This document shows, piece after piece, positions 1 through 64,000 of a DNA stretch of 64,000 nucleotides. Numbering within the stretch: the first letter of the stretch is position 1; every line of letters starts with the position of its first letter. The position numbers and the translations under genes were made by a program. The notes under the pieces were generated by a model. It did not search any database. It saw only the letters and a program-made list of their open reading frames with translations, and had not been told where the DNA came from. Source of the DNA: a virus; IMG/VR virus record IMGVR_UViG_3300020442_002322, positions 24,808 to 88,807 of that record. One strand, given 5' to 3'.

Positions 1-581
1 CTAAACGCAAAATCATTCCTAAATGTAGACTGTGTAATTTGATAGGTCATGCGATAGTGTTTCCAGTTTTCAGCAATATGTTTTACTAGATCAAAAAATA
101 TTTTGTTGACTACTGTTTTTCTAAAAAATACACAAGTAGCCCAATAAAAGTCTACTCCTGTTTCACTAATCTTATCAAACTCTTTGTAGTTTCTTGTTTG
201 TGCAAGATCATAAGCATCTCTATACATACACAAATCATTAGGCTGGTCAAAGCAGTTGTGCAGTTGGCTATCGCAAACAATTACATCACTGTCAACTACT
301 AATGTTTCATCATACGGTGAAAGATCAAAACTTTCAGCTCTTGCTGTATTTTTAAAACTTAGAGATTCAGAACCATGTCCGTTGTTATAAATTTTTGCTG
401 TGTAGTCTTTTACATCTACTTTTATTACTCTGTCAAATAACGTGGTTCTGACATCTATATCTGTAACTATACTTGTAGGAAGATTACAAAATCTTTCCAT
501 ACGCATTGCAAGATTTTTTGCCTGTTTTACATAGTCTATAGATTCGTTATTAAAAGCAAAGACTAATACGCCTTTAGTCAT
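1..581 (-). CDS. Putative GT-A fold glycosyltransferase-like protein (runs off the window start)
   Basis: ATG at 581 (minus), not in the ORF track because it is truncated. Manual translation MTKGVLVFAFNNESIDYVKQA...LSPYDETLVVDSDVIV...YWATCVFFRK has a DxD motif after a hydrophobic strand. Confidence 0.6.
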   Translation of the reverse strand, partial: MTKGVLVFAFNNESIDYVKQAKNLAMRMERFCNLPTSIVTDIDVRTTLFDRVIKVDVKDYTAKIYNNGHGSESLSFKNTARAESFDLSPYDETLVVDSDVIVCDSQLHNCFDQPNDLCMYRDAYDLAQTRNYKEFDKISETGVDFYWATCVFFRKTVVNKIFFDLVKHIAENWKHYRMTYQITQSTFRNDFAF

Positions 582-912
582 TAAGCAACCCTTCTACACT
601 TCTTTTGCTTTTTAACATTTTTCCATATTCTATGCCATATGATGTTGTTGCTCTTTTGTGTGTATTTTTAAGTTGTGTGTAGAAGTCTAACACTTCATCA
701 ATATACAAAGGAACTCCGTTAGCATCAACAATCCAATAAGGCTCTCCTTGGTTGAGTGCGAAAGTTATAAGTTCTAATGTTGTTTTGAAAGCATGACCTT
801 TGTAGTAAAGCATAAGGTCTTTTTCGTACTTTTGTTCTAAAATACGTTTCTTGTTTTTGAATGCTTTTACGTAATCAGCATACTCAAGTGCTTTAGATAA
901 TCGTTTGTCCAT
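574..912 (-). CDS. Hypothetical phage protein (112 aa)
   Basis: ORF with GGAG RBS and an upstream sigma70 promoter; overlaps the start of the next gene. Confidence 0.7.
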   Translation of the reverse strand: MDKRLSKALEYADYVKAFKNKKRILEQKYEKDLMLYYKGHAFKTTLELITFALNQGEPYWIVDANGVPLYIDEVLDFYTQLKNTHKRATTSYGIEYGKMLKSKRSVEGLLND

Positions 913-933
913 TTAGAGCTCCATTTGTATGCT

Positions 934-962
934 AGTTTAGCATATCACGCCCTATTTGTCAA
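934..962 (-). promoter_or_regulatory. Sigma70-type promoter with an overlapping inverted repeat
   Basis: Minus strand TTGACA-17 nt-TAAACT with TGn extended -10; palindrome TATGCTA-gtt-TAGCATA (928-944) covers the -10. Confidence 0.65.
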
Positions 963-965
963 CTA

Positions 966-1907
966 TTAACTGCCCGAAAAGTTTGATTGTCTTGTAATTG
1001 TTGGTGCCGCTACAGATACATATGACCCACTTGCTGTAACATATCCTGCATGATGGGTTAAATTTCCTTGCACATATTCATCAATTGGTACAGTGCCTTT
1101 AGCAGAACTTGTACTACCTGTATCAGCTTCGTCCATTAGGATGCGGAATTCAATAACCGAGTCGCTAATATTTTTTCCTCTAATATAATAGTTGTTATCT
1201 GCATAAACACCACTTCCTGATTTACGGTATAGTTGTTGTTCGCTGTTTGTTAACTGATAGTTACCAATTGCACTGCCGGTACCACTATTGTCACTGCTTG
1301 TGTAGTTGTGGCCAAAACTTACTGTACCAGAATTACTAAGCATTGTTGCCCAGTCGTTTGTTTTTGCAACATTTCCACCTGATGCTGTGCTTACTAGATT
1401 TACTTTGAAAGTTATGCGTCCGCCTGCATTAAAAAAATAACGTCTTGCATTTGCACTAGTAAATGTTGCTCTGTAATATCCATTTAAACTTGCACGCCAT
1501 TGAGAACCGAATGTAAGATTTGCTACTTCATCATCTGTTGTACTTTGTGTAGCATGAAGTCTAAATCTGTTAGGATCTGTTGAAATACTTGTTGTAAAAG
1601 CCTCATAATCTGCATAACCTTTTAGAATGTCACTAGGTTCATTATCATCATCTGCAATTAAATCTTCAACTGCTAGTGTAGCAATTGATGCTCCAGGGCC
1701 TAAATTTACTTGGTGTCTATAGATCCTATCTAAATCCGTAAACAAGTTATTCATATCACTTGCTGTAACAATTTTTTCTACAGGGACTTGATTGCTTGCT
1801 GTACTTCCACCGTATCCGAAGTTTCCAGAACCAACACCTAATACATCTTCGACAGTATTTTGTATGTTGTTGTATCTTACTGCTGTGATAATATCACCAA
1901 CTGCCAT
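966..1907 (-). CDS. Putative virion structural protein (paralog of 1991-2902)
   Basis: MAVGDIITAVRYNN... and FFNAGG motif shared with the neighbouring gene; located in the tail-fibre module. Confidence 0.6.
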   Translation of the reverse strand: MAVGDIITAVRYNNIQNTVEDVLGVGSGNFGYGGSTASNQVPVEKIVTASDMNNLFTDLDRIYRHQVNLGPGASIATLAVEDLIADDDNEPSDILKGYADYEAFTTSISTDPNRFRLHATQSTTDDEVANLTFGSQWRASLNGYYRATFTSANARRYFFNAGGRITFKVNLVSTASGGNVAKTNDWATMLSNSGTVSFGHNYTSSDNSGTGSAIGNYQLTNSEQQLYRKSGSGVYADNNYYIRGKNISDSVIEFRILMDEADTGSTSSAKGTVPIDEYVQGNLTHHAGYVTASGSYVSVAAPTITRQSNFSGS

Positions 1908-1933
1908 TCATTCTCTCCACGTACATTTTATAT

Positions 1934-1962
1934 ACTATAGCAAATTTGTTTTACAAAGTCAA
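1934..1962 (-). promoter_or_regulatory. Sigma70-type promoter
   Basis: Minus strand TTGACT-17 nt-TATAGT with TGn extended -10. Confidence 0.65.
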
Positions 1963-1990
1963 CCATTAATACTTATTTAAATAAAACAAA

Positions 1991-2902
1991 TTACGCTAGA
2001 GAATTGACAACTGCAAAAGCAGGCGCCTCTACATCAACATGAATGCCGCTGGCTCTGACATAGCCCATTTTAGCTTCAAGCAACCCTTGAATAGGTTCAT
2101 CAATCTTGTAACCGCCTGGATTATGGTCGAAATATTCAATTTGTATTTGGATAGTCTTTGAATCAATTTCTTTTGCTCTGATGTAATAGTTGTTATTGCC
2201 ATAAACACCAGTAGCTGATTTTCTAAAAATTTCTTGATAACTTGTTGTAAGATCATAATTACCAATACTCTGAACTACTCCTGTTCCGGAGGTAGTTGTT
2301 TCATTATAATTAAAACTAACTGTACCTGAATTACTTAATATATTTTGCCAATCTTGACTCTTTGCAACACTGTCACCACTTGTTGGTGGATTAGACAAAG
2401 AACTTACAACTGTTAAACTGCCTCCGCTGTTAAAAAAATGTCTACGATGATCAGCATCAGTAAAAGTAATTTTAAATTCTGTATCAATTGGTGCTGTCCA
2501 TTGATTGCGTCTTTGATCTACTTTAGCATCAACGTCTGTACTACTTTGTGTCGATGCTAATAAAAATCTTTGACCAACTGTTTCTATAGTACTAATAATA
2601 GTTTCATAATCTGCAAAACCTTTTGTGACGTCACCGTCACTGTCAGCATCTCCTATAGTATCACCTACTGATATCTGGCTGATACTATTTGGAATGCCAC
2701 CTGTTTGATGCACTCTAATTTTTTTTATATCTTCGAATAGATTGTTTATATCTTGTGCTGTTACTCTATTAGAACTGTTGACAATAGAACTTGATACTGT
2801 TTGACCGTAGCCTTCGTCACCGCTTCCTGTGCCTAATACAGCTTGTACTCTACTTTGAGCATTGTTATACCGCGCCGCGGTAATTAAATCTCCTGATGCC
2901 AT
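1991..2902 (-). CDS. Putative virion structural protein (paralog of 966-1907)
   Basis: MASGDLITAARYNN...FFNSGG...SIGNYDLT aligns by eye with the adjacent gene. Confidence 0.6.
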   Translation of the reverse strand: MASGDLITAARYNNAQSRVQAVLGTGSGDEGYGQTVSSSIVNSSNRVTAQDINNLFEDIKKIRVHQTGGIPNSISQISVGDTIGDADSDGDVTKGFADYETIISTIETVGQRFLLASTQSSTDVDAKVDQRRNQWTAPIDTEFKITFTDADHRRHFFNSGGSLTVVSSLSNPPTSGDSVAKSQDWQNILSNSGTVSFNYNETTTSGTGVVQSIGNYDLTTSYQEIFRKSATGVYGNNNYYIRAKEIDSKTIQIQIEYFDHNPGGYKIDEPIQGLLEAKMGYVRASGIHVDVEAPAFAVVNSLA

Positions 2903-2923
2903 TTGCCTTCCTCTTCACAGTAC

Positions 2924-4402
2924 TTATACTTTAAGTACACACTCGATAATTTTTTCTTCTTGTTCTGTACTTGACTCTAATGCTACTCCAACTAATCCAT
3001 TGCTTGCAATAGTAGAAGCTACTCCGTCTGCCCATGCATACACTGCCTGTCCTTTTGAAACTGGGCCAGTTACTCTCACAGGAACACGACCTTTAAGTGC
3101 TATTGCTTGTCCTTCGCTGTCTTCGTTCATTATCATTGCTGGATTTTCAGAAATAACTCCTATAGCAAAATCACTTGTTTTTGCCGCTCTAGCTTCTTCT
3201 TTGCCTCCAACTGCCATAACAGTTCCAACAGGATATTCTTGATCTGTTGTATACTTTTCTGCAATATCAGCATATTGAGCGGCAATCGCTGTTCCTCTAA
3301 AGAAATTAGCAGTAATATCACCACTGCTATCTCTCAAAGCAACTGTGCTTGCGTTTGCACTAGTTTGTCCTAGGTAAGTATTACCGTCAAACTTAATTGC
3401 TGTTGCTGTGTCTGCTGTACCTCTAAAGAAGTCTGCATAAACATCTGACCATCTTAATGCTGTTGTTCCAAGTGTATATGTTTGTGTTGCTCCTGGATTC
3501 ATTCCTGTTGATGTGAATGTTGCACTGTTTGTTTGTTGACTTGATCCATTGTTTAATTGAATCTTAATTGCATTTGAAGTACCTTGCTCATTTGCAATTA
3601 CACCTGTGTTACCAGTTACATAGATATGTAAACCTAAACTATCACCAATTTTTAAACCATTATTATTTTCAATATTAACTAATTCGTTAAATGATGTAGA
3701 TTGACCAGCTTGCTGTGTAACAAAGTCTGCGGCATCAACACCGTTTAGTTTTAGTGCATTAGATGCTGTTCCCCAAAAATAATGGTTAGTGCTTGTGACA
3801 CCGCCTGTGCTTGCAATAGTGTTTATAAGTGTAATACCTTTTTTGACAGTATCAAATCCTGTAATTGCATTAGCTGGATCTGTACCATCAATAGTAAATT
3901 CTTGTGGGCTAATAATAAAAATAACTTCATCATCAATTGTAGCAGTAATTACACTGTGATTAGTATTTTGTGTATCTCTAATAGTTTGACTACGCATCTG
4001 TGTTAAACCGCTACCAGTTCCTTGCGGTCCTACTAGGATCCAACTTGATCCATCATATGCATATAATTGATTATTACCACTATCAAACCAAAAATCACCT
4101 GATACTGCTGTTGCTGGTTGGGTTGAAGATACTTCAGCACCGCCTGTTGGCTTAAACACGGAACCGTCGTAGAATTTTATTTTACCAGTAGTACTATCAT
4201 GCCAAATTTGACCTGCGATTGGTTTAGGTGGTTGTGAACTTCCACTAAAATTTTCTAATAAAAACAAGAAGTTTTCATTTTGTATTTCGCCATATCCAGC
4301 ATAGTTCTTTCCAACAAACGTAAGATCTGTTGTAGTGTCTATGGTCCCGTCTTGCACAACAACTAAAGTTGCTCCGCTGTATTTGTTAATTGTATAAGCC
4401 AT
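2924..4402 (-). CDS. Tail fibre-like protein with C-terminal ADIAEKY (peptidase G2/chaperone-like) domain
   Basis: N-terminal MAYTINK...GKNYAGYGE.QNENF..LLENF module; C-terminal AQYADIAEKY...IGVISENPA...ALKGRVPVRV. Confidence 0.7.
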   Translation of the reverse strand: MAYTINKYSGATLVVVQDGTIDTTTDLTFVGKNYAGYGEIQNENFLFLLENFSGSSQPPKPIAGQIWHDSTTGKIKFYDGSVFKPTGGAEVSSTQPATAVSGDFWFDSGNNQLYAYDGSSWILVGPQGTGSGLTQMRSQTIRDTQNTNHSVITATIDDEVIFIISPQEFTIDGTDPANAITGFDTVKKGITLINTIASTGGVTSTNHYFWGTASNALKLNGVDAADFVTQQAGQSTSFNELVNIENNNGLKIGDSLGLHIYVTGNTGVIANEQGTSNAIKIQLNNGSSQQTNSATFTSTGMNPGATQTYTLGTTALRWSDVYADFFRGTADTATAIKFDGNTYLGQTSANASTVALRDSSGDITANFFRGTAIAAQYADIAEKYTTDQEYPVGTVMAVGGKEEARAAKTSDFAIGVISENPAMIMNEDSEGQAIALKGRVPVRVTGPVSKGQAVYAWADGVASTIASNGLVGVALESSTEQEEKIIECVLKV

Positions 4403-4425
4403 TGTTTTTCAACCCTTTATTTACA

Positions 4426-4433
4426 TATTTATC
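4426..4433 (-). promoter_or_regulatory. T4-like late promoter (GATAAATA)
   Basis: TATAAATA variant 24 nt upstream of a structural gene; a gp55-like gene is in the window. Confidence 0.55.
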
Positions 4434-6257
4434 TTAAACACTAGATACAAGATCTTGGTCAAATGTCCATGATCCACTGCTTTTCACATACCTTTTCAAT
4501 GCTCTAGATACTGAAACTGTAACAGTACCCGTTGCATCTGTAAATCCAATATCCTGCATTACTGATTCGTTTTGCACTCCTGCTGAATCAACAGCAATAA
4601 ACGATTTTGTAGCAACCGCAGTAATATCAATACCTGTCACGCTTGCACCGCCTAGTGTAGTACAGTGTATACGTGCATAAGTTCCATCTGATACATTAGC
4701 CGCAGGAACTAGATCTTCTAGTACTAGTCCAATTTGTGTATCATTAAGTCCTGTTGAGTCCATACTAAATGAAATACCAGCACCTGCAATTTCTTCATCA
4801 ACATATTGTTTTGTTGCCGCATCTGTTGGGCTACCTGGTACACCTAGTCCGGAAATTCTGTTTGTGTTTGTAAATGTTATATCACCTGCAAGGTCAAAAG
4901 TAAGCCCTCCTAGGCTGTTAGTAATTGTGTTACCATCAATGGTTATGTTATCAACTGTCAATGCTGTAAGTGTGCCAACATTTGTAAGACTAGAATTTAC
5001 AACTCCTGATCCTAGTGTTGTTCCTGTAAGAACATTTGTTCCATCAACCTTGTAACTATTACCACTTGTTACATTTAAATTTTCTGTTGTTGTCCATGCG
5101 TTTGGTGTTTGTCTCCAAGTAAACTTTTTATCTGTGCCAGTAACACGTACAATTAAGCCTGCATCATCTACATCTGCTTCAGGTAAAAGTGTACTATCAC
5201 TTGTTATAGCAAGTTCAATATTTTTATCCTCAACACGCATACTAGAAACATCTATGCTTGTGCTAGAACCTTCTACAATCAAATTGCCTGTAATACGCAT
5301 GTCTCCTGTCAAATCAAGTGTATGTGCAGGTGTACTATTCCAAATACCAACTCTTTTGTTTGTAGCATCTATATAAATTGCATCAGTTGCCTGTGCGCCA
5401 TCTAATGTTGAAGTTATTCTAAATCTTAGATCATTATCTGTTACTGTTTGCGTCATAGCAAAAGTGTCGCCAATAACTTTTTGTTCTAAGTCTGTGTTAG
5501 GTCCGATTGTAACACCGTCACTATTTTGTACTGTAATTGTACCTGCAACAATCTGATCACCTGTTGTGCTTAAGAAACTATCTGCTGTAACTTTTGTGCC
5601 GTTTGATTTTAACAAACTTTTTGCAGAATCAACTGTACCTTCGTAAATAAAATTATCTTTATCAATAATGTTAATACCTTTTTTAACATTTCCTGTTATG
5701 CCATCAATTCTATATCCTACTGCTGGCTCAAATTCAACATTACTACTTACAGCAACTCTAGTTGTACCACTGTTACTATCACCAATGTATAAACTTGCTA
5801 TTGTCCTAGCTCTATCAGTAGTATCTCTTATACTTTCAATTACCCAACCAGACACACCTTGTTGTTTTGTGTAAACTGGTCCTGCCAAAACAGGATCGCC
5901 TACACCATCATAAAAATATATTTGATCATTTACGTTGTCAATCCATAAATCACCAGCAACCATAGCAGGTTGTTCTTTTTGTACAAAAGGTCCACCTACT
6001 GCTTTAAAGATTGATCCTTCATAAACTTTTAAACGGGCATCACTTTTATCCCACCACAGTTGTCCTTCAATAGGATTGCTTGGAGAACTTGTGTTTGCAA
6101 AGTTTTCCAATATTTTAACAAAGTTTTCATTCAATGCTTCGCCAAATCCTGTGTAGTTTCTTCCAATTAATGAAATACTTGTGCTTGCAGTATCTAAAGT
6201 ACCGTCAATTAAGTCTACAAGTAATGTGCCGTCTGTTTTATTAAGTTTATATGCCAT
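4434..6257 (-). CDS. Tail fibre-like virion protein
   Basis: Start reassigned to ATG 6257 (MAYKLNKTDG), with TAATG coupling to the upstream stop; same N-terminal module as its neighbours; DAATKQYVD fibre motif. Confidence 0.7.
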   Translation of the reverse strand: MAYKLNKTDGTLLVDLIDGTLDTASTSISLIGRNYTGFGEALNENFVKILENFANTSSPSNPIEGQLWWDKSDARLKVYEGSIFKAVGGPFVQKEQPAMVAGDLWIDNVNDQIYFYDGVGDPVLAGPVYTKQQGVSGWVIESIRDTTDRARTIASLYIGDSNSGTTRVAVSSNVEFEPAVGYRIDGITGNVKKGINIIDKDNFIYEGTVDSAKSLLKSNGTKVTADSFLSTTGDQIVAGTITVQNSDGVTIGPNTDLEQKVIGDTFAMTQTVTDNDLRFRITSTLDGAQATDAIYIDATNKRVGIWNSTPAHTLDLTGDMRITGNLIVEGSSTSIDVSSMRVEDKNIELAITSDSTLLPEADVDDAGLIVRVTGTDKKFTWRQTPNAWTTTENLNVTSGNSYKVDGTNVLTGTTLGSGVVNSSLTNVGTLTALTVDNITIDGNTITNSLGGLTFDLAGDITFTNTNRISGLGVPGSPTDAATKQYVDEEIAGAGISFSMDSTGLNDTQIGLVLEDLVPAANVSDGTYARIHCTTLGGASVTGIDITAVATKSFIAVDSAGVQNESVMQDIGFTDATGTVTVSVSRALKRYVKSSGSWTFDQDLVSSV

Positions 6258-8299
6258 TATACGTTCCCAGTGTAAATTATCCAATTTAAGGACATAAACG
6301 GATTCATAATGTCCAGAGGTTGCCCTGTAGTTCCTGCTACACTACCACTTGTGGTTGCCGCTTGTCCTTGGTTGTTTCCAGTAGGTGCATCGTATACCTG
6401 TGCTCCTGCTACAGATCCAGATCCTTTTACAGCATCTAATATTGTATAGAACTGTTGTTTTGCACCCGGATCACCAACTTGTAAATCGTGTTCGTGATCT
6501 GGTATTTGATTACCCGCGATTGTTACTTGTTCAACACCGCCTCCGTTACCAAGTTCATTACCTCTTACACCTGTAACTCTGTTTGCGGCTGTACCGCCCA
6601 TATCGTCAAGACCCATAATTGTTCTGCCTCTTAAATCAGGTAAACAAAATAATTGGACACCGTTATCTGAAACTTCGTTACTTGGTTTAAAGTTAAAACC
6701 AATAGCTAGAAATAATTTTTGATAATCTGCTTGTAATACTTCACTACCATCACAAAGTAACCAATGTGTTGGTGCTTGCAATCCTGCATATGGCATTATA
6801 ATGCCCGGCGGGTTGGTAGGAACTTTGTCAAGTAAATTTTCTACACGTAATCTATATAAACCTGTTGCACCCTGGACTCTGTTTACTAAGAATTCGTCTG
6901 AATCTTGTGCTGATGATGTTGAAGTTTTATTTGATATAAAACTATTACTTACAACTGTGTTAAATGTTTTTGTATTGCCGCCTTGTTGTCCGTCAAAAGT
7001 AATTGTAGGAGCACTTACTTCTCCTATCATTTGGAAACTTGTACTGCTAGATAGTTTATCAGCAGTTTGTGATGTACCACTAATGTTACCTGTTAAGTTA
7101 CCTACAAATTGTCCTGTAAATTGTGTGGCGTATATATTCGCATATTTGTTTGCATCTGATCCAATAGTCCTTACATTTGTTGCATCTGGTAATACATTTC
7201 TAGTTTCAATGTTTCCAATAATATCTACATTGCCACCTACGTTTAGGTCTCCTGCAATACCTGCTCCGCCTTTTACAATTAAAGATCCAGTACCAAAGTT
7301 TGTACTTGCTGTAGTACCATCTATAGTTATTGAATCACTTACTTTAATTTTACCTGTTACATCTAATGCTTCACTAGGCGCCGTATTGTTAATACCTATA
7401 TTAGTTGTGCTATCAATACGCATCACTGTTTTAGTTGTGCCTTGATCGTTTACACGAACATCTAAACTAGAACCTGTTGCACTATGAGTAATAACACCTG
7501 TTTGACCTTCAACTGTCAAACGCATTTGGTTACCGCTACCTACAATAATACCTTCGTCACTGTTTACTTTTAATTGGTGTGTAGTTGTGCTAACTTTATC
7601 ACCTCTTAAGAAGTCACTTGCTAACACAGGTGTATCTTCACCAGCAACAATTAAACTTTCTGCTTTTTCAGCAACACCGTAATATTTTCCTGCACCGTCA
7701 CCTGTAATATTTGCTGTGCTTAAATTGACACCAGGTTTAATTTCTGAAAATCCGTTAATAACTGCTCTTGGTGAAAAAGTTTTTGTGCTTATAATTGCAA
7801 TAGGTTTTGCTTCAACTTCAATTTGTAAAACATTGTAGTCAATGTTATCTTGACCACGAATTGTTTTTACATTTACACCTGTATTCAATCCTCCGGAAAA
7901 TTCCGGACCAACTAATGTCCAACCCGAACCTGTATACAAATATAATTGCTGATTGTCTGTATCAACCCAAAGGTCTCCAGTTACACTTGCACTTGCTTGT
8001 GGTGCATTGGTTGCTTTTTTCAATCCGCCTGCCGCAATCCATTGAGTACCATCGTATACTTTAAGTCCTTCTTCTCCAGAAGAACTGTCCCACCAAAGTT
8101 GTCCTTCAACAGGATTTGCTGGTGGAGTAGTGTTTGCAAAATTTTCTAAAAGTTTTAAAAAGTTTTGATTAAATTCAACACCATAACTTGTTGTATTACG
8201 TCCAACTAAGTTTAAACTTGTTTGTGTGTTAATATCATTATCTTCAACAGTTAGACTACCTTTGTTGACCAAATCAGTAAAATTAATAGTATATGCCAT
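6257..8299 (-). CDS. Tail fibre protein with phage tail collar domain (gp12-like)
   Basis: PPGIIMPYAG..APTHWLLCDGS...LFLAIG...LPDLRGR collar motif, HEH motif, and C-terminal MNPFMSLNWIIY. Confidence 0.8.
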   Translation of the reverse strand: MAYTINFTDLVNKGSLTVEDNDINTQTSLNLVGRNTTSYGVEFNQNFLKLLENFANTTPPANPVEGQLWWDSSSGEEGLKVYDGTQWIAAGGLKKATNAPQASASVTGDLWVDTDNQQLYLYTGSGWTLVGPEFSGGLNTGVNVKTIRGQDNIDYNVLQIEVEAKPIAIISTKTFSPRAVINGFSEIKPGVNLSTANITGDGAGKYYGVAEKAESLIVAGEDTPVLASDFLRGDKVSTTTHQLKVNSDEGIIVGSGNQMRLTVEGQTGVITHSATGSSLDVRVNDQGTTKTVMRIDSTTNIGINNTAPSEALDVTGKIKVSDSITIDGTTASTNFGTGSLIVKGGAGIAGDLNVGGNVDIIGNIETRNVLPDATNVRTIGSDANKYANIYATQFTGQFVGNLTGNISGTSQTADKLSSSTSFQMIGEVSAPTITFDGQQGGNTKTFNTVVSNSFISNKTSTSSAQDSDEFLVNRVQGATGLYRLRVENLLDKVPTNPPGIIMPYAGLQAPTHWLLCDGSEVLQADYQKLFLAIGFNFKPSNEVSDNGVQLFCLPDLRGRTIMGLDDMGGTAANRVTGVRGNELGNGGGVEQVTIAGNQIPDHEHDLQVGDPGAKQQFYTILDAVKGSGSVAGAQVYDAPTGNNQGQAATTSGSVAGTTGQPLDIMNPFMSLNWIIYTGNV

Positions 8300-8302
8300 T
8301 TA

Positions 8303-8908
8303 TTATACTCCTGATAAACTTTGTACTCTTACTGTATAATCTATCTGTACAAGTCTGTTTAAAGACTTTTGTACTGGATGGAAAATAACATGTGTTAATA
8401 ATCTTCCGCTACCATTCGGATTATAGCTCTTTAAACCAAGCTCATCAAATACATACAAGCTATTTGTATCACTTGCATTATCAAATGCATCTTGTCCTTC
8501 TGGTTCACCGTAATCTAGTAGTGCAGTAACAACAATATCTGTATAGTTAGTACCACTGACATGACGTGTTTCTGTTTTGTTTCTAACTGGATCAGTATTT
8601 GCTGTGCTTCTGTCATCTACAACTTTAGTAAATGTCTGGTTATACAAACTTGCATTTGTACCTGTTGAGTTTGGTGTTAGATATGTAATAATACCTGTGG
8701 GATCAACATTTGTTCCCCCATTACCAAAGCTCATTTCATAAATCATACCTTGTCCTTGGTTAGCAAGGCTTTCTGCTAACGCAATACTCATATTTTCATA
8801 GTGAATAGCATTTTTCTTGTCCACATACACTTCTTTGGTCATAGGATCAAAGATCTTTATGTGTCCACTTACTGCTACACCTGAATTTTCTTTTATTTTG
8901 TCTGTCAT
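8303..8908 (-). CDS. Putative baseplate/tail structural protein
   Basis: FDELGL...LLTHVIFHPVQKS..R..IDYTVR motif; position between fibre and baseplate genes. Confidence 0.55.
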   Translation of the reverse strand: MTDKIKENSGVAVSGHIKIFDPMTKEVYVDKKNAIHYENMSIALAESLANQGQGMIYEMSFGNGGTNVDPTGIITYLTPNSTGTNASLYNQTFTKVVDDRSTANTDPVRNKTETRHVSGTNYTDIVVTALLDYGEPEGQDAFDNASDTNSLYVFDELGLKSYNPNGSGRLLTHVIFHPVQKSLNRLVQIDYTVRVQSLSGV

Positions 8909-8929
8909 GTCACTTTCTCGCTGTTACTG

Positions 8930-8937
8930 TATTTATT
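8930..8937 (-). promoter_or_regulatory. T4-like late promoter (AATAAATA)
   Basis: TAAATA core just upstream of the 8908 start. Confidence 0.5.
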
Positions 8938-11900
8938 TAGGTAACTCCGTTGTATTTTCTCTTAGGAAGTCAGCTATGTCATTTTTTGCGTCTGCTAGGC
9001 TAGTTCCTGGTGTAGTCCATGTCTGTCCTAAGCGTCTAACAACCACAATTTTTTCTTCTTCTTCAGGTGTGCGGTACAATGTAAGCGTACTTCCACTGAG
9101 TGTAAACTCTGGATCTAGCGTTACATCGCCTTCTGGACTATCTTGATCAATAAATCTAGTCACAAAAGTGCCTGCACTGTCCTTTTTGTCAACTTGATAA
9201 TTGCTTATAGCATTTTTACGTAGTCTACGCCCTGCCATAAACACCTCAAACTCGTTGACGCTTGTTGGAGTAAAATCTAGCTCAAATACACCAGTTGTAC
9301 CGTCTGGAGTGTACACTGTTGTATAAATCTCATCTTTGTATGGAACAGTATTCTGTGGGCTTTGATCTTCTACCTCAGTGCCTGCTGTTAACAAAGCATT
9401 TACTCCTGTACCTAGTGTGCCTCTTCTTAGCTGTCTTAAAGAATTACCCTGTTTAACAAGATATTCAATACGCTCGCCGTTTATAAACACAACACCCGGA
9501 ATACGTGATGTTTTGTTTGGCTCAGCTAATCCAGTAGCACTTACTAGATCAATCTTTGTGTCGTACCAATTCAAATCATTAGCAAGTTTATACATTGATT
9601 TATCATCAATTCGCTTGTAATGTGTTCTATTCAGAACGTCTTTGAATACTCTGTACCCAAATTTTTGTGTAAGTTTTTCACCTGCAAATTCAATAAATTC
9701 TATTTTGTCATTTGCACTAATTGGTTTAACAATACGTAAATAATTTTTATCTTCAGTCAAATAGTAATCTACATTAGGCACAAGTCTATCACCATTAATA
9801 ATAACCCAAACATATTCTGTATCTACTGCATCATTTCTAAGTTTTAATATACCATTGCTTAGATTATAATAATCTGCATAACTTTGTGTGCCAGGTACAA
9901 GAGTTTTTCTTGTAAGCATATCATATTTGGTTCTAGAAATATCTTGGCTATCATGATTACTTAAAGTTGTTACTTTTACTGTTGCGCCTAATGCGGGTGC
10001 AGTATCAAAATATAATTTATCTCTTGATTGAATAAATCTACGTGTGCTATCATCTGCTATACCTATGTATCCAAATGCATACTGGCCATCATTTATAACA
10101 AATATTTCTAAGTTATCTCCTACATTTCCAACGCCCGGCGATAGTGTAACACTCCCGTTAGCACCATTCCATCTATAATCAACATTTTTAACAATTAATT
10201 CATTATTTAAATAAACTTCAACTTCAGCATTTTGTATTTCACCTGCATAAAACTGCCAATCATCAACAGCATATTCTCTTGCACTTGTCATTGTAAAGTC
10301 AATATTATATCCTGTGTCTTGTAATACATCATCTACAGTTACAATAGTGTTTTGTTGTACAGGTAATCCTCCAGTAATTGCACTATTAAGTGTGAATATG
10401 GTTGTACTGCCGTCGCCTGTAAATGTTTGAGTGCTTGTTGCACTATAGGATTGAGATGCACTATAAAATAAACCGTAATCAACAAGTTCACCATTTTGTG
10501 GCGGATGATTAAACTGTATAGCAATTAATCCAGCATCGTCACCGTATGTGCTATCAGTTTTGAACAATGTTGAAGTAATAGGTTCTCCGTTGATGTTTAC
10601 AAAGTGTGTTGCATTGTCTACCCAAGTAACATTTGTAACAAAAGTATTTGTACTTCCATCTGCTACAAAATTATTAATGTCTAGAATTTTAGTTGCACTT
10701 TCACCTACAACAACAATACTTAACACTTGTCCTGAAGCTGGTGCTGTTGCAAATGTAATTGATTCATTTCTATAATCAACTGTATAATTTGTAACAGTGT
10801 TACTTCCTAATTTTACAAATACACCATCATTATTCATAGGTTTCATACCCATGTTAAATGTTGTAGTTGTGCCATCTGTAGTGTAAAAATTACTTTGGAT
10901 ATTACTTGCACCGTCATCTGGTCTATGATAAACTTTTATATCTACTGTATCAGCAATTTTTCCTGGTACTAATTCTTCAGGTCCAGTTGTGTTTACTGGT
11001 GTAATAAAATTGTCACCGTCAACAACTATTTCTGCGGCATCAATACCTTTTGCATTACTATAATTTAACTGCCCGCCTGTAAGTTGTGTATCATAACTTG
11101 CAGTGTCAGGTTTGAAACTTCCATCACTTGTTGTTTTCCTTATAATAAATGTATCACCATCTACTGTTGAAATACCAAGCGTATCTAGATCTAATTCAGT
11201 TTGTCCGGCGCCTGTAATACTTTGCATTAGAGCATTTTTGTTTGCACCAGGATTACTTAAATCAACAAAATTAGGGTCGTCAATTCTAACATTGTTTTTG
11301 TATATGTTGTATGTTACACCACTATCTAATGCATCTTCGGAAGCCCATTCCATAATAGTTGTAGAACCATCTATGTAAATTACAATATCTTCGTAAGTGT
11401 TATCATATAAATCGTATGGTTCAATACCATAACCTTTCGCTTCAAAACCTGCTGTTGCACTAAAGTCGAAACTTTTTACTTCTACGCCGCCAAAGTCAAT
11501 TCCGTCCATTAGTTGTGTTACATCTTTACCAACCATTCCATCTGTTGGTTTGTAGTAACTTTCTATTCTGTCTTGTGCATTTAACAATGCTGGAGAAATT
11601 TCATAATTTACAGTAATAGCAGAACCTACCTTTGGAGGTGTAGTAAACAAAATTCTACCTTTTTCTCTTGTATATGTTTTTGTTGTATCTACAATATTAC
11701 TATAACTATATTCACTTCTCAATAATTCTACATTATCAATTATTATTTGTATCTTATTTGCATTAATTGTAAGTGGCCATTTCAGATCGAAAATTTGCTG
11801 TGCGCCTGTACCTACAAAAGTTTCAGATTTCTTCACACTTAAGATGTATGGTGTGCCGGATACTCTGTCAAATTTGCTAATAACTTTGACCCCTCTTGCC

Positions 11901-14900
11901 TTACCTCTACCCATTACTGCTGTTGCTTTGGCATCTTTGCCTCCATCTTTGATGCTACCGTTGATTACAACTTCTGGTGCAGTTTTATAATTTTTACCAG
12001 GATTAGTTACTTCAATATAACTAATTTTATCTCCATTCAAAAATGCTATTGCAGTCGCTCCGGAGCCGCCGCCACCTTCAAGTGTAATTTTAGGAGCAAG
12101 TAAATAACCTTCACCTTTATCACCAATTTCTATACTTGTAATTTCGTGCCCTACATTATCTCTCCACCATTTATCTGGATAGTCACTAGTGCTATTACGT
12201 AGAGAAATAACAGTATCATTTTTTATAGTTGCTTTGCTAGGTTCAATTTGTTTTGTATTAAAATTATAACGTGGTGGTAAATCAAAATCTGTAACAACAC
12301 TTCTCGTTGCTTCAGTTTTTTCATAAGCACTTACGTATTGACGTATTTTTGTTTTGAACGGTTTGACTTCGCTTATATAATCTTGGAAACTATCAATGTT
12401 ATCGTTTTTATATGTAATTTTTTGTTGTAGTTCTCCAACATTATGAGTTGCATTTATAAAACTTGTTTTAAATGCCCAATCTAAATTAGGCTGTTCACTA
12501 AACGCATATCTTAAACTTGATAAGAACAATTCATTGTATTCAGTTTCTAAATCGTCAACAAATAAACTATCTCTAATTACTTCTAAAATAATACGTGTTT
12601 CTTCCACAGGCTGGTTATCATAAAATTCTGTATCAAAAGTATTTGTATCAAAACCAGTTTTATTTAAATCAGTATTATAAAGTGTGTCTAAAAATTGTAT
12701 TGTAGCATCTTGTTTACCAATAACTTTGTAATTAACAGTGTAATCTTCATTTTCTTGGTTATCAATTTTTTCTAGAAGCAACCAACCGCCTGTGCCTACG
12801 CTGTTAATTTTAACTGTGCTTCCAATTGCATTTTCTAAACCACTCAATTGATAACTAAAATCTATTAAATTATCAATTTCTGTGAATTGATTATATCCAG
12901 TTGCATACCAATCAATATATTTCCAATATTGACTTACATTGTACCTTTGAGAAATAGTTCTATTGAATTTTGTACCATTAAAATTGTACGTGCTCCATTT
13001 ACCTGCAACATTACTATCACTATCAATTAATACAGTAAAGTTTCTTACAGTTAGTGTAGTATTGTTGTCATAACCTTCGCCAGGATCAACTATATTCACA
13101 CTAGTTATTTTGCCAACTTCGTCGATAGTAGTTTCAATAATTGCATCTCTACCAATACCATTTACAGTAACTTTGGGTCCTAGTCTATTTCTTGTTGTTG
13201 TACCAACTACATAACTTGGATCTTCATATCCTCTTCCTGCTTTTGTAATTGCTACACTCTGTATTTTACCGTCAGCAATAGTAGGAGTCAATTCAGCAGT
13301 TTCTCTTTTTGCTGTTCCTACGTATTGTAAGTCTTGATATGTATCAATATTAACATCATACTCACGTCCTGTAATCAAAGGTTTAGGATCATTTAATGAT
13401 AATTTCGAAATATCAAATTCGTCTACAATTATATTATCTTTTACAACTGTGTTCACTCTTTCTATAGCCTGTTTTAGAGCTTCTGTTCTATTAATAAACA
13501 TGCTTTGTCTTGGACTATTTTGTATACCGTATTTTGCTTTTGCACTTAAAGCAGGATCAGGCACAGTTCTACGTTTTGTATCGTAACCTATTAAACTATC
13601 AAACCATTTACGTTCAATATCTCTAGTAGGTTTACTGCTACCTAGACCTTGTGTGAGTAAACTATATTCATTATGAATATTTTGTGTTTTGTTATCTAAA
13701 GTATAATATCTAAGATTTAATGCAATATTTCTATCATCCATTACACTTGCACAATTAAACAATGTATATCTATTCTTGCCCATTAATGCAACAAATTTGT
13801 AACCTTGTCCTGCAGGATTTTGAATTAAATTTGTAACTTCATTTGCACTAATTTTTCTAAAGTCTACCGCTGGCACTGTTTTTTTATTTGCTACCCAATA
13901 AAAGTATTTTGCTTTACTTGTTTTTGCAATCGGATCCCATACTAAACGTTGAGAATACACACTATCATCATATCTAGTAACACCACTTATGCCTCTGCTG
14001 ATGCCTTCATTAGTATCCGCAAGTTCATTCCATTCACTAGGCAATAGATCACTTTGCACCCATTCATACACTTGTACTCTTGTGCTTGGAAATACTTCTC
14101 CCCAATAATTTGTTTGATATGTAATATCATTCATTTGATAGTTGTAAAATTTAGCAGAACCTACATCCCACCATAACTTCCCTACATATGCATCGCCCCA
14201 TGCATTTTCTTCATCAACCACTACATTACTATCACCTATGCTATAGGTAGCAGGATCATAATATGTTTTGAAACTTAATTCTTGTTCTGCTGTACCAGCA
14301 ATCTTTCCTTGAACAGGATCAATAAAATCTAAATCTTCAACAATTACATTTGTTTTTGTATTGTACAAGAATACATTTTTAATGTTATCTATATCAACTT
14401 GGTCTATAGGAGTTCTGTGTTGCTTCCATGCTTTAGCACCAACAGTTTTTCTAAAGTCAACAATCTGACCTATAAACGTAACACCATCTGTACGTCTTGG
14501 CATTGCAGTATAAACGTGGTTTTCTCGTACAAGTAAATTTTTTCCAAAGAACATACTATCATCATCTTCGTAAATAAATTCTTGTGCATAAACAAGCGTA
14601 TCGTTAATACGCTCGTACATGTATACCGCACCACTATCTTTTTGAATTGTTTTAAATCTTGTAAATTCGTTGTCAAACACTGTTGAACTTGCATCAAATG
14701 TTGTTGCAATATTAATATCACCTTGTAAACTATTAACTGCTAATTGATTGCCATCAAAGTTAATTGCGTTTCCAAAGTTTTCATTTTGTTCACCACTAGG
14801 ACTATTAAGAATTTGTGACTGTACAAATTGTCCGCTTTGCAATGTGTAGATATACACACGACCTTGATTTTCTTTAAGTGCATCGTTATATGGTTCGCCA

Positions 14901-17900
14901 ATTGCAATCATTTCGCCATCTTTTGCAATGCTAACACTGTCACCAAAACCTGTATAACTTCCTGTTGATAGATCTAGATACGGTGCTTCTAAAGTTTGTG
15001 AAAGAATATATTGTCCTTGTGGTAATCTTCTATAAATGTTTACAACTCTTTCGCCAGTACTATCATTACCTTGAATACGTGTGCTTACAATCATCACACT
15101 ACCATCTGGTGTTTGATCAAAACTACGTGCAAACTCTCTAATGCCAAACTGCGGATCAAAGAAATTTTCACCGTTCAATTGCTGTACTCCTAAATTTGGA
15201 ATTTTACCTGTGTGTGCAATACCAACATCTACTGTATCCCAGTCAGTAGTAACAAAGGCACTACCGCTTGCAATATTTCTATTAGCTTGATATAAATCAC
15301 CATTGTAATCTACAATCTCGTCTTTAATATAGAAAGTAGATGTGTCAAACTCTCCTCTATAATTTGGATTGATATCTAATTCCCATTCGTATGTGTTGGC
15401 TCCTTCTTTACCGTGCCTAATAAAATGTATGCTTCCAGGCAATGCTCCACTGCCGTCACCTTTAGAACCAACTGATAGAGTATATTTTAATCCATCTTTT
15501 GCAAATTGAATTTCGTCCCCTAGCTTCGCATAATCTGCTCTATCAGGAACAGTGTATGCATTTGAAAAAGCAAACTGTCCTGTTGTGCCTTTTTCATATA
15601 CAGAAAATAATCCTTCGTACGTAAGTCCACTTCTTGATGCCGCTTGACTATCTGTTAATGGAAGATTCTTCACAATTTCCCAATCTCTATTATTTGACGC
15701 AGGTATATTTGGTTCTCTTGCAATACCTTGCAAAGTAGTTTTATTGTAGAACCAATATTCAAAATTAGTAAGTTCAGTTGTTGGAGCAGTTGGGAAGTCT
15801 GATGTTTCTTGTAGGACAATAATTTTACCAATGTTTCCGTATCTAGGAAGTGAAGTTGCTTTAATTTCTCCCATAGGACGATCGGTACCTCTGCGTCTTA
15901 CAATTCTGTTCATATCACCAAAATCGTCACCTAAACACCACTGTCCTGAAACATTTTTTACATAGACCCTAACATCGTTAAACTGTCTTCTATAGAATAC
16001 TATTTCAGCAGTGCCGCCTAAAACTTCATCTACTATTATATCACCAACAACGGGTTCGAAAGGAAGTTGTGTAACAGTTTCAAATTCTGTAAATTCAAAA
16101 TCAATATATCCATCCCATAAATCATATACAGTGTGTTCTTTGTTTATCAATGCACTACTAAAAGTTGTATCAGTAAAATCGGTTTGACCACTGAAGTCAT
16201 CTACAATCATTCTAAATGTATCACCTACTGATAGTGTGCTTGTAAATGAAGCAGGACCTCTGACTGTCCATAGATCGGAAGATTGTAAAGCAAACACATT
16301 TAACGGATCGCCTTCATAAGTTAGTGTTTCCATAAATGCCGCTTGATCATTTTTATTAATGACTCTACTTTGTTGTGTAGCGAGAGTTCTGCCTGCTTCT
16401 TTGGCATCAATTATGTTGTGATAAAAATTAGGTGTAGTTCTGCCACTGCTTGTTGTAAGCAAATCTTGATAGACTAAACTGTGCCCTGGATCAATAAAAA
16501 CATTAGTGCTATCTGCACTAGTTTGATATGATGGAGAATTAATCATCCAATAACCACCTAGTGTTCCTGTAGCATCTTGATAGTCTTCTGTATAGTCACC
16601 AATTCGTAAAGAACCAACAAATAAAGAACCTGATTGTTGGAAGGTTCCATTAACATCACTTACATAAACCACTAAGTCGTTCAAGTTGTTAGAAACATAA
16701 ACAATAGTACCACTTGCAACTGCACTGCTTATAGTTTCACCTACAGCAGGTACATTTACAAAATTTTCTACAAACAAAACATTGTCAACTTTGTTTTCAA
16801 TATTATGAGTGCCAGTGATAAAGTTATTGTCTATACCATTAAACTCGCCATCAAAAGGTTGTACATCTACAGTATCACCTTGAATGTTAATGTAACTATG
16901 ATTATTCCATTTTAAAACAATGTCATCGCCTGCTGTGCTTCCTTCGTATGCCGCTAAAGGTGCTCTTACAAGTACATGATCAACAATTCTGTTATTTAAT
17001 TTATAGTCAGCTGTTTGCAATAGGTTTAATAGACTACTATCTGTTTCTTTAATAATTTGCAAGTAACTGTTAAAACTTTCAAAATTTACTGCATTTACAC
17101 TTGGATCAATATTTTGCACTGCTCTAAATAACACAGGTCCATATTGAACTATGTCAGCTTTACTGTAAGGTGTTCCTTGATTAAATTTACCTTTGTAAAA
17201 ACTTACTGTATTAGAGGCTTGTGGACTACCGACTACAATATATTTTCCGTCTGGACTTACAGCAACACTTTCGCCAAAGTTTTGACTGCTACCGGAGCTA
17301 CCGTCATAGGCATCGCAAAATCCTGTCTCAGCTACAATTTCCTGATCCAGTACAAAGTTTGTGCTGTCACTTGGACGCTTGTAAATATGCACTTCACCGT
17401 TTCCTTTGAAAGGTAATCCTACTGCCATTACTGTATTGTTTTGATTAACACTTATACTATGGCCAAAACCGTGATATGTGCTATCTAAATCTGCTGTGCT
17501 TCTAATAACTTGGTGTTCATTATAAATTTTATTATTTTTATATACTGCCCATTTACCAGTATCGTCATTATCAACCCAAATTATTTCGTTGTCTTTAATA
17601 TTTGCTGTAACATTATTGTTTGCTTCTTTTAAGTCAGCTACTCTGTTGCTTGTAAAAATACTGATACTGCCTGTTGGATTGGTCTCATCATAGTTGTTCC
17701 AATCTGATGTTGACGCAGTAAATTCTACTGCATTTAAATATACATTTGTTGCTTTGTAAAATCCATCTAGTGTTTTGAATTTTTCGGTATTCATATTATT
17801 GATACCAAATATATCGTCTTTTGCAAATTCTGTAATTGTTTTGTTCATGGTCAATGTTACAGTATCGCCACGCTTTTCAAATCCTTGTATAGTAAGCCTA

Positions 17901-20900
17901 GTGTTTTCATGCTGTAGTACGTCCCAAGACTGTTTATCTGTTGCTACCCAAATATAACTAGATTCATTAATTTCATTTATATCAAATTCTAATATCCCAT
18001 CTTTATTTGCAACAGCTCGATTAACATCGTCTCCTGTAACGTACCCTACTGTCTTAACAAATTCTTCGTCTGTATATTTTGTTGGAATACGTGTTTTTGC
18101 ATAATCGTCTGGTGCTAAAAATAGTTCATGGTCTGCAATTCTGTAAATTAGATCTGTAGGATCAACAGGTTTTGTTTGAACTAATTCAACCGGCTGTGGT
18201 TCTAATTTAAACTGTGATTCGTCAAGTTGCCATTCTATTTCATCAAAATTATCAGTAGCACCATATTGTGAATTTTTAATTGCCCATTCTTCATAGAAGT
18301 CAACACTTTCTTTATTAGCACTAGCTAGACTGTCAAATAATTTATCAATAGCATTTCTAGTGCCTTTGTCTTGAATAAAACCTTGATAAAATTTATACTG
18401 ACTAACATCATCTTGGATAATGTTATCTAAGTATTGTCTTTTCTGATATCCAATAAGGTGTTGTGCTAACTTTTGCTGACCAGCGTCAAAGTTATCACTT
18501 TCAAGATCATAAAAGTCAGTAAACTGATTAATTCTATAATCAAAGTTTGTTTTTAATTTTGGTTGTGGTCTTTGATCTAGCTTTTTCCATTCAACAGCAT
18601 TAAAAGACTGTTGACCAATAATTTTTACATTTGCACTGTAATAAAATTCTTTATATTTTACAATAGTTCCAATGTCGTAATCTTTATATTGTTCCCAATC
18701 TACAACTTCACCTTTATCAAAAATAAATCCTTTGATATTTAAACTACCATCCCAGTCGTCACTGATATATCCTAAAGCACGAATTCTATTTTGCTTGTAC
18801 CCTGTAACAGGTTCATAAATGATATCACCAAAAATACTTGTATTATCAAAAAGTACAACGTGTTCATTTTGCACTGTTGGCAAGTCAACCATGTAAACAC
18901 CGTTAGCACTTTCAGCAATATCCATTGTGAATTCATTACCATCTCTATTAATTCTAGTAAATGTATAACTTAGTGGATTGCCAGAACTATCCTTAATGCT
19001 GTAGCCATAAAATGGATCTAGCAAATCATCTACAACATGATAATCTTTACGAAATTTTAACCTATTAGCGTTAGGACTTAATGCAATAACTGTGCCGGCC
19101 GCCCAATTTTGTGTAGTCCAAAACATAAATTCTTTAGCACTTGCACGCCAATCTTCTACTTTTTGTGTATCGTTATTGTAATAATCAAAAGTAAATCCTG
19201 CAGATTCTAAATAAGAGTTATATCCTAAAATAAACGATACAACTTCATCTACTGTTTCATATACAGTTCCGTAAGGAACTTCAGTAATTTTTGTTGAAAA
19301 GTTTTTAGGAAACTTTGCAGTCACTCCGCCTCTGACAGGAAGTGCATCAAGCTCTACAAATTTAGTTGCATCAAATGTTTGTGTGCTTACATGGGCTTCT
19401 GTAACTCTATAAAATTTAACTCCATATCTTACAAACTTGTCGTCTGTGTATCTTCTACCTTCTTCCCATTCAACAAAAGGTTCTGATATGCCTCCAATGT
19501 TAACATTTGGATCACTTTGTCTTGTTACTGCTTCATTAATTTTAAATATAGGATTATCTAAGTTATATCCTCTTACAACATATCCGTAGGATTGTTTTTC
19601 AACAATAACACCACTATATGTAACAATATCTGTAGCTGTGCTTTTGTTTAAAAATACTTGATAATTTTCTTTAGGTAAAAATACGTTTCCTTTATTTAGA
19701 GGCGTTCTACTGTCTAAAATAAATCTAAGTTTATCATTATCTGTATATGCACCTAATTTTAATCCTAACTGAATAAAAATAGATTGCAAATTACTTCTAT
19801 AATCATTAACTGTTTTTGCTCCATTTTCTAAAACATAACCTACTACATAATTTACTAAGCCGCTTGTAAATATTCTTGTAGTATCATCAATTATGTTTGT
19901 AAACTGTAAATTTTTTGCACTTATTGGTTTTATTTTATCATAAACAATTTGACCGCTTAAATTTTTGCTGATTCTTGATAGGTCCCAACCAATACCAAAA
20001 ACTTTCGCAGGTTGATTCAATAGCCATGCTTTAATTATACTAAAAGGATAGTCACTGCTTTTACGCCATGCATACTCTGCAGGACTACTGTCTCCAAATA
20101 CAAATCCTAATTTTGTAAACTGTAAAACATGACCACTAGCATAATTACTTGCCAGCGGACTTATTAAATTACCTTCATCATCTACAGGAATATGTTTTGT
20201 TAATCCAGGGCGAACAAACCTTTTATCGTAAATAATTGCTTTATTAGGTTCTGCAATTTTTCCTTGCTCTAAATCTTCCCAAAGAATAAGATTATTATTT
20301 GTGTAAGGTGCAGGTCCGTATACATCGTCCCACCATTTTGGCTTGACTGAAAATCCTAACATCTCCCACGGATGTGTATGCGGACGATCTGTATCGTATG
20401 CTTCTTGATAAACTTCTCTCCAAAAACCTGCAAGTGTTTCACCGTTAGGTCCTGACATGCGTGAATAGTTAAATGTGAAGCTGTTTGTTTCATTCCAATT
20501 ACTATTTGTTGTATAATCTACTGTGCCTAAGCTCTCACTCCATCTTACAAAGTCTCTGATTAAAACATTATCAATTTGCTTTTTTGTAAACTTTGTATTT
20601 CTATATTTGCTAGGAATAAAGTCTTTTACATTTAATTCTTCGTGTGTAGACACTTTTATATTATTATAGATTCTTTTTTCTAATTCTAAAATTAGATCAT
20701 CTCTATAGTCATTGTACGCAACAGTCTTACTTCCATCGTGTCCTATAATAACACCTGTATCTACTAGGTAAGTATTATCAACTATTTTTTCAGGTGTATA
20801 TTTAGGATACAATCCTAACTTTGTAGGTGTAGGTGGAATATAGTTTGCATCTGTCGATTCATATTCATATATTTCAATTTTGTCGCCCTCAGCTTTGGTT

Positions 20901-23749
20901 GCTGTAATTACAGCAAAACCATCACTATTAAAAGTATAATCTCTACCATAACATAATTGCACTCCATTCTGATAAATTAATACTGCTTTTTGACTTAACT
21001 TTGTAATATCAAAAACTTCTGAAAGACTGAAAAAATTATTTTCTATGTCATATACTATAAACTCTAATCTCTTGTTACCTTGATAAGGTACCATATCACT
21101 AAAATAAAACGGACTTGTACTAGGTTTATCTTTAAATATTTCTTGTAAAATTTTATCAACATGTGCTTTACTAGTTCCATCAAAACCAAGTGTTTCAGAC
21201 ACCCTAATAAACTCAGATTTAAAACTTCTGTATTCATTTTGTGCAAACTCTAGTGCTTTGACTATGTTTGCATCTCTATCCGCAATATGATAAAGTGGTA
21301 AACTTATAGGTCCTGCGTGTTGTACAAAGTTCTTGCCTTTTCCTGTAACATTTCCTAGATTATCTAAATTACTCGGCCCAGGAAATGTGCCATTAAATTC
21401 TTTTAAATCTTCTATCATACTAAACACATGATCTGTAATATTACCTAGTGTAAAAGAAGATAGATCTTCGTTGTTACTATTTCTTTCTAAGTTTATAGGA
21501 AAGTCATAAGCACCATTTGCATTTTTTTCTGTTGCACTTTTTGTTTTGATAGTAACGACATCACCACTGTCTAAATTAGAATCAAATTTAACATATGCAA
21601 TACCGTCTTGTCTTATTATACTGTAATCAAATCTATGGATGCTGTTTACAAATACTGCTTCATCTAAATCATTTAAATCTCCGCTTTTGTCATATACGTC
21701 AATAGCAAAAGTAGTAGCAGGTGTATCTACATCATATTGTCTCACAACCTTCTGCGTGGTTAGTGTGTCGGCTTTCTGCCAGCCGTTTTTATAATCAAAA
21801 TCAGTTCTTGTTTTATACTTTCTTAAAAATCCTGTTCTTGTTTCTACATTGTTTACTTCTGTAAGAACTTGGTACGTAAAAGTATCACTTGTAAGATTAA
21901 AATCAAATTCGATATCACCTACGTTTTCAATAGCACGATATGAAATAGGAAATCCTAATTCTACATCATTTGTTCCTGTGCCCTGTCTATAAGAAAATAG
22001 TTTTGTGCCTTTGAATGACGAAGCAGTGTACATACTTTCATCTGCAAACCAGTTTCCATCTCGGTCATACATATCAAACAATGGTTGTTGATTGGTCTGT
22101 GATTTAATTTGACCTAACTTCCATTTATTTTGTGTGTAATAATAATTTTTGCCAGCATTTTCTGTACCTCTTTTAATAAGAACTACATCATTTTCTTGCG
22201 GTTGTACTGTGTCCTCTACTAGAGCAATTTGCGGTACATCACTGTTGTGTTCTATAAACTTTACAGTATAAATTTTACCATTCGCTCTGATATCAGTATC
22301 ACCAGTAAACAATATTTTCATACCGTCTGTTATTGTTACTCCGTCAATTACATAACCATTAGCACCTTCTATGTCTGAAAAGATATCTGTTGTAAGTGTA
22401 TCAACAAGATCAATATCTGTTGTATTTGCAAAGGTACCAAAATTCCATAATTTTATTCCTGCATCAAACTCAATAATAGGACGCTTCGCACGTTGATCTT
22501 GATCAATATCTACAAAACGCTTGTTAATTTCTGCTGTCTTTTCGATTACGTTTTTGTGAAACCATTTATTATTTCTTGCCCAAGGATTTCTATCTGGTGA
22601 ACATCTGTTCATTACAATGTAATCTTTTACAGCAGGATAACTAGCGGCATTACCAAAAGGCAATGCGTCAAAACTATTGTTATCAAACTGAACAGGAACA
22701 TCATCAGAATATGCATTGTTTATAGTCAGATCGGAATATTTTACAAGTTCAATTTTATCCCCAACACCTTCTACATACCAATAGTCTTCAGCATATTTTG
22801 CAGGTGTAACTTCTCCAACAAATTGAAGTTTCATTCCATTCTGTAACTCGTATCCGCCAGCAGTAAGATATTTTTCTTTACCAATAATTTCTGCTTCAAC
22901 ATCTATTTCTGTTGCTTCATTGACATCACTTATTCTAATAATACCACCGTTTTCAACATTGTTGCTATCGACATAATATAATCTGTTTGGTGCATCTAAA
23001 GGAATTGTAAATGTAAATGTGCCTTCTTCATTAATTTCATTTGCACTTAAATTTTCATCTTCGTATAATGTGTCTGCATCAACTGATCTAGACGTTCTTA
23101 TGCTAAATTTTATATCCGGTGTGCTTACATTAAAAGTATATGTTTGACCTTTGAATAGTTCGATTGTCCTGTTTTTTTCTAAGTTGCCGTTAAAAACAAA
23201 TGCAGGGCTTTCGCCATCGGAAACACTTACAACATTCCATGTGCTTGTTATATTTCTACTGTTACCAAATACACTAATAGGTTCTGGTCCTGTTGGTAGC
23301 CAATAGTATTCTCTAAAGTTTACTAGTTTGTCCCAATCAATATTAGGGTTCCATGCATGGTATTCTGCACTATTTAATCTGTCATGGTTAGTAACATCTC
23401 CTCCAAAGTTCTTAATTTGATTAATATAATCATTATAGTCTTTAAAGAATGTTATGTTATCTAAAGTGTCTTTTGTTACTACAGATGGTTCAAATTGATA
23501 ATCTTGTCTTTCTTTTGATACAGCACCTATATAGTTGTCTGATGTTCTATAAGACTTTGTAAATTTACTACCATAATACCCATTAATCTTTTCAACAACT
23601 CCAGGTTGTAGTACTTGATCAAGTGTTGCATCTAAAAATTTTGTATTTTTAGGAGTTCTGAAATATTTAGGAAGCAAGTCTTTAGACTTGCGATTTCTCT
23701 TTCCGCCTGCAGGTAATGCACTTTCGTTTTGATCGTTATCGAATGCCAT
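8933..23749 (-). CDS. Giant (4938 aa) baseplate-associated virion protein (gp7-position) with FG-GAP-like propeller repeats
   Basis: Uninterrupted ORF coupled to the gp6-like gene; FGHSISV/FGESVAVSPDG/FGDSVSI/FGNAINF repeats; ITxxGxGY repeats; DGxTxxF modules near the C-terminus. Confidence 0.7.
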   Translation of the reverse strand: MAFDNDQNESALPAGGKRNRKSKDLLPKYFRTPKNTKFLDATLDQVLQPGVVEKINGYYGSKFTKSYRTSDNYIGAVSKERQDYQFEPSVVTKDTLDNITFFKDYNDYINQIKNFGGDVTNHDRLNSAEYHAWNPNIDWDKLVNFREYYWLPTGPEPISVFGNSRNITSTWNVVSVSDGESPAFVFNGNLEKNRTIELFKGQTYTFNVSTPDIKFSIRTSRSVDADTLYEDENLSANEINEEGTFTFTIPLDAPNRLYYVDSNNVENGGIIRISDVNEATEIDVEAEIIGKEKYLTAGGYELQNGMKLQFVGEVTPAKYAEDYWYVEGVGDKIELVKYSDLTINNAYSDDVPVQFDNNSFDALPFGNAASYPAVKDYIVMNRCSPDRNPWARNNKWFHKNVIEKTAEINKRFVDIDQDQRAKRPIIEFDAGIKLWNFGTFANTTDIDLVDTLTTDIFSDIEGANGYVIDGVTITDGMKILFTGDTDIRANGKIYTVKFIEHNSDVPQIALVEDTVQPQENDVVLIKRGTENAGKNYYYTQNKWKLGQIKSQTNQQPLFDMYDRDGNWFADESMYTASSFKGTKLFSYRQGTGTNDVELGFPISYRAIENVGDIEFDFNLTSDTFTYQVLTEVNNVETRTGFLRKYKTRTDFDYKNGWQKADTLTTQKVVRQYDVDTPATTFAIDVYDKSGDLNDLDEAVFVNSIHRFDYSIIRQDGIAYVKFDSNLDSGDVVTIKTKSATEKNANGAYDFPINLERNSNNEDLSSFTLGNITDHVFSMIEDLKEFNGTFPGPSNLDNLGNVTGKGKNFVQHAGPISLPLYHIADRDANIVKALEFAQNEYRSFKSEFIRVSETLGFDGTSKAHVDKILQEIFKDKPSTSPFYFSDMVPYQGNKRLEFIVYDIENNFFSLSEVFDITKLSQKAVLIYQNGVQLCYGRDYTFNSDGFAVITATKAEGDKIEIYEYESTDANYIPPTPTKLGLYPKYTPEKIVDNTYLVDTGVIIGHDGSKTVAYNDYRDDLILELEKRIYNNIKVSTHEELNVKDFIPSKYRNTKFTKKQIDNVLIRDFVRWSESLGTVDYTTNSNWNETNSFTFNYSRMSGPNGETLAGFWREVYQEAYDTDRPHTHPWEMLGFSVKPKWWDDVYGPAPYTNNNLILWEDLEQGKIAEPNKAIIYDKRFVRPGLTKHIPVDDEGNLISPLASNYASGHVLQFTKLGFVFGDSSPAEYAWRKSSDYPFSIIKAWLLNQPAKVFGIGWDLSRISKNLSGQIVYDKIKPISAKNLQFTNIIDDTTRIFTSGLVNYVVGYVLENGAKTVNDYRSNLQSIFIQLGLKLGAYTDNDKLRFILDSRTPLNKGNVFLPKENYQVFLNKSTATDIVTYSGVIVEKQSYGYVVRGYNLDNPIFKINEAVTRQSDPNVNIGGISEPFVEWEEGRRYTDDKFVRYGVKFYRVTEAHVSTQTFDATKFVELDALPVRGGVTAKFPKNFSTKITEVPYGTVYETVDEVVSFILGYNSYLESAGFTFDYYNNDTQKVEDWRASAKEFMFWTTQNWAAGTVIALSPNANRLKFRKDYHVVDDLLDPFYGYSIKDSSGNPLSYTFTRINRDGNEFTMDIAESANGVYMVDLPTVQNEHVVLFDNTSIFGDIIYEPVTGYKQNRIRALGYISDDWDGSLNIKGFIFDKGEVVDWEQYKDYDIGTIVKYKEFYYSANVKIIGQQSFNAVEWKKLDQRPQPKLKTNFDYRINQFTDFYDLESDNFDAGQQKLAQHLIGYQKRQYLDNIIQDDVSQYKFYQGFIQDKGTRNAIDKLFDSLASANKESVDFYEEWAIKNSQYGATDNFDEIEWQLDESQFKLEPQPVELVQTKPVDPTDLIYRIADHELFLAPDDYAKTRIPTKYTDEEFVKTVGYVTGDDVNRAVANKDGILEFDINEINESSYIWVATDKQSWDVLQHENTRLTIQGFEKRGDTVTLTMNKTITEFAKDDIFGINNMNTEKFKTLDGFYKATNVYLNAVEFTASTSDWNNYDETNPTGSISIFTSNRVADLKEANNNVTANIKDNEIIWVDNDDTGKWAVYKNNKIYNEHQVIRSTADLDSTYHGFGHSISVNQNNTVMAVGLPFKGNGEVHIYKRPSDSTNFVLDQEIVAETGFCDAYDGSSGSSQNFGESVAVSPDGKYIVVGSPQASNTVSFYKGKFNQGTPYSKADIVQYGPVLFRAVQNIDPSVNAVNFESFNSYLQIIKETDSSLLNLLQTADYKLNNRIVDHVLVRAPLAAYEGSTAGDDIVLKWNNHSYINIQGDTVDVQPFDGEFNGIDNNFITGTHNIENKVDNVLFVENFVNVPAVGETISSAVASGTIVYVSNNLNDLVVYVSDVNGTFQQSGSLFVGSLRIGDYTEDYQDATGTLGGYWMINSPSYQTSADSTNVFIDPGHSLVYQDLLTTSSGRTTPNFYHNIIDAKEAGRTLATQQSRVINKNDQAAFMETLTYEGDPLNVFALQSSDLWTVRGPASFTSTLSVGDTFRMIVDDFSGQTDFTDTTFSSALINKEHTVYDLWDGYIDFEFTEFETVTQLPFEPVVGDIIVDEVLGGTAEIVFYRRQFNDVRVYVKNVSGQWCLGDDFGDMNRIVRRRGTDRPMGEIKATSLPRYGNIGKIIVLQETSDFPTAPTTELTNFEYWFYNKTTLQGIAREPNIPASNNRDWEIVKNLPLTDSQAASRSGLTYEGLFSVYEKGTTGQFAFSNAYTVPDRADYAKLGDEIQFAKDGLKYTLSVGSKGDGSGALPGSIHFIRHGKEGANTYEWELDINPNYRGEFDTSTFYIKDEIVDYNGDLYQANRNIASGSAFVTTDWDTVDVGIAHTGKIPNLGVQQLNGENFFDPQFGIREFARSFDQTPDGSVMIVSTRIQGNDSTGERVVNIYRRLPQGQYILSQTLEAPYLDLSTGSYTGFGDSVSIAKDGEMIAIGEPYNDALKENQGRVYIYTLQSGQFVQSQILNSPSGEQNENFGNAINFDGNQLAVNSLQGDINIATTFDASSTVFDNEFTRFKTIQKDSGAVYMYERINDTLVYAQEFIYEDDDSMFFGKNLLVRENHVYTAMPRRTDGVTFIGQIVDFRKTVGAKAWKQHRTPIDQVDIDNIKNVFLYNTKTNVIVEDLDFIDPVQGKIAGTAEQELSFKTYYDPATYSIGDSNVVVDEENAWGDAYVGKLWWDVGSAKFYNYQMNDITYQTNYWGEVFPSTRVQVYEWVQSDLLPSEWNELADTNEGISRGISGVTRYDDSVYSQRLVWDPIAKTSKAKYFYWVANKKTVPAVDFRKISANEVTNLIQNPAGQGYKFVALMGKNRYTLFNCASVMDDRNIALNLRYYTLDNKTQNIHNEYSLLTQGLGSSKPTRDIERKWFDSLIGYDTKRRTVPDPALSAKAKYGIQNSPRQSMFINRTEALKQAIERVNTVVKDNIIVDEFDISKLSLNDPKPLITGREYDVNIDTYQDLQYVGTAKRETAELTPTIADGKIQSVAITKAGRGYEDPSYVVGTTTRNRLGPKVTVNGIGRDAIIETTIDEVGKITSVNIVDPGEGYDNNTTLTVRNFTVLIDSDSNVAGKWSTYNFNGTKFNRTISQRYNVSQYWKYIDWYATGYNQFTEIDNLIDFSYQLSGLENAIGSTVKINSVGTGGWLLLEKIDNQENEDYTVNYKVIGKQDATIQFLDTLYNTDLNKTGFDTNTFDTEFYDNQPVEETRIILEVIRDSLFVDDLETEYNELFLSSLRYAFSEQPNLDWAFKTSFINATHNVGELQQKITYKNDNIDSFQDYISEVKPFKTKIRQYVSAYEKTEATRSVVTDFDLPPRYNFNTKQIEPSKATIKNDTVISLRNSTSDYPDKWWRDNVGHEITSIEIGDKGEGYLLAPKITLEGGGGSGATAIAFLNGDKISYIEVTNPGKNYKTAPEVVINGSIKDGGKDAKATAVMGRGKARGVKVISKFDRVSGTPYILSVKKSETFVGTGAQQIFDLKWPLTINANKIQIIIDNVELLRSEYSYSNIVDTTKTYTREKGRILFTTPPKVGSAITVNYEISPALLNAQDRIESYYKPTDGMVGKDVTQLMDGIDFGGVEVKSFDFSATAGFEAKGYGIEPYDLYDNTYEDIVIYIDGSTTIMEWASEDALDSGVTYNIYKNNVRIDDPNFVDLSNPGANKNALMQSITGAGQTELDLDTLGISTVDGDTFIIRKTTSDGSFKPDTASYDTQLTGGQLNYSNAKGIDAAEIVVDGDNFITPVNTTGPEELVPGKIADTVDIKVYHRPDDGASNIQSNFYTTDGTTTTFNMGMKPMNNDGVFVKLGSNTVTNYTVDYRNESITFATAPASGQVLSIVVVGESATKILDINNFVADGSTNTFVTNVTWVDNATHFVNINGEPITSTLFKTDSTYGDDAGLIAIQFNHPPQNGELVDYGLFYSASQSYSATSTQTFTGDGSTTIFTLNSAITGGLPVQQNTIVTVDDVLQDTGYNIDFTMTSAREYAVDDWQFYAGEIQNAEVEVYLNNELIVKNVDYRWNGANGSVTLSPGVGNVGDNLEIFVINDGQYAFGYIGIADDSTRRFIQSRDKLYFDTAPALGATVKVTTLSNHDSQDISRTKYDMLTRKTLVPGTQSYADYYNLSNGILKLRNDAVDTEYVWVIINGDRLVPNVDYYLTEDKNYLRIVKPISANDKIEFIEFAGEKLTQKFGYRVFKDVLNRTHYKRIDDKSMYKLANDLNWYDTKIDLVSATGLAEPNKTSRIPGVVFINGERIEYLVKQGNSLRQLRRGTLGTGVNALLTAGTEVEDQSPQNTVPYKDEIYTTVYTPDGTTGVFELDFTPTSVNEFEVFMAGRRLRKNAISNYQVDKKDSAGTFVTRFIDQDSPEGDVTLDPEFTLSGSTLTLYRTPEEEEKIVVVRRLGQTWTTPGTSLADAKNDIADFLRENTTELPK

Positions 23750-26700
23750 TAGTAACCATATCCTCCGCCACTACTGCCGCTACTGCCGCTACTACTGCTA
23801 CTGCCGCTAGAACTACTGCTAGAGCTACTGCTAGAGCTACTGCTAAAACTATATCCGCCGCCTGATTGTGTTGAACTTGATAACGTAGTACTTTGTACGC
23901 CTGCATTTGCTGTAACACTTGCACTTACTACATTTCCTGATGCTTTTAGTTTACTTGCTGTTAATGAATCTATAATTTCTACATCAGCTACAGACGCTGA
24001 ACTAATAAAAATTTCATCTGATTCAGCTTTTATTTCAAACAAACTACCAAAAGTTTGGTTATCTGATTTAGGAACAATTACAACATTTACAATATCAGGA
24101 GTAAGTTCATTCATGATATATGTTGATAGTTCAGTAAAATAAAATGCTTCACCAAATTCCCAATTATCTAAAGTGAAAAATTGATTAATTGCATTTATAA
24201 CTCTTGTTTTAATATCGTTGTCATTGACAACCACATCTGGATTTTTAACTATTTTAAATGTTGCTTGCAATGCTTCGTCCGCTTTTGTTCCAAATAAAGG
24301 TTTGTATTTTACAGGATGATATATTACTTCATCACTTATACTTTTAATTTTTTGTAAGTCTGCACCGTAATTATAATAAAGTTGATCTGAGCTAGGTGGT
24401 AAAGGTTTTGCAACTATATCTCCCTGCAACCATCTTCTATAGTTTATGTCATAGTTTCTTGTTAATAGATACATATCCATTAAATTTGTGCTAGAAGGAT
24501 CAATTCTTGTATTGTAATCAGCATTATGCACATAATGGAATTTAATTCCTTGTCTGCCAACAAACCCTAAGTAGTCGTTTATAACTGCAATATTCTTTTT
24601 GTCATCACTAAGTTTATAAAACAAATTAGTGTCTTTGATGTAAAAAACTTGTCCTGCTGTGTATTGGCTGTATGCTCCTATACCGCCTAACAATTCAAAT
24701 ATTTTGATAGTTTCATCTGAATTGTCCATAAATTTATAATCTTCTACTCCATCACTGCTAGTAAATTTTTCTAAGAAAATAATTTTTTTCAAACTATCTG
24801 TATCTTCAGCAACAATGTCTAAGAAACTATCTGGATTATCAACTACTCCATCATCGTCTGCATCAAAAAATCCGACTTCAACTTTTTTACTATTGACATA
24901 ACCTTCTGCATCTCTGTATTCTTTAACAATTTCAAAGTTATATCCTAATGTAAAAGGATTTGTTACATCTGGTTTGTTATTAATATTCAAAACTTCAATT
25001 TTGTCTTTTACTACTGTACCAGATTTGTTATCATAAATTTTATCAGAGCTGTCATAGTAGAATTTGATTTCTTTATCGCTTTCAAAAACATATCTCAATG
25101 CTCTATAGGTTATAGTATATTTCTCGCCATCTGTTTTAAAATATAATAACCAACTAGCATCTAAGTTTTGATTACTTACATCTCCTGTTTTACCTTGACT
25201 AAATTTGCTTACTGTATCTAAATTTTGATTAGTAATTACACGCCATTCTCTTGTTGTTACGTCATAGCGTAAACCAAAAGTATTTGTTGCGAATGCTTGA
25301 TCTACAATTTGTGTTTTCACACTATCAGTGATAACATTTGCTAACTTAGGTTTTATTTCCTGTAGTATAGGTGCAGTGTCATATGCTTGTGCAGGATTAG
25401 CAGGATCAGGTATAATATCACTTAGTACTATAGGTCCAAGTCCACTGTCAGCAACTGTTGTTCCGTCTGTTACTACACTTATAACTTTTGTCCAAATATA
25501 TTCACTAGCAAAAGGATGATTTGCAGGGCCACTCATCAATTTGTTTTTATCATTAGTCATAAAATGATATCCAGTAGGTGCAACAAATTTTACTAAAGAA
25601 CCTGCTTCGATATATTTTAAATTATTTGCTGTAAATGCACCAACCTTAAACTTTTCTTCACTACTATTAATAAAGTATCCAGTGCTTCTATTAGTTTCTT
25701 TAGTGCTACTAATCCATTTAGCGCCTATATCACTACCAAATATTTTATTGAAGTTTGCAAGATAGTAATTTTTAATTTTTTGATCTCTTACAATAGGTTC
25801 TACAACATTAGTAATGGCACTTTCTATGTCAGTTTGTGTAGCAAAAGTAAAACTATCTTTCAAATCATATTGCTGTTTGTATATAACACCATCATTGCCA
25901 AAAAGATTTGTTTTACTATATTTTCCTGTGGCATCTATTAGATCAAAATATCTTGAAATACCACTTGCAACTCTGTTTACTGTTTTTGCTTTTACTATTT
26001 CTTGACTTATTCCTAAAGGTGCAACATTATAATCTTCAGCTGTAATCATTCTGTTTTGTGTATAGAATGATGAAGGTGCATTTCTTTTAATATTTTCATT
26101 TGTTTCAGAAGGTGCACCGTTACTAACAGTATATTTTAAACTACAAGTTAACTTTAGTGTTTCAGGAACACCTGTTTTGCTAAGATAAGGTATTTCAACA
26201 ATTATACCGTTCATGTCATTTGGCTTAATTGTTGATAATTGATTTGCACTACTTCTATATACTGCTTTAAATCTTCCTTGCGGCAGATTACCAAAAACGC
26301 CGTCACTAAAAACTAAACTTATTCTGTCAGAAACTCTTGTTTTTACTGCATATAAGTTTCTAATGTTTTTATTCAAACTATTGTAAATTACATTATTGCC
26401 TTCAACAGCATCTACTTTTGTCCAATATTCTACTTCTTGCCCTTGATTGTTTAATTTAAACAACCAAACATCTTTGTCGTTAATATTTGTTGCGTCAATA
26501 TCTATTGCTTGATTAGTGCTAGGATTAGTTACACTAAATTGTCCTGAATCTAATGATCCTTGTTTGAATTGAACAAAAAATCCTGTATTTGTACTTCCTG
26601 CACCTTGACCATCATTTCTATAAACAGTAGCAAAACTATTGCCAACAATAGGAATTTCTTCTATAATCTGTCCATCGTTCAAATCACTGCTTACTACTTC

Positions 26701-27336
26701 AAATGGTAAACTTGTACCTTGTACATTTTTTGTAAAACTGTAAATTGGAATATCTGTATTAATTGCATTGAAACGATATTGTTCATTTGGTATGCCATTT
26801 ACATTTTCTTTTTTAACTGGACTTCCAAATGTACCATTATTAGGTAATGCAGAATTCATTATCTTAATAAACTGCTCATACCAATACTGGTTGCTAGGAT
26901 CATTCCAAGATACTTTTTGTCTAGATAAGTTAAAATTGTTACTGTCATAGATATCTTCAGATGTTGATACAGCATCAATTTTTAATAAGCCTTGTGCGGC
27001 TTGATTACGTCTTGGATTGTAAGATAATAAACGTGCAAGGCGTAAAACACTTTCTCTACGCTCTGCTAGTTCTAAAAAATTTTCTCTAGCGTTCAAGTCA
27101 ATACGGAAAGATAAGTTTTGACCAAGGAATGCAATTAGGTCAATTAATGCAAGGTATTCACTTGATTCAATATAATCGTTAAAATCCTCAGGATAGTTTT
27201 CCCTGAGGTAATTAATCATTGTTCTACGCAAATTATCAAAGTCATAGCTTTGAAATTCTGCATTTCTGTAGCTCTGATAGATACGTTTCCAATCTTCTGC
27301 TACTAGTAGTCTATTTTGTCTATCTGTTGATGACAT
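23749..27336 (-). CDS. Baseplate wedge subunit (T4 gp6-like)
   Basis: DFDNLRRTMINYL...FLELAERRESVLRLARLLSYNP and GAPSETNENIKRNAP...QNRMITAEDY motifs; follows the gp25-like gene. Confidence 0.85.
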   Translation of the reverse strand: MSSTDRQNRLLVAEDWKRIYQSYRNAEFQSYDFDNLRRTMINYLRENYPEDFNDYIESSEYLALIDLIAFLGQNLSFRIDLNARENFLELAERRESVLRLARLLSYNPRRNQAAQGLLKIDAVSTSEDIYDSNNFNLSRQKVSWNDPSNQYWYEQFIKIMNSALPNNGTFGSPVKKENVNGIPNEQYRFNAINTDIPIYSFTKNVQGTSLPFEVVSSDLNDGQIIEEIPIVGNSFATVYRNDGQGAGSTNTGFFVQFKQGSLDSGQFSVTNPSTNQAIDIDATNINDKDVWLFKLNNQGQEVEYWTKVDAVEGNNVIYNSLNKNIRNLYAVKTRVSDRISLVFSDGVFGNLPQGRFKAVYRSSANQLSTIKPNDMNGIIVEIPYLSKTGVPETLKLTCSLKYTVSNGAPSETNENIKRNAPSSFYTQNRMITAEDYNVAPLGISQEIVKAKTVNRVASGISRYFDLIDATGKYSKTNLFGNDGVIYKQQYDLKDSFTFATQTDIESAITNVVEPIVRDQKIKNYYLANFNKIFGSDIGAKWISSTKETNRSTGYFINSSEEKFKVGAFTANNLKYIEAGSLVKFVAPTGYHFMTNDKNKLMSGPANHPFASEYIWTKVISVVTDGTTVADSGLGPIVLSDIIPDPANPAQAYDTAPILQEIKPKLANVITDSVKTQIVDQAFATNTFGLRYDVTTREWRVITNQNLDTVSKFSQGKTGDVSNQNLDASWLLYFKTDGEKYTITYRALRYVFESDKEIKFYYDSSDKIYDNKSGTVVKDKIEVLNINNKPDVTNPFTLGYNFEIVKEYRDAEGYVNSKKVEVGFFDADDDGVVDNPDSFLDIVAEDTDSLKKIIFLEKFTSSDGVEDYKFMDNSDETIKIFELLGGIGAYSQYTAGQVFYIKDTNLFYKLSDDKKNIAVINDYLGFVGRQGIKFHYVHNADYNTRIDPSSTNLMDMYLLTRNYDINYRRWLQGDIVAKPLPPSSDQLYYNYGADLQKIKSISDEVIYHPVKYKPLFGTKADEALQATFKIVKNPDVVVNDNDIKTRVINAINQFFTLDNWEFGEAFYFTELSTYIMNELTPDIVNVVIVPKSDNQTFGSLFEIKAESDEIFISSASVADVEIIDSLTASKLKASGNVVSASVTANAGVQSTTLSSSTQSGGGYSFSSSSSSSSSSSSSGSSSSSGSSGSSGGGYGY
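23762..23846 (-). repeat. Low-complexity Ser/Gly-coding repeat (GCTAGAGCTACT / CTACTGCCG units)
   Basis: Encodes SSSSSSSSSSSSSGSSSSSGSSGSSGGG, just before the terminal YGY of the gp6-like protein. Confidence 0.85.
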
Positions 27337-27359
27337 TGCACATTCCTTATCTTACACTG

Positions 27360-27367
27360 TATTTATT
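27360..27367 (-). promoter_or_regulatory. T4-like late promoter (AATAAATA)
   Basis: TAAATA core 24 nt upstream of the gp6-like start. Confidence 0.5.
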
Positions 27368-27393
27368 CTACTTGGAAAAGTGCGTACTTAAAT

Positions 27394-27840
27394 CTATGCA
27401 GTAAGGCCAGCGGATTGATCAAAATCTAGTTTCATCTTTTCTGAAATATTATATGGCAAATATGTAAGATCTAATTGTATTTGTATACCACTTTCATATG
27501 TGTCAACTGCAACACTGTTTACTTGGACTCTTGGGTCGTAGTTTACAATAGTTGTAACATTTTCTGCTATTGCACTTTTTAAGTCTTCTGTAAAAGGTTC
27601 GAACAAAGCGTCCCATATAATTGTGCCAAATTCAGGATTTTCTAGTTTTTCACCTTGGCGTATGTGGAAATGATTTAGTATATCCTGCTTTATTAATGCA
27701 AGATCGTACAGTGTACCTTGCCTGTTATCTGGATCGACCGTTGATAACCCTCTGTAGGCTTTACTTGCAACTACAGGAGCATCTTGTTGAGATGGTTTTA
27801 TTGCTATACGCTTATATAAATTCTTTTCCAATGTACTCAT
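27394..27840 (-). CDS. Baseplate wedge subunit (T4 gp25-like)
   Basis: LIKQDILNHFHIRQGEKLENPEFGTIIWDALFEP...YDPRV, a typical gp25/GPW pattern. Confidence 0.9.
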   Translation of the reverse strand: MSTLEKNLYKRIAIKPSQQDAPVVASKAYRGLSTVDPDNRQGTLYDLALIKQDILNHFHIRQGEKLENPEFGTIIWDALFEPFTEDLKSAIAENVTTIVNYDPRVQVNSVAVDTYESGIQIQLDLTYLPYNISEKMKLDFDQSAGLTA

Positions 27841-27848
27841 ATTAGTAT

Positions 27849-28121
27849 TTAACCTATTTTTACTGCTGTAGAACCTGCGGCTCTAGTATGACCGCATGAA
27901 TCATCATCGCCTTTTCTATTTACTGGCACGCCGCCTATTTTCACAACCGAACTGCCATTTGCAGTTTTTGGACTTGCATGTGGAGGTAAGCCATGTGCCT
28001 CAACTGGATCGCCGTCTGTTGCAACAGGTTCGCCACCTATTTTAACTGCTGTTTGTTTTGTACTAGTAATTTTAGCACCTGCATCGTTTTTATCATTTTT
28101 TCTGTGTACATCATTTGCCAT
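27849..28121 (-). CDS. PAAR-type spike tip protein (gp5.4-like)
   Basis: Start reassigned to 28121 (MANDVHRKND); VKIGGEPVATDGD..HG.PPH...GSSVVKIGGVPVNRKGDDDSCGH...GS..VKIG. Confidence 0.85.
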   Translation of the reverse strand: MANDVHRKNDKNDAGAKITSTKQTAVKIGGEPVATDGDPVEAHGLPPHASPKTANGSSVVKIGGVPVNRKGDDDSCGHTRAAGSTAVKIG

Positions 28122-28885
28122 TATACTGTTGTATCCGATCCTGCTACTGCGGCCGCTGTACCGTCTATAGGCACATCGTATGCAGATGGTACGCTCCAAT
28201 TTCTGCGTACACTTTTAACATACTGACTTTTACTGTTAAATTGGTAATTACTTACTTTTGCATTATTACCCTGATTACCACCTAAAACTTTAATGACTCC
28301 ATTTGTTGTAATTTCTTGTATAAATCCTATATGTCCGCCTGAACGTGTTTTAGATTTAAAAATTACCACGTCCCATTTGCGAATATTTTTTGTATCTCGC
28401 CAATCTACTTCGCCTCCCCAGCGTCCCCATCCTTGGCTTGACATTGTAGGTGTTCCTTGACCTAAAGGTATGCCTGCTGTGTATAATGCCCAGCTTACAA
28501 AAGCCGCACACCAAGCATATGCCATTGAACTGCTGTCTCTAGTATACGCATTACCACAAATTTTATAAGTTTCTAATATTCTAGGATTACCAGGATTTCC
28601 TCTTTCTCTCCAATCCTGTGTTAATACATTTGATAAAACTGCATCAAGTTTTTCCCAACCTGGATTTTCGGGTATATCTCCTGGAGTAATATTTGAATCT
28701 AGCGGAGGTAAATTTGAACTGTTAGAACCTGCATAAGATGTTGCACCTGGTCCTGTGCTAGGATAATCGCCTTCTAGGTCTAGATAATTAAATCTTCCAG
28801 CTTCTAATAAATCATTCCATTGTTCATTATCTTGAATAAGTGAAGGACTTACAACTGGACTAAATGGTATTACTATTTGACACAT
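28121..28885 (-). CDS. TIGR02594-like / CHAP-NlpC papain-fold peptidoglycan hydrolase
   Basis: NPRIL...AWCAAFVSWAL...GHIGF...LGGNQGN catalytic Cys/His pattern. Confidence 0.8.
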   Translation of the reverse strand: MCQIVIPFSPVVSPSLIQDNEQWNDLLEAGRFNYLDLEGDYPSTGPGATSYAGSNSSNLPPLDSNITPGDIPENPGWEKLDAVLSNVLTQDWRERGNPGNPRILETYKICGNAYTRDSSSMAYAWCAAFVSWALYTAGIPLGQGTPTMSSQGWGRWGGEVDWRDTKNIRKWDVVIFKSKTRSGGHIGFIQEITTNGVIKVLGGNQGNNAKVSNYQFNSKSQYVKSVRRNWSVPSAYDVPIDGTAAAVAGSDTTV

Positions 28886-28886
28886 A

Positions 28887-31475
28887 TTAAACTCCTATCG
28901 TTGGTGATCTAATCCAATCAGGATCAAACGTACCATCTGGCAAATACTTGGCCTGCAAATAACTTTGGTCTTTAGGATATCCTAAATTATAACCGCCTTC
29001 GGTTCCTGCGATAGCCATTCTAAAGTTACCAAGTGTACCCCTACCAAAATCTTTATAACGTTCTTTTAAGTATGCCGCTGTTACTGCAACACTTTTTTCA
29101 ACATCTGTAAGTAGTATTGTTGGATCGTCTACAATTTCTACACCAAATGGATTTGTGGTTGATATAAGACTATCTTTTACAAGCCCTGCAAGTTTACCAT
29201 ATCTTTGGTAATTTGCTTTCCCTGTCAATTGGATTAATCCTCTACCAATATATTTGCCGCCATCTCCGGGTGCTTTGTTACCCATGCCTGGACCTATTTT
29301 ACTTTGATATCCATAAACTAATTCAAAGAACAATGTTTTGTCTTTTTTGATTTCTGTAAGTTCAGCATCACTAACTGTTCTTGCCGCAGAGAAAATACTT
29401 CTAATTCTATCATTAGCAGTTCCGCCATAACCTGATTCAGTTTTTAATTGCAAGCCCGATTCTGTTTCTGCTGTAGCAATCGCGGCATAAACTTGCTGTT
29501 CGTTAAATCCTACTGCAAATAAAGCACTTGCAAATTTTCTTGAAAGTTCTTGCTTACTAATTTTGACTGCTGGCGGATCTTCTGGTATGTCACTTGCTCC
29601 TGTAGGATCAAATCTTGCACTACCTTCTCCAACTTTTCCTGTGTCGTTATAACTGTTAGGTTGGCTTCCTGGTGTTCTAACAACTCCACCTGGACCCCTA
29701 TTGAATGTGTCAGGTGTGCTTGGTGGATATGTTTCTGGTTGTGTATTACCTGCTCTAATATTATCTGAACTATATTTTACTGGATCATAATTTTCGTGTT
29801 CAAACCAAGGTTCTTGTGAAGGAATTCTTGATGTTGTCAATGCTTGTTCTGGTGGTGTAGGATCAACTACAACTGGTGCTGGCGGAATAGTTGCCTCTTG
29901 TGGTGATTGAGGTGTTGATGGTATAATATTTTGTATGTCAATGTTACTGCCGTCTGAATACAAATATAAACTGCCACCAGCATGATTACTTACATTGGCA
30001 TCTGATCTTAATTTTAAATCGCCAACTGCTTTTGCATGTAAAATATTTGCACTTTCTATACGTGTTGCAAGTTCACTTTTTTGATCATAGTTTCCTTCAG
30101 CAAGTATTTTAATATTGCCTAGTGTTTTTAGATCATAATCTCCGTCTGTTGTAACCTTGACATATGCACAGCCTTCTATACCAACTCCTGTTGCACTACC
30201 AAGTGCAAGATTTTCGTTGCTCATAACACTTTGTTGTGCGCCTGCAACAATGCTACCATTGTTTTGTGCATATAATACAAGATTAGCATTACTGTTAATA
30301 CTACTATCTTGACCACTGTTTACACTCCATTGTGTACCACTAATCATATTAGTGCTATCAATAGAACTTGTTTTAATTTTATTTGCTACAATGTTTAAAT
30401 TTGATCCTGCTGTTATATTCACATCATTATCAGCGGTAAAATTTATATCTTCTTGTGTGTGAATACTAATACTGTCTTTGGCATAAATGTCAATTTTTCC
30501 ATTTGATGTCATTTCGATCCAACTTGTACCTCTGCTATTACCGATGTATATTAGATCTTCTGTATTGTGTAAAAGTATTTGATGTCCTGTTCTGGTCTGT
30601 AGGCGCAATAACTCGTTGTGAGGCAGTGTGGGATCACCTCCTGTTTCACCTGCTTCTAAGTTAATATATTCTAAAGGTTTTTCCCAAGGCTTTCCTGTTC
30701 TTAAAAACTTATCGTCACCGTCATCCATAACAAACGATGAACCGCCTAATCTGCTTTTATACCAATTAGTTTTGTTGCCTCTAGGACCAATGTCTGCTTT
30801 TGGTGCGCCATCTCTTTTATCTAATGGTCCGGGTGTACTCCAGCCAAACACACTACTAGGAATTTCTCGTCTAGCACTAGAACTTGTTATTCCCCTTGTT
30901 TCATCTTCAATAAGGCCACGCTTGATATATCCTGCTAACAAATCTAAATGAGCTGGTTTAGGAAATGCTGTTGGTTCATTGTTTACACCTGTTGTAGTTA
31001 ATTTGTTGTATTCAGCCGCAGGTGCTTTTTTATCAAAATCTTTTACTGTTGATGTTGCCGCATACCCAGGAACCATAAAGTTCATATATTCGTCTTGAAT
31101 ACAGCCTATCCAATAGCAGTTACTACTATTGCCTTCAGCAAAAATTACAAGTACTTTTGTTCCTGGATCAGGCGGTACTGCCCAAAATCCTGAACTTTGT
31201 TGTGAATTTCTATAGCCTTCGTTTCTGCTACTTGCATTTACACTAGTTACATTATAAAAAGGACTTAAATATTTTGCTTCAAACAACTGTCCTGTAGTTT
31301 CTGGTTGGTTACCACTATCTGTCTGCTTTAACAATTCAACTTGCAATCTACCCATATACTGTGAGTCTAAAACATTAACTACAATAGCTTCAAAAGGTCC
31401 AGAACTTTCGACCCTCATTTTATCTTCAATAGTTCCGAATCTAGTTCTTATATCACGGTTTGGATTTCTTGCCAT
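28887..31475 (-). CDS. Baseplate central spike (gp5/VgrG-like) with C-terminal GH19 lysozyme
   Basis: OB-fold GRLQV...GFWAVPPDPGTKVLV.F, RTGHQILLH, beta-helix repeats, then ETES...GDGGKYIGRGLIQLTGKANY (GH19). Confidence 0.85.
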   Translation of the reverse strand: MARNPNRDIRTRFGTIEDKMRVESSGPFEAIVVNVLDSQYMGRLQVELLKQTDSGNQPETTGQLFEAKYLSPFYNVTSVNASSRNEGYRNSQQSSGFWAVPPDPGTKVLVIFAEGNSSNCYWIGCIQDEYMNFMVPGYAATSTVKDFDKKAPAAEYNKLTTTGVNNEPTAFPKPAHLDLLAGYIKRGLIEDETRGITSSSARREIPSSVFGWSTPGPLDKRDGAPKADIGPRGNKTNWYKSRLGGSSFVMDDGDDKFLRTGKPWEKPLEYINLEAGETGGDPTLPHNELLRLQTRTGHQILLHNTEDLIYIGNSRGTSWIEMTSNGKIDIYAKDSISIHTQEDINFTADNDVNITAGSNLNIVANKIKTSSIDSTNMISGTQWSVNSGQDSSINSNANLVLYAQNNGSIVAGAQQSVMSNENLALGSATGVGIEGCAYVKVTTDGDYDLKTLGNIKILAEGNYDQKSELATRIESANILHAKAVGDLKLRSDANVSNHAGGSLYLYSDGSNIDIQNIIPSTPQSPQEATIPPAPVVVDPTPPEQALTTSRIPSQEPWFEHENYDPVKYSSDNIRAGNTQPETYPPSTPDTFNRGPGGVVRTPGSQPNSYNDTGKVGEGSARFDPTGASDIPEDPPAVKISKQELSRKFASALFAVGFNEQQVYAAIATAETESGLQLKTESGYGGTANDRIRSIFSAARTVSDAELTEIKKDKTLFFELVYGYQSKIGPGMGNKAPGDGGKYIGRGLIQLTGKANYQRYGKLAGLVKDSLISTTNPFGVEIVDDPTILLTDVEKSVAVTAAYLKERYKDFGRGTLGNFRMAIAGTEGGYNLGYPKDQSYLQAKYLPDGTFDPDWIRSPTIGV

Positions 31476-34400
31476 TATTTTAATCTCTCATTTAATGCCC
31501 TGATTGCCGCCGCTGAATCTGTTGCCGCTTGTTCAATTGCATTAGGAATATCTACTGGTACTCTACTTAACTGATCTTGTATGTTTCCTGTTTGATTTCC
31601 GAGATATCCTAAAATATCTTGCCCGTCTAAACCTAATTGGTTTAGTGTACCTGTAAGTTTACCGTCAATGGTACTAGTTATATCTTGAATAGTTGCAGAT
31701 GCACCTATCATAGATTGGAAGTCCATGCCCACTTTAACAAGATTTCCTGCATCAAGCGCCGCTTGAGCGCCTGTTAATGCGTCACTGATTCTGCCAAATG
31801 CTTCTAATGCTCTGCTGTCTAAATTTTTCTTTTGTGCCTGTATAACACTATTCAAACTATTATATCCTGGTAAAATGTCTTTTACTGCATTAAGATAACT
31901 TTCATAGTTTGCTTCTATGCCTGCTGTAGCGGCCGCTTCAGAAACTTTATTACCAAATTCAGTCACTTTATCGTTGAGTGCCTTGGTAGGATCTGTCACA
32001 GGTACAAGAGCACCAATATTAGCCTTGCCATCATTTTGATATTGATTGTTTAATCTTACCATTGAAAGAGTTTGCGTAAATTGATTACCTGATATTCTAT
32101 GTACTACTTTAGGCACATAGTATATTCCGCTGTATTGATCTACAACAATTAAATCCTCAGGAAAAATATAACTACCATCTAACGGGTTCAAATCAACAGG
32201 AGACCTAAACATTAAATTTATATGTACTTGGCCGTTTGTATGATTCAAGTGTCCGTCTTTATTCATGTTTGTATAACTTGTATCTTTAGCGTGATAATTT
32301 CCAATTCCGCTATCACTAATATAAAACGGATCCCCCATTATTGTCATGTCTACTCTAATCAGACCCGCAGTATCTGAATGCATTAATCTATCATTGAATT
32401 GCCTTGCAACACTTATTGCACTATTATCTAATCCTGCACTTTGTCCTCCAGATGACGTGCCAACTACTTCTTTGCTTTTAGAGCCATCTTCGCTGTCGGC
32501 AGTACTACTACTTCCACTACCGCCAGATGATGTCGTAAGTTGCACATCTGGAGCACCAGCTGTCATTTGATTACTTGCTCCTTGAGCAGTGTTAGCATTG
32601 TTAGATCCTCTATCAGCTACAACAGGATGAACAAAAGCGTAATCGTATCTAATTTCAAAATCTAAAATGTCTTTGTTTTTGCCTGTGTAGATATAATTGT
32701 ATTGTTTTGCTACATCACGTTTTAGTTCACTTACTCCTACACTAGGATCTTTAGGATTTGCAAATACACTATGATGAACTTTGTATGGAACTACTCTGTA
32801 AACATAAAGTTGAGGATAATTTCCACTACGTTTTAATTCTTCATCATCTGGTATAATATAAAGATCAGGCTCTATTCTAAACCAATCAATCATGCCTTGT
32901 GGATCTTTTAGATCTTGTAATTGGTTTAATAAGTTTCTTCCATATTCACTTGTAATAACAACTTCTTCTACTATTTCACTTATTTTTGTGCCACCTTTAA
33001 ATTTAAAAACTCTAACATCATCGCTAACTTGTAATGCACTGTCTGTTCTATTAAATATTTCATATTTGTCTTTAAATTCTTGTTTAGCGTTTGTTTCAGC
33101 ATTTTCTTGTTCAGAAACAAAACTATCTAGGCTTTGTCCTTTTCTAAATGCAGGCGGATTCATAGGCTGAATACCTGCCTCTACCGGATCTCCAATAATT
33201 TTTCCGGTACCTATTTTGTTTGCACTGTAGTCACTACCTGCATATTTTTTAAACATAAATTCTATTTTTTTTGCATTGTCTGCATTATTAGCTAGGTTTG
33301 CATAATATTCACCAAATGTGCTAGGTACTTCTGCATCTTGGCTTCCTACTATACTTTGATAAAGTGCTTCCATTCCTGTTCCTGAATATATAGGTCCTGA
33401 CGGATCATAGTCTGGACCGTCATATCCTACAGTAGCAGATCCTACATCCTCTCCCGATCCACCAAATGCATCTAGTCCACTATCTTGACTGCTTGTATCT
33501 GAAGGGAAAACAATTACATATTGATCAGGTGTAACAATTTGATCTTTGCCTGCAAGTTCTTGTAAACGTTTATTCATTAATTCAGTTAGACTTTCGCCTC
33601 CTGTCTGCAAAATTTCTCTAACTGTCCTACCTTTAAGTGCAAGATCCGTTTTAATTTGTGTAACGCTGTCAGTCAGTGCAGAATCGTTGTATGCAATAGC
33701 AGTCATTGTATAAGTTGTACCGCCTTCGTTAGTTGCCATTTGTCCTGTAGTTAATTTGACTGGAAGCATTCTACGTGCATATGGTACTTCTTGTTCTTCA
33801 CCGTCTACATTATATCCTTTGAAATCTAGCTGAAAACAAAATGGTGCAAGAGTGTAATCTGCATAGCCGTTTTCCAATGCCGCTACTTTTAGTGCTTGAA
33901 AAAATAATCCCATGCTATATGGTTCTGAAACTGTAAAATCAAATTTTGCGGCATTAGATGTTCTACCTCTTGCGTTTGGAGCCATTGTGCTACTAAATTC
34001 AAAATCTTCTATAAAGAATTCAACATTTGCACCTAATGCTTGTTCGATTCTTGTTTTTGTTTTTCTGTTTGCTCCGCCACCACTACGCAAAACAACAGTT
34101 TTCAGTCCTGTTTTTCTAAATGTGTTGTTAGGATCATTTATTTCTTTAGGTGAAAGACATGCTAGTGTAATAATACAGTTAAAACTTGCAAACGGTTCTA
34201 ATTCATTTGGCCAAGGCGGTGCAGAAACTCCAGGCACTAGTGTACCTGCTTTTGTTGTAAAACTAATTGGACTAGGCTTAGCCGGTAAGTTACTTTTTAA
34301 CATTTCAGGAGACATGCTTGCAAAATTTTCACCTGGTAAATTTAATCCTGGAATGTTAGGTATGTTAATATTTGCTTCTGCCTTGAAGTCATTCATTGTT

Positions 34401-34501
34401 TTTTCAAGACCTGCACGTATGTTTGCTCCAATATCAGGAAGCTGATTTGTTAAACTTTCAAACTTTTTTGTAACATTACCTAATAAGGCAGTAAAGCTCA
34501 T
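31475..34501 (-). CDS. Putative baseplate hub/tail protein
   Basis: Located between gp53-like and gp5-like genes; MTIMGDPFYI...YSGIYYV..V.H.ISGNQFTQTLSMVR resembles hub (gp27/gpD-like) C-termini. Confidence 0.5.
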   Translation of the reverse strand: MSFTALLGNVTKKFESLTNQLPDIGANIRAGLEKTMNDFKAEANINIPNIPGLNLPGENFASMSPEMLKSNLPAKPSPISFTTKAGTLVPGVSAPPWPNELEPFASFNCIITLACLSPKEINDPNNTFRKTGLKTVVLRSGGGANRKTKTRIEQALGANVEFFIEDFEFSSTMAPNARGRTSNAAKFDFTVSEPYSMGLFFQALKVAALENGYADYTLAPFCFQLDFKGYNVDGEEQEVPYARRMLPVKLTTGQMATNEGGTTYTMTAIAYNDSALTDSVTQIKTDLALKGRTVREILQTGGESLTELMNKRLQELAGKDQIVTPDQYVIVFPSDTSSQDSGLDAFGGSGEDVGSATVGYDGPDYDPSGPIYSGTGMEALYQSIVGSQDAEVPSTFGEYYANLANNADNAKKIEFMFKKYAGSDYSANKIGTGKIIGDPVEAGIQPMNPPAFRKGQSLDSFVSEQENAETNAKQEFKDKYEIFNRTDSALQVSDDVRVFKFKGGTKISEIVEEVVITSEYGRNLLNQLQDLKDPQGMIDWFRIEPDLYIIPDDEELKRSGNYPQLYVYRVVPYKVHHSVFANPKDPSVGVSELKRDVAKQYNYIYTGKNKDILDFEIRYDYAFVHPVVADRGSNNANTAQGASNQMTAGAPDVQLTTSSGGSGSSSTADSEDGSKSKEVVGTSSGGQSAGLDNSAISVARQFNDRLMHSDTAGLIRVDMTIMGDPFYISDSGIGNYHAKDTSYTNMNKDGHLNHTNGQVHINLMFRSPVDLNPLDGSYIFPEDLIVVDQYSGIYYVPKVVHRISGNQFTQTLSMVRLNNQYQNDGKANIGALVPVTDPTKALNDKVTEFGNKVSEAAATAGIEANYESYLNAVKDILPGYNSLNSVIQAQKKNLDSRALEAFGRISDALTGAQAALDAGNLVKVGMDFQSMIGASATIQDITSTIDGKLTGTLNQLGLDGQDILGYLGNQTGNIQDQLSRVPVDIPNAIEQAATDSAAAIRALNERLK

Positions 34502-34504
34502 TTG

Positions 34505-34810
34505 TTATACTCCTAATATTTCTTTAAGAGCAGGTCCTTTAGGAAGAAAAATTTTTGTTCCTGCTTCTATATCAAAAACAGGATCTTTAATAGTGTCCAT
34601 ATTTCTTTGTGCAAAAACCCACCATAGTTTTGAATTGCCGTATAAGTCATATGCTAATAAATCTGGACGATGTGTATACTGAGGTTCAATTTCATAAAGG
34701 ACATCGTCTGCTTCGGCAGGCACTGGTCTAATTGAAAGTATTGACAAATACTGTCCGTTTTGATAACCAGTATTTTTCCAAGGACTTGTATTACCGTATG
34801 TAGCTGGCAT
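34505..34810 (-). CDS. LysM-like baseplate wedge protein (gp53-like)
   Basis: RPDLLAYDLYGNSKLWWVFAQRN...GTKIFLP. Confidence 0.85.
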   Translation of the reverse strand: MPATYGNTSPWKNTGYQNGQYLSILSIRPVPAEADDVLYEIEPQYTHRPDLLAYDLYGNSKLWWVFAQRNMDTIKDPVFDIEAGTKIFLPKGPALKEILGV

Positions 34811-35637
34811 TATAAAAATCCTCTCTTACTAATCAGTTTACCATTTACAAAATCATTCATATTAAACTGTTCAACATGTGTTCTGCTGTATACAGGTTGT
34901 ACAGTTACAGCAATTAAACTTTGCGCTGGTACCCATGTTCCAGCTTTTGCTTCATTACTAGGTTCAGCACCTTGTATATTGGTTTTAAAATAATCAACGT
35001 CTTGAGGCATATCAATATTGAAACTTGTTATAACACAAGGTACATTTTTAAATACGTATTCTCCGTAACCATTTAGTTTTACTATTACTGGCGGATTTCC
35101 TGAATTTACTCCGTTGTCTCCATAAAACATTTTTGTTGCTGTACGTAAAAATGTTACAGCGGCGACCCAATATTCTGCATCTTCATTAGTTTCTGTAAAA
35201 AAGTCTCCTGAAATGGTAATAGCGTCCACAGTGCTGTTTCCATAATTGTAAAAAGGATAATTACTATGTACTGGTTGCATTGCTGAATAGCTTGCGCTGT
35301 GTGAAAAGATCACACTTGGTGTAAATGGGAATATCATACGATCACCTGTAACACCCAAAGGTTTTAACAAAGGCGATTCTAATTCTTTAATAATAGGGGG
35401 AACACTTAAAGAAACACGCCAATCATTGTTGTTTTTACCATCTGCAATGATTGCCTCAGTATTAGTTTTGAACTGAGGAACACCATCAGAAGGCAAATTT
35501 TTGCTTCTGACGCCTTTCATGAATCCTTTGGAAGTACCATTACTAAACGGCACTAGAGACTTGGTTTTCTCTCTAATTTCGTTTTGTATGGTTCCACGTA
35601 TATCACGTGCTACGTTACCGATCAAGTCTTTAAACAT
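34810..35637 (-). CDS. Tail tube initiator / baseplate cap protein (gp48/gp54-like)
   Basis: IFPFTPSV...PPVIVKLNGYG...PCVITSFNID tube-fold pattern upstream of the LysM gene. Confidence 0.6.
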   Translation of the reverse strand: MFKDLIGNVARDIRGTIQNEIREKTKSLVPFSNGTSKGFMKGVRSKNLPSDGVPQFKTNTEAIIADGKNNNDWRVSLSVPPIIKELESPLLKPLGVTGDRMIFPFTPSVIFSHSASYSAMQPVHSNYPFYNYGNSTVDAITISGDFFTETNEDAEYWVAAVTFLRTATKMFYGDNGVNSGNPPVIVKLNGYGEYVFKNVPCVITSFNIDMPQDVDYFKTNIQGAEPSNEAKAGTWVPAQSLIAVTVQPVYSRTHVEQFNMNDFVNGKLISKRGFL

Positions 35638-35656
35638 AAGATATCTCCTACTACAT

Positions 35657-35692
35657 TATTTAGTTGACTTTATTAACTGCGTAGTTTATAAT
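35657..35692. promoter_or_regulatory. Back-to-back promoters: late ACTAAATA (minus, 35657-35664) and sigma70 TTGACT-17-TATAAT (plus, 35664-35692)
   Basis: Direct motif matches in the 79-nt divergent intergenic region. Confidence 0.7.
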
Positions 35693-35716
35693 GTACTTAT
35701 AAAAATTGGAGAAATG

Positions 35717-36547
35717 ATGAGAAAAACAAATTACCTTAACAACAAAGACATACTTAAAGAGATACACAAGTCCAAAAGTAAGTTCTGTAGTTTTACAGAT
35801 ACGGACTATAATCAATATGATATAATCTTACCAAGCATTGAAAAAATTAACATTAGAACTATAGCAGAAGCAAAACGTAACAAGGCAAAAAGACTAGGAC
35901 AACAAGATTTTGAAGCACGTAAAGCAAACGGCGAAAAAATAAAACAAGCAGAATGCGAAGTAGACTACAGAAAAATTACAAAAGAAGAATTAATTTTTAG
36001 AGTAATGACATTTGATCATATTCCAGATGATCCTACACGCAAGAAAAATCCTAAAACTGTAGCAGACACAAAAGTAAAACTTAACTTTCCTCCATTTGTA
36101 CATTATAAATTTAACGATGCAGGTGAACTTATTGTTGTTGGTAAAAGTCATTGGATTGGTGGTATGGAAAACGGTTACTTCTCAAAAGATCACGGGCAAG
36201 CAACAAATAAACTTGCAATGATGTGGATGAAATTGTGTGATCGCTATGCAACACGAGGCAATGTGCGTGGGTACACATACAATGACGAAATGCGTGGACA
36301 AGCAATACTGCAACTTGCACAAATTGGTCTACAATTTGACGAATCTAAGTCAAATAATCCGTTTGCATACTATACTGCGGCTGTAACCAACAGTTTCGTA
36401 CGTGTAATCAACATTGAAAAGAAAAATCAGAACATTAGAGACGATATTCTAGAAATGAATAATATGAATCCTAGCTATACTAGACAACATCAAGGCGAAT
36501 GGGAAGCTTCTAAGAAAAGACAAGAAGAATTAGGACAAAACACTTGA
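35717..36547 (+). CDS. Late-transcription sigma factor (T4 gp55-like)
   Basis: Start reassigned (GGAG RBS at 35708); NYLNNKD, RGYTYNDEM...FDESKSNNPFAYYT...FVRVINIEKK motifs; adjacent to gp47/gp46 as in T4. Confidence 0.8.
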   Translation: MRKTNYLNNKDILKEIHKSKSKFCSFTDTDYNQYDIILPSIEKINIRTIAEAKRNKAKRLGQQDFEARKANGEKIKQAECEVDYRKITKEELIFRVMTFDHIPDDPTRKKNPKTVADTKVKLNFPPFVHYKFNDAGELIVVGKSHWIGGMENGYFSKDHGQATNKLAMMWMKLCDRYATRGNVRGYTYNDEMRGQAILQLAQIGLQFDESKSNNPFAYYTAAVTNSFVRVINIEKKNQNIRDDILEMNNMNPSYTRQHQGEWEASKKRQEELGQNT

Positions 36548-36572
36548 CATTGTTGAACTTTTAGTATAATAT
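36544..36572 (+). promoter_or_regulatory. Sigma70-type promoter
   Basis: TTGACA at 36544 with TATAAT at 15 nt or TAATAT at 17 nt spacing. Confidence 0.5.
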
Positions 36573-36599
36573 AGTAAAAAATTATGAGAGGATTCAACT

Positions 36600-37610
36600 T
36601 TGTTTAAGAAAGCGGCTGTCTTTACGGATATTCATTTCGGCCTTAAAGGCAACTCTAAAGTTCACAACGACGACTGTGAGCATTTTATTGATTGGTACAT
36701 TGAGCAAGCCCAAGCAAACGGGTGTGAGACTGGCATCTTTTGTGGTGATTGGCATCACAATCGTAACAGTTTAAATCTTACAACAATGGATGCTACTATT
36801 CGTAGTTTAGAAAAACTAGGAAAAGCATTTGATAAATTTTATTTCTTTGATGGTAATCATGATTTGTACTATAAAGATAGGCGTGATGTAAATTCTACGA
36901 GATTTGCTCCGTTTATTCCTGGTATTACATTTGTAGATGAAATTACTACTATTGAAGACGTTACACTTGTACCTTGGCTAGTAGGCGACGAGTGGAAAAA
37001 AATTGAAAAAATTAAATCCAAATATATGTTTGGACATTTTGAATTGCCAAACTTTTACATGAATGCTATGGTACAGATGCCTGATCATGGAGAACTAAAA
37101 GGCGATCATTTTAAAAATCAAGAATACGTGTTCTCAGGACACTTTCATAAAAGACAAGTTCAGGGTAACATTCATTATATCGGTAACGCATTTCCTCACA
37201 ACTATGCAGATGCATGGGACGACAAACGAGGTATGATGATACTTGACAGAGAAAACGATAAAGAACCAGAATTTTTAGACTGGCCGGATTGTCCTAAATA
37301 CAGAACTACGACATTAAGCAAACTGCTTGATCCTAACAGTGAAGTTGTTAAACCTAATATGTATCTACGTGTTACACTAGATCTGCCAATTAGTTATGAA
37401 GAAGCGCAGTTTATTAAAGAAACATATATTAACAACCACCAATGTAGAGAGATTACACTTATTCCTCAGAAACAAGTTGAGGAAATTAGTACAGAACTTG
37501 ATATAAGCAAATTTGAATCAGTTGATGAGATAGTATCAAAAGAGATTGCCGCTATTGACAGTGACAATTTTAATAAGAAAACACTGCTAGACATATACAG
37601 CGAGCTATAA
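36600..37610 (+). CDS. Recombination endonuclease subunit (gp47 / Mre11-SbcD-like)
   Basis: TDIHFG, GDWHH, GNHD and SGHFH metallophosphoesterase motifs. Confidence 0.92.
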   Translation: MFKKAAVFTDIHFGLKGNSKVHNDDCEHFIDWYIEQAQANGCETGIFCGDWHHNRNSLNLTTMDATIRSLEKLGKAFDKFYFFDGNHDLYYKDRRDVNSTRFAPFIPGITFVDEITTIEDVTLVPWLVGDEWKKIEKIKSKYMFGHFELPNFYMNAMVQMPDHGELKGDHFKNQEYVFSGHFHKRQVQGNIHYIGNAFPHNYADAWDDKRGMMILDRENDKEPEFLDWPDCPKYRTTTLSKLLDPNSEVVKPNMYLRVTLDLPISYEEAQFIKETYINNHQCREITLIPQKQVEEISTELDISKFESVDEIVSKEIAAIDSDNFNKKTLLDIYSEL

Positions 37611-39382
37611 TGATAAAAGTAAAAGATTTAACAGTAAAAAACTTTATGAGTGTGGGTAACCAAACCCAAGCGGTTGACTTCAATAAGGAGCAACTCACAC
37701 TCGTGCTTGGTGAAAACTTAGATCAGGGAGGTGACGACCAAGGCTCAAGAAACGGTACAGGTAAGACAACCATTATCAATGCGTTATCATATGCCCTGTA
37801 CGGCCAAGCACTGACCAACATCAAACGGAACAATCTTATCAACAAGACAAATTCCAAAGGTATGTTGGTCACCTTACACTTTGAGAAGGACGGTGTTGAC
37901 TATAGGATTGAGCGAGGACGCTCTCCTAACGTGTTAAAGTTCTATATCAATGACCAAGAGCAGGAAATGCTCGATGAATCGCAAGGTGATAGTCGCAAAA
38001 CGCAAGAGCAAATCAATACGTTGTTGGGTATGAGCCACGATATGTTCAAACATATTGTTGCACTAAACACATACACTGAACCGTTTCTTAGTTTGAAACA
38101 GAACGATCAACGTGCAATTATTGAACAGCTCTTGGGTATTACAATACTTTCAGAGAAAGCAGAAAATTTAAAAGAACATGTACGTCAAACAAAAGAAAAG
38201 ATTACATCAGAAACACTAAAGATTGAAGCAATACAAACTGCAAACAGTAAAATTGAAACTACTATAGATAGTTTAAAAAACAATCAACGTGCTTGGAATA
38301 GCAAACAGTCACAGGACATAGAAAGATTAACAAAAAGTATTGAAGAGTTAGAAAAACTTGATATCGATCAAGAGCTTGAAGCACATGAAAAATTACAAAA
38401 CTGGAGTGAACAGAGTAATGCAATAACGGCTCTTAATAAAGAAAAAAGCACACTAGAGAGTGCATTACTACGTGCTACTAAGTCTGTAGAAAAAGCAGAA
38501 AAAGACATCGCAAATCTTGAAGATGCTGTGTGTTATACTTGTGGACAAGCATTGCATGACGACAAAAAAGCAGAAATTGAATCAAGAAAAACAAAAGAGT
38601 TGAACGATGCAATGGCATATCAAACTGAGGTTGCTGATAAACTTGAAGATATCTTAAAAGGACTAGATGAAATTGGTGATATCAACGGACGTCCTACTAC
38701 ATTTTATGAAACAATGCGTGAAGCATACGATCATAGAACTAATGTAGACGGATTGCGTAACACTCTTACTTCAAGACAACAAGAAACTGATCCTTACCAA
38801 GCACAAATTGACGAACTTTCAACTACAGCAATGCAAGAAATTGATTGGACGCCTGTAAACGAACTTACAAGTTTACAAGAACATCAAAATTTCTTGTACA
38901 AATTGCTAACAAACAAAGATAGTTTTATACGTAAGAAAATTATTGATCAAAATTTAGCATATTTGAATAATAGACTTACATATTATCTTGACAAACTAGG
39001 ATTACCACATCAAGTAGAGTTTCAAAATGATCTTACTGTAATGATTACACAACTTGGACAGGATTTAGACTTTGATAACTTGAGTAGAGGTGAAAGAAAT
39101 AGACTTATTCTTGGTATGAGCTTTGCATTCCGTGATGTTTGGGAAAGTTTATATCAAAATGTTAACCTATTGTTTATTGATGAGCTTATTGACAGCGGTA
39201 TGGACACTGCTGGTGTTGAAGGATCGCTTGCTGTAATCAAAAAAATGGGTAGAGAGCGACACAAAAACGTATTTTTGATTTCGCACAAAGACGAATTAGT
39301 TGGTCGTGTAAACCATGTTATGAAAGTTATCAAAGAAAACGGGTTTACAAGTTACGAAAATGATATAGAAATTATAGAATGA
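37610..39382 (+). CDS. Recombination ATPase subunit (gp46 / Rad50-SbcC-like)
   Basis: KNFMSVG, Walker A NGTGKTT, coiled coil with CYTC zinc hook, LSRGE signature, LFIDE Walker B, ISHK. Confidence 0.93.
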   Translation: MIKVKDLTVKNFMSVGNQTQAVDFNKEQLTLVLGENLDQGGDDQGSRNGTGKTTIINALSYALYGQALTNIKRNNLINKTNSKGMLVTLHFEKDGVDYRIERGRSPNVLKFYINDQEQEMLDESQGDSRKTQEQINTLLGMSHDMFKHIVALNTYTEPFLSLKQNDQRAIIEQLLGITILSEKAENLKEHVRQTKEKITSETLKIEAIQTANSKIETTIDSLKNNQRAWNSKQSQDIERLTKSIEELEKLDIDQELEAHEKLQNWSEQSNAITALNKEKSTLESALLRATKSVEKAEKDIANLEDAVCYTCGQALHDDKKAEIESRKTKELNDAMAYQTEVADKLEDILKGLDEIGDINGRPTTFYETMREAYDHRTNVDGLRNTLTSRQQETDPYQAQIDELSTTAMQEIDWTPVNELTSLQEHQNFLYKLLTNKDSFIRKKIIDQNLAYLNNRLTYYLDKLGLPHQVEFQNDLTVMITQLGQDLDFDNLSRGERNRLILGMSFAFRDVWESLYQNVNLLFIDELIDSGMDTAGVEGSLAVIKKMGRERHKNVFLISHKDELVGRVNHVMKVIKENGFTSYENDIEIIE

Positions 39383-39594
39383 TTGAAGACGATACACACG
39401 ACAAATTAACAAAGGCATATTTAGAATATTACAAGGCAAATGAGAAATTTGAGGCGGCAAATTCCGTGCGAACACACAAAACAGTCAGAAGATGGCTGAG
39501 AGAGATACGTACTCTTGCTAAAAAACGCATGGACGAAATACACGAACACCATAATACAACAAGGCAAACCAAAAAAGACCAGGAACAATCATAG
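39379..39594 (+). CDS. Hypothetical protein (71 aa, helical)
   Basis: ATGA overlap with the gp46 stop. Confidence 0.7.
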   Translation: MIEDDTHDKLTKAYLEYYKANEKFEAANSVRTHKTVRRWLREIRTLAKKRMDEIHEHHNTTRQTKKDQEQS

Positions 39595-39612
39595 GCAACG
39601 GTATATAAGTTC

Positions 39613-40038
39613 ATGCATTGGACTTATCAAGACAAACAAGTAGATACTATTTCAGAAGAATATGAAGGATTTGTTTATCTTATTACCAATACAACAACTG
39701 GGCAAAAATATGTAGGCAAAAAACTTGCAAAATTTAAAACTACAAAACCACCCTTAAAAGGCAGAAAAAATAAAAGACGAGGCTACAAAGAAAGCGACTG
39801 GAGAGACTATTGGGGATCTTCAGATAGGCTACAAGAAGATGTAGACAAGTTAGGCCCAGACAAATTTACAAGAGAAATACTTTATTTTTGCAAATCACGT
39901 GCAGAAATGAGTTACATAGAGGCTAGAGAGCAATTTGACCGCCGTGTATTAGAGACGGATGAGTATTATAACGGTATTATTAATGTTAGAGTTGGCGGTT
40001 CTGACAAATTGCGCAAGGCATTATTAGAAAACAAGTAG
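39613..40038 (+). CDS. Stand-alone GIY-YIG family endonuclease
   Basis: GFVYLITN...KYVGKK...YWGSS...FTREIL...E...YYN pattern; no appended DNA-binding domain. Confidence 0.75.
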   Translation: MHWTYQDKQVDTISEEYEGFVYLITNTTTGQKYVGKKLAKFKTTKPPLKGRKNKRRGYKESDWRDYWGSSDRLQEDVDKLGPDKFTREILYFCKSRAEMSYIEAREQFDRRVLETDEYYNGIINVRVGGSDKLRKALLENK

Positions 40039-40044
40039 GCAAGC

Positions 40045-40390
40045 AAGGACACTGTTTGATCGAGGTTGCTCGATCCGCTTTGAGGTGTATCTTTACATCA
40101 GATTCTAGCGAGTCCATTAGGCTGTATGCTACAAAAACCCCTTAGCACTGGAACGAAGCGGGGGATATTACGGTGTAGCGTATATTTTAAGAATATACGG
40201 TATAGCGTAAGATGTCGATGTAGGTTGGGAAAGGTCAGAGCCCAGTAGCATAGTCAAATACCTACTTCCATGTCTCGGCTGGAGCGAACTCACATGAAGC
40301 TCAAGAGACGACGGAGCCGCTGTATAGGTTCCGTCTGACTGAAACAATCTACATGAAACTTAGACGCATTACTACGTAATGCGTATTTTC
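40045..40390 (+). ncRNA. Unclassified large structured RNA candidate (multiple stems, two predicted pseudoknots)
   Basis: GC-enriched part of a 464-nt intergenic region with at least 9 manually found helices (see findings). Strand is inferred from G-U pairs and context. Confidence 0.6.
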
Positions 40391-40465
40391 CATAATAAAC
40401 TACATCATTCATACGAAGTATTATAGTTTGAGCGTAAGCGAAAACTTGTTTCGTGTAACGAAACA

Positions 40466-40473
40466 CATAAATA
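40466..40473 (+). promoter_or_regulatory. T4-like late promoter (CATAAATA)
   Basis: 30 nt upstream of the 40503 start, immediately after a hairpin at 40447-40465. Confidence 0.55.
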
Positions 40474-40502
40474 CACTTATATAATACTTTAGGAAGTAAA
40501 AA

Positions 40503-41150
40503 ATGAAAGTTTATCAAATCACAGAAGAACGTGTTGACGAAAAACCTACAAGTGGCATTGCTAACTTTGGTAAAAAAGTTTTAGGTAAAGCCGCAGGTGC
40601 TGTAGGAATGAGTGGAACCGCTGGTAGAATGGGCGGAAGCGCAGAAGTTGGCAGTAAAGCAAACGAATTATACAAATCACTTGCAAGGTGGCAAGGTATT
40701 AACGGCAAAAATGACAAAAACATGACAGCCGCTGATCTTACAGCATGGGCAAACCAAGAAAAGTTGGATGTAAGAAAGATTACAATGCCTGATGGTATAC
40801 TTCCTAAGGCTAAACTAATGGATCTTGTGAAAAAAATCGCGGCCAGCGCCTTGACAGGCGGTAATGTGGGGCAAGATGCGCCCGCAAGCGGCGGTGCCGC
40901 ACAAGGTGGCGGAGCAATAAGCCAAGCAATTGGTGCATTACAAAAAAGCACAGGCAAACCTGGCAGTAATAATACTCCAGGTAACGCTGAGCCTGCGGCG
41001 GCAAGTCCACAGAGCCAAGCACAGCCGGCACAAGCACAAGCGGCAAATGTAAAACCAATGACAAACAAGCAGGGTATTCCACCTAACATACAAACTATGT
41101 TAGATAAACTTACTCCAACTGAGAAAAAAGCGTTAGCAGGAGCAATATAA
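40503..41150 (+). CDS. Hypothetical Ala/Gly/Gln-rich protein, possible internal head protein
   Basis: Late promoter; N-terminal MKVYQITEE resembles protease-cleaved I/L-x-E propeptides. Confidence 0.55.
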   Translation: MKVYQITEERVDEKPTSGIANFGKKVLGKAAGAVGMSGTAGRMGGSAEVGSKANELYKSLARWQGINGKNDKNMTAADLTAWANQEKLDVRKITMPDGILPKAKLMDLVKKIAASALTGGNVGQDAPASGGAAQGGGAISQAIGALQKSTGKPGSNNTPGNAEPAAASPQSQAQPAQAQAANVKPMTNKQGIPPNIQTMLDKLTPTEKKALAGAI

Positions 41151-43243
41151 TGAAATTAAGTGAAGTAACAAGTTATAATTTACGTTCTGCAACAATTTTA
41201 AACGAAGGTTGGCAGGATCTTACAGAATCACAAAGAATTTATGTAGGCCGTTGGGAAAAAGAACTATGGCCACTACTAGAACAGTACACAAAAGTTGCAG
41301 AAGCAACACTTACATCAGATCAAATTGATGCAATTTTCAAAGGTGCAGAAGCACAAGCAATGGCAAGCGGTAATAACAAGACTGCTCTTGGCAAAGGTGC
41401 TAGTGCGGCCGCGGCAGTTGCTAAACTTCCTGTTGATCTTGCAAAAGCAGTTGACAAAAAAATTAATGAACTAGGCAAATTAGCTCAAAATGCCGGACCT
41501 GTAAAAAATATGGATCAAAAGTTTGAGCAACTTAAGAAAGATATTACAGCAAAAAACAGCGACAGCAAAATTGTACAAGGTATACAAAAAGTAAGCGACT
41601 GGGCAAAAGAAAATCCAGGCAAAGCTAGTATTGCTGTAGGTATTCTAACAACTATTGCGGCTTTCGCAGGTGGTCCTGCAGGTGGTGCCGCGGCAGGTTT
41701 AGTATTACGTGCTTCAAAAGATTTATTACAAGGTGAAAAACTTTCAACAGCAGTTGGTAAGTCAGTCAAAACAGCGGCATATGGTGCTCTTGCTGGTATG
41801 GCGATCCAAGGTTTAACAGATAATATGATTGATAACATTGCAACTGGTAGTGAAGCAGAAGCAGAAGCAATGATGGACGCTTTTGAAAAAGCCAACTTCA
41901 ATGATGCAGTAGATGGCGCAATAGCAGATGCAGGATTTGATGCAGGTGTGCTTGATGGTGCTCAGAATTTAAAGATGTCTGGTAATATCAACGGGTTCTA
42001 TTACAATTATGATATGACAATGACTGCTGATCAAGTTGCACAATATAAAGCATTGGCTGATGCGGCGGCAAGTGCAGAAACATTTAGTCCAGAATATTAC
42101 AAAGCGGCAGGCGAACTACACGGATTTTTAGCAACAACACAACAAGCAAACGAAAACCTAACTGCTCTTGCACAAACAATTAAAGAAATTCCAAAAGATA
42201 TGCTTACAAGCGATCAAATAGAACAAGCGATTGCTGTTCTTGATAATGCAGATGAAGCAATTGAAAAAATTATGGACATTGGCGGCGCAACAGCGGCGGC
42301 GGCACAAGGTGCTATGGCAACAGTTGATGATAAAAACAAAGAAATGCACAAGGTCAAACCAATTGATCCAAAAGAAAAGGAACAACTTGAATTAGATCTT
42401 AAAGGTGGCAGTGATAAAAAAGAATCGCTGTCAATGGAAGAACGTTTTGAATTGTTTTTGATAGAAAAAGATCCTGCACAAGGAGAATTACCTCTCGATA
42501 ATCCAAACTCAATGGGTGCAAAAGCAAAGCGTGGAATTGGAAGTGCATTAGGTAAAGTAGGTGGCGCTATCAAAAAAGGTGCAGGTGCTGTGGCAGGCGC
42601 GGCTAAGAGCGCAGGAAAAGAATTAGGTAACAAAGTCACTTACAATAAACTAATGAAGTCATGGAAAGATGCAGGTAGTCCAACAGATTCAGCAAGTGTT
42701 ATGAATATTTTACAAGATGCAGGACTAAGCAACGATCAAATTACTACTATTGGTAAAGAAAACAAAGTAGATCTTAAACCTAAAACACAAGCAACAGCAG
42801 GTACACCTAGTACTGCAACACCTCAAGCAGGTGGTACACAAGCACAAGGTGGAGATGCACCAGCACAAGCAGGTGCCGCACCAACAGATGCACCAGCACA
42901 ATCACAGCCAGCAGGAAATGCAGAAGTTAAGCCTAGCACAATCAAAAAAGGCCAAACTATGAAAGCAAATGATGGTAATGAATACAAGTGGATGGGTGCA
43001 TTATGGGTAAACACTGCAACAAACAAACCAATTGGTATTATGCCTAGCATGAAAGCAGGCTTACCTAATCCTAAACTTGATCCAATCATTGCTGTAGCTA
43101 AAAAAGATCCAAAACTTGCAAAACTTATCAAACAACAAATTACAAGTAAAGGCGTTGAAGCAGGAACAGCAGGTGCGCAAAAAGCGGCACAAGCAGGTGT
43201 TAAAGGTACTGAAAAGTTAGACGCAAAGGGCGTTACTAAATAA
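41150..43243 (+). CDS. Hypothetical 697-aa helical protein, possible internal/ejection protein
   Basis: Coupled to the upstream gene; ILNE propeptide-like motif; hydrophobic Gly/Ala segments. Confidence 0.55.
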   Translation: MKLSEVTSYNLRSATILNEGWQDLTESQRIYVGRWEKELWPLLEQYTKVAEATLTSDQIDAIFKGAEAQAMASGNNKTALGKGASAAAAVAKLPVDLAKAVDKKINELGKLAQNAGPVKNMDQKFEQLKKDITAKNSDSKIVQGIQKVSDWAKENPGKASIAVGILTTIAAFAGGPAGGAAAGLVLRASKDLLQGEKLSTAVGKSVKTAAYGALAGMAIQGLTDNMIDNIATGSEAEAEAMMDAFEKANFNDAVDGAIADAGFDAGVLDGAQNLKMSGNINGFYYNYDMTMTADQVAQYKALADAAASAETFSPEYYKAAGELHGFLATTQQANENLTALAQTIKEIPKDMLTSDQIEQAIAVLDNADEAIEKIMDIGGATAAAAQGAMATVDDKNKEMHKVKPIDPKEKEQLELDLKGGSDKKESLSMEERFELFLIEKDPAQGELPLDNPNSMGAKAKRGIGSALGKVGGAIKKGAGAVAGAAKSAGKELGNKVTYNKLMKSWKDAGSPTDSASVMNILQDAGLSNDQITTIGKENKVDLKPKTQATAGTPSTATPQAGGTQAQGGDAPAQAGAAPTDAPAQSQPAGNAEVKPSTIKKGQTMKANDGNEYKWMGALWVNTATNKPIGIMPSMKAGLPNPKLDPIIAVAKKDPKLAKLIKQQITSKGVEAGTAGAQKAAQAGVKGTEKLDAKGVTK

Positions 43244-43466
43244 TTGGCATACCACTCTTTTTGGTGGCTTCCATATTTTCTTTAATAATATCTGAGATAA
43301 TTTTCTTATCTGAAGGTTCCAGAGCAAACGCTTCCTCAAGACTTATGCTACCACGCATGTACCAACATATTCTCATTAATTCCGCACGGATTTGTTTTGT
43401 CTGGCCTTCTAAGAGTTTTACTTCTTCAAGGATCTTGTCGACCGGCCAATCGGTGATCCTTATCCG
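43236..43466 (-). CDS. -1 frame extension of the gp26-like chaperone (gp51/gpT-like, 76 aa)
   Basis: Open -1 frame from the slippery site: RIRITDWPVDKILEEVKLLEGQTKQIRAELMRICWYMRGSISLEEAFALEPSDKKIISDIIKENMEATKKSGMPII*. Confidence 0.7.
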   Translation of the reverse strand, partial: RIRITDWPVDKILEEVKLLEGQTKQIRAELMRICWYMRGSISLEEAFALEPSDKKIISDIIKENMEATKKSGMPII

Positions 43467-43472
43467 AAAAAA
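43428..43472 (-). promoter_or_regulatory. Programmed -1 ribosomal frameshift signal (T TTT TTC plus downstream hairpin)
   Basis: X XXY YYZ heptamer at 43472-43466, in frame just before the stop; hairpin AAGGATC-ACCG...CGGT-cgacaa-GATCCTT begins 4-6 nt downstream. Confidence 0.7.
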
Positions 43473-44326
43473 TTTGATTGATCAAAAGTAATCGGAACTT
43501 CAAATGTTTCTGGAGCACCTGCTTTGAGTTGTTCTTCAGTGGATTTTACTTCCATCGGAGGAACGTCAAATTGTTTTTTCTGCTCATTAATATGAGTTTC
43601 TAGTGCTTTGAACAAACCTTTATCAGTGTTGTTTAGAAAGTCACTGATAAACGAAGGTTGTGTAACTTCTTCACCGTCTGGTGTTGTTATGTTAACAATG
43701 CTATTAGACACCATTCCAAATGTAATGTCTCTAATTTTATTAAAACTTTTATTAAAGTTTTCTAACTTTTCGTCTTCAGCCATTTCAGAACTATTAACAA
43801 TACTAAAGATTCTCTGTTCTTCAAATGTGCTAATGCTCATTCTTGAAAAAGTTTTGTAATCTAAAGGTTTGATTTTAATTTTAAGTTCGTTCCATTCTAA
43901 TTCATCAACAAAATTACTATTTGCATATCTATCTAAAATCTGTCTTAGATCGATTGTGTAATCTGCCGGCTCTTTAGTGTTTGGTGGAGTTGCTGTAACG
44001 TCCATCGACTCACCATATGTTGCTATGCGGATCGCAACAAGACAAGCATCGAGATCAAGCACAGGCATTTGCCATGCGTTTTTGATATTTGGAATACAAC
44101 TTTGAATTAAGTCAACAGTTGCCGCACCGTTTAATAGTGCGTCTGGTGTTTTTAATGTTAGTTCGTCTTTAGCAGTCATAGCAAAGACAGGAAGTTCGCC
44201 ATTTTCTGGCATTTCAAGAGCACCCTCAGGATACCAATGACCTTTGCTAGGCAATGCTAGGTAAATCTTAGGTTGTCTATAAAACTTCGTTAATGGGTTT
44301 GCACCCGCTGGTTTTATTTCTGGCAT
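43460..44326 (-). CDS. Baseplate hub / tail assembly chaperone (T4 gp26-like)
   Basis: RQPKIYLALPSKG...MTAKDEL.LKTPDALLNG...DLDACLVAIRIATYGE...PITFDQSNFF; adjacent to the tape-measure-like gene. Confidence 0.7.
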   Translation of the reverse strand: MPEIKPAGANPLTKFYRQPKIYLALPSKGHWYPEGALEMPENGELPVFAMTAKDELTLKTPDALLNGAATVDLIQSCIPNIKNAWQMPVLDLDACLVAIRIATYGESMDVTATPPNTKEPADYTIDLRQILDRYANSNFVDELEWNELKIKIKPLDYKTFSRMSISTFEEQRIFSIVNSSEMAEDEKLENFNKSFNKIRDITFGMVSNSIVNITTPDGEEVTQPSFISDFLNNTDKGLFKALETHINEQKKQFDVPPMEVKSTEEQLKAGAPETFEVPITFDQSNFFG

Positions 44327-44337
44327 AATTTTCTCCG

Positions 44338-44379
44338 CATAAATATACAGTATATCAGTATATATGACAATTATTTATA
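44338..44379. promoter_or_regulatory. Face-to-face late promoters: CATAAATA (plus, 44338-44345) and TATAAATA (minus, 44372-44379)
   Basis: Motif matches in the 80-nt divergent intergenic region. Confidence 0.6.
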
Positions 44380-44406
44380 TACGCACATAATAGGAACACA
44401 ACAGAT

Positions 44407-46863
44407 ATGGCAGGTCCTGTAAAAGGTACAATTGGTAACGAAGAAGTGGTATTAAATGATGCCGCAACCGAAACTACACTCCTAAAATTATTGGCCGCAG
44501 TGCAAAAAGGTGGAACTGGCGGTGGTGGCGCAGGCGGAGGCGGCTCTAAAGAAGCTCAGAAAAACCTTATGGCTATGGCTCAGCAAACTGGTAAAACCAG
44601 CAAAGAGCTTGAAGAATTTGAAGAAGTTGTAGAAGAAACAGGCAATGCCCTTACAAGAGGCTTTGGTCATGTGTTCCAAGGTATGCAAAATGTTGCCCTT
44701 GAGTTTATGGGCGGCAGTACAAGATTAAGTGAATTTAGTTCCCATATTACAGGCGTAATTAGTAATATTCCAATTATCGGTGGTGCTTTAGGTGGCACCA
44801 TGCAATTACTTACAAGCGTTTTAGATAATGCTGTAGATAGTTTTAGAGAATTATCTAATGTAGGTGTTGATTTTGGTGGTGGACTAATGGAAAACAGACT
44901 GATGGCTTCACGTGCAGGAATAAGCATGGAAGCATTTAATCAGACAATAGCCGCCAATGCTCCTCAACTTGCATTACTAGGAGGCAATGCCGCAACTGGT
45001 GCTAGAATGTTTGCGAGAGTAAGTGGAGAAGTACAAAAGAATCAAGCTCAATTTAGTAGACTTGGTTTAACAATGGAAGAAACTGCTGAAATGACAGCAG
45101 ATTACATGAAAATTCAAACTAGATTGGGTAGAGCACAACGTATGAGTGATGCTCAAATGGCCGCAGGTGCAAGCAATCTTGTATTAGAATTAGACAAATT
45201 ATCTAAAATAACAGGTAAGCAACGAGATCAACTTGCCGCAGAGATGGAAGCAAACATGATGGACGAAAGAATGAAGTTGATCATGGGTAGCATTAGTGAA
45301 AGTGCTCAAATGAGTATCAATGGAATTACTACTATGCTTGAAGCTGAGAATCCTAAACTTGCAGAAGGATTTAAGGAAATGGTTGCTACAGGTGGTGTAC
45401 CACTGAGTGCATTTGGACAAGACATGTTGCGTGTTAATCCAAGACTCGGAGAAATGATAGAAGGTTTGAAAAACAACACAGTTACGCAAGAAGAGTATAT
45501 GGCTGAAGTAAGAAGGGCGGCAGAGACAGTTAACAATATGTCAGATGCAGAAAGAGCTAATATATCAACTTTGGCCGCAATGGGTGAAGAAATTGGCGGA
45601 GCATCTATTGCATTCGCAGGTATGGAAAATGCTGGACTAGGAGCGGCTGAAGCAATGGACGCACAGAAACAAGCCGCTGAAAACAGAGACAGAGAATTAT
45701 TAAACTTTGAAAGTAGCATTCAAAAATTAAAGAACGCTATTATGGATACACTTATTAATACAGGTGTATTTGATGCATTTCAAAGTGCTATTAGTTCATT
45801 ATTAGGAGACGGTACATCTGGAGGAGTTACAGGATTAACAAACGCAATCAAACCAATTGCAGATTGGTTCAAGAGCTTCTTCTCAGACTTAGCTGGAGCA
45901 GAAAATCCAATGGATGTTATTAAAACATATCTGTCAGACGGACTTAGTAAACTAGGTGATATGATTATGCCTATGATTACAAGTGCATTTAGCGGAATTG
46001 GAGGTGCAATACTTGGAGCTATATTTGGCGGTGGTGGAGATGATAAAAAAGCATCTCCTGGAGCCGAAGGCGGCGAAGGTGGCGAAGAAAAAACCGGAGG
46101 CATGTTCAGCGGTATTGGTGATTCACTGTTAGGCTTTGTAAAACTTATTGGTGTAGGTGGTGCAATTTATGTAGGCTTTAAAGTATTCCAAAAACTACTA
46201 GCAGGATTTGCAAGTCCGGCTGTAGCGGCAGGTACTCTAGTAATTACAGGACTACTAGTAGGTACAGGTGCCGCAATAAACTTAGCAGGTAAAGGTATTG
46301 ATGCCGCAGGCGAAGGCGTCAAGAAAATGGCAGACGGCTTAGATCAAATGAGCCAAATTAAAGATGCCGCAAAACTTAAAGACATTGCAGGCGCACTTGG
46401 CGAAATGGGAACAGCAATGCTGTCACTAGGTGCAGGTAATGTGCTTGATAGTATCACAAGTTTCTTTGGTGCAAGCTCTCCATTTGAAAAAATGGTTGAC
46501 GGTATTAACGAATTTACAGGAGTAGATCCTGCGGCTCTAGCAAGTATGACAAGTTCAGCAGGAGCATTAAGTGGACTTAAGAGCTTTGCAGATGAGATTG
46601 ACAGTGCAAATGTTGACAAATTTGCTGATTCAATTGAAAAATTAGCAGAGTCTATGGAAGATCTTAATGATGCATACAGCGAAAGTTCAGGATTTTTTGG
46701 TAGAAATGCACCTGGCAGTCAGGAAATACTACAAGCAATTCAGTCTGGAGCGGAAAGCGGCAACGCAGGAGTAAATAGTAGTATGGGTAGATTGGTTGAA
46801 TTAATGGTAGAAAATAACACATTAACCAAGAGAATATTAGAAGCTACAGGTGACGGTGTTTAA
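44407..46863 (+). CDS. Tape-measure-like protein
   Basis: 818 aa, Ala/Gly/Met-rich and helical, with hydrophobic C-terminal segments; next to the frameshifted chaperone. Confidence 0.65.
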   Translation: MAGPVKGTIGNEEVVLNDAATETTLLKLLAAVQKGGTGGGGAGGGGSKEAQKNLMAMAQQTGKTSKELEEFEEVVEETGNALTRGFGHVFQGMQNVALEFMGGSTRLSEFSSHITGVISNIPIIGGALGGTMQLLTSVLDNAVDSFRELSNVGVDFGGGLMENRLMASRAGISMEAFNQTIAANAPQLALLGGNAATGARMFARVSGEVQKNQAQFSRLGLTMEETAEMTADYMKIQTRLGRAQRMSDAQMAAGASNLVLELDKLSKITGKQRDQLAAEMEANMMDERMKLIMGSISESAQMSINGITTMLEAENPKLAEGFKEMVATGGVPLSAFGQDMLRVNPRLGEMIEGLKNNTVTQEEYMAEVRRAAETVNNMSDAERANISTLAAMGEEIGGASIAFAGMENAGLGAAEAMDAQKQAAENRDRELLNFESSIQKLKNAIMDTLINTGVFDAFQSAISSLLGDGTSGGVTGLTNAIKPIADWFKSFFSDLAGAENPMDVIKTYLSDGLSKLGDMIMPMITSAFSGIGGAILGAIFGGGGDDKKASPGAEGGEGGEEKTGGMFSGIGDSLLGFVKLIGVGGAIYVGFKVFQKLLAGFASPAVAAGTLVITGLLVGTGAAINLAGKGIDAAGEGVKKMADGLDQMSQIKDAAKLKDIAGALGEMGTAMLSLGAGNVLDSITSFFGASSPFEKMVDGINEFTGVDPAALASMTSSAGALSGLKSFADEIDSANVDKFADSIEKLAESMEDLNDAYSESSGFFGRNAPGSQEILQAIQSGAESGNAGVNSSMGRLVELMVENNTLTKRILEATGDGV

Positions 46864-46875
46864 TAAGGAAAGATT

Positions 46876-48621
46876 ATGAGTTGGAAAAAATATTTTACAC
46901 CAGTGCCAACAGGCGATAATGTAGGAGGAAGTTTTAGTCCTCTAGGCGGGGGTCGTGGCGGTGGCTTGAACGCAGGACCTGCAAAAAGAAACTACAGTTC
47001 GTATCTTCCTGATGTATACGTAGGATCACCTAATCGTATTGAGCGTTATGGTCATTATAACACAATGGACCTTGATTCAGAAGTAAATGCGGCGCTTGAT
47101 ATCCTAGCAGAATTTTGTTCACAAAAGAACACACAAAACAAAACACCTTTCTTAATTGACTTCAAAAAGAAAGCAACAAACACAGAAGTTACTGTTCTAC
47201 AGCAGTATCTACAACAGTGGTGCAAACTACAAAAGTTTGAAACACGTATGTTTAAAATACTACGCAATACATTTAAGTATGGCGATCAATTTTTTATTCG
47301 TGATCCACAAACAAAAGAATTGTATCATGTAGATCCTGCAAACGTTACACGTATTATTGTAAACGAATCAGAAGGTAAAACTCCAGAACAATATGTTGTT
47401 AAAGATTTTAATTTAAATTTTAAAGATCTTGTAGCAACTACACCATTTGAAACAAATGGTAATGTTACAGGAGGAGGCGACGGATACATACAAGGCGGTG
47501 TGCGTGGAATGATCGGACAGTATCCAAAACAAAGCGGTAACCGTTTCCAAGAAGGCGAAGGCGAAGTTGCAGTTGATGCAAAAAATGTTTTACATCTTTC
47601 ATTAAGTGAAGGACTAGACAATAACTATCCATTTGGCAACTCATTATTAGAAACAATATTTAAAGTATACAAACAAAAAGAATTATTAGAAGATGCGATT
47701 ATTATCTATCGTGTCCAACGTGCGCCAGAGCGCAGAGTATTCTACGTTGATGTGGGCAACATGCCTTCACACCTTGCTATGCAATTTGTGGAGCGTGTAA
47801 AAACGGAAATACATCAAAGACGTATCCCATCGGCGACTGGTGGAGGCACAAATGTTATAGACAGCTCTTACAATCCACTGTCAATTAACGAAGATTACTT
47901 TTTCCCGCAAACTGCTGAAGGACGTGGTTCAAAAGTTGAAACATTACCAGGCGGTACTAACCTAGGAGAGATTGATGACCTTAGATACTTTACTAATAAG
48001 TTGGTACGCGGCTTACGTATCCCTTCTTCGTACTTGCCTACTGGAGCAGATGATAGTGCGGCACAATATAATGATGGACGTGTGGGGACAGCATATATTC
48101 AAGAACTACGTTTCAATACCTATTGTGAACGTTTGCAAAACTTACTAGCAGATGATCTTAACCAAGAATTTAAAAAGTATTTGTTGGAGAAAGGCATCAA
48201 CATTGATACAGCAATGTTTGACCTAAGATTCCAACCACCACAAAACTTTGCCGCATATAGACAAAGTGAAATTGATAATGCACGTATTCCAACGTTTACA
48301 CAAATGAGTGCTATACCTTATATTTCTAATCGTTTTGCAATGAAACGTTACTTAGGACTAAGTGAAGAAGAGCTTGCTGAGAACGAAAGATTGTGGCGTG
48401 AAGAAAATGATGAAAATATCAAACCACCACCAACAGATGCATCAGGCGAAATGCGTGGAGCAGGAGTTAGTGGTGCAGGTATTGATGCAGATATGGCCGG
48501 TATGGAAGACGAGACCGGCGAAGGTGAAGCGCCAGTTGACGGTGGAACAACTGACGCAGTAGATACAGCAACAGGAGGTGATGCAGGGGCGGCAGGCGCA
48601 AACACAGACGTCACTGTATAA
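46876..48621 (+). CDS. Portal protein (T4 gp20-like)
   Basis: LLEDAIIIYRVQRAPERRVFYVDVGNMP, EDYFFP..GRGSKVETLPGG.NLGEIDD..YF. Confidence 0.95.
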   Translation: MSWKKYFTPVPTGDNVGGSFSPLGGGRGGGLNAGPAKRNYSSYLPDVYVGSPNRIERYGHYNTMDLDSEVNAALDILAEFCSQKNTQNKTPFLIDFKKKATNTEVTVLQQYLQQWCKLQKFETRMFKILRNTFKYGDQFFIRDPQTKELYHVDPANVTRIIVNESEGKTPEQYVVKDFNLNFKDLVATTPFETNGNVTGGGDGYIQGGVRGMIGQYPKQSGNRFQEGEGEVAVDAKNVLHLSLSEGLDNNYPFGNSLLETIFKVYKQKELLEDAIIIYRVQRAPERRVFYVDVGNMPSHLAMQFVERVKTEIHQRRIPSATGGGTNVIDSSYNPLSINEDYFFPQTAEGRGSKVETLPGGTNLGEIDDLRYFTNKLVRGLRIPSSYLPTGADDSAAQYNDGRVGTAYIQELRFNTYCERLQNLLADDLNQEFKKYLLEKGINIDTAMFDLRFQPPQNFAAYRQSEIDNARIPTFTQMSAIPYISNRFAMKRYLGLSEEELAENERLWREENDENIKPPPTDASGEMRGAGVSGAGIDADMAGMEDETGEGEAPVDGGTTDAVDTATGGDAGAAGANTDVTV

Positions 48622-48624
48622 ATA
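48617..48624 (+). promoter_or_regulatory. T4-like late promoter (TATAAATA)
   Basis: Perfect consensus, 4 nt before ATG 48629. Confidence 0.65.
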
Positions 48625-48628
48625 CAAT

Positions 48629-48877
48629 ATGATCTTACGTGAACTATTTTATTTTAACAAAGAAACATTAGAACCTGAAGAAGATAAATCCTACGATGCA
48701 TCTTCAGACCAAACACCTCTTGATTTCAACGACTCACGTAAAACACGTCTTACGCTTCGTCAGATTAACAAAGCAAGATTAGCATCAGAACTACATACTG
48801 AAGAACAAGAAAAGGAACTTTTCTTTATTAGGCAGATGTACGGTATTGCGGCTAATGCGGAATCTGCCGGAGTATGA
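48629..48877 (+). CDS. Small hypothetical head-module protein (82 aa)
   Basis: Start reassigned to MILRELFYF; RKTRLTLRQINKAR...QMYG. Confidence 0.7.
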   Translation: MILRELFYFNKETLEPEEDKSYDASSDQTPLDFNDSRKTRLTLRQINKARLASELHTEEQEKELFFIRQMYGIAANAESAGV

Positions 48878-48880
48878 TAA

Positions 48881-49480
48881 TTGAACATAGCATTTGTAAT
48901 TGGAAACGGCACTAGTCGTACAGGTATTGATCTCAAACATTTAAAAAAATTCGGCAGAATTTATGCCTGTAATGCAGTTTACAGAGAATTCCATCCAGAC
49001 TATCTTGTAGCAGTAGACACTAAAATGGTCAACGAAATAGCAAAAAACGGCTATCATCGTATTGGAGAAGTATGGACAAACTATAATAAACAATACGAAA
49101 AGTACAACGGATTAAATTATTTTGAACCTAGCAAAGGTTGGAGTAGTGGGCCAACTGCTTTGCATTTAGCTAGTGAACACAGAAATAACACAATTTACAT
49201 ACTAGGATTTGACTATAGAGGTATAGGTGCTGATAATAAACGTGTCAATAATATTTTTAGTGGCACACCAAATTACAAAAGAGAAAACGATAATGCAACT
49301 TATTTTGGCAATTGGTTGCGTCAAACAACTAATGTTATCCAGAAAAATCCAGAAAAAAGATATATAAGAGTAGTAGGGGACAAAAAGGGATTTGTACCAG
49401 AGCCTTTAGAAAAATTTGGTAATTTATCCCATATATCTAAGGGAGATTTTCTAAAATCTTTCAATTTAGCCCTCACATAG
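48881..49480 (+). CDS. Rossmann-like protein (DUF115/MptE- or sialyltransferase-like fold)
   Basis: AFVIGNGTSR...YACNAVYR...PDYLVAVD...SSGPTAL...IYILGFD. Confidence 0.6.
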   Translation: MNIAFVIGNGTSRTGIDLKHLKKFGRIYACNAVYREFHPDYLVAVDTKMVNEIAKNGYHRIGEVWTNYNKQYEKYNGLNYFEPSKGWSSGPTALHLASEHRNNTIYILGFDYRGIGADNKRVNNIFSGTPNYKRENDNATYFGNWLRQTTNVIQKNPEKRYIRVVGDKKGFVPEPLEKFGNLSHISKGDFLKSFNLALT

Positions 49481-49530
49481 CCAAAAACTACCAGTTTTTG
49501 GTGTATTTTCCAGTATAATATTACATTATT

Positions 49531-49538
49531 ACTAAATA
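49531..49538 (+). promoter_or_regulatory. T4-like late promoter (ACTAAATA)
   Basis: Upstream of the head operon. Confidence 0.5.
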
Positions 49539-49590
49539 ATAATGACAGCCTTACCATAGGTATAACAATTTATTTTACAAGGAGTATAAA

Positions 49591-50634
49591 ATGGCAGATC
49601 AAAACAAGTTCGAGGATATGCTCGAAAAACTTGTCAACGAAGATCGTGCTGGTGCAGAAGAATTGTTCCACGAGATTGTAGTTGAAAAATCAAGAGAAAT
49701 TTATGAAAACCTACTAGAAAATGATCTAGAGGAAGAGTCTAAGGACGAAGAAACAACTGAAGCAAAAGATGAAGAAGTTGATGAAGCATCTAAAGACGAA
49801 GAAACAACTGAAGCAACTGACGAAGAAGTTGATGAGTCATCTAAAGACGAAGAAGTAGATGAAGCAAAAGACGAGGAAGTTGACGAAGCATCAAAAGATG
49901 AAGAAGCAAAAGAAGGTTTTGACCTAGACGAGTTTGAAGTAGAACCTGTAGAAGCAGACAAAGGTGATGATTTCATCGATGACGTAATGGACGGCGGCGA
50001 CGAAGAAGGCGGCGACGACATGGGCGGTGATGACGAAGCACCAGCAGATGCAGAAGAAATGGAAGACCGTTTAGTTGATCTAGAACAAGAACTAGACAAG
50101 TTACGTTCTGAGTTTGAAGCAGAAATGGGTGACGGCGACGATAAAGGCGACGACATGGACATGGACGCTGGCGACGAAGAAGGTGAAGACGATGCAGAAG
50201 AAGAAAGCATCGACACACTTGGCATGGAAGCAACTGACGAAGAAGCAACAGAAGCAACAGACGAAGAAGTTGATGAAACAACTGATGAAGAAGTTGACGA
50301 AAGCAAAAAGTCAGAAGCAGAACAAATGCGCGAATATGTTGAAAAAGTAACTGCAACAATGGGCGACAACGGTGCAAACACTAAGTCACCAGTAGCAGGT
50401 AAAAACGACATGGGCGGTGATGCAAGCAACCTAGTAAAAGGTGGCGAAGCAGACTCAAAAGGTACAGCAGGTGGCTTAGCAGGTAATTCTCCAAAAGAGG
50501 AAAACATGGGCAACATTAATGTACCAGGTGGTAAAGCCGCAAAGAGCATGAAGAATATGCCAAAAGGCCATGGCGCTGAGAAAAAAGGCGCAGGCGAAAC
50601 TGCTGACAATAAAAAGTCAACAATTGGCTCTTAA
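49591..50634 (+). CDS. Highly acidic prohead core protein
   Basis: Asp/Glu-rich with DEEVDEA/DEETTEA repeats; lies between portal and protease; strong AAGGAG RBS. Confidence 0.7.
   Translation: MADQNKFEDMLEKLVNEDRAGAEELFHEIVVEKSREIYENLLENDLEEESKDEETTEAKDEEVDEASKDEETTEATDEEVDESSKDEEVDEAKDEEVDEASKDEEAKEGFDLDEFEVEPVEADKGDDFIDDVMDGGDEEGGDDMGGDDEAPADAEEMEDRLVDLEQELDKLRSEFEAEMGDGDDKGDDMDMDAGDEEGEDDAEEESIDTLGMEATDEEATEATDEEVDETTDEEVDESKKSEAEQMREYVEKVTATMGDNGANTKSPVAGKNDMGGDASNLVKGGEADSKGTAGGLAGNSPKEENMGNINVPGGKAAKSMKNMPKGHGAEKKGAGETADNKKSTIGS
49735..49912 (+). repeat. Imperfect 21-24 nt tandem repeats coding (S)KDEE(V/T)(D/T)EA
   Basis: About 8 copies visible; a second cluster lies at about 50230-50305. 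Confidence 0.75.
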
Positions 50635-50655
50635 TTGTTAGTGAATTAGGAAGTA

Positions 50656-51285
50656 GTGATGAATCTACTAAGTGAGAACTTGACATTTGACCAAGCTAAA
50701 ATGGTCGTTGAATCTACCGATAACGCTACCGGTGGTAAAGATTTACACCTTAAAGGTATCTTTATCCAAGGCGGAGTACGCAATGCAAACCAGCGTGTAT
50801 ATCCTGTAGAAGAAATTGGTAGGGCTGTCAAAACTCTCAATGATCAAATCAGTACTGGCTACTCAGTTCTTGGCGAAGTTGATCATCCTGAAGGCCTAAA
50901 TATTAACCTAGACCGTGTTTCACACATGATTACAAATATGTGGATGGAAGACGCAAATGGTTATGGGAAACTAAAAATTTTACCAACCCCGATGGGACAA
51001 TTAGTAAAAACAATGCTTGAAAGCGGAGTTAAACTAGGCGTCTCATCCAGAGGGTCAGGTGAAGTCACAGAGTCCGGCGATGTATCGGGCTTTGAAATTA
51101 TTACGGTAGACGTTGTAGCGCAACCAAGTGCGCCAGGCGCCTACCCTACACCAATTTACGAACATTTGATGAATGCTCGTGGTGGCTACAAGGCATACGA
51201 ACTAGCACAGGCAACAAGACACGATGATAAGGCACAAAAGTATCTAAAAGAGTCGTTGATTAATATAATCAACAAACTCCAGTAA
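50656..51285 (+). CDS. Prohead protease (T4 gp21-like)
   Basis: GIFIQG..RNANQRVYP, LGEVDHP, LGVSSRGSG, DVVAQPSAPGA. Confidence 0.95.
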   Translation: MMNLLSENLTFDQAKMVVESTDNATGGKDLHLKGIFIQGGVRNANQRVYPVEEIGRAVKTLNDQISTGYSVLGEVDHPEGLNINLDRVSHMITNMWMEDANGYGKLKILPTPMGQLVKTMLESGVKLGVSSRGSGEVTESGDVSGFEIITVDVVAQPSAPGAYPTPIYEHLMNARGGYKAYELAQATRHDDKAQKYLKESLINIINKLQ

Positions 51286-51299
51286 ATTAGGAGAACGTT

Positions 51300-52391
51300 A
51301 TGATAGATGCACTGAAAACACTCTTTGAAAACGATGTAGTTTCTGAAGAAGTGCGTCAACAAATTGAAGAGGCTTGGGAAGCAAAAGTTCGCGAAAACAA
51401 AATGCAGGCAACTGCTGAGTTACGTGAAGAGTTCGCTAAGAAGTACGAGCATGATAAGTCAACTATGGTTGAAGCTATCGATAAAATGCTTGACGAAAAA
51501 CTTGGCGAAGAAATTGCTGAATTCGCAGAAGATCGTAAGTCACTGGCTGAGGCTAGAGCAAAGTATGCAGTAGCAATGCGTGAAAACGCAGACCTAATGA
51601 AATCATTTGTTTTTGAAACACTTGGCAAAGAGATTAAAGAGCTTCACGAAGATCAAAAAGCAATGTCTGAAAACTTCGGAAAGCTAGAAGAATTTGTTGT
51701 TGAAGCACTGACGAAAGAAATCGCAGAGTTTTACGAAGACAAAAAAGATTTGGCAGAAACTAAAGTACGTTTAGTGCGTGAAGCTAAGTCACACCTTGCT
51801 AAAGTTAAGAAAAACTTTATCGAGAAGAGTGCAAAATTAGTATCGGAATCTGTTAGCAAGAATCTTAATAAAGAGATTACTGCACTTAAAGACGATATTG
51901 AGACTGCACGTCAAAACGACTTCGGTCGCAAGCTGTTTGAAAGTTTTGCATCTGAGTACGCTAACAGCTACTTAAATGAGAAATCAGAAACAGCGAAACT
52001 TCTAAAAGTTGTTGATCTAAAAGATAAACAAGTAAAAGAAGCTCAAGACGCCGTAGAGGCTGTTAAAGCTGAGGTAACTGCAAAAGATGCAGAAATCAAA
52101 AGCATTAACGAAGCGGCTGAAAGACAAACTAAATTGAACTCATTGATTGAGCCATTAAGCAAAGATCAGAGAGAGATTATGACAGACTTACTGGAATCAG
52201 TTCAAACTGCTAAGTTAGACAAGGCGTTTGATAAGTATCTTCCGGCAGTAATTGACGGTAAGGGTCCAGCAAAGCAGAAGGCAACACTAACAGAGGCAAA
52301 AGAAATAACAGGCAATAGAACACAAACTAACGTTAGTAGCAAAGCAGACGAAAATGTAGTTGACATTCGTCGTCTTGCTGGATTGAATTAA
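51300..52391 (+). CDS. Prohead scaffold protein (T4 gp22-like)
   Basis: Coiled-coil, between protease and capsid genes; ends RRLAGL. Confidence 0.8.
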   Translation: MIDALKTLFENDVVSEEVRQQIEEAWEAKVRENKMQATAELREEFAKKYEHDKSTMVEAIDKMLDEKLGEEIAEFAEDRKSLAEARAKYAVAMRENADLMKSFVFETLGKEIKELHEDQKAMSENFGKLEEFVVEALTKEIAEFYEDKKDLAETKVRLVREAKSHLAKVKKNFIEKSAKLVSESVSKNLNKEITALKDDIETARQNDFGRKLFESFASEYANSYLNEKSETAKLLKVVDLKDKQVKEAQDAVEAVKAEVTAKDAEIKSINEAAERQTKLNSLIEPLSKDQREIMTDLLESVQTAKLDKAFDKYLPAVIDGKGPAKQKATLTEAKEITGNRTQTNVSSKADENVVDIRRLAGLN

Positions 52392-52401
52392 GGAGATAAT
52401 T

Positions 52402-53577
52402 ATGTCAGAACTACTAGAAAGTCGCTGGCAGGAAACCAAAGGCGCACTTCTTGAAGGCCTAAATGGCAACAAGAAAGCTGTTATGTCTGCAACGCTTGAG
52501 AACACTCGCAAGCATTTGATGGAGACAGCTACAGCTGGTGCAACTTCTGCCGGTAATGTCGCAACACTTAATCGTGTTATCCTACCCGTTATCAGACGTG
52601 TAATGCCAACAGTTATTGCAAATGAACTAGTTGGTGTACAGCCTATGACAGGTCCAGTGGGTCAAATCCACACATTGAGAGTACGCTACTCAGACACAGC
52701 AGGCACAGGCGCAAGCGGTGCTGTAGCTGGTGAGGAAGCACTTTCACCATTTAAAATTGCGCAAGCATATTCAGGTGATACAACAAATGCAACAGCAGAT
52801 GCTACTGCATCACTTGAAGGTTCAGCTGGTAATCAACTAAGCATCCAAATCTTAAAGCAAACTGTTGAAGCTAAATCAAGAAAGCTATCAGCACGTTGGA
52901 CTTTTGAGGCGGCACAAGATGCTCAGTCACAGCATGGAATTGATGTTGAAGCTGAAATTATGGCGGCTTTAGCGCAAGAAATTACTGCTGAAATTGACCA
53001 AGAGATCCTAGCATCTCTACGTACACTTTCAGGTACAGCAGTTGAAACATACGACCAAGCGGCGGTATCAGGTACTGCAACTTTCGTTGGTGACGAACAT
53101 GCGGCTTTAGCTGTTCAAATCAACAGAGCGGCTAACTTGATTGCTCAGCGTACACGTCGTGGTGCAGGTAACTATGCAGTTGTTAGCCCATTTGCGTTAA
53201 CAATTCTACAATCTGCAACAACTTCAGCGTTCGCAAGAACAACTGAAGGTGCATTTGAAGCACCAACAAACACTAAGTTTGTAGGTACTCTAAACAATGC
53301 AATGCGTGTATATGTTGACACATACGCAGGTGACGGTACAGCAGTACTAGTTGGTTACAAAGGTTCAAGCGAATCAGATGCACCAGCATTCTACTGCCCA
53401 TACATTCCACTAATGTCAAGTGGTGTTGTAATGGATCCATCAACATTCGAACCAGTTGTGAGCTTCATGACTAGATACGGATACGTGGAACTAAGCAATA
53501 CAGCTTCGTCATTAGGTAATGCGGCTGATTACCTAGCAAACGTTGCGATTACAAACGGTAACGTAAGCTTCAGCTAA
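52402..53577 (+). CDS. Major capsid protein (T4 gp23-like)
   Basis: RRVMP...VGVQPMTGPVGQI, VEAKSRKL.ARWTFE.AQD...HGIDVEAE, FYCPYIPL, FMTRYG. Confidence 0.97.
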   Translation: MSELLESRWQETKGALLEGLNGNKKAVMSATLENTRKHLMETATAGATSAGNVATLNRVILPVIRRVMPTVIANELVGVQPMTGPVGQIHTLRVRYSDTAGTGASGAVAGEEALSPFKIAQAYSGDTTNATADATASLEGSAGNQLSIQILKQTVEAKSRKLSARWTFEAAQDAQSQHGIDVEAEIMAALAQEITAEIDQEILASLRTLSGTAVETYDQAAVSGTATFVGDEHAALAVQINRAANLIAQRTRRGAGNYAVVSPFALTILQSATTSAFARTTEGAFEAPTNTKFVGTLNNAMRVYVDTYAGDGTAVLVGYKGSSESDAPAFYCPYIPLMSSGVVMDPSTFEPVVSFMTRYGYVELSNTASSLGNAADYLANVAITNGNVSFS

Positions 53578-53595
53578 TATTTTTTAGCAAAATTT

Positions 53596-53624
53596 AAAAT
53601 AGGCCCTACGGGGCCTATTTTTTT
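53596..53624 (+). terminator. Rho-independent terminator
   Basis: AAAATAGGCCC-TACG-GGGCCTATTTT followed by a T run. Confidence 0.9.
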
Positions 53625-53639
53625 GACTAAATTTTCTTC

Positions 53640-53670
53640 TTGACTTTCTCTCTCAAATAATATATAAATA
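53640..53670 (+). promoter_or_regulatory. Overlapping sigma70 (TTGACT-17-TATAAA) and late (TATAAATA) promoter
   Basis: Motifs at 53640-53645 and 53663-53670, 10 nt before the ATG. Confidence 0.6.
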
Positions 53671-53680
53671 GACTCAATTT

Positions 53681-54052
53681 ATGAAACACAAACATTTAAT
53701 AATACGAGCGGAAGTTAGTAACCCACCTAGGTACGAGCAAAATATTATTGATTGGACAAAACATTTAATCCAAGACATTGGCATGAAGATTTTGCTAGGT
53801 CCATATGCAACGTACTGTGATAAAGAAGGTAACAAAGGCTATACTTGTGCAACAATTATAGAAACTTCCCACGTTGTTGTACACACATGGGACGAAGTTA
53901 GTCCTAAACTTGTACAACTAGATGTTTATACGTGCAGTGAATTGGATATCAGAACAGTGTTTGACGCACTAGATAAATGGGATCCAATTAAAATAGATTA
54001 CAAATATCTTGATAGAGAAACTAATCTTACAGAAGTATTAGATACTAAATAG
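53681..54052 (+). CDS. speD: S-adenosylmethionine decarboxylase proenzyme (pyruvoyl-dependent)
   Basis: HLII...GYTCATIIETSHVVVHTW.E...QLDVYTC motif. Confidence 0.85.
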   Translation: MKHKHLIIRAEVSNPPRYEQNIIDWTKHLIQDIGMKILLGPYATYCDKEGNKGYTCATIIETSHVVVHTWDEVSPKLVQLDVYTCSELDIRTVFDALDKWDPIKIDYKYLDRETNLTEVLDTK

Positions 54053-54055
54053 ATA

Positions 54056-54102
54056 TACGTTCAGCCCAAGGGCCGGAAGTAGCATAATGCGAAGGAACGC
54101 AC
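54056..54102 (+). promoter_or_regulatory. glnA-type (glutamine-I) riboswitch aptamer
   Basis: CGTTCA-GCCC aa GGGC-CGGAAGTA-GCA taa TGC-GAAGGAACGC matches the recalled glnA motif (P1 CGUU/AACG, GGAAGUA and GAA E-loop strands); preceded by late promoter ACTAAATA (54044-54051). Confidence 0.75.
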
Positions 54103-54125
54103 TCAACTGTAAAAAGGAGAGTGAT

Positions 54126-54278
54126 ATGAACTACAAAGACTTTGAATTAGCTCGCAAGAAACGCAAAACTGAAGAAGCACATAAAGCGATCAAGCGTAAG
54201 CAAATGGTTAGATCATCTAGACCAAGAGCTAAAGAAAACTACTTTGCTAAAAATAATCCACAATTACAAGGAATATAA
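54126..54278 (+). CDS. 50-aa basic peptide downstream of the glutamine riboswitch
   Basis: AAGGAG RBS at 54114-54119; start reassigned to MNYKDFELARKK. Confidence 0.7.
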   Translation: MNYKDFELARKKRKTEEAHKAIKRKQMVRSSRPRAKENYFAKNNPQLQGI

Positions 54279-54298
54279 ACATTTTGGTAAAAAAGTGG

Positions 54299-54327
54299 TT
54301 GACTTTTGCGCTAAAGTTTGCTATATT
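54299..54327 (+). promoter_or_regulatory. Sigma70-type promoter
   Basis: TTGACT-17 nt-TATATT with TGn extended -10. Confidence 0.7.
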
Positions 54328-54333
54328 ACTAAC

Positions 54334-54550
54334 ATATGCTACAAAGACTTAGCTAGTCGATGTATATAGTGCAAGGAAGAGGCGTTTACCAGAGCGTCGA
54401 ACTTGGCTGTAAAGGGGTGGTACCCAGGCATGGTAGTAGAAATACGCTGTGTCACATCGCTCTACCGAGCGGCTACAGGCTCCCTGGTTTCAGAATGGTA
54501 TCTGCGGCGAGGGGTTGGAGGTATAACCGAATCCTCCCTATTTTGCATAT
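54334..54550 (+). ncRNA. Unclassified structured RNA / candidate riboswitch
   Basis: GC-rich, bounded by a promoter and a terminator; ends pair (ATATGC/GCATAT); at least 7 stems and two predicted long-range loop pairings. Confidence 0.7.
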
Positions 54551-54555
54551 TTTAT

Positions 54556-54588
54556 AAAGGTTTACCGGGAGACTGGTAAGCCTTTTTT
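54556..54588 (+). terminator. Rho-independent terminator
   Basis: AAAGGTTTACCGG-GAGA-CTGGTAAGCCTTT followed by a T run. Confidence 0.85.
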
Positions 54589-54589
54589 C

Positions 54590-54618
54590 TTGACATTTTT
54601 ATATTTGTTGTATATAAT
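54590..54618 (+). promoter_or_regulatory. Consensus sigma70 promoter
   Basis: TTGACA-17 nt-TATAAT, 7 nt before ATG 54626. Confidence 0.8.
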
Positions 54619-54625
54619 ATGTTAT

Positions 54626-56347
54626 ATGAAAAAAATATTAATGTTAGTCACAGCTCTGGCTGTGTTTTTTTGTGGCCGGGCTGTCGCAGAGCCCTTAGAG
54701 ATTACTATATACTTGCCACGTACAGCAAGCGATTTAAATTCAACAACATACAGTTATGATTACATTCCGTTAGATGCTCCTATAGCAAATACTAAAGGTG
54801 TTGATATGGTACAAAACGGACCCGCAGGACAAAGCAGTAGTTTGTTTATTCGAGGCACAGAAAGTGATCATAGTTTAATTACATTAAACGGAATTCCTAT
54901 AAAGGACAACAGCACTCCGAGTGGTGCAGATGATCTAAGTCAACACAGTTTGCTAGGAATGAATAATATTGTAGTCATAAAGGGCCCTGTGAGCAACGTA
55001 TACGGGCCTAATGCGGCAGGTGGTGTAGTTGATATGCAAACTACAACAATAGGCGATAATTATGTAGATTTTACAATAGGATCAAACAATTATGTAAGCA
55101 AAGAAATTAGTATTGTTGATAAAAAGTTTGATGATAATCACAACTTTAAACTTGTACTAAATCAAACTACAACAGACGGTATAAGTGTTTATGCTGATGG
55201 TACAGAAGACGATCCGTTAGAAACAAACAGTTACAATTTTAATTGGGATTATTATAGTAACAAGTATGTCCTAACTTTTAATAAAATTTATGATCGCAAT
55301 GAAAGTAATTTAGATAGCAGTAGTGCAGATGTTTTAAACTACACAGGTGATTGGATATGGAACAACAATCAAATCATTTGGCAAGCAGAAGATACAAAAG
55401 TTGTGTTAAACAATAGCACACACGACAGAACTTACAATAAAAATAACGTAGTAGACGAATACAATAGTGAAAATAATTCTTATTTTGTGGAACATAAATT
55501 TAACAAAGAAAATTATGATTATATTATAGGTTGGGATTATACAGAATCTAGTGCAGACTTTGCTACAAACATTAACAATTATCAAAGCAGTGTAAATGAA
55601 AATAGATATACAACTGGTGCTTTTTTCGAATTAGATAAAATGTATTCAAATGGAATAATAAGTTTTAGTAGTAGACTAGATAGTATTAGTGATTTTGACA
55701 ATCAAGTTAGTTCAAGAATAGGCGGAAGTTATAATAACTTTAGAGCAAGTTATTCACAAGGATACAGATTACCTACACTATATGAAATGTATGGTATAGA
55801 CAGCTATGGATACAACGGAAATCCTAACTTAGAAACAGAAGATTTAGATAGTTATGAAATAGGTTATAGAAACAACGGTTTTGATATTGCACTATTTTAT
55901 ATAGAAGAATCTAATCCTATTACATATCAAAGCAGTACATATGTTAATGTAGCAGAAGGTGGAGACAGCAAAGGTGTTGAAGTTAGTTATAATAAAGATT
56001 ATAAAGGGTACTTTTTTAATACTAGCACAACTTATACAGAAGCAAAACTAGCAAATGGCAATGATAAGTTACGCAGACCAAATTGGATCAATAATACAAG
56101 TATTTCAAAAGACATATTTAAAATTAACATGAATTACCATGGAAGTCATAAAGATATTGACGGAACAACCTATGCAACTGTTGATAAACCTAGTGTTACT
56201 ACATTTGATTTTGAAGTAAATAAAACTATAGAAAATAAAATGTTATACTTTGGTTTATACAATATTACTGATGTTGATTATGAACGTCCAGATGGCTACA
56301 ATCAAGATGGTATCAATTTCAAAGCAGGTATAAAAATAATAATGTAA
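54626..56347 (+). CDS. TonB-dependent outer-membrane receptor, BtuB (cobalamin)-like
   Basis: Signal peptide MKKILML...AVA; plug motifs GQSSSLFIRGTESDHSLITLNGIPI and KGPVSNVYGPNAAGGVV; barrel motifs YRLPTLYEMYG, GNPNLETE, LRRP, NITDVDYE..GYN. Confidence 0.85.
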   Translation: MKKILMLVTALAVFFCGRAVAEPLEITIYLPRTASDLNSTTYSYDYIPLDAPIANTKGVDMVQNGPAGQSSSLFIRGTESDHSLITLNGIPIKDNSTPSGADDLSQHSLLGMNNIVVIKGPVSNVYGPNAAGGVVDMQTTTIGDNYVDFTIGSNNYVSKEISIVDKKFDDNHNFKLVLNQTTTDGISVYADGTEDDPLETNSYNFNWDYYSNKYVLTFNKIYDRNESNLDSSSADVLNYTGDWIWNNNQIIWQAEDTKVVLNNSTHDRTYNKNNVVDEYNSENNSYFVEHKFNKENYDYIIGWDYTESSADFATNINNYQSSVNENRYTTGAFFELDKMYSNGIISFSSRLDSISDFDNQVSSRIGGSYNNFRASYSQGYRLPTLYEMYGIDSYGYNGNPNLETEDLDSYEIGYRNNGFDIALFYIEESNPITYQSSTYVNVAEGGDSKGVEVSYNKDYKGYFFNTSTTYTEAKLANGNDKLRRPNWINNTSISKDIFKINMNYHGSHKDIDGTTYATVDKPSVTTFDFEVNKTIENKMLYFGLYNITDVDYERPDGYNQDGINFKAGIKIIM

Positions 56348-56829
56348 TGAACAAATTGCTTTGGTTTCTGTTTTTTGTTTTAATTTTAGCTCTAAGTAGA
56401 ATAATACCACATCCACCTAATTTTACACCTATACTTGCTGTAGCAATTTTTGCTCCACTAGTTATTACTAATATTTGGGCTGTAATACTAGGAGTATTGT
56501 GTGCTATGATTATTGCTGATTTCTATTACGGATTGCATAGTTATATGATATGGACATATAGCACTATTGCAATTAGCACATTAATGGCAACTAGAATAAA
56601 ATTATTGCCAATGATGTTTATAAGTCCTATCCTATTTTTTGTAATTACAAATTTTGCCGTTTGGACATCAGGATATTACGGATATACATTAGTTGGGTTG
56701 ATTGCATGTTATACAGCCGCTATACCATTCTTCAGCATGACACTATTAAGCACAATTTTCTATACATCTTGTTTTTATTTGCTATACAAAGCAACACATT
56801 CACTAAAAACACCTACTAGTTCTTTTTGA
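56347..56829 (+). CDS. Multi-pass membrane protein, DUF6580 / ECF S-component-like
   Basis: SRIIPHPPNFTPILAVAIF, FFVITNFAVW, GLIACYTAAIPFF; 5-6 hydrophobic helices; TAATG-coupled to the receptor gene. Confidence 0.75.
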   Translation: MNKLLWFLFFVLILALSRIIPHPPNFTPILAVAIFAPLVITNIWAVILGVLCAMIIADFYYGLHSYMIWTYSTIAISTLMATRIKLLPMMFISPILFFVITNFAVWTSGYYGYTLVGLIACYTAAIPFFSMTLLSTIFYTSCFYLLYKATHSLKTPTSSF

Positions 56830-56910
56830 TAAATACTTGTGTCAGATAGCGAGCCGCGAGGCGGACTTATGCTGTACCCACAGCGTAGCTCATAGAACGG
56901 GCATTGGACT
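56828..56910 (+). promoter_or_regulatory. Late promoter (GATAAATA) and structured 5' leader
   Basis: GCC-GCGA-GGC (56853-56862), TATGCTGT-accc-ACAGCGTA (56868-56887), GCTC/GGGC (56888-56902). Confidence 0.5.
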
Positions 56911-56929
56911 ACTTATATAGGAGAAAAAA

Positions 56930-57379
56930 ATGGGAAGACCACTAAACAAAAGATATTTTGGAACACCTACAGCAGGTGGCCAAGAAATTAAAGTAAACTT
57001 TCACAATGGAACAGCAGTAAAAGAAGGTTACATTGTAAAGCAAAAAGGCTCAAAAAAATTCGTATGTGAAGAAATTGGAACAGCAGGTGAATTTACTTGC
57101 ACACTAAAAACTGGTATTTTACCAGCGGCTTTGAGTGCAGGCGAAATGACAATTTCTGTAAAAGGCGATGATTCAGAAACTTACGGTGTAAGCAAAATTA
57201 CAGGACGTAAAGCAACTGTAGTAGCACCAAGTGCAACTGGGTCAAACGCACTAGACGGAACATCAATTGCTTGGAACTATTCAACTGCAACTAATGACAG
57301 CGCAGTACAAATAGAAGAAGCTGGTGATGATAACACATTATCAGGTACAGACGACGACGACTTTACAGATGATGCATAA
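56930..57379 (+). CDS. Hypothetical late protein (149 aa)
   Basis: MGRPLNKRYFG...GYIVKQKGSKKF; AGGAG RBS, own promoter and terminator. Confidence 0.75.
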   Translation: MGRPLNKRYFGTPTAGGQEIKVNFHNGTAVKEGYIVKQKGSKKFVCEEIGTAGEFTCTLKTGILPAALSAGEMTISVKGDDSETYGVSKITGRKATVVAPSATGSNALDGTSIAWNYSTATNDSAVQIEEAGDDNTLSGTDDDDFTDDA

Positions 57380-57385
57380 AGCATT

Positions 57386-57416
57386 ATTAGGGAGGGTTTA
57401 CGCCCTCCCTAATTTA
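57386..57416 (+). terminator. Stem-loop / probable terminator
   Basis: ATTAGGGAGGG...CCCTCCCTAAT 11-bp stem with a short T tail. Confidence 0.65.
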
Positions 57417-57429
57417 TAGGAATTAATAA

Positions 57430-58383
57430 ATGGCAAGTGTAGTAAGTGTACCAAACGATAATTATATAATTAAAGTCCAACCTGGCGGAACTATTACTTT
57501 GGATACTGGTTCTGGAGCAGGCGAAGTTATTTTTACAGGTAATTATACTGTTGCAGGAACACAAACAAACATCAATTCAGAAGAATTAAATATTGCTGAC
57601 AATATTATAACTGTCAACTCTGGTGAAACTGGAGCAGGCGTTACACTTACTGAGTCTGGTATTAGAATTGATAGAGGTTCAAAAGTTGATGCTACTATGG
57701 TTTTCAACGAAAGTATTTCTTTTACAGATCCAGTTACAGATACACTTGTTCAAGGTGTATTTCAGTTTAAAACAACATCAAATAGTATTATGGGAATTCA
57801 AACAAATTCTATCAATACTAATGGTGGGGACTTAAATTTAATCAATGCAGGAACAGGTGTCATAAGTGTAACAGGTACAAATGATTATGAAGACAACCTT
57901 ACAGACGATGACCATATTCCTAACAAGAAATATGTTGACGATGAAATTGTAACTGCATTGACTAGTACATTCCAAAGACGTATTGAAGAAGGTTCAACAA
58001 ATAAATCTTTTGTTGAAGTGAGAGATGAAGAAGTTTCAGGATCACAGAGTGTAATTAATTTTACATTAGATGCAATAAATGTTGGACAAATTTTTGCTGA
58101 TAGATTTGAATATGGTGATCTTAGAATACAAGATAACATGATTGAAACTACAACATCTGATAGTCCTTTGATACTTTCTTCTCCAGGTACAGCAGGTATT
58201 GAAGTAAGAGACAACATGACACTAACAATTACAACTGACCCTAGTAGTCCAGCAGATGGTATAAAACTATATGCTAAGGCTCCAGCTACTGGCGGTACAG
58301 GATTGTTTTTCAAGACATCAACAGGAGTCGACAACGAAATAATAAGTAGAAAGAATGCTCTTTTATTGAGCATGTTATTCTAA
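57430..58383 (+). CDS. Putative virion structural protein
   Basis: ADNIITVNSGETGAGV...GIRIDRG and IPNKKYVDD fibre-like motifs. Confidence 0.6.
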   Translation: MASVVSVPNDNYIIKVQPGGTITLDTGSGAGEVIFTGNYTVAGTQTNINSEELNIADNIITVNSGETGAGVTLTESGIRIDRGSKVDATMVFNESISFTDPVTDTLVQGVFQFKTTSNSIMGIQTNSINTNGGDLNLINAGTGVISVTGTNDYEDNLTDDDHIPNKKYVDDEIVTALTSTFQRRIEEGSTNKSFVEVRDEEVSGSQSVINFTLDAINVGQIFADRFEYGDLRIQDNMIETTTSDSPLILSSPGTAGIEVRDNMTLTITTDPSSPADGIKLYAKAPATGGTGLFFKTSTGVDNEIISRKNALLLSMLF

Positions 58384-58395
58384 GAAGGAAAAGAA

Positions 58396-58734
58396 ATGGC
58401 AATTGAAAGTACAGCAATTAGTAGCACAGACACAGATTTGCTCGTAGTGCCGGCAGGTAAATCATACGCTGTGCTTACTATCATGATTTGTAATACAGAG
58501 GCACCTAATCCTGTTCATCCGGAACACGGACAAACAAACTTTGATTTACACTTTGTAAAAAGTGGAGCGGCTAAAGCAAACGTGAATATGGTTGTTCGCT
58601 CACTTATTTTACCAGCAGGTGAAACATTTACATTTGACAGTGAAAAGATTGTTTTAGAAACAGGAGATAAGATTGTAGCACTAGGTGAATCACCAACAAA
58701 CTTAGTAGCAACAGTAAGTTATTTGGAAGTATAA
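58396..58734 (+). CDS. Small beta-rich virion protein
   Basis: IMICN...EKIVLETGDKI...ATVSYLEV. Confidence 0.6.
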   Translation: MAIESTAISSTDTDLLVVPAGKSYAVLTIMICNTEAPNPVHPEHGQTNFDLHFVKSGAAKANVNMVVRSLILPAGETFTFDSEKIVLETGDKIVALGESPTNLVATVSYLEV

Positions 58735-58735
58735 T

Positions 58736-59236
58736 ATGAGACTTATAAAAGCACAATCTACTAACATCAGAAATATTAAAGGCAGAGGCGTCAAATACGA
58801 TATCTATGATACTGTGCAATTAGATAGCGAAGTAGGTGCGATTATGCCAACTGGTAGAACAATAGATAGAAGTGACTTTCCTATTAACGGTACATTGCGT
58901 TACAACACAGATACAGAAGCATTTGAAGGATATGCTAATGGCACTTGGAAAGAAATAAGACGTAAAGAAGGTACAAATATAGTACAACAAAATTTAGGAA
59001 ACGGCGATGCAAATGAAGTATTTTTTGGCCCATTAGATAGTGGTGATATAGAAACTCCTATTCCTATTTCGGCACAAAATATCCTAGTTTTTGTTGAAAA
59101 CGTATTTCAAATAGCAACAACTAATTATATATTGGCACAAAATCCAGCAGGCAAAGTACAAGGCTGGTATTTACAGTTTAGTTCAGCACCGGATTTAGGC
59201 AAGCCGGTAACAGTGTTGCACAATTTTGATAAATAA
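58736..59236 (+). CDS. Putative virion structural protein
   Basis: PTGRT..R...GTLRYNTDTEAFEGY..GTW fibre motif; VFVENVFQ...FSSAP module. Confidence 0.6.
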   Translation: MRLIKAQSTNIRNIKGRGVKYDIYDTVQLDSEVGAIMPTGRTIDRSDFPINGTLRYNTDTEAFEGYANGTWKEIRRKEGTNIVQQNLGNGDANEVFFGPLDSGDIETPIPISAQNILVFVENVFQIATTNYILAQNPAGKVQGWYLQFSSAPDLGKPVTVLHNFDK

Positions 59237-59255
59237 ATGTAAGCAGGAGTTATAG

Positions 59256-60212
59256 ATGGCATCACTAAAATCATTACTAGGATCAAAGAACTTTACAGCA
59301 GATGAAGTCAACTTAGAACAGGGCAGAATTTGGTCATATAACAATGGTACCATGTACTCAAGATTATGTAACGGATTTTGCTGGAGAGCTCCAGGCGGCG
59401 GCGAAGCAACTATTGAAATGTGGGGCGCAGGTGGTTCTGGTGCTAGAATGTGTTGTTGCGGTGGAGGTATTCCAGGCAACGCGGCAGGTTATTCAAGACG
59501 TACAATAAGCGTAGCGTCTGATTGCAGAATTTGCGGATCGACAGGTAAATCCTGTGGTAATGCAAGTTCTTTATGTTTCAGAGGCTGTGGTGAAAGCTCA
59601 GGACTATGTTGGTTCTCAACTTCAGGCAACGGTTGTATGTGTGCCCAAGGTGGACGCGGCGGTATTTCAATGTGTTCAACTTCTCCAAGTTTATATTGCT
59701 GTTATCGTGCTCAAGGTTATTGTACAACAAACAGAGGTCCAAACTGTGGACTTGTTTGTAATCAATGTTCAGGCGCATGGAGAGCATGTGGCTACGGCGG
59801 TGACGTAAACTGTTGCGGTTGTATTTCTTGTGCAAGTTTCCTAGGATGTTATCCACAATGTACATGTATGCACTACTATCACGTAGCACTTCCTGCAAAC
59901 ATTATTGCACAGTGCGGAACTATTGTTACATACGCAACAGAGTCAGACAATCCATACTCACGTTGGTCAGGTATGGGACAACACCAGTACATTAACGCAC
60001 TAAACGCGGCAAGTAGAAATCCATCAATTGGTGTTTATCACGGTAGTTGTTGGATGGGTAACAGAGCATGTCAGTGTTACGAGATGCTAGGTTGTCAACA
60101 CCAAGTTCCATACGGATCAGGCGGTCCTGCGGCAAATCCATGTCCAGGTGTTAGAGATCACGGATGGCGCGGCGGCCAAGGTGCTGTTAGAATCAAATAC
60201 ATCGAAAGTTAA
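59256..60212 (+). CDS. Cys/Gly-rich protein (34 Cys in 318 aa), probably virion-associated
   Basis: IEMWGAGGSG...GGQGAVRIKY glycine-rich domain frame; late promoter GATAAATA at 59228. Confidence 0.7.
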   Translation: MASLKSLLGSKNFTADEVNLEQGRIWSYNNGTMYSRLCNGFCWRAPGGGEATIEMWGAGGSGARMCCCGGGIPGNAAGYSRRTISVASDCRICGSTGKSCGNASSLCFRGCGESSGLCWFSTSGNGCMCAQGGRGGISMCSTSPSLYCCYRAQGYCTTNRGPNCGLVCNQCSGAWRACGYGGDVNCCGCISCASFLGCYPQCTCMHYYHVALPANIIAQCGTIVTYATESDNPYSRWSGMGQHQYINALNAASRNPSIGVYHGSCWMGNRACQCYEMLGCQHQVPYGSGGPAANPCPGVRDHGWRGGQGAVRIKYIES

Positions 60213-60255
60213 TACTTAATCTACCGATAAATACTGTGTCGAAAGAGGAAATCGC

Positions 60256-63200
60256 ATGGCACAAGTAGGTCGTATATCTGGTCCGTTACTATTTTCAAAT
60301 CTAGAACGTAATGGAAAAAACATTGATTTTAGAAATCAAACAGCATCTGTACCGACTCTAAAATTAGATGTAAACAACAATTACATAGGTATTAATAAAA
60401 CTGCACCAGCCTTTGCATTAGACATAGGTGGATCTGCTTCTCTTAATTTTGACAATATTATTTTAACTTCTTCAACTCCTGGAAACTTTAGTATATCTAA
60501 TGATGATATAACAGTATTCAGTGGAGATATAAATTTAGTCAATCCAGTAGTTCAATCAGAAAACAGAACACTACAAACAAGAATTACAGGTACAAAGATA
60601 GATACATATGTTTCCAATGCATCTCTAACACTAGATGCAAACGGTACAGGGGCAATAGAATTTTTAACTAACACTAATGTAGACGGAACATTACATACTA
60701 CAGGTGATATAAGTTTAGAAGGAAATGTAATTTTAGGTGATAGTGCCGCAGTAGATAAAGTATCCTTTAATGCAGATGTAGATAGCAGTATTATTCCTGA
60801 TTTACATAATACACATGATTTTGGTAGGACTAATGATAGATTTGATAATTTGTATGCTCATACATTATATAATTCTCAAGTCATTACAAACGCACTAACT
60901 GTCAATAATATAGATGTTACAAAAATTGTAGGAAACATTTTTTGGGTATCTCCTAACGGTGACAATAACAACAAAGGCGACCATCCACAAAGTCCTTGGA
61001 AAACTTTAAGTTACGCATTACAAGCGGCAGATAGTAGTATTGGCGGTCCTGTCACTATACACATAGAAGCAGGCGAATATCAAGAAACATTTCCAATGAC
61101 AGTACCAGAACAGGTATCTGTTTACGGCGAAGATATGCGTAATGTTATTATTAGTCCAACAACAGGAACGGAAAGTGAAAATGCGTTTTTACTTAATGAT
61201 TCAAGCACAATACAGAATATTACAATAAAAAATTTCTATTATGATAGTGTCAATGACAAAGGATATGCATTTGCTTTTGCTCCTAATGCAAGTATTAGTT
61301 CTAGAAGTCCATATGTTTTTAATACAACTGTAATAACAAAAGGACAAATTACTACTTCTAGTGATCCTAGAGGATATGATAGTTTAGATGCAGGTAGAGC
61401 TGTCAAGTGTGATGGAGCGGTAGTTGACACAAACAGTCCGCAAGCAAGTATGTTGTTTTATGGACTTACATGTATTACACCGGGAGTAACATCTGTAATT
61501 GCTACAAATGGCGTAAGAATGGAATGGTTAAACAGTTTTGTTTATTTTGCTAAAGAAGGTATAAGAGTAGAAAACGGAAGTACAGGTAGAATAGGTCCTG
61601 ATGGTAGCACAGTAGATTACGGAGGAGAACTTCGTTGTATTAACAGTGCAAACATTTATGGTGAAAAAGGAATTATTGCAGACGGATCGGATGCACTTGT
61701 TTATATTATAGAACATACATTCAGTTATGCAGGCACAGGCAAACGTTCTGACAATGACACTAGTTTTGTTACTGAAAAATTTGAGACTACAGAATTAAAC
61801 AACGGTAAAATACTTGGCACACACATTGACAAAGACGGTGGATTTAATGTAGGTGATGTGCTATACGTTAACCAAGAAACAGGCGATGTTGAATTCAAAA
61901 GTGTAGACTTTGATTTTTCAGATATTGCCGCATTAACAATTAATACAGACGGCAGTGTGGTTACTATTGACGGAGAAAAAGTACAGACTGATCTAATACG
62001 TTTTAGAAACAATGTTGTTGAGTCAACAGCAGGCCCGTTAAATTTTGCCGCGGCTCCATTAGGGTCTATAAACATTCCTGAAAATGTAACTATCAGTGCA
62101 GACTTAGATGTATCAGGAAACTTAACAATAGGCGGAGCATTAGTACGTTTAGGTGATGCAGATACGGACAGCATTGATTTTAATGCTGAAGTAAACAATA
62201 ATATTATACCAAATTTACACAATACATATAACTTAGGTAGCACTTCTAAATATTGGGGATGGCTATACAGTTCAATATTACAAACTGATAATATTGTATT
62301 AGAAGGAAGCAGAATAAGAACTACAGATAGTGACAGTGACTTAGAACTAACTGCTAGTGGCACAGGCAATGTTGCATTTGGAAAATTTAATCCAGGACAA
62401 ACATTTACTGTAAGCGGAACTTCTACATTTAATAATGATATTAACACTTTGACTACAATGGCAGTTACTGGCGATATAGATATAAACGGTAATGCTAGGT
62501 TTTTTAGCACTGGAACAGATAATTTAAATGCAAATAGTAACGTTAGTTTAGGTGACGTTCACTTCATAGGTAATAGAATAACAACTTTAGATACAAATAG
62601 TGATTTAGAATTTAGACCACACGGAACAGGTTTATTTAGAATCGTTGGTGATTTAGAAATTACTAATAGACTTTTAGCACCGGGTGCAAATTACACATTG
62701 ACTGATGTTACTATGGAAGAAACAAGTGCAGGACACTTAGTTGTACTGCGTGATCTTACAATCCAAGGCATGAGCATCAACGAAAGTGTTAATATTACAG
62801 GTAACGTAATTGAATCAAATGTTACAAATGCAGATTTAGAATTAAGAGCTACTGGTACAGGAAAAGTTATATTCCAAGAAAATTTACAAGTGGATAATGA
62901 TGCTATTGTAAATGGTAATATGGATTTGAATACTGTTAATGTAAACAACTTTGTTGGCGGCACTATTATTACAACAGATCTTAATGTGCCAAGTTTCAAC
63001 ACGCAAGATTTGGAATTTACAGGCAACTTTATTACAACAACAACTACAAATGCAGATTTAGAATTAGGGGTAGACAATCCTAATCCACCAATTATTTCAA
63101 AAGTAACAGGATCCTCAAATTTTGTTCGTGGTGAAGAAATAAACCCAAGAGGTATTACATTCAATAACGACGGAACAAAAATGTTCATAATAGGCACTAC

Positions 63201-64000
63201 TGGAGATGATGTAAATGAATATACACTATCGACAGGTTTTGACTTGTCATCTACAGTTACCTTTGTAGATAGTTACAGTGTTAGTTCAAAAGAAGCCAAT
63301 CCAACGGCAGTAAAGTTTAACACCGATGGCACAAAAATGTTTATTACTGGGGTGGCAAGTAATAATGTTCATGAATATGCACTAACAACTGGCTTTGATG
63401 TTTCAACTGCAAGTTTCACTCAAACACTTGTTACTTCAACTCGTGACAATGATAATTTTGGACTTGATTTTAGTAATGATGGAACTAAAATGTACATCAC
63501 AGGAAATCAAAATGACAAGATTTATCAATACGATTTATCCAGCGCATTTGACATTTCCACAGCAACATTTAATCAGGATTTATATTTAGGTACGTATGAC
63601 ATAGAACCATTTGGTATAGAATTCAGTCCAAATGGTAAGAGATTGTTTATAGTAGGCACACGCGGCAATGGTGTAGATGAATTTAGATTGACCACAGGAT
63701 TTGATATTTCAACAGCAACACACGAAGGATTTTATTTTATAGGCGGAAATCCTTCAGGTATACACATTTCACCTGACGGATTAAAATTTTTTATTGTTGG
63801 TAATGCTCTTGACACAGTACAAGAATATACAACTGATTCACCTTACAGAATTGTTGAAGGTACAACAGGAGTTGTGCGTTTTAACACACAAAGTGAATTT
63901 CAGCAAAATCTTACAACAAATGGTGATACTACTTTTGTAGACGTAACAGCAGATACATTTACAGCAGACAATCTCACAGTAAACAAAAATATTTCTATGC
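60256..64000 (+). CDS. Large fibre-like virion protein (runs off the window end) with a beta-helix-like domain and a beta-propeller insert
   Basis: ATG 60256 after GAGG and late promoter GATAAATA (60226); MAQVGRISGPLL...; WVSPNGDNNNKGDHPQSPWKTL...IHIEAGEYQE..P....VYGEDMR; NADLEL...GTG repeats; FxxDGTKMF repeats. Confidence 0.8.
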   Translation, partial: MAQVGRISGPLLFSNLERNGKNIDFRNQTASVPTLKLDVNNNYIGINKTAPAFALDIGGSASLNFDNIILTSSTPGNFSISNDDITVFSGDINLVNPVVQSENRTLQTRITGTKIDTYVSNASLTLDANGTGAIEFLTNTNVDGTLHTTGDISLEGNVILGDSAAVDKVSFNADVDSSIIPDLHNTHDFGRTNDRFDNLYAHTLYNSQVITNALTVNNIDVTKIVGNIFWVSPNGDNNNKGDHPQSPWKTLSYALQAADSSIGGPVTIHIEAGEYQETFPMTVPEQVSVYGEDMRNVIISPTTGTESENAFLLNDSSTIQNITIKNFYYDSVNDKGYAFAFAPNASISSRSPYVFNTTVITKGQITTSSDPRGYDSLDAGRAVKCDGAVVDTNSPQASMLFYGLTCITPGVTSVIATNGVRMEWLNSFVYFAKEGIRVENGSTGRIGPDGSTVDYGGELRCINSANIYGEKGIIADGSDALVYIIEHTFSYAGTGKRSDNDTSFVTEKFETTELNNGKILGTHIDKDGGFNVGDVLYVNQETGDVEFKSVDFDFSDIAALTINTDGSVVTIDGEKVQTDLIRFRNNVVESTAGPLNFAAAPLGSINIPENVTISADLDVSGNLTIGGALVRLGDADTDSIDFNAEVNNNIIPNLHNTYNLGSTSKYWGWLYSSILQTDNIVLEGSRIRTTDSDSDLELTASGTGNVAFGKFNPGQTFTVSGTSTFNNDINTLTTMAVTGDIDINGNARFFSTGTDNLNANSNVSLGDVHFIGNRITTLDTNSDLEFRPHGTGLFRIVGDLEITNRLLAPGANYTLTDVTMEETSAGHLVVLRDLTIQGMSINESVNITGNVIESNVTNADLELRATGTGKVIFQENLQVDNDAIVNGNMDLNTVNVNNFVGGTIITTDLNVPSFNTQDLEFTGNFITTTTTNADLELGVDNPNPPIISKVTGSSNFVRGEEINPRGITFNNDGTKMFIIGTTGDDVNEYTLSTGFDLSSTVTFVDSYSVSSKEANPTAVKFNTDGTKMFITGVASNNVHEYALTTGFDVSTASFTQTLVTSTRDNDNFGLDFSNDGTKMYITGNQNDKIYQYDLSSAFDISTATFNQDLYLGTYDIEPFGIEFSPNGKRLFIVGTRGNGVDEFRLTTGFDISTATHEGFYFIGGNPSGIHISPDGLKFFIVGNALDTVQEYTTDSPYRIVEGTTGVVRFNTQSEFQQNLTTNGDTTFVDVTADTFTADNLTVNKNISM

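What the first reader, a model, noticed from the sequence alone, without database searches (positions are those of the whole stretch)
39613..40470. Stand-alone GIY-YIG nuclease followed immediately by a large double-pseudoknot RNA-like element
Seen in sequence: starting about 10 nt after the nuclease stop, the 464-nt gap is GC-enriched and almost fully foldable. Helices: GGAC/GTCC (40047-50/40112-15) enclosing GATCGAG-gttg-CTCGATC (40058-75) and CGCT/AGCG; TATGCTAC/GTAGCATA (40125-32/40245-52); a long hairpin 40164-40216 with a CGTATATT/AATATACG core; TGGG/CCCA (40226-44); GTCTC/GAGAC (40272-40309); GACGGAGCC/GGTTCCGTC (40310-35); ACGCATTAC/GTAATGCGT (40364-84). Two pairings cross these and would be pseudoknots: GTAGGT/ACCTAC (40220-25/40260-65) and loop GGTCA with TGACT (40233-37/40336-40). 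ACATGAA occurs twice (40292, 40351). I cannot match it to tmRNA, RNase P or group I/II introns. Inference: a novel large phage ncRNA. The 141-aa nuclease has no DNA-binding appendage but has a basic insert (KFKTTKPPLKGRKNKRRG), so it may form an RNP with this RNA, by analogy to HEARO/omega RNAs. A replication-origin or packaging element is the alternative.
Basis: partly seen in the sequence, partly recalled or inferred. Interest (0 to 1): 0.85.

Follow-up and report, generated by a model that had tools for sequence, protein, structure and literature searches.

The report
Twin-word phage RNA beside nuclease
The gene-free stretch after a small DNA-cutting enzyme gene of this uncultured aquatic T4-like phage encodes a real, large, knotted RNA that carries the same short word twice; it does not depend on the enzyme, and what it does is still unknown.

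Summary
Window 40039-40502 is a strongly folded + strand element (z -5.66 against -2.63 for the other strand). One of the two crossing pairings is backed by covariation; the other only by conservation.

The element belongs to a family of several hundred copies in uncultured aquatic phages. The family has alternative 5' domains on a shared 3' core. The core holds two copies of a lineage-specific 7-letter word (here ACATGAA at 40292 and 40351), behind fixed handles ACTC and ATCT. The two words change together and have no complement in cis.

Rfam has no match in the window. In one sister class, however, the 5' domain is Rfam RF01718 (Polynucleobacter-1). Earlier notes of this scan, which found this family at least eight times on other genomes, called it uncatalogued.

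The GIY-YIG gene is an old syntenic neighbour under purifying selection. The RNA also occurs in three other gene contexts without it, and the nuclease family occurs without the RNA in four cultured phages. The nuclease-RNA particle idea is therefore not supported.

My best reading is an autonomous phage RNA whose two words are read by one partner in trans. That function is inferred, not shown.

The parts
39613..40038 (+). GIY-YIG nuclease gene, 141 aa, catalytic domain only. It is a conserved syntenic neighbour of the RNA.
   Evidence: Pfam SegE_GIY-YIG E 3.1e-33, residues 3-123 on profile positions 1-123. PHROG 447 E 5.6e-37. Against 13 relatives, amino-acid identity is 83-93% while third codon positions are only 50-73% identical.
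40039..40120 (+). Class-A 5' domain. The closing helix 40047-50/40112-15 encloses hairpin 40058-75 and a second stem-loop.
   Evidence: Compensated variants among 10 distinct class-A sequences. Other family members carry different 5' domains, classes B, C and D.
40125..40132 (+). 5' strand of the long-range helix. It pairs with 40245-40252.
   Evidence: Cognate duplex -11.8 against non-cognate -8.0 kcal/mol, better in 100 of 103 distinct pairs.
40138..40163 (+). Hairpin CCCC/GGGG with the conserved loop motif GGAACGAAGC.
   Evidence: The stem appears as CCCC/GGGG, CCGT/ACGG and CTCT/AGAG in relatives. This was read and not counted formally.
40164..40216 (+). Long A+T-rich hairpin, an optional module.
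   Evidence: It is absent, replaced, or present in the opposite orientation and at another position in other family members.
40220..40265 (+). Helix GTAGGT/ACCTAC. It encloses hairpin 40226-44, whose loop lies in the 17-letter stretch 40227-43 (invariant in these rows, which were gathered by it), and the 3' strand of the long-range helix (40245-52).
   Evidence: 99.3% paired with 2 pairs changed on both sides. It crosses the long-range helix, which makes a pseudoknot.
40233..40239 (+). Loop GGTCAGA, proposed to pair with 40334-40340 (second pseudoknot).
   Evidence: 99.7% paired over 89 sequences with no change on both sides. An alternative pairing of 40334-40 with GTCGA upstream was proposed by RNAalifold.
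40272..40309 (+). Helix GTCTC/GAGAC enclosing word 1.
   Evidence: Folds of 89 relatives. The outer stem recurs, but the inner fold differs between subfamilies, and the MAFFT-based count is poor.
40292..40298 (+). Word 1, ACATGAA, behind the handle ACTC.
   Evidence: Same-letter covariation with word 2.
40310..40335 (+). G+C-rich hairpin between the two words.
   Evidence: 99.4% paired with 2 pairs changed on both sides.
40351..40357 (+). Word 2, ACATGAA, behind the handle ATCT.
   Evidence: As for word 1.
40364..40390 (+). Terminator-like hairpin followed by a T run.
   Evidence: Consensus scan: 9 pairs, loop of 3, tail ATTTTCC. Strict criteria are met in 45 of 115 distinct family tails.
40425..40446 (+). 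Hairpin with a tandem G-A internal loop and a GNRA-type loop.
   Evidence: The motif is present in 104 of 115 distinct tails. Stem and closing pairs vary in a compensated way, by reading.
40447..40473 (+). Last hairpin (40447-65) and a CATAAATA motif (40466-73), 30 nt before the start codon at 40503.
   Evidence: Sequence. NATAAATA lies within 260 nt of word 2 in 54 of 115 tails. That this motif is the T4-type late promoter is my own recall, not a tool result.

Best explanation
The gap encodes one member of a widespread, modular family of phage non-coding RNAs.

Anatomy (shown). A class-specific 5' domain is followed by a shared core. In the core, a long-range helix crosses a local helix to form a pseudoknot. 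A hairpin loop probably pairs downstream. A G+C-rich hairpin is flanked by two copies of one 7-letter word, each behind a fixed handle (ACUC, AUCU). A terminator-like hairpin and a G-A/GNRA hairpin follow, just before the next gene's late-type promoter motif.

Expression (inferred). The RNA starts at the stop codon of the preceding gene and shows no promoter of its own. It is therefore most likely made as the 3' end of the early or middle transcript that carries gp47, gp46, orf71 and the nuclease, ending at its own hairpin.

Mechanism (inferred). The two words change together across lineages, and nothing in cis is complementary to them. They are therefore probably read by one and the same partner in trans. 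That partner could be a nucleic acid carrying the complement, or a sequence-specific (possibly dimeric) protein such as an endoribonuclease.

The nuclease (shown). The GIY-YIG gene is a conserved syntenic neighbour, not an obligate partner.
For: Structure and strand. Many pairs are G-U on the + strand (for example 74 of 89 and 59 of 89 sequences at two pairs); these would be C-A mismatches on the other strand.

Family size:
- 599 or more nuclease-linked stretches.
- 100 class-D hits.
- 3 true copies in MAG contigs among 38 hits.

Shared core across classes: a model built from classes A and B gives full-length hits at the expected place in 10 class-C and 3 class-D loci (E 0.0005-0.18), out of 24 class-C or class-D loci searched, and none in 4 control loci.

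Twin words:
- Identical in 50 of 52 nuclease-anchored loci; the other 2 differ by one letter.
- Identical in 82 of 86 class-D loci.
- About 20 different words were seen.
- Same-letter covariation: position 5 GG 59 / AA 14 / other 1; position 7 AA 52 / TT 17 / other 5; n = 74.
- On a tree of 110 cores built without the word columns, word 1 changes at least 15 times, word 2 at least 16 times, and the joint state only at least 17 times.

No cis partner:
- No exact complement at any consistent place.
- With G-U allowed and 6 of 7 paired, the best place holds 17 of 65 sequences and 10 of 71 in class D.
- No partner column by mutual information.

Autonomy.

RNA libraries: contigs of 4 metatranscriptome runs of one study cover the whole stretch.
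Against: No transcript ends, no level and no strand are shown. The RNA-library contigs cover the flanking genes at the same depth and could be DNA carry-over.

No reader of the words was found:
- The complement is not enriched within about 10 kb of the RNA.
- It was not found in the 88.8 kb of the phage's own genome outside coding sequence of the other strand.

On well-supported branches only 1-2 independent contrasts exist, so the tree test has no statistical power.

Adjacency to the nuclease is kept down to 35% amino-acid identity. This could mean more than synteny.

Weinberg et al. 2010 list the RF01718 motif as probably cis-regulatory (PMC2864571, table read).

The second pseudoknot has no covariation.
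Confidence: 0.55

Rival explanations
1. Nuclease-RNA particle. The GIY-YIG protein has no DNA-binding domain, so it binds this RNA and uses the two words behind fixed handles as short guides.
For: - Adjacency and co-orientation hold in 108 of 110 core-anchored loci and 93 of 95 class-D loci, down to 35% nuclease identity.
- The protein is the catalytic domain alone and is under purifying selection.
- Variable words sit next to constant handles.
Against: - The RNA occurs without the nuclease in 3 distinct gene contexts that share no protein.
- Extra ORFs are inserted between the gene and the RNA.
- The nuclease family occurs without the RNA in Melnitz, 2 cyanophages and phiN3.
- The words match the phage's own DNA, so a guide would target self.
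- No RNA-guided GIY-YIG enzyme turned up in my two paper searches.
Confidence: 0.1
2. Cis-acting leader or regulated terminator for the late genes downstream. The fold, with word 2 next to the terminator-like hairpin, decides read-through into the next operon.
For: - In all contexts the RNA is co-directional with the next genes and lies just upstream of them.
- In the small phages these next genes include terminase.
- Word 2 lies 6 nt before the hairpin.
- RF01718 is listed as probably cis-regulatory (PMC2864571, table seen).
Against: - The downstream genes are not conserved: orf215 relatives are 27-44% identical or absent.
- A late-type promoter motif lies between the RNA and the next gene, so late transcripts would not contain the RNA.
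- No alternative pairing partner for the words was found.
Confidence: 0.12
3. Replication-origin transcript. The RNA stays hybridised to its own DNA and primes DNA synthesis or loads the clamp. This is the guess of earlier notes of this scan.
For: - It lies at the edge of the replication and recombination module (gp47, gp46).
- Identical words would let either RNA word pair with either DNA copy.
- It behaves as a cassette that occurs in unrelated phages.
Against: No test bears on it here. A 350-460 nt pseudoknotted fold with conserved loops is not needed for an R-loop. I did not analyse strand skew as a test of an origin.
Confidence: 0.08
4. Decoy or pseudo-antitoxin. The two words are identical cleavage or binding sites for a sequence-specific host endoribonuclease or defence protein, and the words track the specificity of the local host enzyme.
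For: - Two identical sites bound a unit of 48-66 nt.
- The words differ between close relatives.
- The RNA is shared by unrelated phages.
Against: No such enzyme is identified. Most of the conserved RNA lies outside the unit. This is analogy only (type III antitoxin repeats, recalled, not tested).
Confidence: 0.07

Closest known systems
Rfam RF01718, Polynucleobacter-1 RNA (Weinberg et al. 2010, PMC2864571)
   Same: In class-D relatives the 141-position model matches the 5' domain in full, right after the nuclease gene: L025 71.8 bits, L041 67.4 bits, gathering score 37. All 100 phage contigs fetched with a class-D word have the same layout. Of these, 82 of 86 carry twin words downstream and 93 of 95 carry the nuclease upstream. 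The motif ACGAAG/ACGATG recurs in all classes.
   Different: The window's own class-A 5' domain gives no RF01718 hit even at E up to 10, and neither do classes B and C. The Rfam model covers only the 5' 141 nt. The pseudoknotted core, the twin words and the 3' hairpins are not part of it. The paper's table lists the motif as a probable cis-regulatory RNA of Burkholderiales and fresh-water or estuary samples. Its supplement, which I could not open, may say more.
Large ornate RNAs of phages and bacteria (GOLLD, ROOL; bioRxiv 10.1101/2024.12.08.627333, abstract seen)
   Same: These are also several hundred nucleotides long, multi-domain and pseudoknotted, often phage-borne, and of unknown function.
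   Different: There is no Rfam match to either. This RNA is smaller. Twin co-varying words are not a described feature of those RNAs, to my recall. No evidence on oligomers here.
Free-standing GIY-YIG (Seg-type) endonucleases of T4-like phages next to stable-RNA genes
   Same: A SegE-type GIY-YIG domain lies beside an RNA gene.
   Different: Here the protein lacks the C-terminal DNA-binding part. It is present in nearly all members of the clade. It shows saturated synonymous change with a conserved protein. So it does not behave like a sporadic mobile gene.
HEARO / omega RNAs of IscB and TnpB, and IS110 bridge RNAs
   Same: A structured RNA stands next to a nuclease gene, and short variable segments stand next to constant ones.
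   Different: - There is no Rfam hit.
- The protein is GIY-YIG, not RuvC/HNH or DEDD.
- There is no transposon context.
- The variable words are 7 letters and equal to each other.
- The RNA occurs without the protein.

Membership tests
Rfam RF01718 Polynucleobacter-1 | Covariance-model score at or above 37 bits | tested here: not met
   The window 39300-40700 gives no hit at E up to 10, and the whole window gives none at the gathering score. The feature is met in class-D relatives L025 and L041.
Twin-word RNA family (working name of this scan) | Shared 3' core: the GTAGG helix; a hairpin loop able to pair downstream; two equal 7-letter words behind ACTC and ATCT around a G+C-rich hairpin | tested here: met
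   The window is a row of alignments A1 and A2. Its words are at 40292 and 40351. Model R1 finds the core in other classes.
tmRNA (including two-piece tmRNA of Melnitz-like phages, PMC9004378) | tRNA-like domain and tag reading frame | tested here: not met
   ARAGORN finds no tRNA or tmRNA in the 64 kb window. There is no Rfam tmRNA hit.
Group I / group II introns, RNase P RNA, GOLLD, ROOL, HEARO | Match to the Rfam model | tested here: not met
   cmscan of the window at gathering scores and of 39300-40700 at E up to 10 gave only chance-level hits to unrelated families. There is also no split host gene around the element.
Mobile free-standing homing endonuclease (Seg type) | GIY-YIG catalytic domain | tested here: met
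   PF19835 E 3.1e-33.
Mobile free-standing homing endonuclease (Seg type) | A DNA-binding domain after the catalytic domain | tested here: not met
   The protein is 141 aa. The profile covers residues 3-123 and no further Pfam domain is found.
Mobile free-standing homing endonuclease (Seg type) | Sporadic presence among close relatives; recent spread | tested here: not met
   The gene is present in 108 of 110 and 93 of 95 RNA-anchored loci. Third codon positions are 50-73% identical at 83-93% protein identity.
Intrinsic terminator | G+C-containing hairpin followed by a T run | tested here: met
   Window 40364-84 plus tail. Across the family this holds in only 45 of 115 tails under strict criteria. 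Termination itself was not tested.
RNA-guided nuclease system (OMEGA / CRISPR-like) | Obligate co-occurrence of RNA and effector; a guide complementary to a target other than self | tested here: not met
   RNA occurs without the nuclease and the nuclease without the RNA. No complement of the word was found nearby. Binding and cleavage cannot be tested with these tools.

The most novel reading that the evidence does not exclude
The two equal words behind fixed handles, plus about three further co-varying letters upstream of each handle, are programmable recognition segments. With them this RNA brings a protein to two identical nucleic-acid sites. In the T4-like phages that protein could be the GIY-YIG enzyme, which lacks a DNA-binding domain. 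This would be a new kind of RNA-directed system, distinct from CRISPR, OMEGA and bridge RNAs.
Probability: 0.07. Interest if true: 0.95.

Novelty: new variant of a known kind. Interest (0 to 1): 0.62.

Why it matters
Large, intricately folded RNAs with no known job are rare, and several have turned out to do unexpected things. This one is common in uncultured aquatic T4-like phages and also occurs in unrelated smaller phages.

It shows an evolutionary signature I have not seen described: two distant words that stay identical to each other while changing between lineages, with no complementary partner in the RNA. That signature says something outside the RNA reads both words.

The work also ties a 141-nt Rfam motif of 2010 (RF01718), so far listed as a candidate cis-regulatory element, to a much larger phage RNA.

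Tried and rejected
1. Known RNA families. Rfam was run on the window and on seven relatives. Only RF01718 matched, and only in class D. ARAGORN found nothing.

2. A partner for the words in cis. I tested the exact complement, G-U-tolerant pairing and mutual information. None gave a consistent partner. Apparent pairings were examined by eye: word 2's flank with GTAGGT, and TTCAT after the hairpin. I dropped them because they fail in lineages where the partner or the word changed.

3. A target nearby. Neither the complement nor the word itself is enriched within the fetched loci. In the phage's own 88.8 kb genome, the 10 complement sites all lie in coding sequence of the other strand.

4. The word as a mimic of translation starts. 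Only 2 of 83 crudely predicted starts carry it.

5. Ideas considered on the sequence and dropped. These were target-site duplication, ribosomal bypassing, a split gene with an intron, tRNA anticodon-loop pairing, K-turn or box C/D, and CsrA sites. Defining features are absent, or the word variants break them. No formal test was run beyond.

6. Contig ends. Of 80 nuclease-anchored contigs, 28 stop within 330 nt after the gene. I read this as assembly breaks where conserved sequence meets variable sequence, not as genome ends. This reading was not tested.

7. Expression. One study's metatranscriptome contigs cover the region. Depth is flat and the records are contigs, so no discrete RNA, end or strand can be claimed. 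One contig skipping 39998-40211 has only 23 letters on its shorter side and is not used.

8. RF01718 in 96 genomes of the genus of a Polynucleobacter MAG. There were 0 hits and nothing rang in the controls either, so this shows nothing.

9. Sequence search of solved structures with the nuclease gave only chance hits, E 0.34.

10. Papers. Three searches and one for the Rfam name found no description of this RNA beyond the table entry in PMC2864571. Supplements are closed and may hold the motif's description.

11. Four class-D loci without detected twin words (L283, L284, L285, L303) were not examined further.
Full report
WHAT IS THERE

The window comes from an 88.8 kb virus record. Around the finding, all on the + strand, lie:
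- a gp47-like phosphoesterase and a gp46-like SMC/AAA ATPase;
- a 71-aa ORF;
- the 141-aa GIY-YIG ORF (39613-40038);
- a 464-nt gap;
- two low-complexity ORFs.

The protein matches Pfam SegE_GIY-YIG over residues 3-123, on all 123 profile positions (E 3.1e-33). The nearest cultured relative of the protein is in Methylophilales phage Melnitz (66% identity).

THE ELEMENT IS REAL

The + strand of the gap folds far better than shuffles (z -5.66, 0 of 100 as good). The - strand does much less well (z -2.63). G+C rises to 0.43-0.455.

Relatives of the nuclease were found in 599 or more IMG/VR stretches. In the 80 that were kept, the order gp46, orf71, nuclease is conserved.

Directly after the nuclease the sequences fall into four 5' classes. 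The 3' part of the gap is 73-82% identical to the window in about 40 of the loci.

It also occurs in 38 places of 596 Gb of prokaryote assemblies. Only 3 of those are true copies, on MAG contigs of 73-335 kb.

STRUCTURE

Among 10 distinct class-A sequences, the three stems of the 5' domain each appear in two or three compensated versions.

For the long-range helix (40125-32 with 40245-52), the 5' and 3' strands of the same molecule pair at -11.8 kcal/mol on average, against -8.0 for strands from different molecules. The cognate pairing is better in 100 of 103 distinct pairs.

On an 89-sequence alignment:
- GTAGGT/ACCTAC is 99.3% paired, with two pairs changed on both sides.
- TGGG/CCCA is 98.3% paired, with one such pair.
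- The hairpin at 40310-35 is 99.4% paired, with two such pairs.
- All five whole-structure measures exceed 498 or more of 500 shuffles and all slid controls.

The long-range helix and GTAGGT/ACCTAC cross, so the first pseudoknot is covariation-backed.

The second pseudoknot (loop GGTCAGA with TCTGACT) is 99.7% paired but never changes on both sides. RNAalifold offered a competing pairing for the same 3' strand, so this one stays a proposal.

Many conserved pairs are G-U on the + strand, which argues for a + strand RNA. The variable-length stems (40272-40309, its inner stem, and 40364-84) are badly aligned by MAFFT, so I give no count for them.

The long A+T-rich hairpin 40164-40216 is an optional module. 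It is absent, replaced, or present in the other orientation and at another position in other members.

Downstream of the terminator-like hairpin, a hairpin with a tandem G-A loop and a GNRA-type loop is present in 104 of 115 distinct tails. A NATAAATA motif is present in 54 of 115.

THE TWIN WORDS

ACATGAA at 40292 and 40351 is not a chance repeat.

In 50 of 52 nuclease-anchored loci with enough downstream sequence, the two 7-letter words are identical to each other. In the other two they differ by one letter. The same holds in 82 of 86 class-D loci.

About 20 different words occur. Each follows ACTC at the first site and ATCT at the second.

Column statistics show same-letter covariation (n = 74):
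- position 5: GG 59, AA 14, other 1;
- position 7: AA 52, TT 17, other 5;
- positions 1, 3 and 4: fully concordant.
Position 8 is free. Two or three letters upstream of each handle also vary in step (by reading).

On a tree of 110 distinct cores built without the word columns, word 1 needs at least 15 changes and word 2 at least 16. The joint state needs only at least 17. On well-supported branches there are only 1-2 independent contrasts, all concordant, so that formal test has no power.

No cis partner exists:
- No exact complement lies at a consistent place.
- With G-U pairs and 6 of 7 paired, the best place is shared by 17 of 65 sequences, and by 10 of 71 in class D.
- No column shows complementary covariation with the words.

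The complement is not enriched in the fetched flanks or in the phage's own genome. The word is not the phage's usual start-codon context (2 of 83). Something outside the RNA therefore seems to read both words. I could not identify it.

RELATION TO THE NUCLEASE

Within the T4-like clade the two are steady neighbours:
- 108 of 110 core-anchored loci with more than 310 nt upstream have the nuclease 150-580 nt before the core.
- 93 of 95 class-D loci have it too, with nuclease identity to the window's protein of 35-86%.

The gene is under purifying selection. Protein identity is 83-93% while third codon positions are 50-73% identical, in 13 of 13 equal-length comparisons. It is therefore not a recently spread selfish gene.

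But the two are separable:
- L117 and L126 carry the complete RNA in a different phage type, about 1 kb upstream of a terminase large-subunit gene, with no nuclease within 2.5 kb.
- L256, which is identical to L299, carries a class-D RNA in a third context.
- The three contexts share no protein.
- In L047 and L050, unrelated small ORFs sit between the nuclease and the RNA.
- Melnitz has the nuclease in another context, with no BLAST-level copy of the RNA in its genome.
- In two cyanophages and a rhizobiophage the next annotated gene follows the homologue within 28-87 nt.
- Model R1 finds nothing in those four loci.

The particle idea is thus not supported, though a looser tie is not excluded.

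LINK TO A CATALOGUED MOTIF

Rfam has no match in the window. In class-D relatives, however, the 5' domain is a full-length match to RF01718, Polynucleobacter-1 (67.4 and 71.8 bits against a gathering score of 37).

A covariance model of the class-A/B core finds full-length matches at the expected place in 10 class-C and 3 class-D loci, out of 24 such loci searched, on the expected strand and nowhere else. The E-values are weak (0.0005-0.18). By eye, the order of elements is the same in all classes.

The 141-nt motif of 2010 is therefore the 5' module of one branch of this larger RNA. It is listed as a probable RNA, probably cis-regulatory, from Burkholderiales and fresh water or estuary (PMC2864571, table read). 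Earlier notes of this scan had called the family uncatalogued.

EXPRESSION

Four metatranscriptome runs, all of one study, hold contigs over the whole of 38800-41200 at similar depth. This is compatible with transcription. It shows no discrete RNA, no ends and no strand, and DNA carry-over cannot be excluded.

READING

I take the element to be an autonomous, horizontally shared phage RNA gene of a modular family. It is probably produced at the 3' end of the upstream transcription unit. It probably acts through two exposed copies of one word, read by a single trans partner.

The alternatives remain open at lower odds: a cis leader for the late genes, an origin transcript, a decoy for a sequence-specific enzyme, or a nuclease particle. 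None was directly testable here beyond the co-occurrence data.

Noticed in passing
window 54056-54103 and 56853-56932: Rfam hits above gathering score: a glutamine riboswitch aptamer (51.1 bits) and a freshwater-2 RNA (58.8 bits), both on the + strand.
   Followed up: no
L002-L081, 0-330 nt after the nuclease stop: 28 of 80 contigs end within 330 nt downstream of the nuclease gene, and 10 core-anchored contigs begin inside the RNA. This is probably assembly breakage at a conserved island next to variable sequence; genome ends were not excluded.
   Followed up: partly
window 40164-40216; L027, L029, L038, L059 about 3645-3690: The long A+T-rich hairpin recurs in other classes in the opposite orientation and at a different position in the RNA. 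Other hairpin modules are likewise shared between classes. They look like exchangeable or mobile hairpin cassettes.
   Followed up: partly
L047 about 3440-3710; L050 about 3440-3750: Unrelated small ORFs (about 88 and 100 aa, one with a CxxC...C motif) are inserted between the nuclease gene and the RNA. At least nine loci have such a widened spacing.
   Followed up: partly
window 40503-43243: The two ORFs after the RNA (215 and 697 aa) are rich in Ala, Gly and Gln, have no Pfam or PHROG match, and are only 27-74% identical to their counterparts in relatives.
   Followed up: no
L117 7583-8089 and 8208-8645; L126 454-906: In the nuclease-less phages the RNA lies upstream of a small ORF, a conserved 150-168 aa ORF (52% identical between the two) and the terminase large subunit.
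   Followed up: partly
L235 and L239 (contigs of 335 kb and 153 kb in one MAG): Two near-identical copies of the RNA lie on very long contigs binned as Neomarinimicrobiota. These are probably giant-phage contigs binned with a bacterium.
   Followed up: no

Follow-up and report, generated by a model that had tools for sequence, protein, structure and literature searches.

A divergent manA RNA of marine T4-type phages is probably a free-standing RNA gene and not a switch for the adjacent TonB-dependent receptor

Introduction

What kind of RNA lies upstream of a TonB-dependent receptor gene in the viral record IMGVR_UViG_3300020442_002322, and does it control that gene? The question arises from a stretch of 64,000 nucleotides (positions 24,808 to 88,807 of the record), which is here called the window and to whose numbering the coordinates below refer. 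A first-pass annotation of the letters of the window had described an unclassified, pseudoknotted RNA ahead of a BtuB-like receptor and had offered two readings: a new riboswitch class that gates read-through into uptake genes, or an independent phage RNA, trans-acting or catalytic. Here we show that the RNA belongs to a known family, and we weigh what its fold, its transcription unit and its neighbors say about these readings.

Materials and Methods

The homologue set was seeded with an 18-letter core motif in which one position was left free, and the 3′ end of the RNA was located in each place by a hairpin-based rule. The core motif is held by 76 viral contigs, 74 of which are homologues by blastn; L005 and L044 were excluded because they match the 18-letter pattern by chance, and L002, the window's own locus, was left out. 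Five of the 76 places reach the contig end before helix P9 and 2 more have fewer than 60 nt downstream, leaving 69 that are assessable for downstream layout. Identical sequences were collapsed, giving 48 distinct sequences of the 76 for structure and loops, 53 distinct upstream regions, 18 distinct terminator-type sequences and 44 distinct flank pairs.

Results

Family Identity

The RNA had been taken as unclassified, but an Rfam search matches it to the manA RNA family (RF01745) at 54347-54547, over model positions 1-192 of 192, with 45.4 bits and E-values of 1.5e-10 in a 501-nt search and 6.2e-12 across the 88.8-kb record. This score lies below the Rfam gathering score of 55.2 for RF01745, which is an operational annotation threshold and no biological feature. 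Relatives of the window RNA exceed it: 12 of 19 scanned related viral loci score 59.3-76.2 bits against RF01745 (the other 7 stay below the gathering score), and a homologue in Pelagibacter phage Mosig EXVC030M (MT647606), unannotated at 108163-108391 of that genome and 73.8% identical to the window RNA, reaches 64.0 bits. On the strength of this transitive homology and of the shared structure, we file the window RNA as a manA member. Judged by its sequence it is a divergent member of the family, and it belongs to a manA subfamily of marine pelagimyophage-like T4-type phages. The family thereby gains a well-supported subfamily below the annotation threshold, which takes in at least 74 viral contigs together with phage Mosig. 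Our literature search found no paper on manA in pelagimyophages or on manA as a free-standing gene, and supplements may list such cases; in the accessible part of the Melnitz/Mosig paper (PMC9004378), the words "manA" and "Rfam" each occur 0 times.

Rfam searches also bear on the other RNA classes that could be considered here. No cobalamin family was found up to E 10 in 54200-54700 or at gathering score across the window, in agreement with the earlier remark that canonical cobalamin features are absent. Neither the window nor 54200-54700 contains a match to a ribozyme family, and the window holds no tRNA or tmRNA. The view that this phage RNA cleaves itself or is catalytic in some other way draws solely on how large and complex it is and on the invariance of its junction nucleotides; against it stand the missing ribozyme match and a cryo-EM preprint (10.64898/2026.07.01.735769), the accessible part of which reports intact oligomeric manA RNAs and does not mention cleavage, and we regard it as very improbable. 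A protein-coding reading of the 65-codon ORF at 54360-54557 was considered as well and was rejected, as a plus-strand frame is open across the core in only 7 of 48 homologues.

Fold and Covariation

The segment 54325-54590 folds at −95.9 kcal/mol (z −4.05), a value equaled by 0 of 200 shuffles, which bears out the earlier proposal of a structured RNA. When the manA architecture is laid on the 48 distinct homologues, 93.9% of the cells of its 55 pairs are paired and 35 of the 55 pairs show compensatory change, compared with 35-45% of cells paired in slid-partner controls. In a shuffle test, 0 of 500 shuffles reach the observed value on four of five measures and 36 of 500 do so on the remaining one, further pair types. 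RNAalifold independently recovers the same core helices, with 42 pairs, 25 of which carry compensatory change. The RNA is thus a nine-helix molecule with the helix order of manA: a 5′ hairpin (P1), a closing helix (P2), a four-way junction in which the stem P4 encloses the three hairpins P5-P7, and three further hairpins, P3 ahead of this junction and P8 and P9 behind it (Table 1). P1 forms a hairpin of at least 5 bp in 48 of 48 homologues, the sequences of which are unrelated. In the outer part of P8 all 7 pairs covary, and just four of them are standard pairs in the window itself. The RNA also contains invariant junction nucleotides.

Several of the stems first drawn by eye are real and covary on the 48 homologues, namely GGCGTT/AGCGTC (54381-98), CTGTA/TACAG, GGCATGGT/GCTGTGTC with its GTA-GAAA-TAC cap, and CGCTC-tacc-GAGCG. 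The CAGA/TCTG stem is weaker, with 81.6% of cells paired. A proposed 10-bp helix, GAGGGGTTGG/CCGAATCCTC, is paired in 61.7% of cells; the alignment supports GGAGG/CCTCC and 54482-88/54508-14 in its place. The hairpin at 54340-64, the helices 54365-69/54538-42 and 54372-75/54402-05, and the GGG/CCC hairpin with its GUGGUA loop had been overlooked.

An outer stem, ATATGC/GCATAT, would join both ends of the RNA. As had been suggested for the window, it is a feature of the promoter-type homologues, where it recurs in the same place with its letters changed, as in ATAAGCAA/TTGCTTAT, ATAAGTAA/TTACTTAT and TAATACCAA/TTGGTATTA. It reaches at least 6 bp in 24 of the 44 distinct flank pairs, single cases being weak and the flanks AT-rich, and it is absent from the tmRNA-fused homologues.

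Table 1. Features of the manA locus and its surroundings (window coordinates; promoters, terminator and helices are predictions)
Feature	Position	Strand	Details
Sigma70-type (early-type) promoter of the RNA	54299..54327	+	−35 TTGACT 54299-54304; 17-nt spacer; −10 TATATT 54322-54327; score 10/12
Outer "ends" stem, 5′ strand	54334..54339	+	ATATGC, pairs with GCATAT 54545-54550
P1, 5′ hairpin	54340..54364	+	54340-43/54361-64 and 54346-48/54356-58
P2, closing helix of core	54365-54369/54538-54542	+	compensatory change in 3/5 pairs
P3	54372..54405	+	54372-75/54402-05, 54381-86/54393-98; loop L3 UUACCAGA (54386-93)
P4, junction stem	54407..54478	+	54407-12/54473-78; encloses hairpins P5, P6, P7
P5, GGG/CCC hairpin	54414-16/54423-25	+	loop GUGGUA
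P6	54427-34/54446-53 plus 54436-38/54443-45	+	GAAA tetraloop 54439-42
P7	54457-62/54467-72	+	loop UACC 54463-66
P8	54482..54514	+	outer 54482-88/54508-14; inner 54491-94/54501-04; loop L8 AAUGGUAU
P9, hairpin GGAGG/CCTCC	54517..54537	+	54517-21/54533-37; 99.6% paired; 11-nt loop with ACC
P2 3′ strand and outer-stem 3′ strand	54538..54550	+	54538-42; GCATAT 54545-50
Intrinsic terminator, predicted RNA 3′ end	54556..54588	+	13-bp stem 54556-54585; GAGA-type loop; six-T run
Second consensus promoter, of the receptor cassette, outside the RNA	54590..54618	+	TTGACA-17-TATAAT; 12/12
Two-gene cassette	54626..56829	+	TonB-dependent receptor 54626-56347; DUF6580 protein 56347-56829
Late-promoter-like box	56828-36	+	GATAAATAC; ahead of 149-aa gene
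Freshwater-2 RNA	56853-56932	+	ahead of 149-aa gene

Comparison with Classic manA RNAs

Comparison of the window RNA with the classic cyanophage manA RNAs (RF01745; PMC2864571) shows that, in addition to the full-length model match and the shared nine-helix order, both harbor a GUGGU loop in P5, an ACC loop in P7 and an AGUG past the closing helix. The loops themselves read GUGGUG (L5) and ACCA (L7) in classic manA, compared with GUGGUA and UACC in the window subfamily. In T4-like phages, both also come first in a sigma70-type unit: a promoter scoring at least 10/12 precedes 86 of the 94 RNAs of the classic cyanophage-type set, and in the subfamily one scoring at least 9/12 lies at equal distance in 36 of the 53 distinct upstream regions. 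Downstream contexts are mixed in both, terminators among them; in the classic set a terminator comes after 25 RNAs, and a tRNA gene immediately after 6. However, there are differences. The junction past P2 is GCAAGGAAGAG in the window subfamily and ACUGAAUAA in classic manA. P6 is longer than in classic manA and holds G-U pairs that are invariant; its GAAA loop is invariant as well, where classic loops vary, and the outer stem that joins both ends is an extra element. Classic L8 and L9 covary, CUGU occurring with ACAG in 89 of 89 cases and AUGU with ACAU in 9 of 11, a complementarity that corresponds to the "pseudoknot?" in the accessible text of Weinberg et al. 2010 (PMC2864571) and to L8-L9′ in the accessible part of the cryo-EM preprint. 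In contrast, L8 of the window subfamily carries UGGUA and faces ACC loops in L3, L7 and L9, and it shares only 3-5 complementary bases with L9.

Transcription Unit

The first-pass annotation had given the RNA its own sigma70 promoter and terminator, with a second consensus promoter past the terminator, and all three elements are found (Table 1). A TG precedes the −10 element of the RNA's promoter, and from the promoter position the RNA is predicted to start near 54334. Host RNA polymerase would start at this promoter, which lies ~7 nt upstream of the outer stem, and the strong intrinsic terminator, 6 nt past the outer stem, would end the transcript. Both elements are sequence predictions, and the expression scheme is what we infer from them. 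A terminator 39-50 nt past P9 occurs in 23 of the 69 assessable places, the window included, with unrelated stem sequences, and the layout in which promoter, RNA and terminator are followed by a separate promoter recurs in these 23 of 69. In 25 related loci gp23 lies just upstream of the RNA, and in this gp23-downstream group the RNA and its own terminator adjoin with nothing between them, and the RNA keeps its own promoter. Together with the separate promoter of the next gene, these features make an independent RNA the better of the two readings first offered. We conclude that 54334-54588 (+) is probably a free-standing RNA gene of ~255 nt, a divergent manA member that does not gate the receptor and DUF6580 genes and whose product would be the folded RNA itself.

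Seawater RNA libraries (4 runs of 1 study) yield contigs that span the region and are 97-98% identical to it (17-30 differences per ~1,000 bases). These are assembled contigs, which by themselves do not demonstrate transcription, and they cover 53600-54594 in two runs and 53600-54675 in two runs; their ends overlap neighboring contigs by ~28 letters and are therefore read as assembly breaks, not as RNA ends.

In 27 of the 69 places the RNA lies 2-35 nt ahead of an ORF start without a terminator. This is how classic leaders are arranged, and the family may therefore still act in cis as a regulator. The RNA could be a generic cis-acting 5′ or 3′ module, such as a stabilizer or processing element of early transcripts, the window copy being either a leader whose gene has been lost or the 3′ trailer of the peptide mRNA upstream, which a glutamine riboswitch controls. 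The RNA always either forms the very start of a sigma70-type unit or, in 7 of 19 scanned loci, immediately follows a phage tmRNA gene; what it precedes includes diverse ORFs as well as tRNA genes, and a search of the window for a terminator between the RNA and the upstream 63-codon gene found none, such that the RNA may also be read as a 3′ trailer of that gene. A module of this kind is nonetheless difficult to reconcile with the gp23-downstream group, where nothing stands between RNA and terminator and the promoter is retained, and the invariant loops and junctions exceed the needs of a stabilizing hairpin; we consider it unlikely. The free-standing RNA gene remains the preferred reading, and about one-third of manA copies, in the subfamily and in the classic set, are likewise not gene leaders, having their own terminator or lying ahead of tRNA genes.

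Receptor Cassette and Riboswitch Readings

The genes downstream of the terminator encode a receptor with Pfam Plug and barrel domains and a DUF6580 protein. Only at the window and at L053, 2 loci in all, is the RNA followed by a TonB receptor paired with DUF6580, and L053 has the order of the window: a terminator-like hairpin, a TTGACA promoter and the receptor gene. Relatives carry GATAAATAC and a freshwater-2 RNA directly after the manA terminator, and in the window both are located past the cassette. The cassette would thus be a separately promoted insertion, placed after the RNA terminator and ahead of the late promoter that serves the next structural gene. With a 13-bp terminator and then a 12/12 promoter separating it from the next gene, the RNA does not occupy a 5′-UTR position in the window, and the cassette is a neighbor of the RNA, not its target. 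Elsewhere the downstream genes are unrelated to one another and include those for rubrerythrin, redoxin, gp32, Hsp20, a cold-shock protein, the late-transcription coactivator and CsgF.

These arrangements weigh on the proposal that the RNA senses a ligand and that a metabolite, by regulating the terminator, sets how much transcription continues into the genes for the receptor and DUF6580. The family itself is catalogued as a riboswitch candidate, being rated cis-regulatory "Y" and riboswitch "y" by Weinberg et al. 2010 (PMC2864571, accessible text), and its leader-like position ahead of an ORF in the 27 places noted above fits such a role. The proposed switch would rely on base pairing between 54480-88 and the terminator's 5′ arm and loop. 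This pairing is available in the window, at −12.4 kcal/mol, but with a z of only −1.3, and it is missing in relatives: z falls below −2 in 1 of the 18 distinct terminator-type sequences. When the whole RNA was scanned against the two terminator arms, no partner region recurred, and only the relative L041 stands out, with a perfect 9-bp match between the arm equivalent to 54480-88 and its terminator (z −5.25 in the test of the proposed pairing and −4.2 in the scan). In addition, the terminator does not overlap the 3′ strands of the aptamer, the receptor has its own 12/12 promoter, and in the classic set some manA RNAs stand ahead of tRNA genes or of no gene at all. Because the RNA belongs to the manA family, the receptor follows it in 2 loci and has its own promoter, downstream genes are functionally unrelated, and no antiterminator is conserved, the riboswitch reading is not supported, and neither is the idea of a new riboswitch class gating uptake genes; we judge a ligand-regulated terminator quite unlikely. 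Homologues in unrelated gene contexts that lack a conserved antiterminator are also what the first-pass annotation had named as refuting the riboswitch.

A more specific version, a new cobalamin riboswitch class matched to a BtuB-like receptor, appears extremely improbable. Its appeal comes from adjacency and from the receptor's top NCBIfam match, TonB-B12, but that match scores 140.9 bits against a cut-off of 599.7. The Rfam search for cobalamin families gave the negative result described above, manA homologues lie mostly in contexts without a B12 link, and the cassette appears to be a later insertion with its own promoter. A false lead is thereby removed: the locus holds no new B12 riboswitch, and no RNA gates the phage TonB-receptor cassette.

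Loops and Possible Self-Assembly

The non-leader layout, together with the 2026 report of RNA-only manA cages in vitro, suggests that the product may be the RNA as such. According to the accessible part of that preprint (10.64898/2026.07.01.735769), other members of the manA family assemble in vitro into pentamer-based decamers and a 60-mer, the assembly conditions being in vitro only, with 10 mM MgCl2 and ~3 mg/mL RNA; the copies are held together by kissing loops, L5-L7′ and either L8-L9′ or L3-L8′, and by a GNRA-receptor contact, L6-P6′. We take the helix numbers of the preprint to correspond to the window helices by helix order.

The subfamily displays a fitting set of loops: two GGUA-type loops (L5 and L8), three ACC-type loops (L3, L7 and L9) and one invariant GAAA tetraloop. 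L5 GUGGUA, L6 GAAA, L8 GGUAUC and the ACC of L3 are each invariant in 48 of 48 homologues. L7 holds UACC or ACC in 42-43 of 48, and L9 holds ACC in 44 of 48 and lacks it in 4. In the window the complementary loops are L5/L7 (GGUA/UACC) and L3/L8 (UACCA/UGGUA), and L3 fits L8 in 48 of 48 homologues with 4-5 bp. The complementary L5/L7 and L3/L8 and the GAAA L6 resemble the cryo-EM set typified by manA_pho34_A767 in the accessible part of the preprint, and the window RNA may belong to that set. Loop pairings had previously been placed within one molecule. An ACCAG:CTGGT pseudoknot is contradicted by the homologues, each of its pairs being present in only 10-36 of 48 sequences. For the TACC:GGTA loops the complementarity is conserved but never varies, and the GGU loops could equally be matched by two other ACC loops. 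The loop complementarities are invariant in the subfamily, they have no covariation support, and their partners are ambiguous.

By analogy with the manA assemblies, the loops of the window RNA could provide copy-to-copy kissing-loop and tetraloop-receptor contacts that lead to pentamer-based oligomers. A tentative possibility, and a rather doubtful one, is that infected cells produce the RNA early on, as a free molecule of 255 nt, and that it assembles through L3/L8, L5/L7 and GAAA into closed pentamer-based oligomers or cages of use to the phage, which might act as scaffolds, sequestering shells or decoys. If this were true, the in vitro manA assemblies would be the biological form and the family would be a structural RNA gene, not a riboswitch; the fusions, in which manA lies 3′ of the phage tmRNA or 5′ of tRNAs and of stress and DNA-binding genes, would then tether cargo RNAs to these assemblies. 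Since phage Mosig has a homologue, the cage idea can be put to the test in culture, with Mosig growing on Pelagibacter HTCC1062. The Mosig copy has the promoter placement and fold of the window RNA but, unlike it, has no terminator and lies ~25 nt ahead of a rubrerythrin gene.

Identity of the RNA

At Rfam gathering thresholds, the window yields only a glutamine riboswitch and a freshwater-2 RNA. An E-value search of 54200–54700 matches 54347–54547 to the full length of manA RF01745 (model 1–192 of 192; E 1.5e-10). This match, the sole manA one across the whole 88.8-kb IMG/VR record of this T4-like phage, scores 45.4 bits, under the 55.2 cut-off. The single phage-database relative comes from Pelagibacter phage Mosig, where it is unannotated; it is 73.8% identical and scores 64.0 bits as manA, above the cut-off. 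Searching IMG/VR with a core pattern of 18 letters (one of them free) retrieved 76 contigs, 74 of which are homologues by blastn. Among 19 homologous loci scanned with Rfam, 12 are manA at 59.3–76.2 bits, and the 7 sub-threshold loci include the window's closest relatives. Thus the RNA, called unclassified in the first-pass annotation, is a divergent member of the known manA family. Relative to classic manA, it has a different junction sequence, a P6 that is longer and capped by an invariant GAAA loop, an outer stem joining its ends and, at the window locus, a free-standing layout; the loop set of its subfamily also differs. Weinberg et al. 2010 (PMC2864571) proposed that manA is cis-regulatory and a candidate riboswitch, and marked its pseudoknot as doubtful. 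In the literature searched, no paper was found that describes manA from pelagimyophages or presents it as a gene standing on its own.

Features of the window locus and of related loci (window positions unless a locus is named)
Feature	Location	Remarks
gp23-type major capsid gene	ends 53577	
Terminator after gp23-type gene	53600-53617	
AdoMet-decarboxylase gene	53681-54052	
Glutamine riboswitch	54056-54103	ahead of 63-codon ORF; flagged stretch next
Glutamine riboswitch with 63-codon ORF	54056-54278	
Promoter TTGACT-17-TATATT	54299-54327	10/12, TG-extended (consensus scan)
13-bp terminator, then T run	54556-54585	consensus scan
Perfect promoter TTGACA-17-TATAAT	54590-54618	consensus scan
Receptor and DUF6580 genes with promoter	54590-56829; L053 38-2217 (-)	
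Late-promoter-like box	56828-36	past DUF6580 stop
Freshwater-2 RNA	56853-56932	past DUF6580 stop
Box and freshwater-2 block	56828-56932; L008 5566-5649; L023 8086-8168; L054 5966-6036; L058 914-1000	
tmRNA-fused manA loci	L003, L007, L012, L013, L029, L037, L069	

Fold and conservation

The sigma70 promoter and terminator attributed to the element were both found, as was the second consensus promoter after the terminator. The stretch 54325–54590 folds at −95.9 kcal/mol (z −4.05), a value equaled by none of 200 shuffles; a fold so far better than shuffles, together with the promoters and terminator, indicates that the flagged stretch is physically real. RNA-library contigs 97–98% identical span the region in four seawater runs of one study; being assembled contigs, they show presence only.

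The manA helices were transferred from window coordinates to 48 distinct homologues aligned with MAFFT. Across the 55 manA pairs, 93.9% of cells are paired, and the covariation expected of a structured RNA is present, with 35 pairs changed on both sides. None of 500 shuffled controls matches the real alignment on four of five measures (36 do on the remaining one, further pair types), and sliding the 3′ partners by 1–3 columns reduces pairing to only 35–45%. With the model withheld, RNAalifold arrives at the same core helices; of its 42 pairs, 25 show compensatory change. The 5′ hairpin is present in 48/48 sequences with unrelated letters, and MAFFT aligns it badly. The proposed stem ATATGC/GCATAT joining the ends has counterparts of different sequence at the corresponding position in promoter-type homologues and is absent from those fused behind tmRNA. 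Two other proposed elements were not borne out: a 10-bp helix at 54509–18/54527–36 has 61.7% of cells paired, compared with 99.6% for the P9 hairpin, and each pair of an ACCAG:CTGGT pseudoknot is kept in just 10–36 of the 48 sequences. A conserved coding frame was not found, an open plus-strand frame crossing the core in only 7 of the 48 homologues.

Terminator and downstream genes

The first-pass annotation had also considered a riboswitch gating read-through into the uptake genes, with 54480–88 pairing alternatively with the terminator. That pairing can form in the window (−12.4 kcal/mol, z −1.3), but among 18 distinct terminator-type sequences it is exceptional in L041 alone (z −5.25; others −2.0 to +0.6). 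When the entire RNA was scanned for duplexes with each terminator arm, no partner region recurred. The terminator stems are unrelated in sequence from group to group, and the aptamer's 3′ strands lie outside the terminator. We therefore conclude that 54556–54585 is a plain terminator closing a discrete RNA. In L041 (~5969–6308, minus strand), the 5′ arms of the terminator and of P8 are perfectly complementary over 9 bp (z −5.25, −4.2), which may reflect chance or a locus-specific switch.

The downstream genes also bear on the riboswitch reading. In 69 assessable places (the window, Mosig and 67 contigs), a terminator lies 39–50 nt past P9 in 23, an ORF starts within 2–35 nt without a terminator in 27, and an ORF lies at 72–228 nt in 19. 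The encoded proteins are unrelated groups, with Pfam matches to rubrerythrin, redoxin/AhpC, gp32, Hsp20, cold-shock protein, a late-transcription coactivator and CsgF, besides several unknowns. The TonB-dependent receptor and DUF6580 membrane protein pair follows the RNA in just two related loci, the window and L053, in both under its own consensus sigma70 promoter; the receptor's top NCBIfam match, TonB-B12, reaches 140.9 bits, far under the 599.7 cut-off. The RNA sits just 3′ of gp23 at 25 related loci, the more complete of which carry, after the RNA, homologues of the 149-, 317-, 112- and 166-codon genes of the window. These gp23-linked relatives carry the box GATAAATAC and freshwater-2 RNA directly after the terminator, and in the window both lie past the DUF6580 stop; from this gene order, we conclude that the receptor pair is an inserted cassette, which separates the RNA's terminator from the late promoter (T4-type late promoters are given as TATAAAT in PMC9004378). 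Collectively, the unrelated downstream genes, the separately promoted cassette and the RNA's own promoter and plain terminator lead us to reject the reading as a B12 or uptake riboswitch and to favor an independent RNA, as the first-pass annotation had leaned.

manA as a promoter-proximal module

In the window's subfamily, 36 of 53 distinct upstream regions have a promoter of at least 9/12 at a fixed distance; in those without one, the RNA is fused ~10–60 nt behind the 3′ end of a phage two-piece tmRNA gene (alpha-type, permuted). This arrangement, seen in 7 of the 19 scanned loci, probably means co-transcription with the tmRNA. A pattern from the Rfam consensus retrieved 101 distinct classic cyanophage-type manA sequences, 94 with enough flank, and 86 of these 94 have a promoter of at least 10/12. 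What follows them is an ORF within 60 nt (47), a terminator (25), a tRNA gene directly (6) or something else (16). By these promoter and downstream counts, manA is a promoter-proximal RNA module, with no ORF directly behind it in about one-third of cases. The tRNA genes (Asn or Gly; L083, L098, L109, L126, L157 and L162) lie 5–19 nt on, on the same strand, an arrangement hard to reconcile with translational control. The Mosig RNA (MT647606 108163–108391) has its own TTGACA-17-TATATT promoter and lies ~25 nt ahead of a rubrerythrin gene; as a cultured phage, Mosig offers a system for testing the manA family.

Loops and possible self-assembly

A 2026 cryo-EM preprint (10.64898/2026.07.01.735769) describes the in vitro self-assembly of manA RNAs, which form pentamer-based decamers, octamers and a 60-mer cage through intermolecular kissing loops L5–L7′, L8–L9′ or L3–L8′ plus an L6–P6′ GNRA-receptor contact. 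Classic manA RNAs show covariation between L8 and L9: CUGU goes with ACAG in 89/89 cases and AUGU with ACAU in 9/11. In the window's subfamily, L5 GUGGUA, L6 GAAA, L8 with GGUAUC and L3 with ACCA each occur in 48/48 sequences, L7 with UACC in 43/48 and L9 with ACC in 44/48. The complementarity behind a proposed TACC:GGTA pseudoknot is real, but it is just one among several possible GGUA/UACC pairings. By analogy with the preprint, and with helix numbering of our own, these invariant loops may pair between molecules (L5–L7′, L3–L8′), assembly being known in vitro only.

Neighboring RNA elements

The glutamine riboswitch (RF01739, 51.1 bits) directly precedes a basic ORF of 63 codons that matches neither Pfam nor NCBIfam families. 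L008, L022, L039, L043 and L053 likewise have this pair upstream of their manA RNA, with two tandem glutamine aptamers in L043. Freshwater-2 (RF02980) lies between the late-promoter-like box and a conserved 120–195-codon gene of unassigned function, whose window copy starts MGRPLNK; this position suggests a late-gene leader of marine T4-like phages, despite the 'freshwater' name. Three contigs (L061, L064 and L071) have a gene for a CsgF-like curli secretion protein beyond the manA terminator, ~420 nt downstream of manA itself; PMC9004378 discusses pelagimyophage genes for curli pores.
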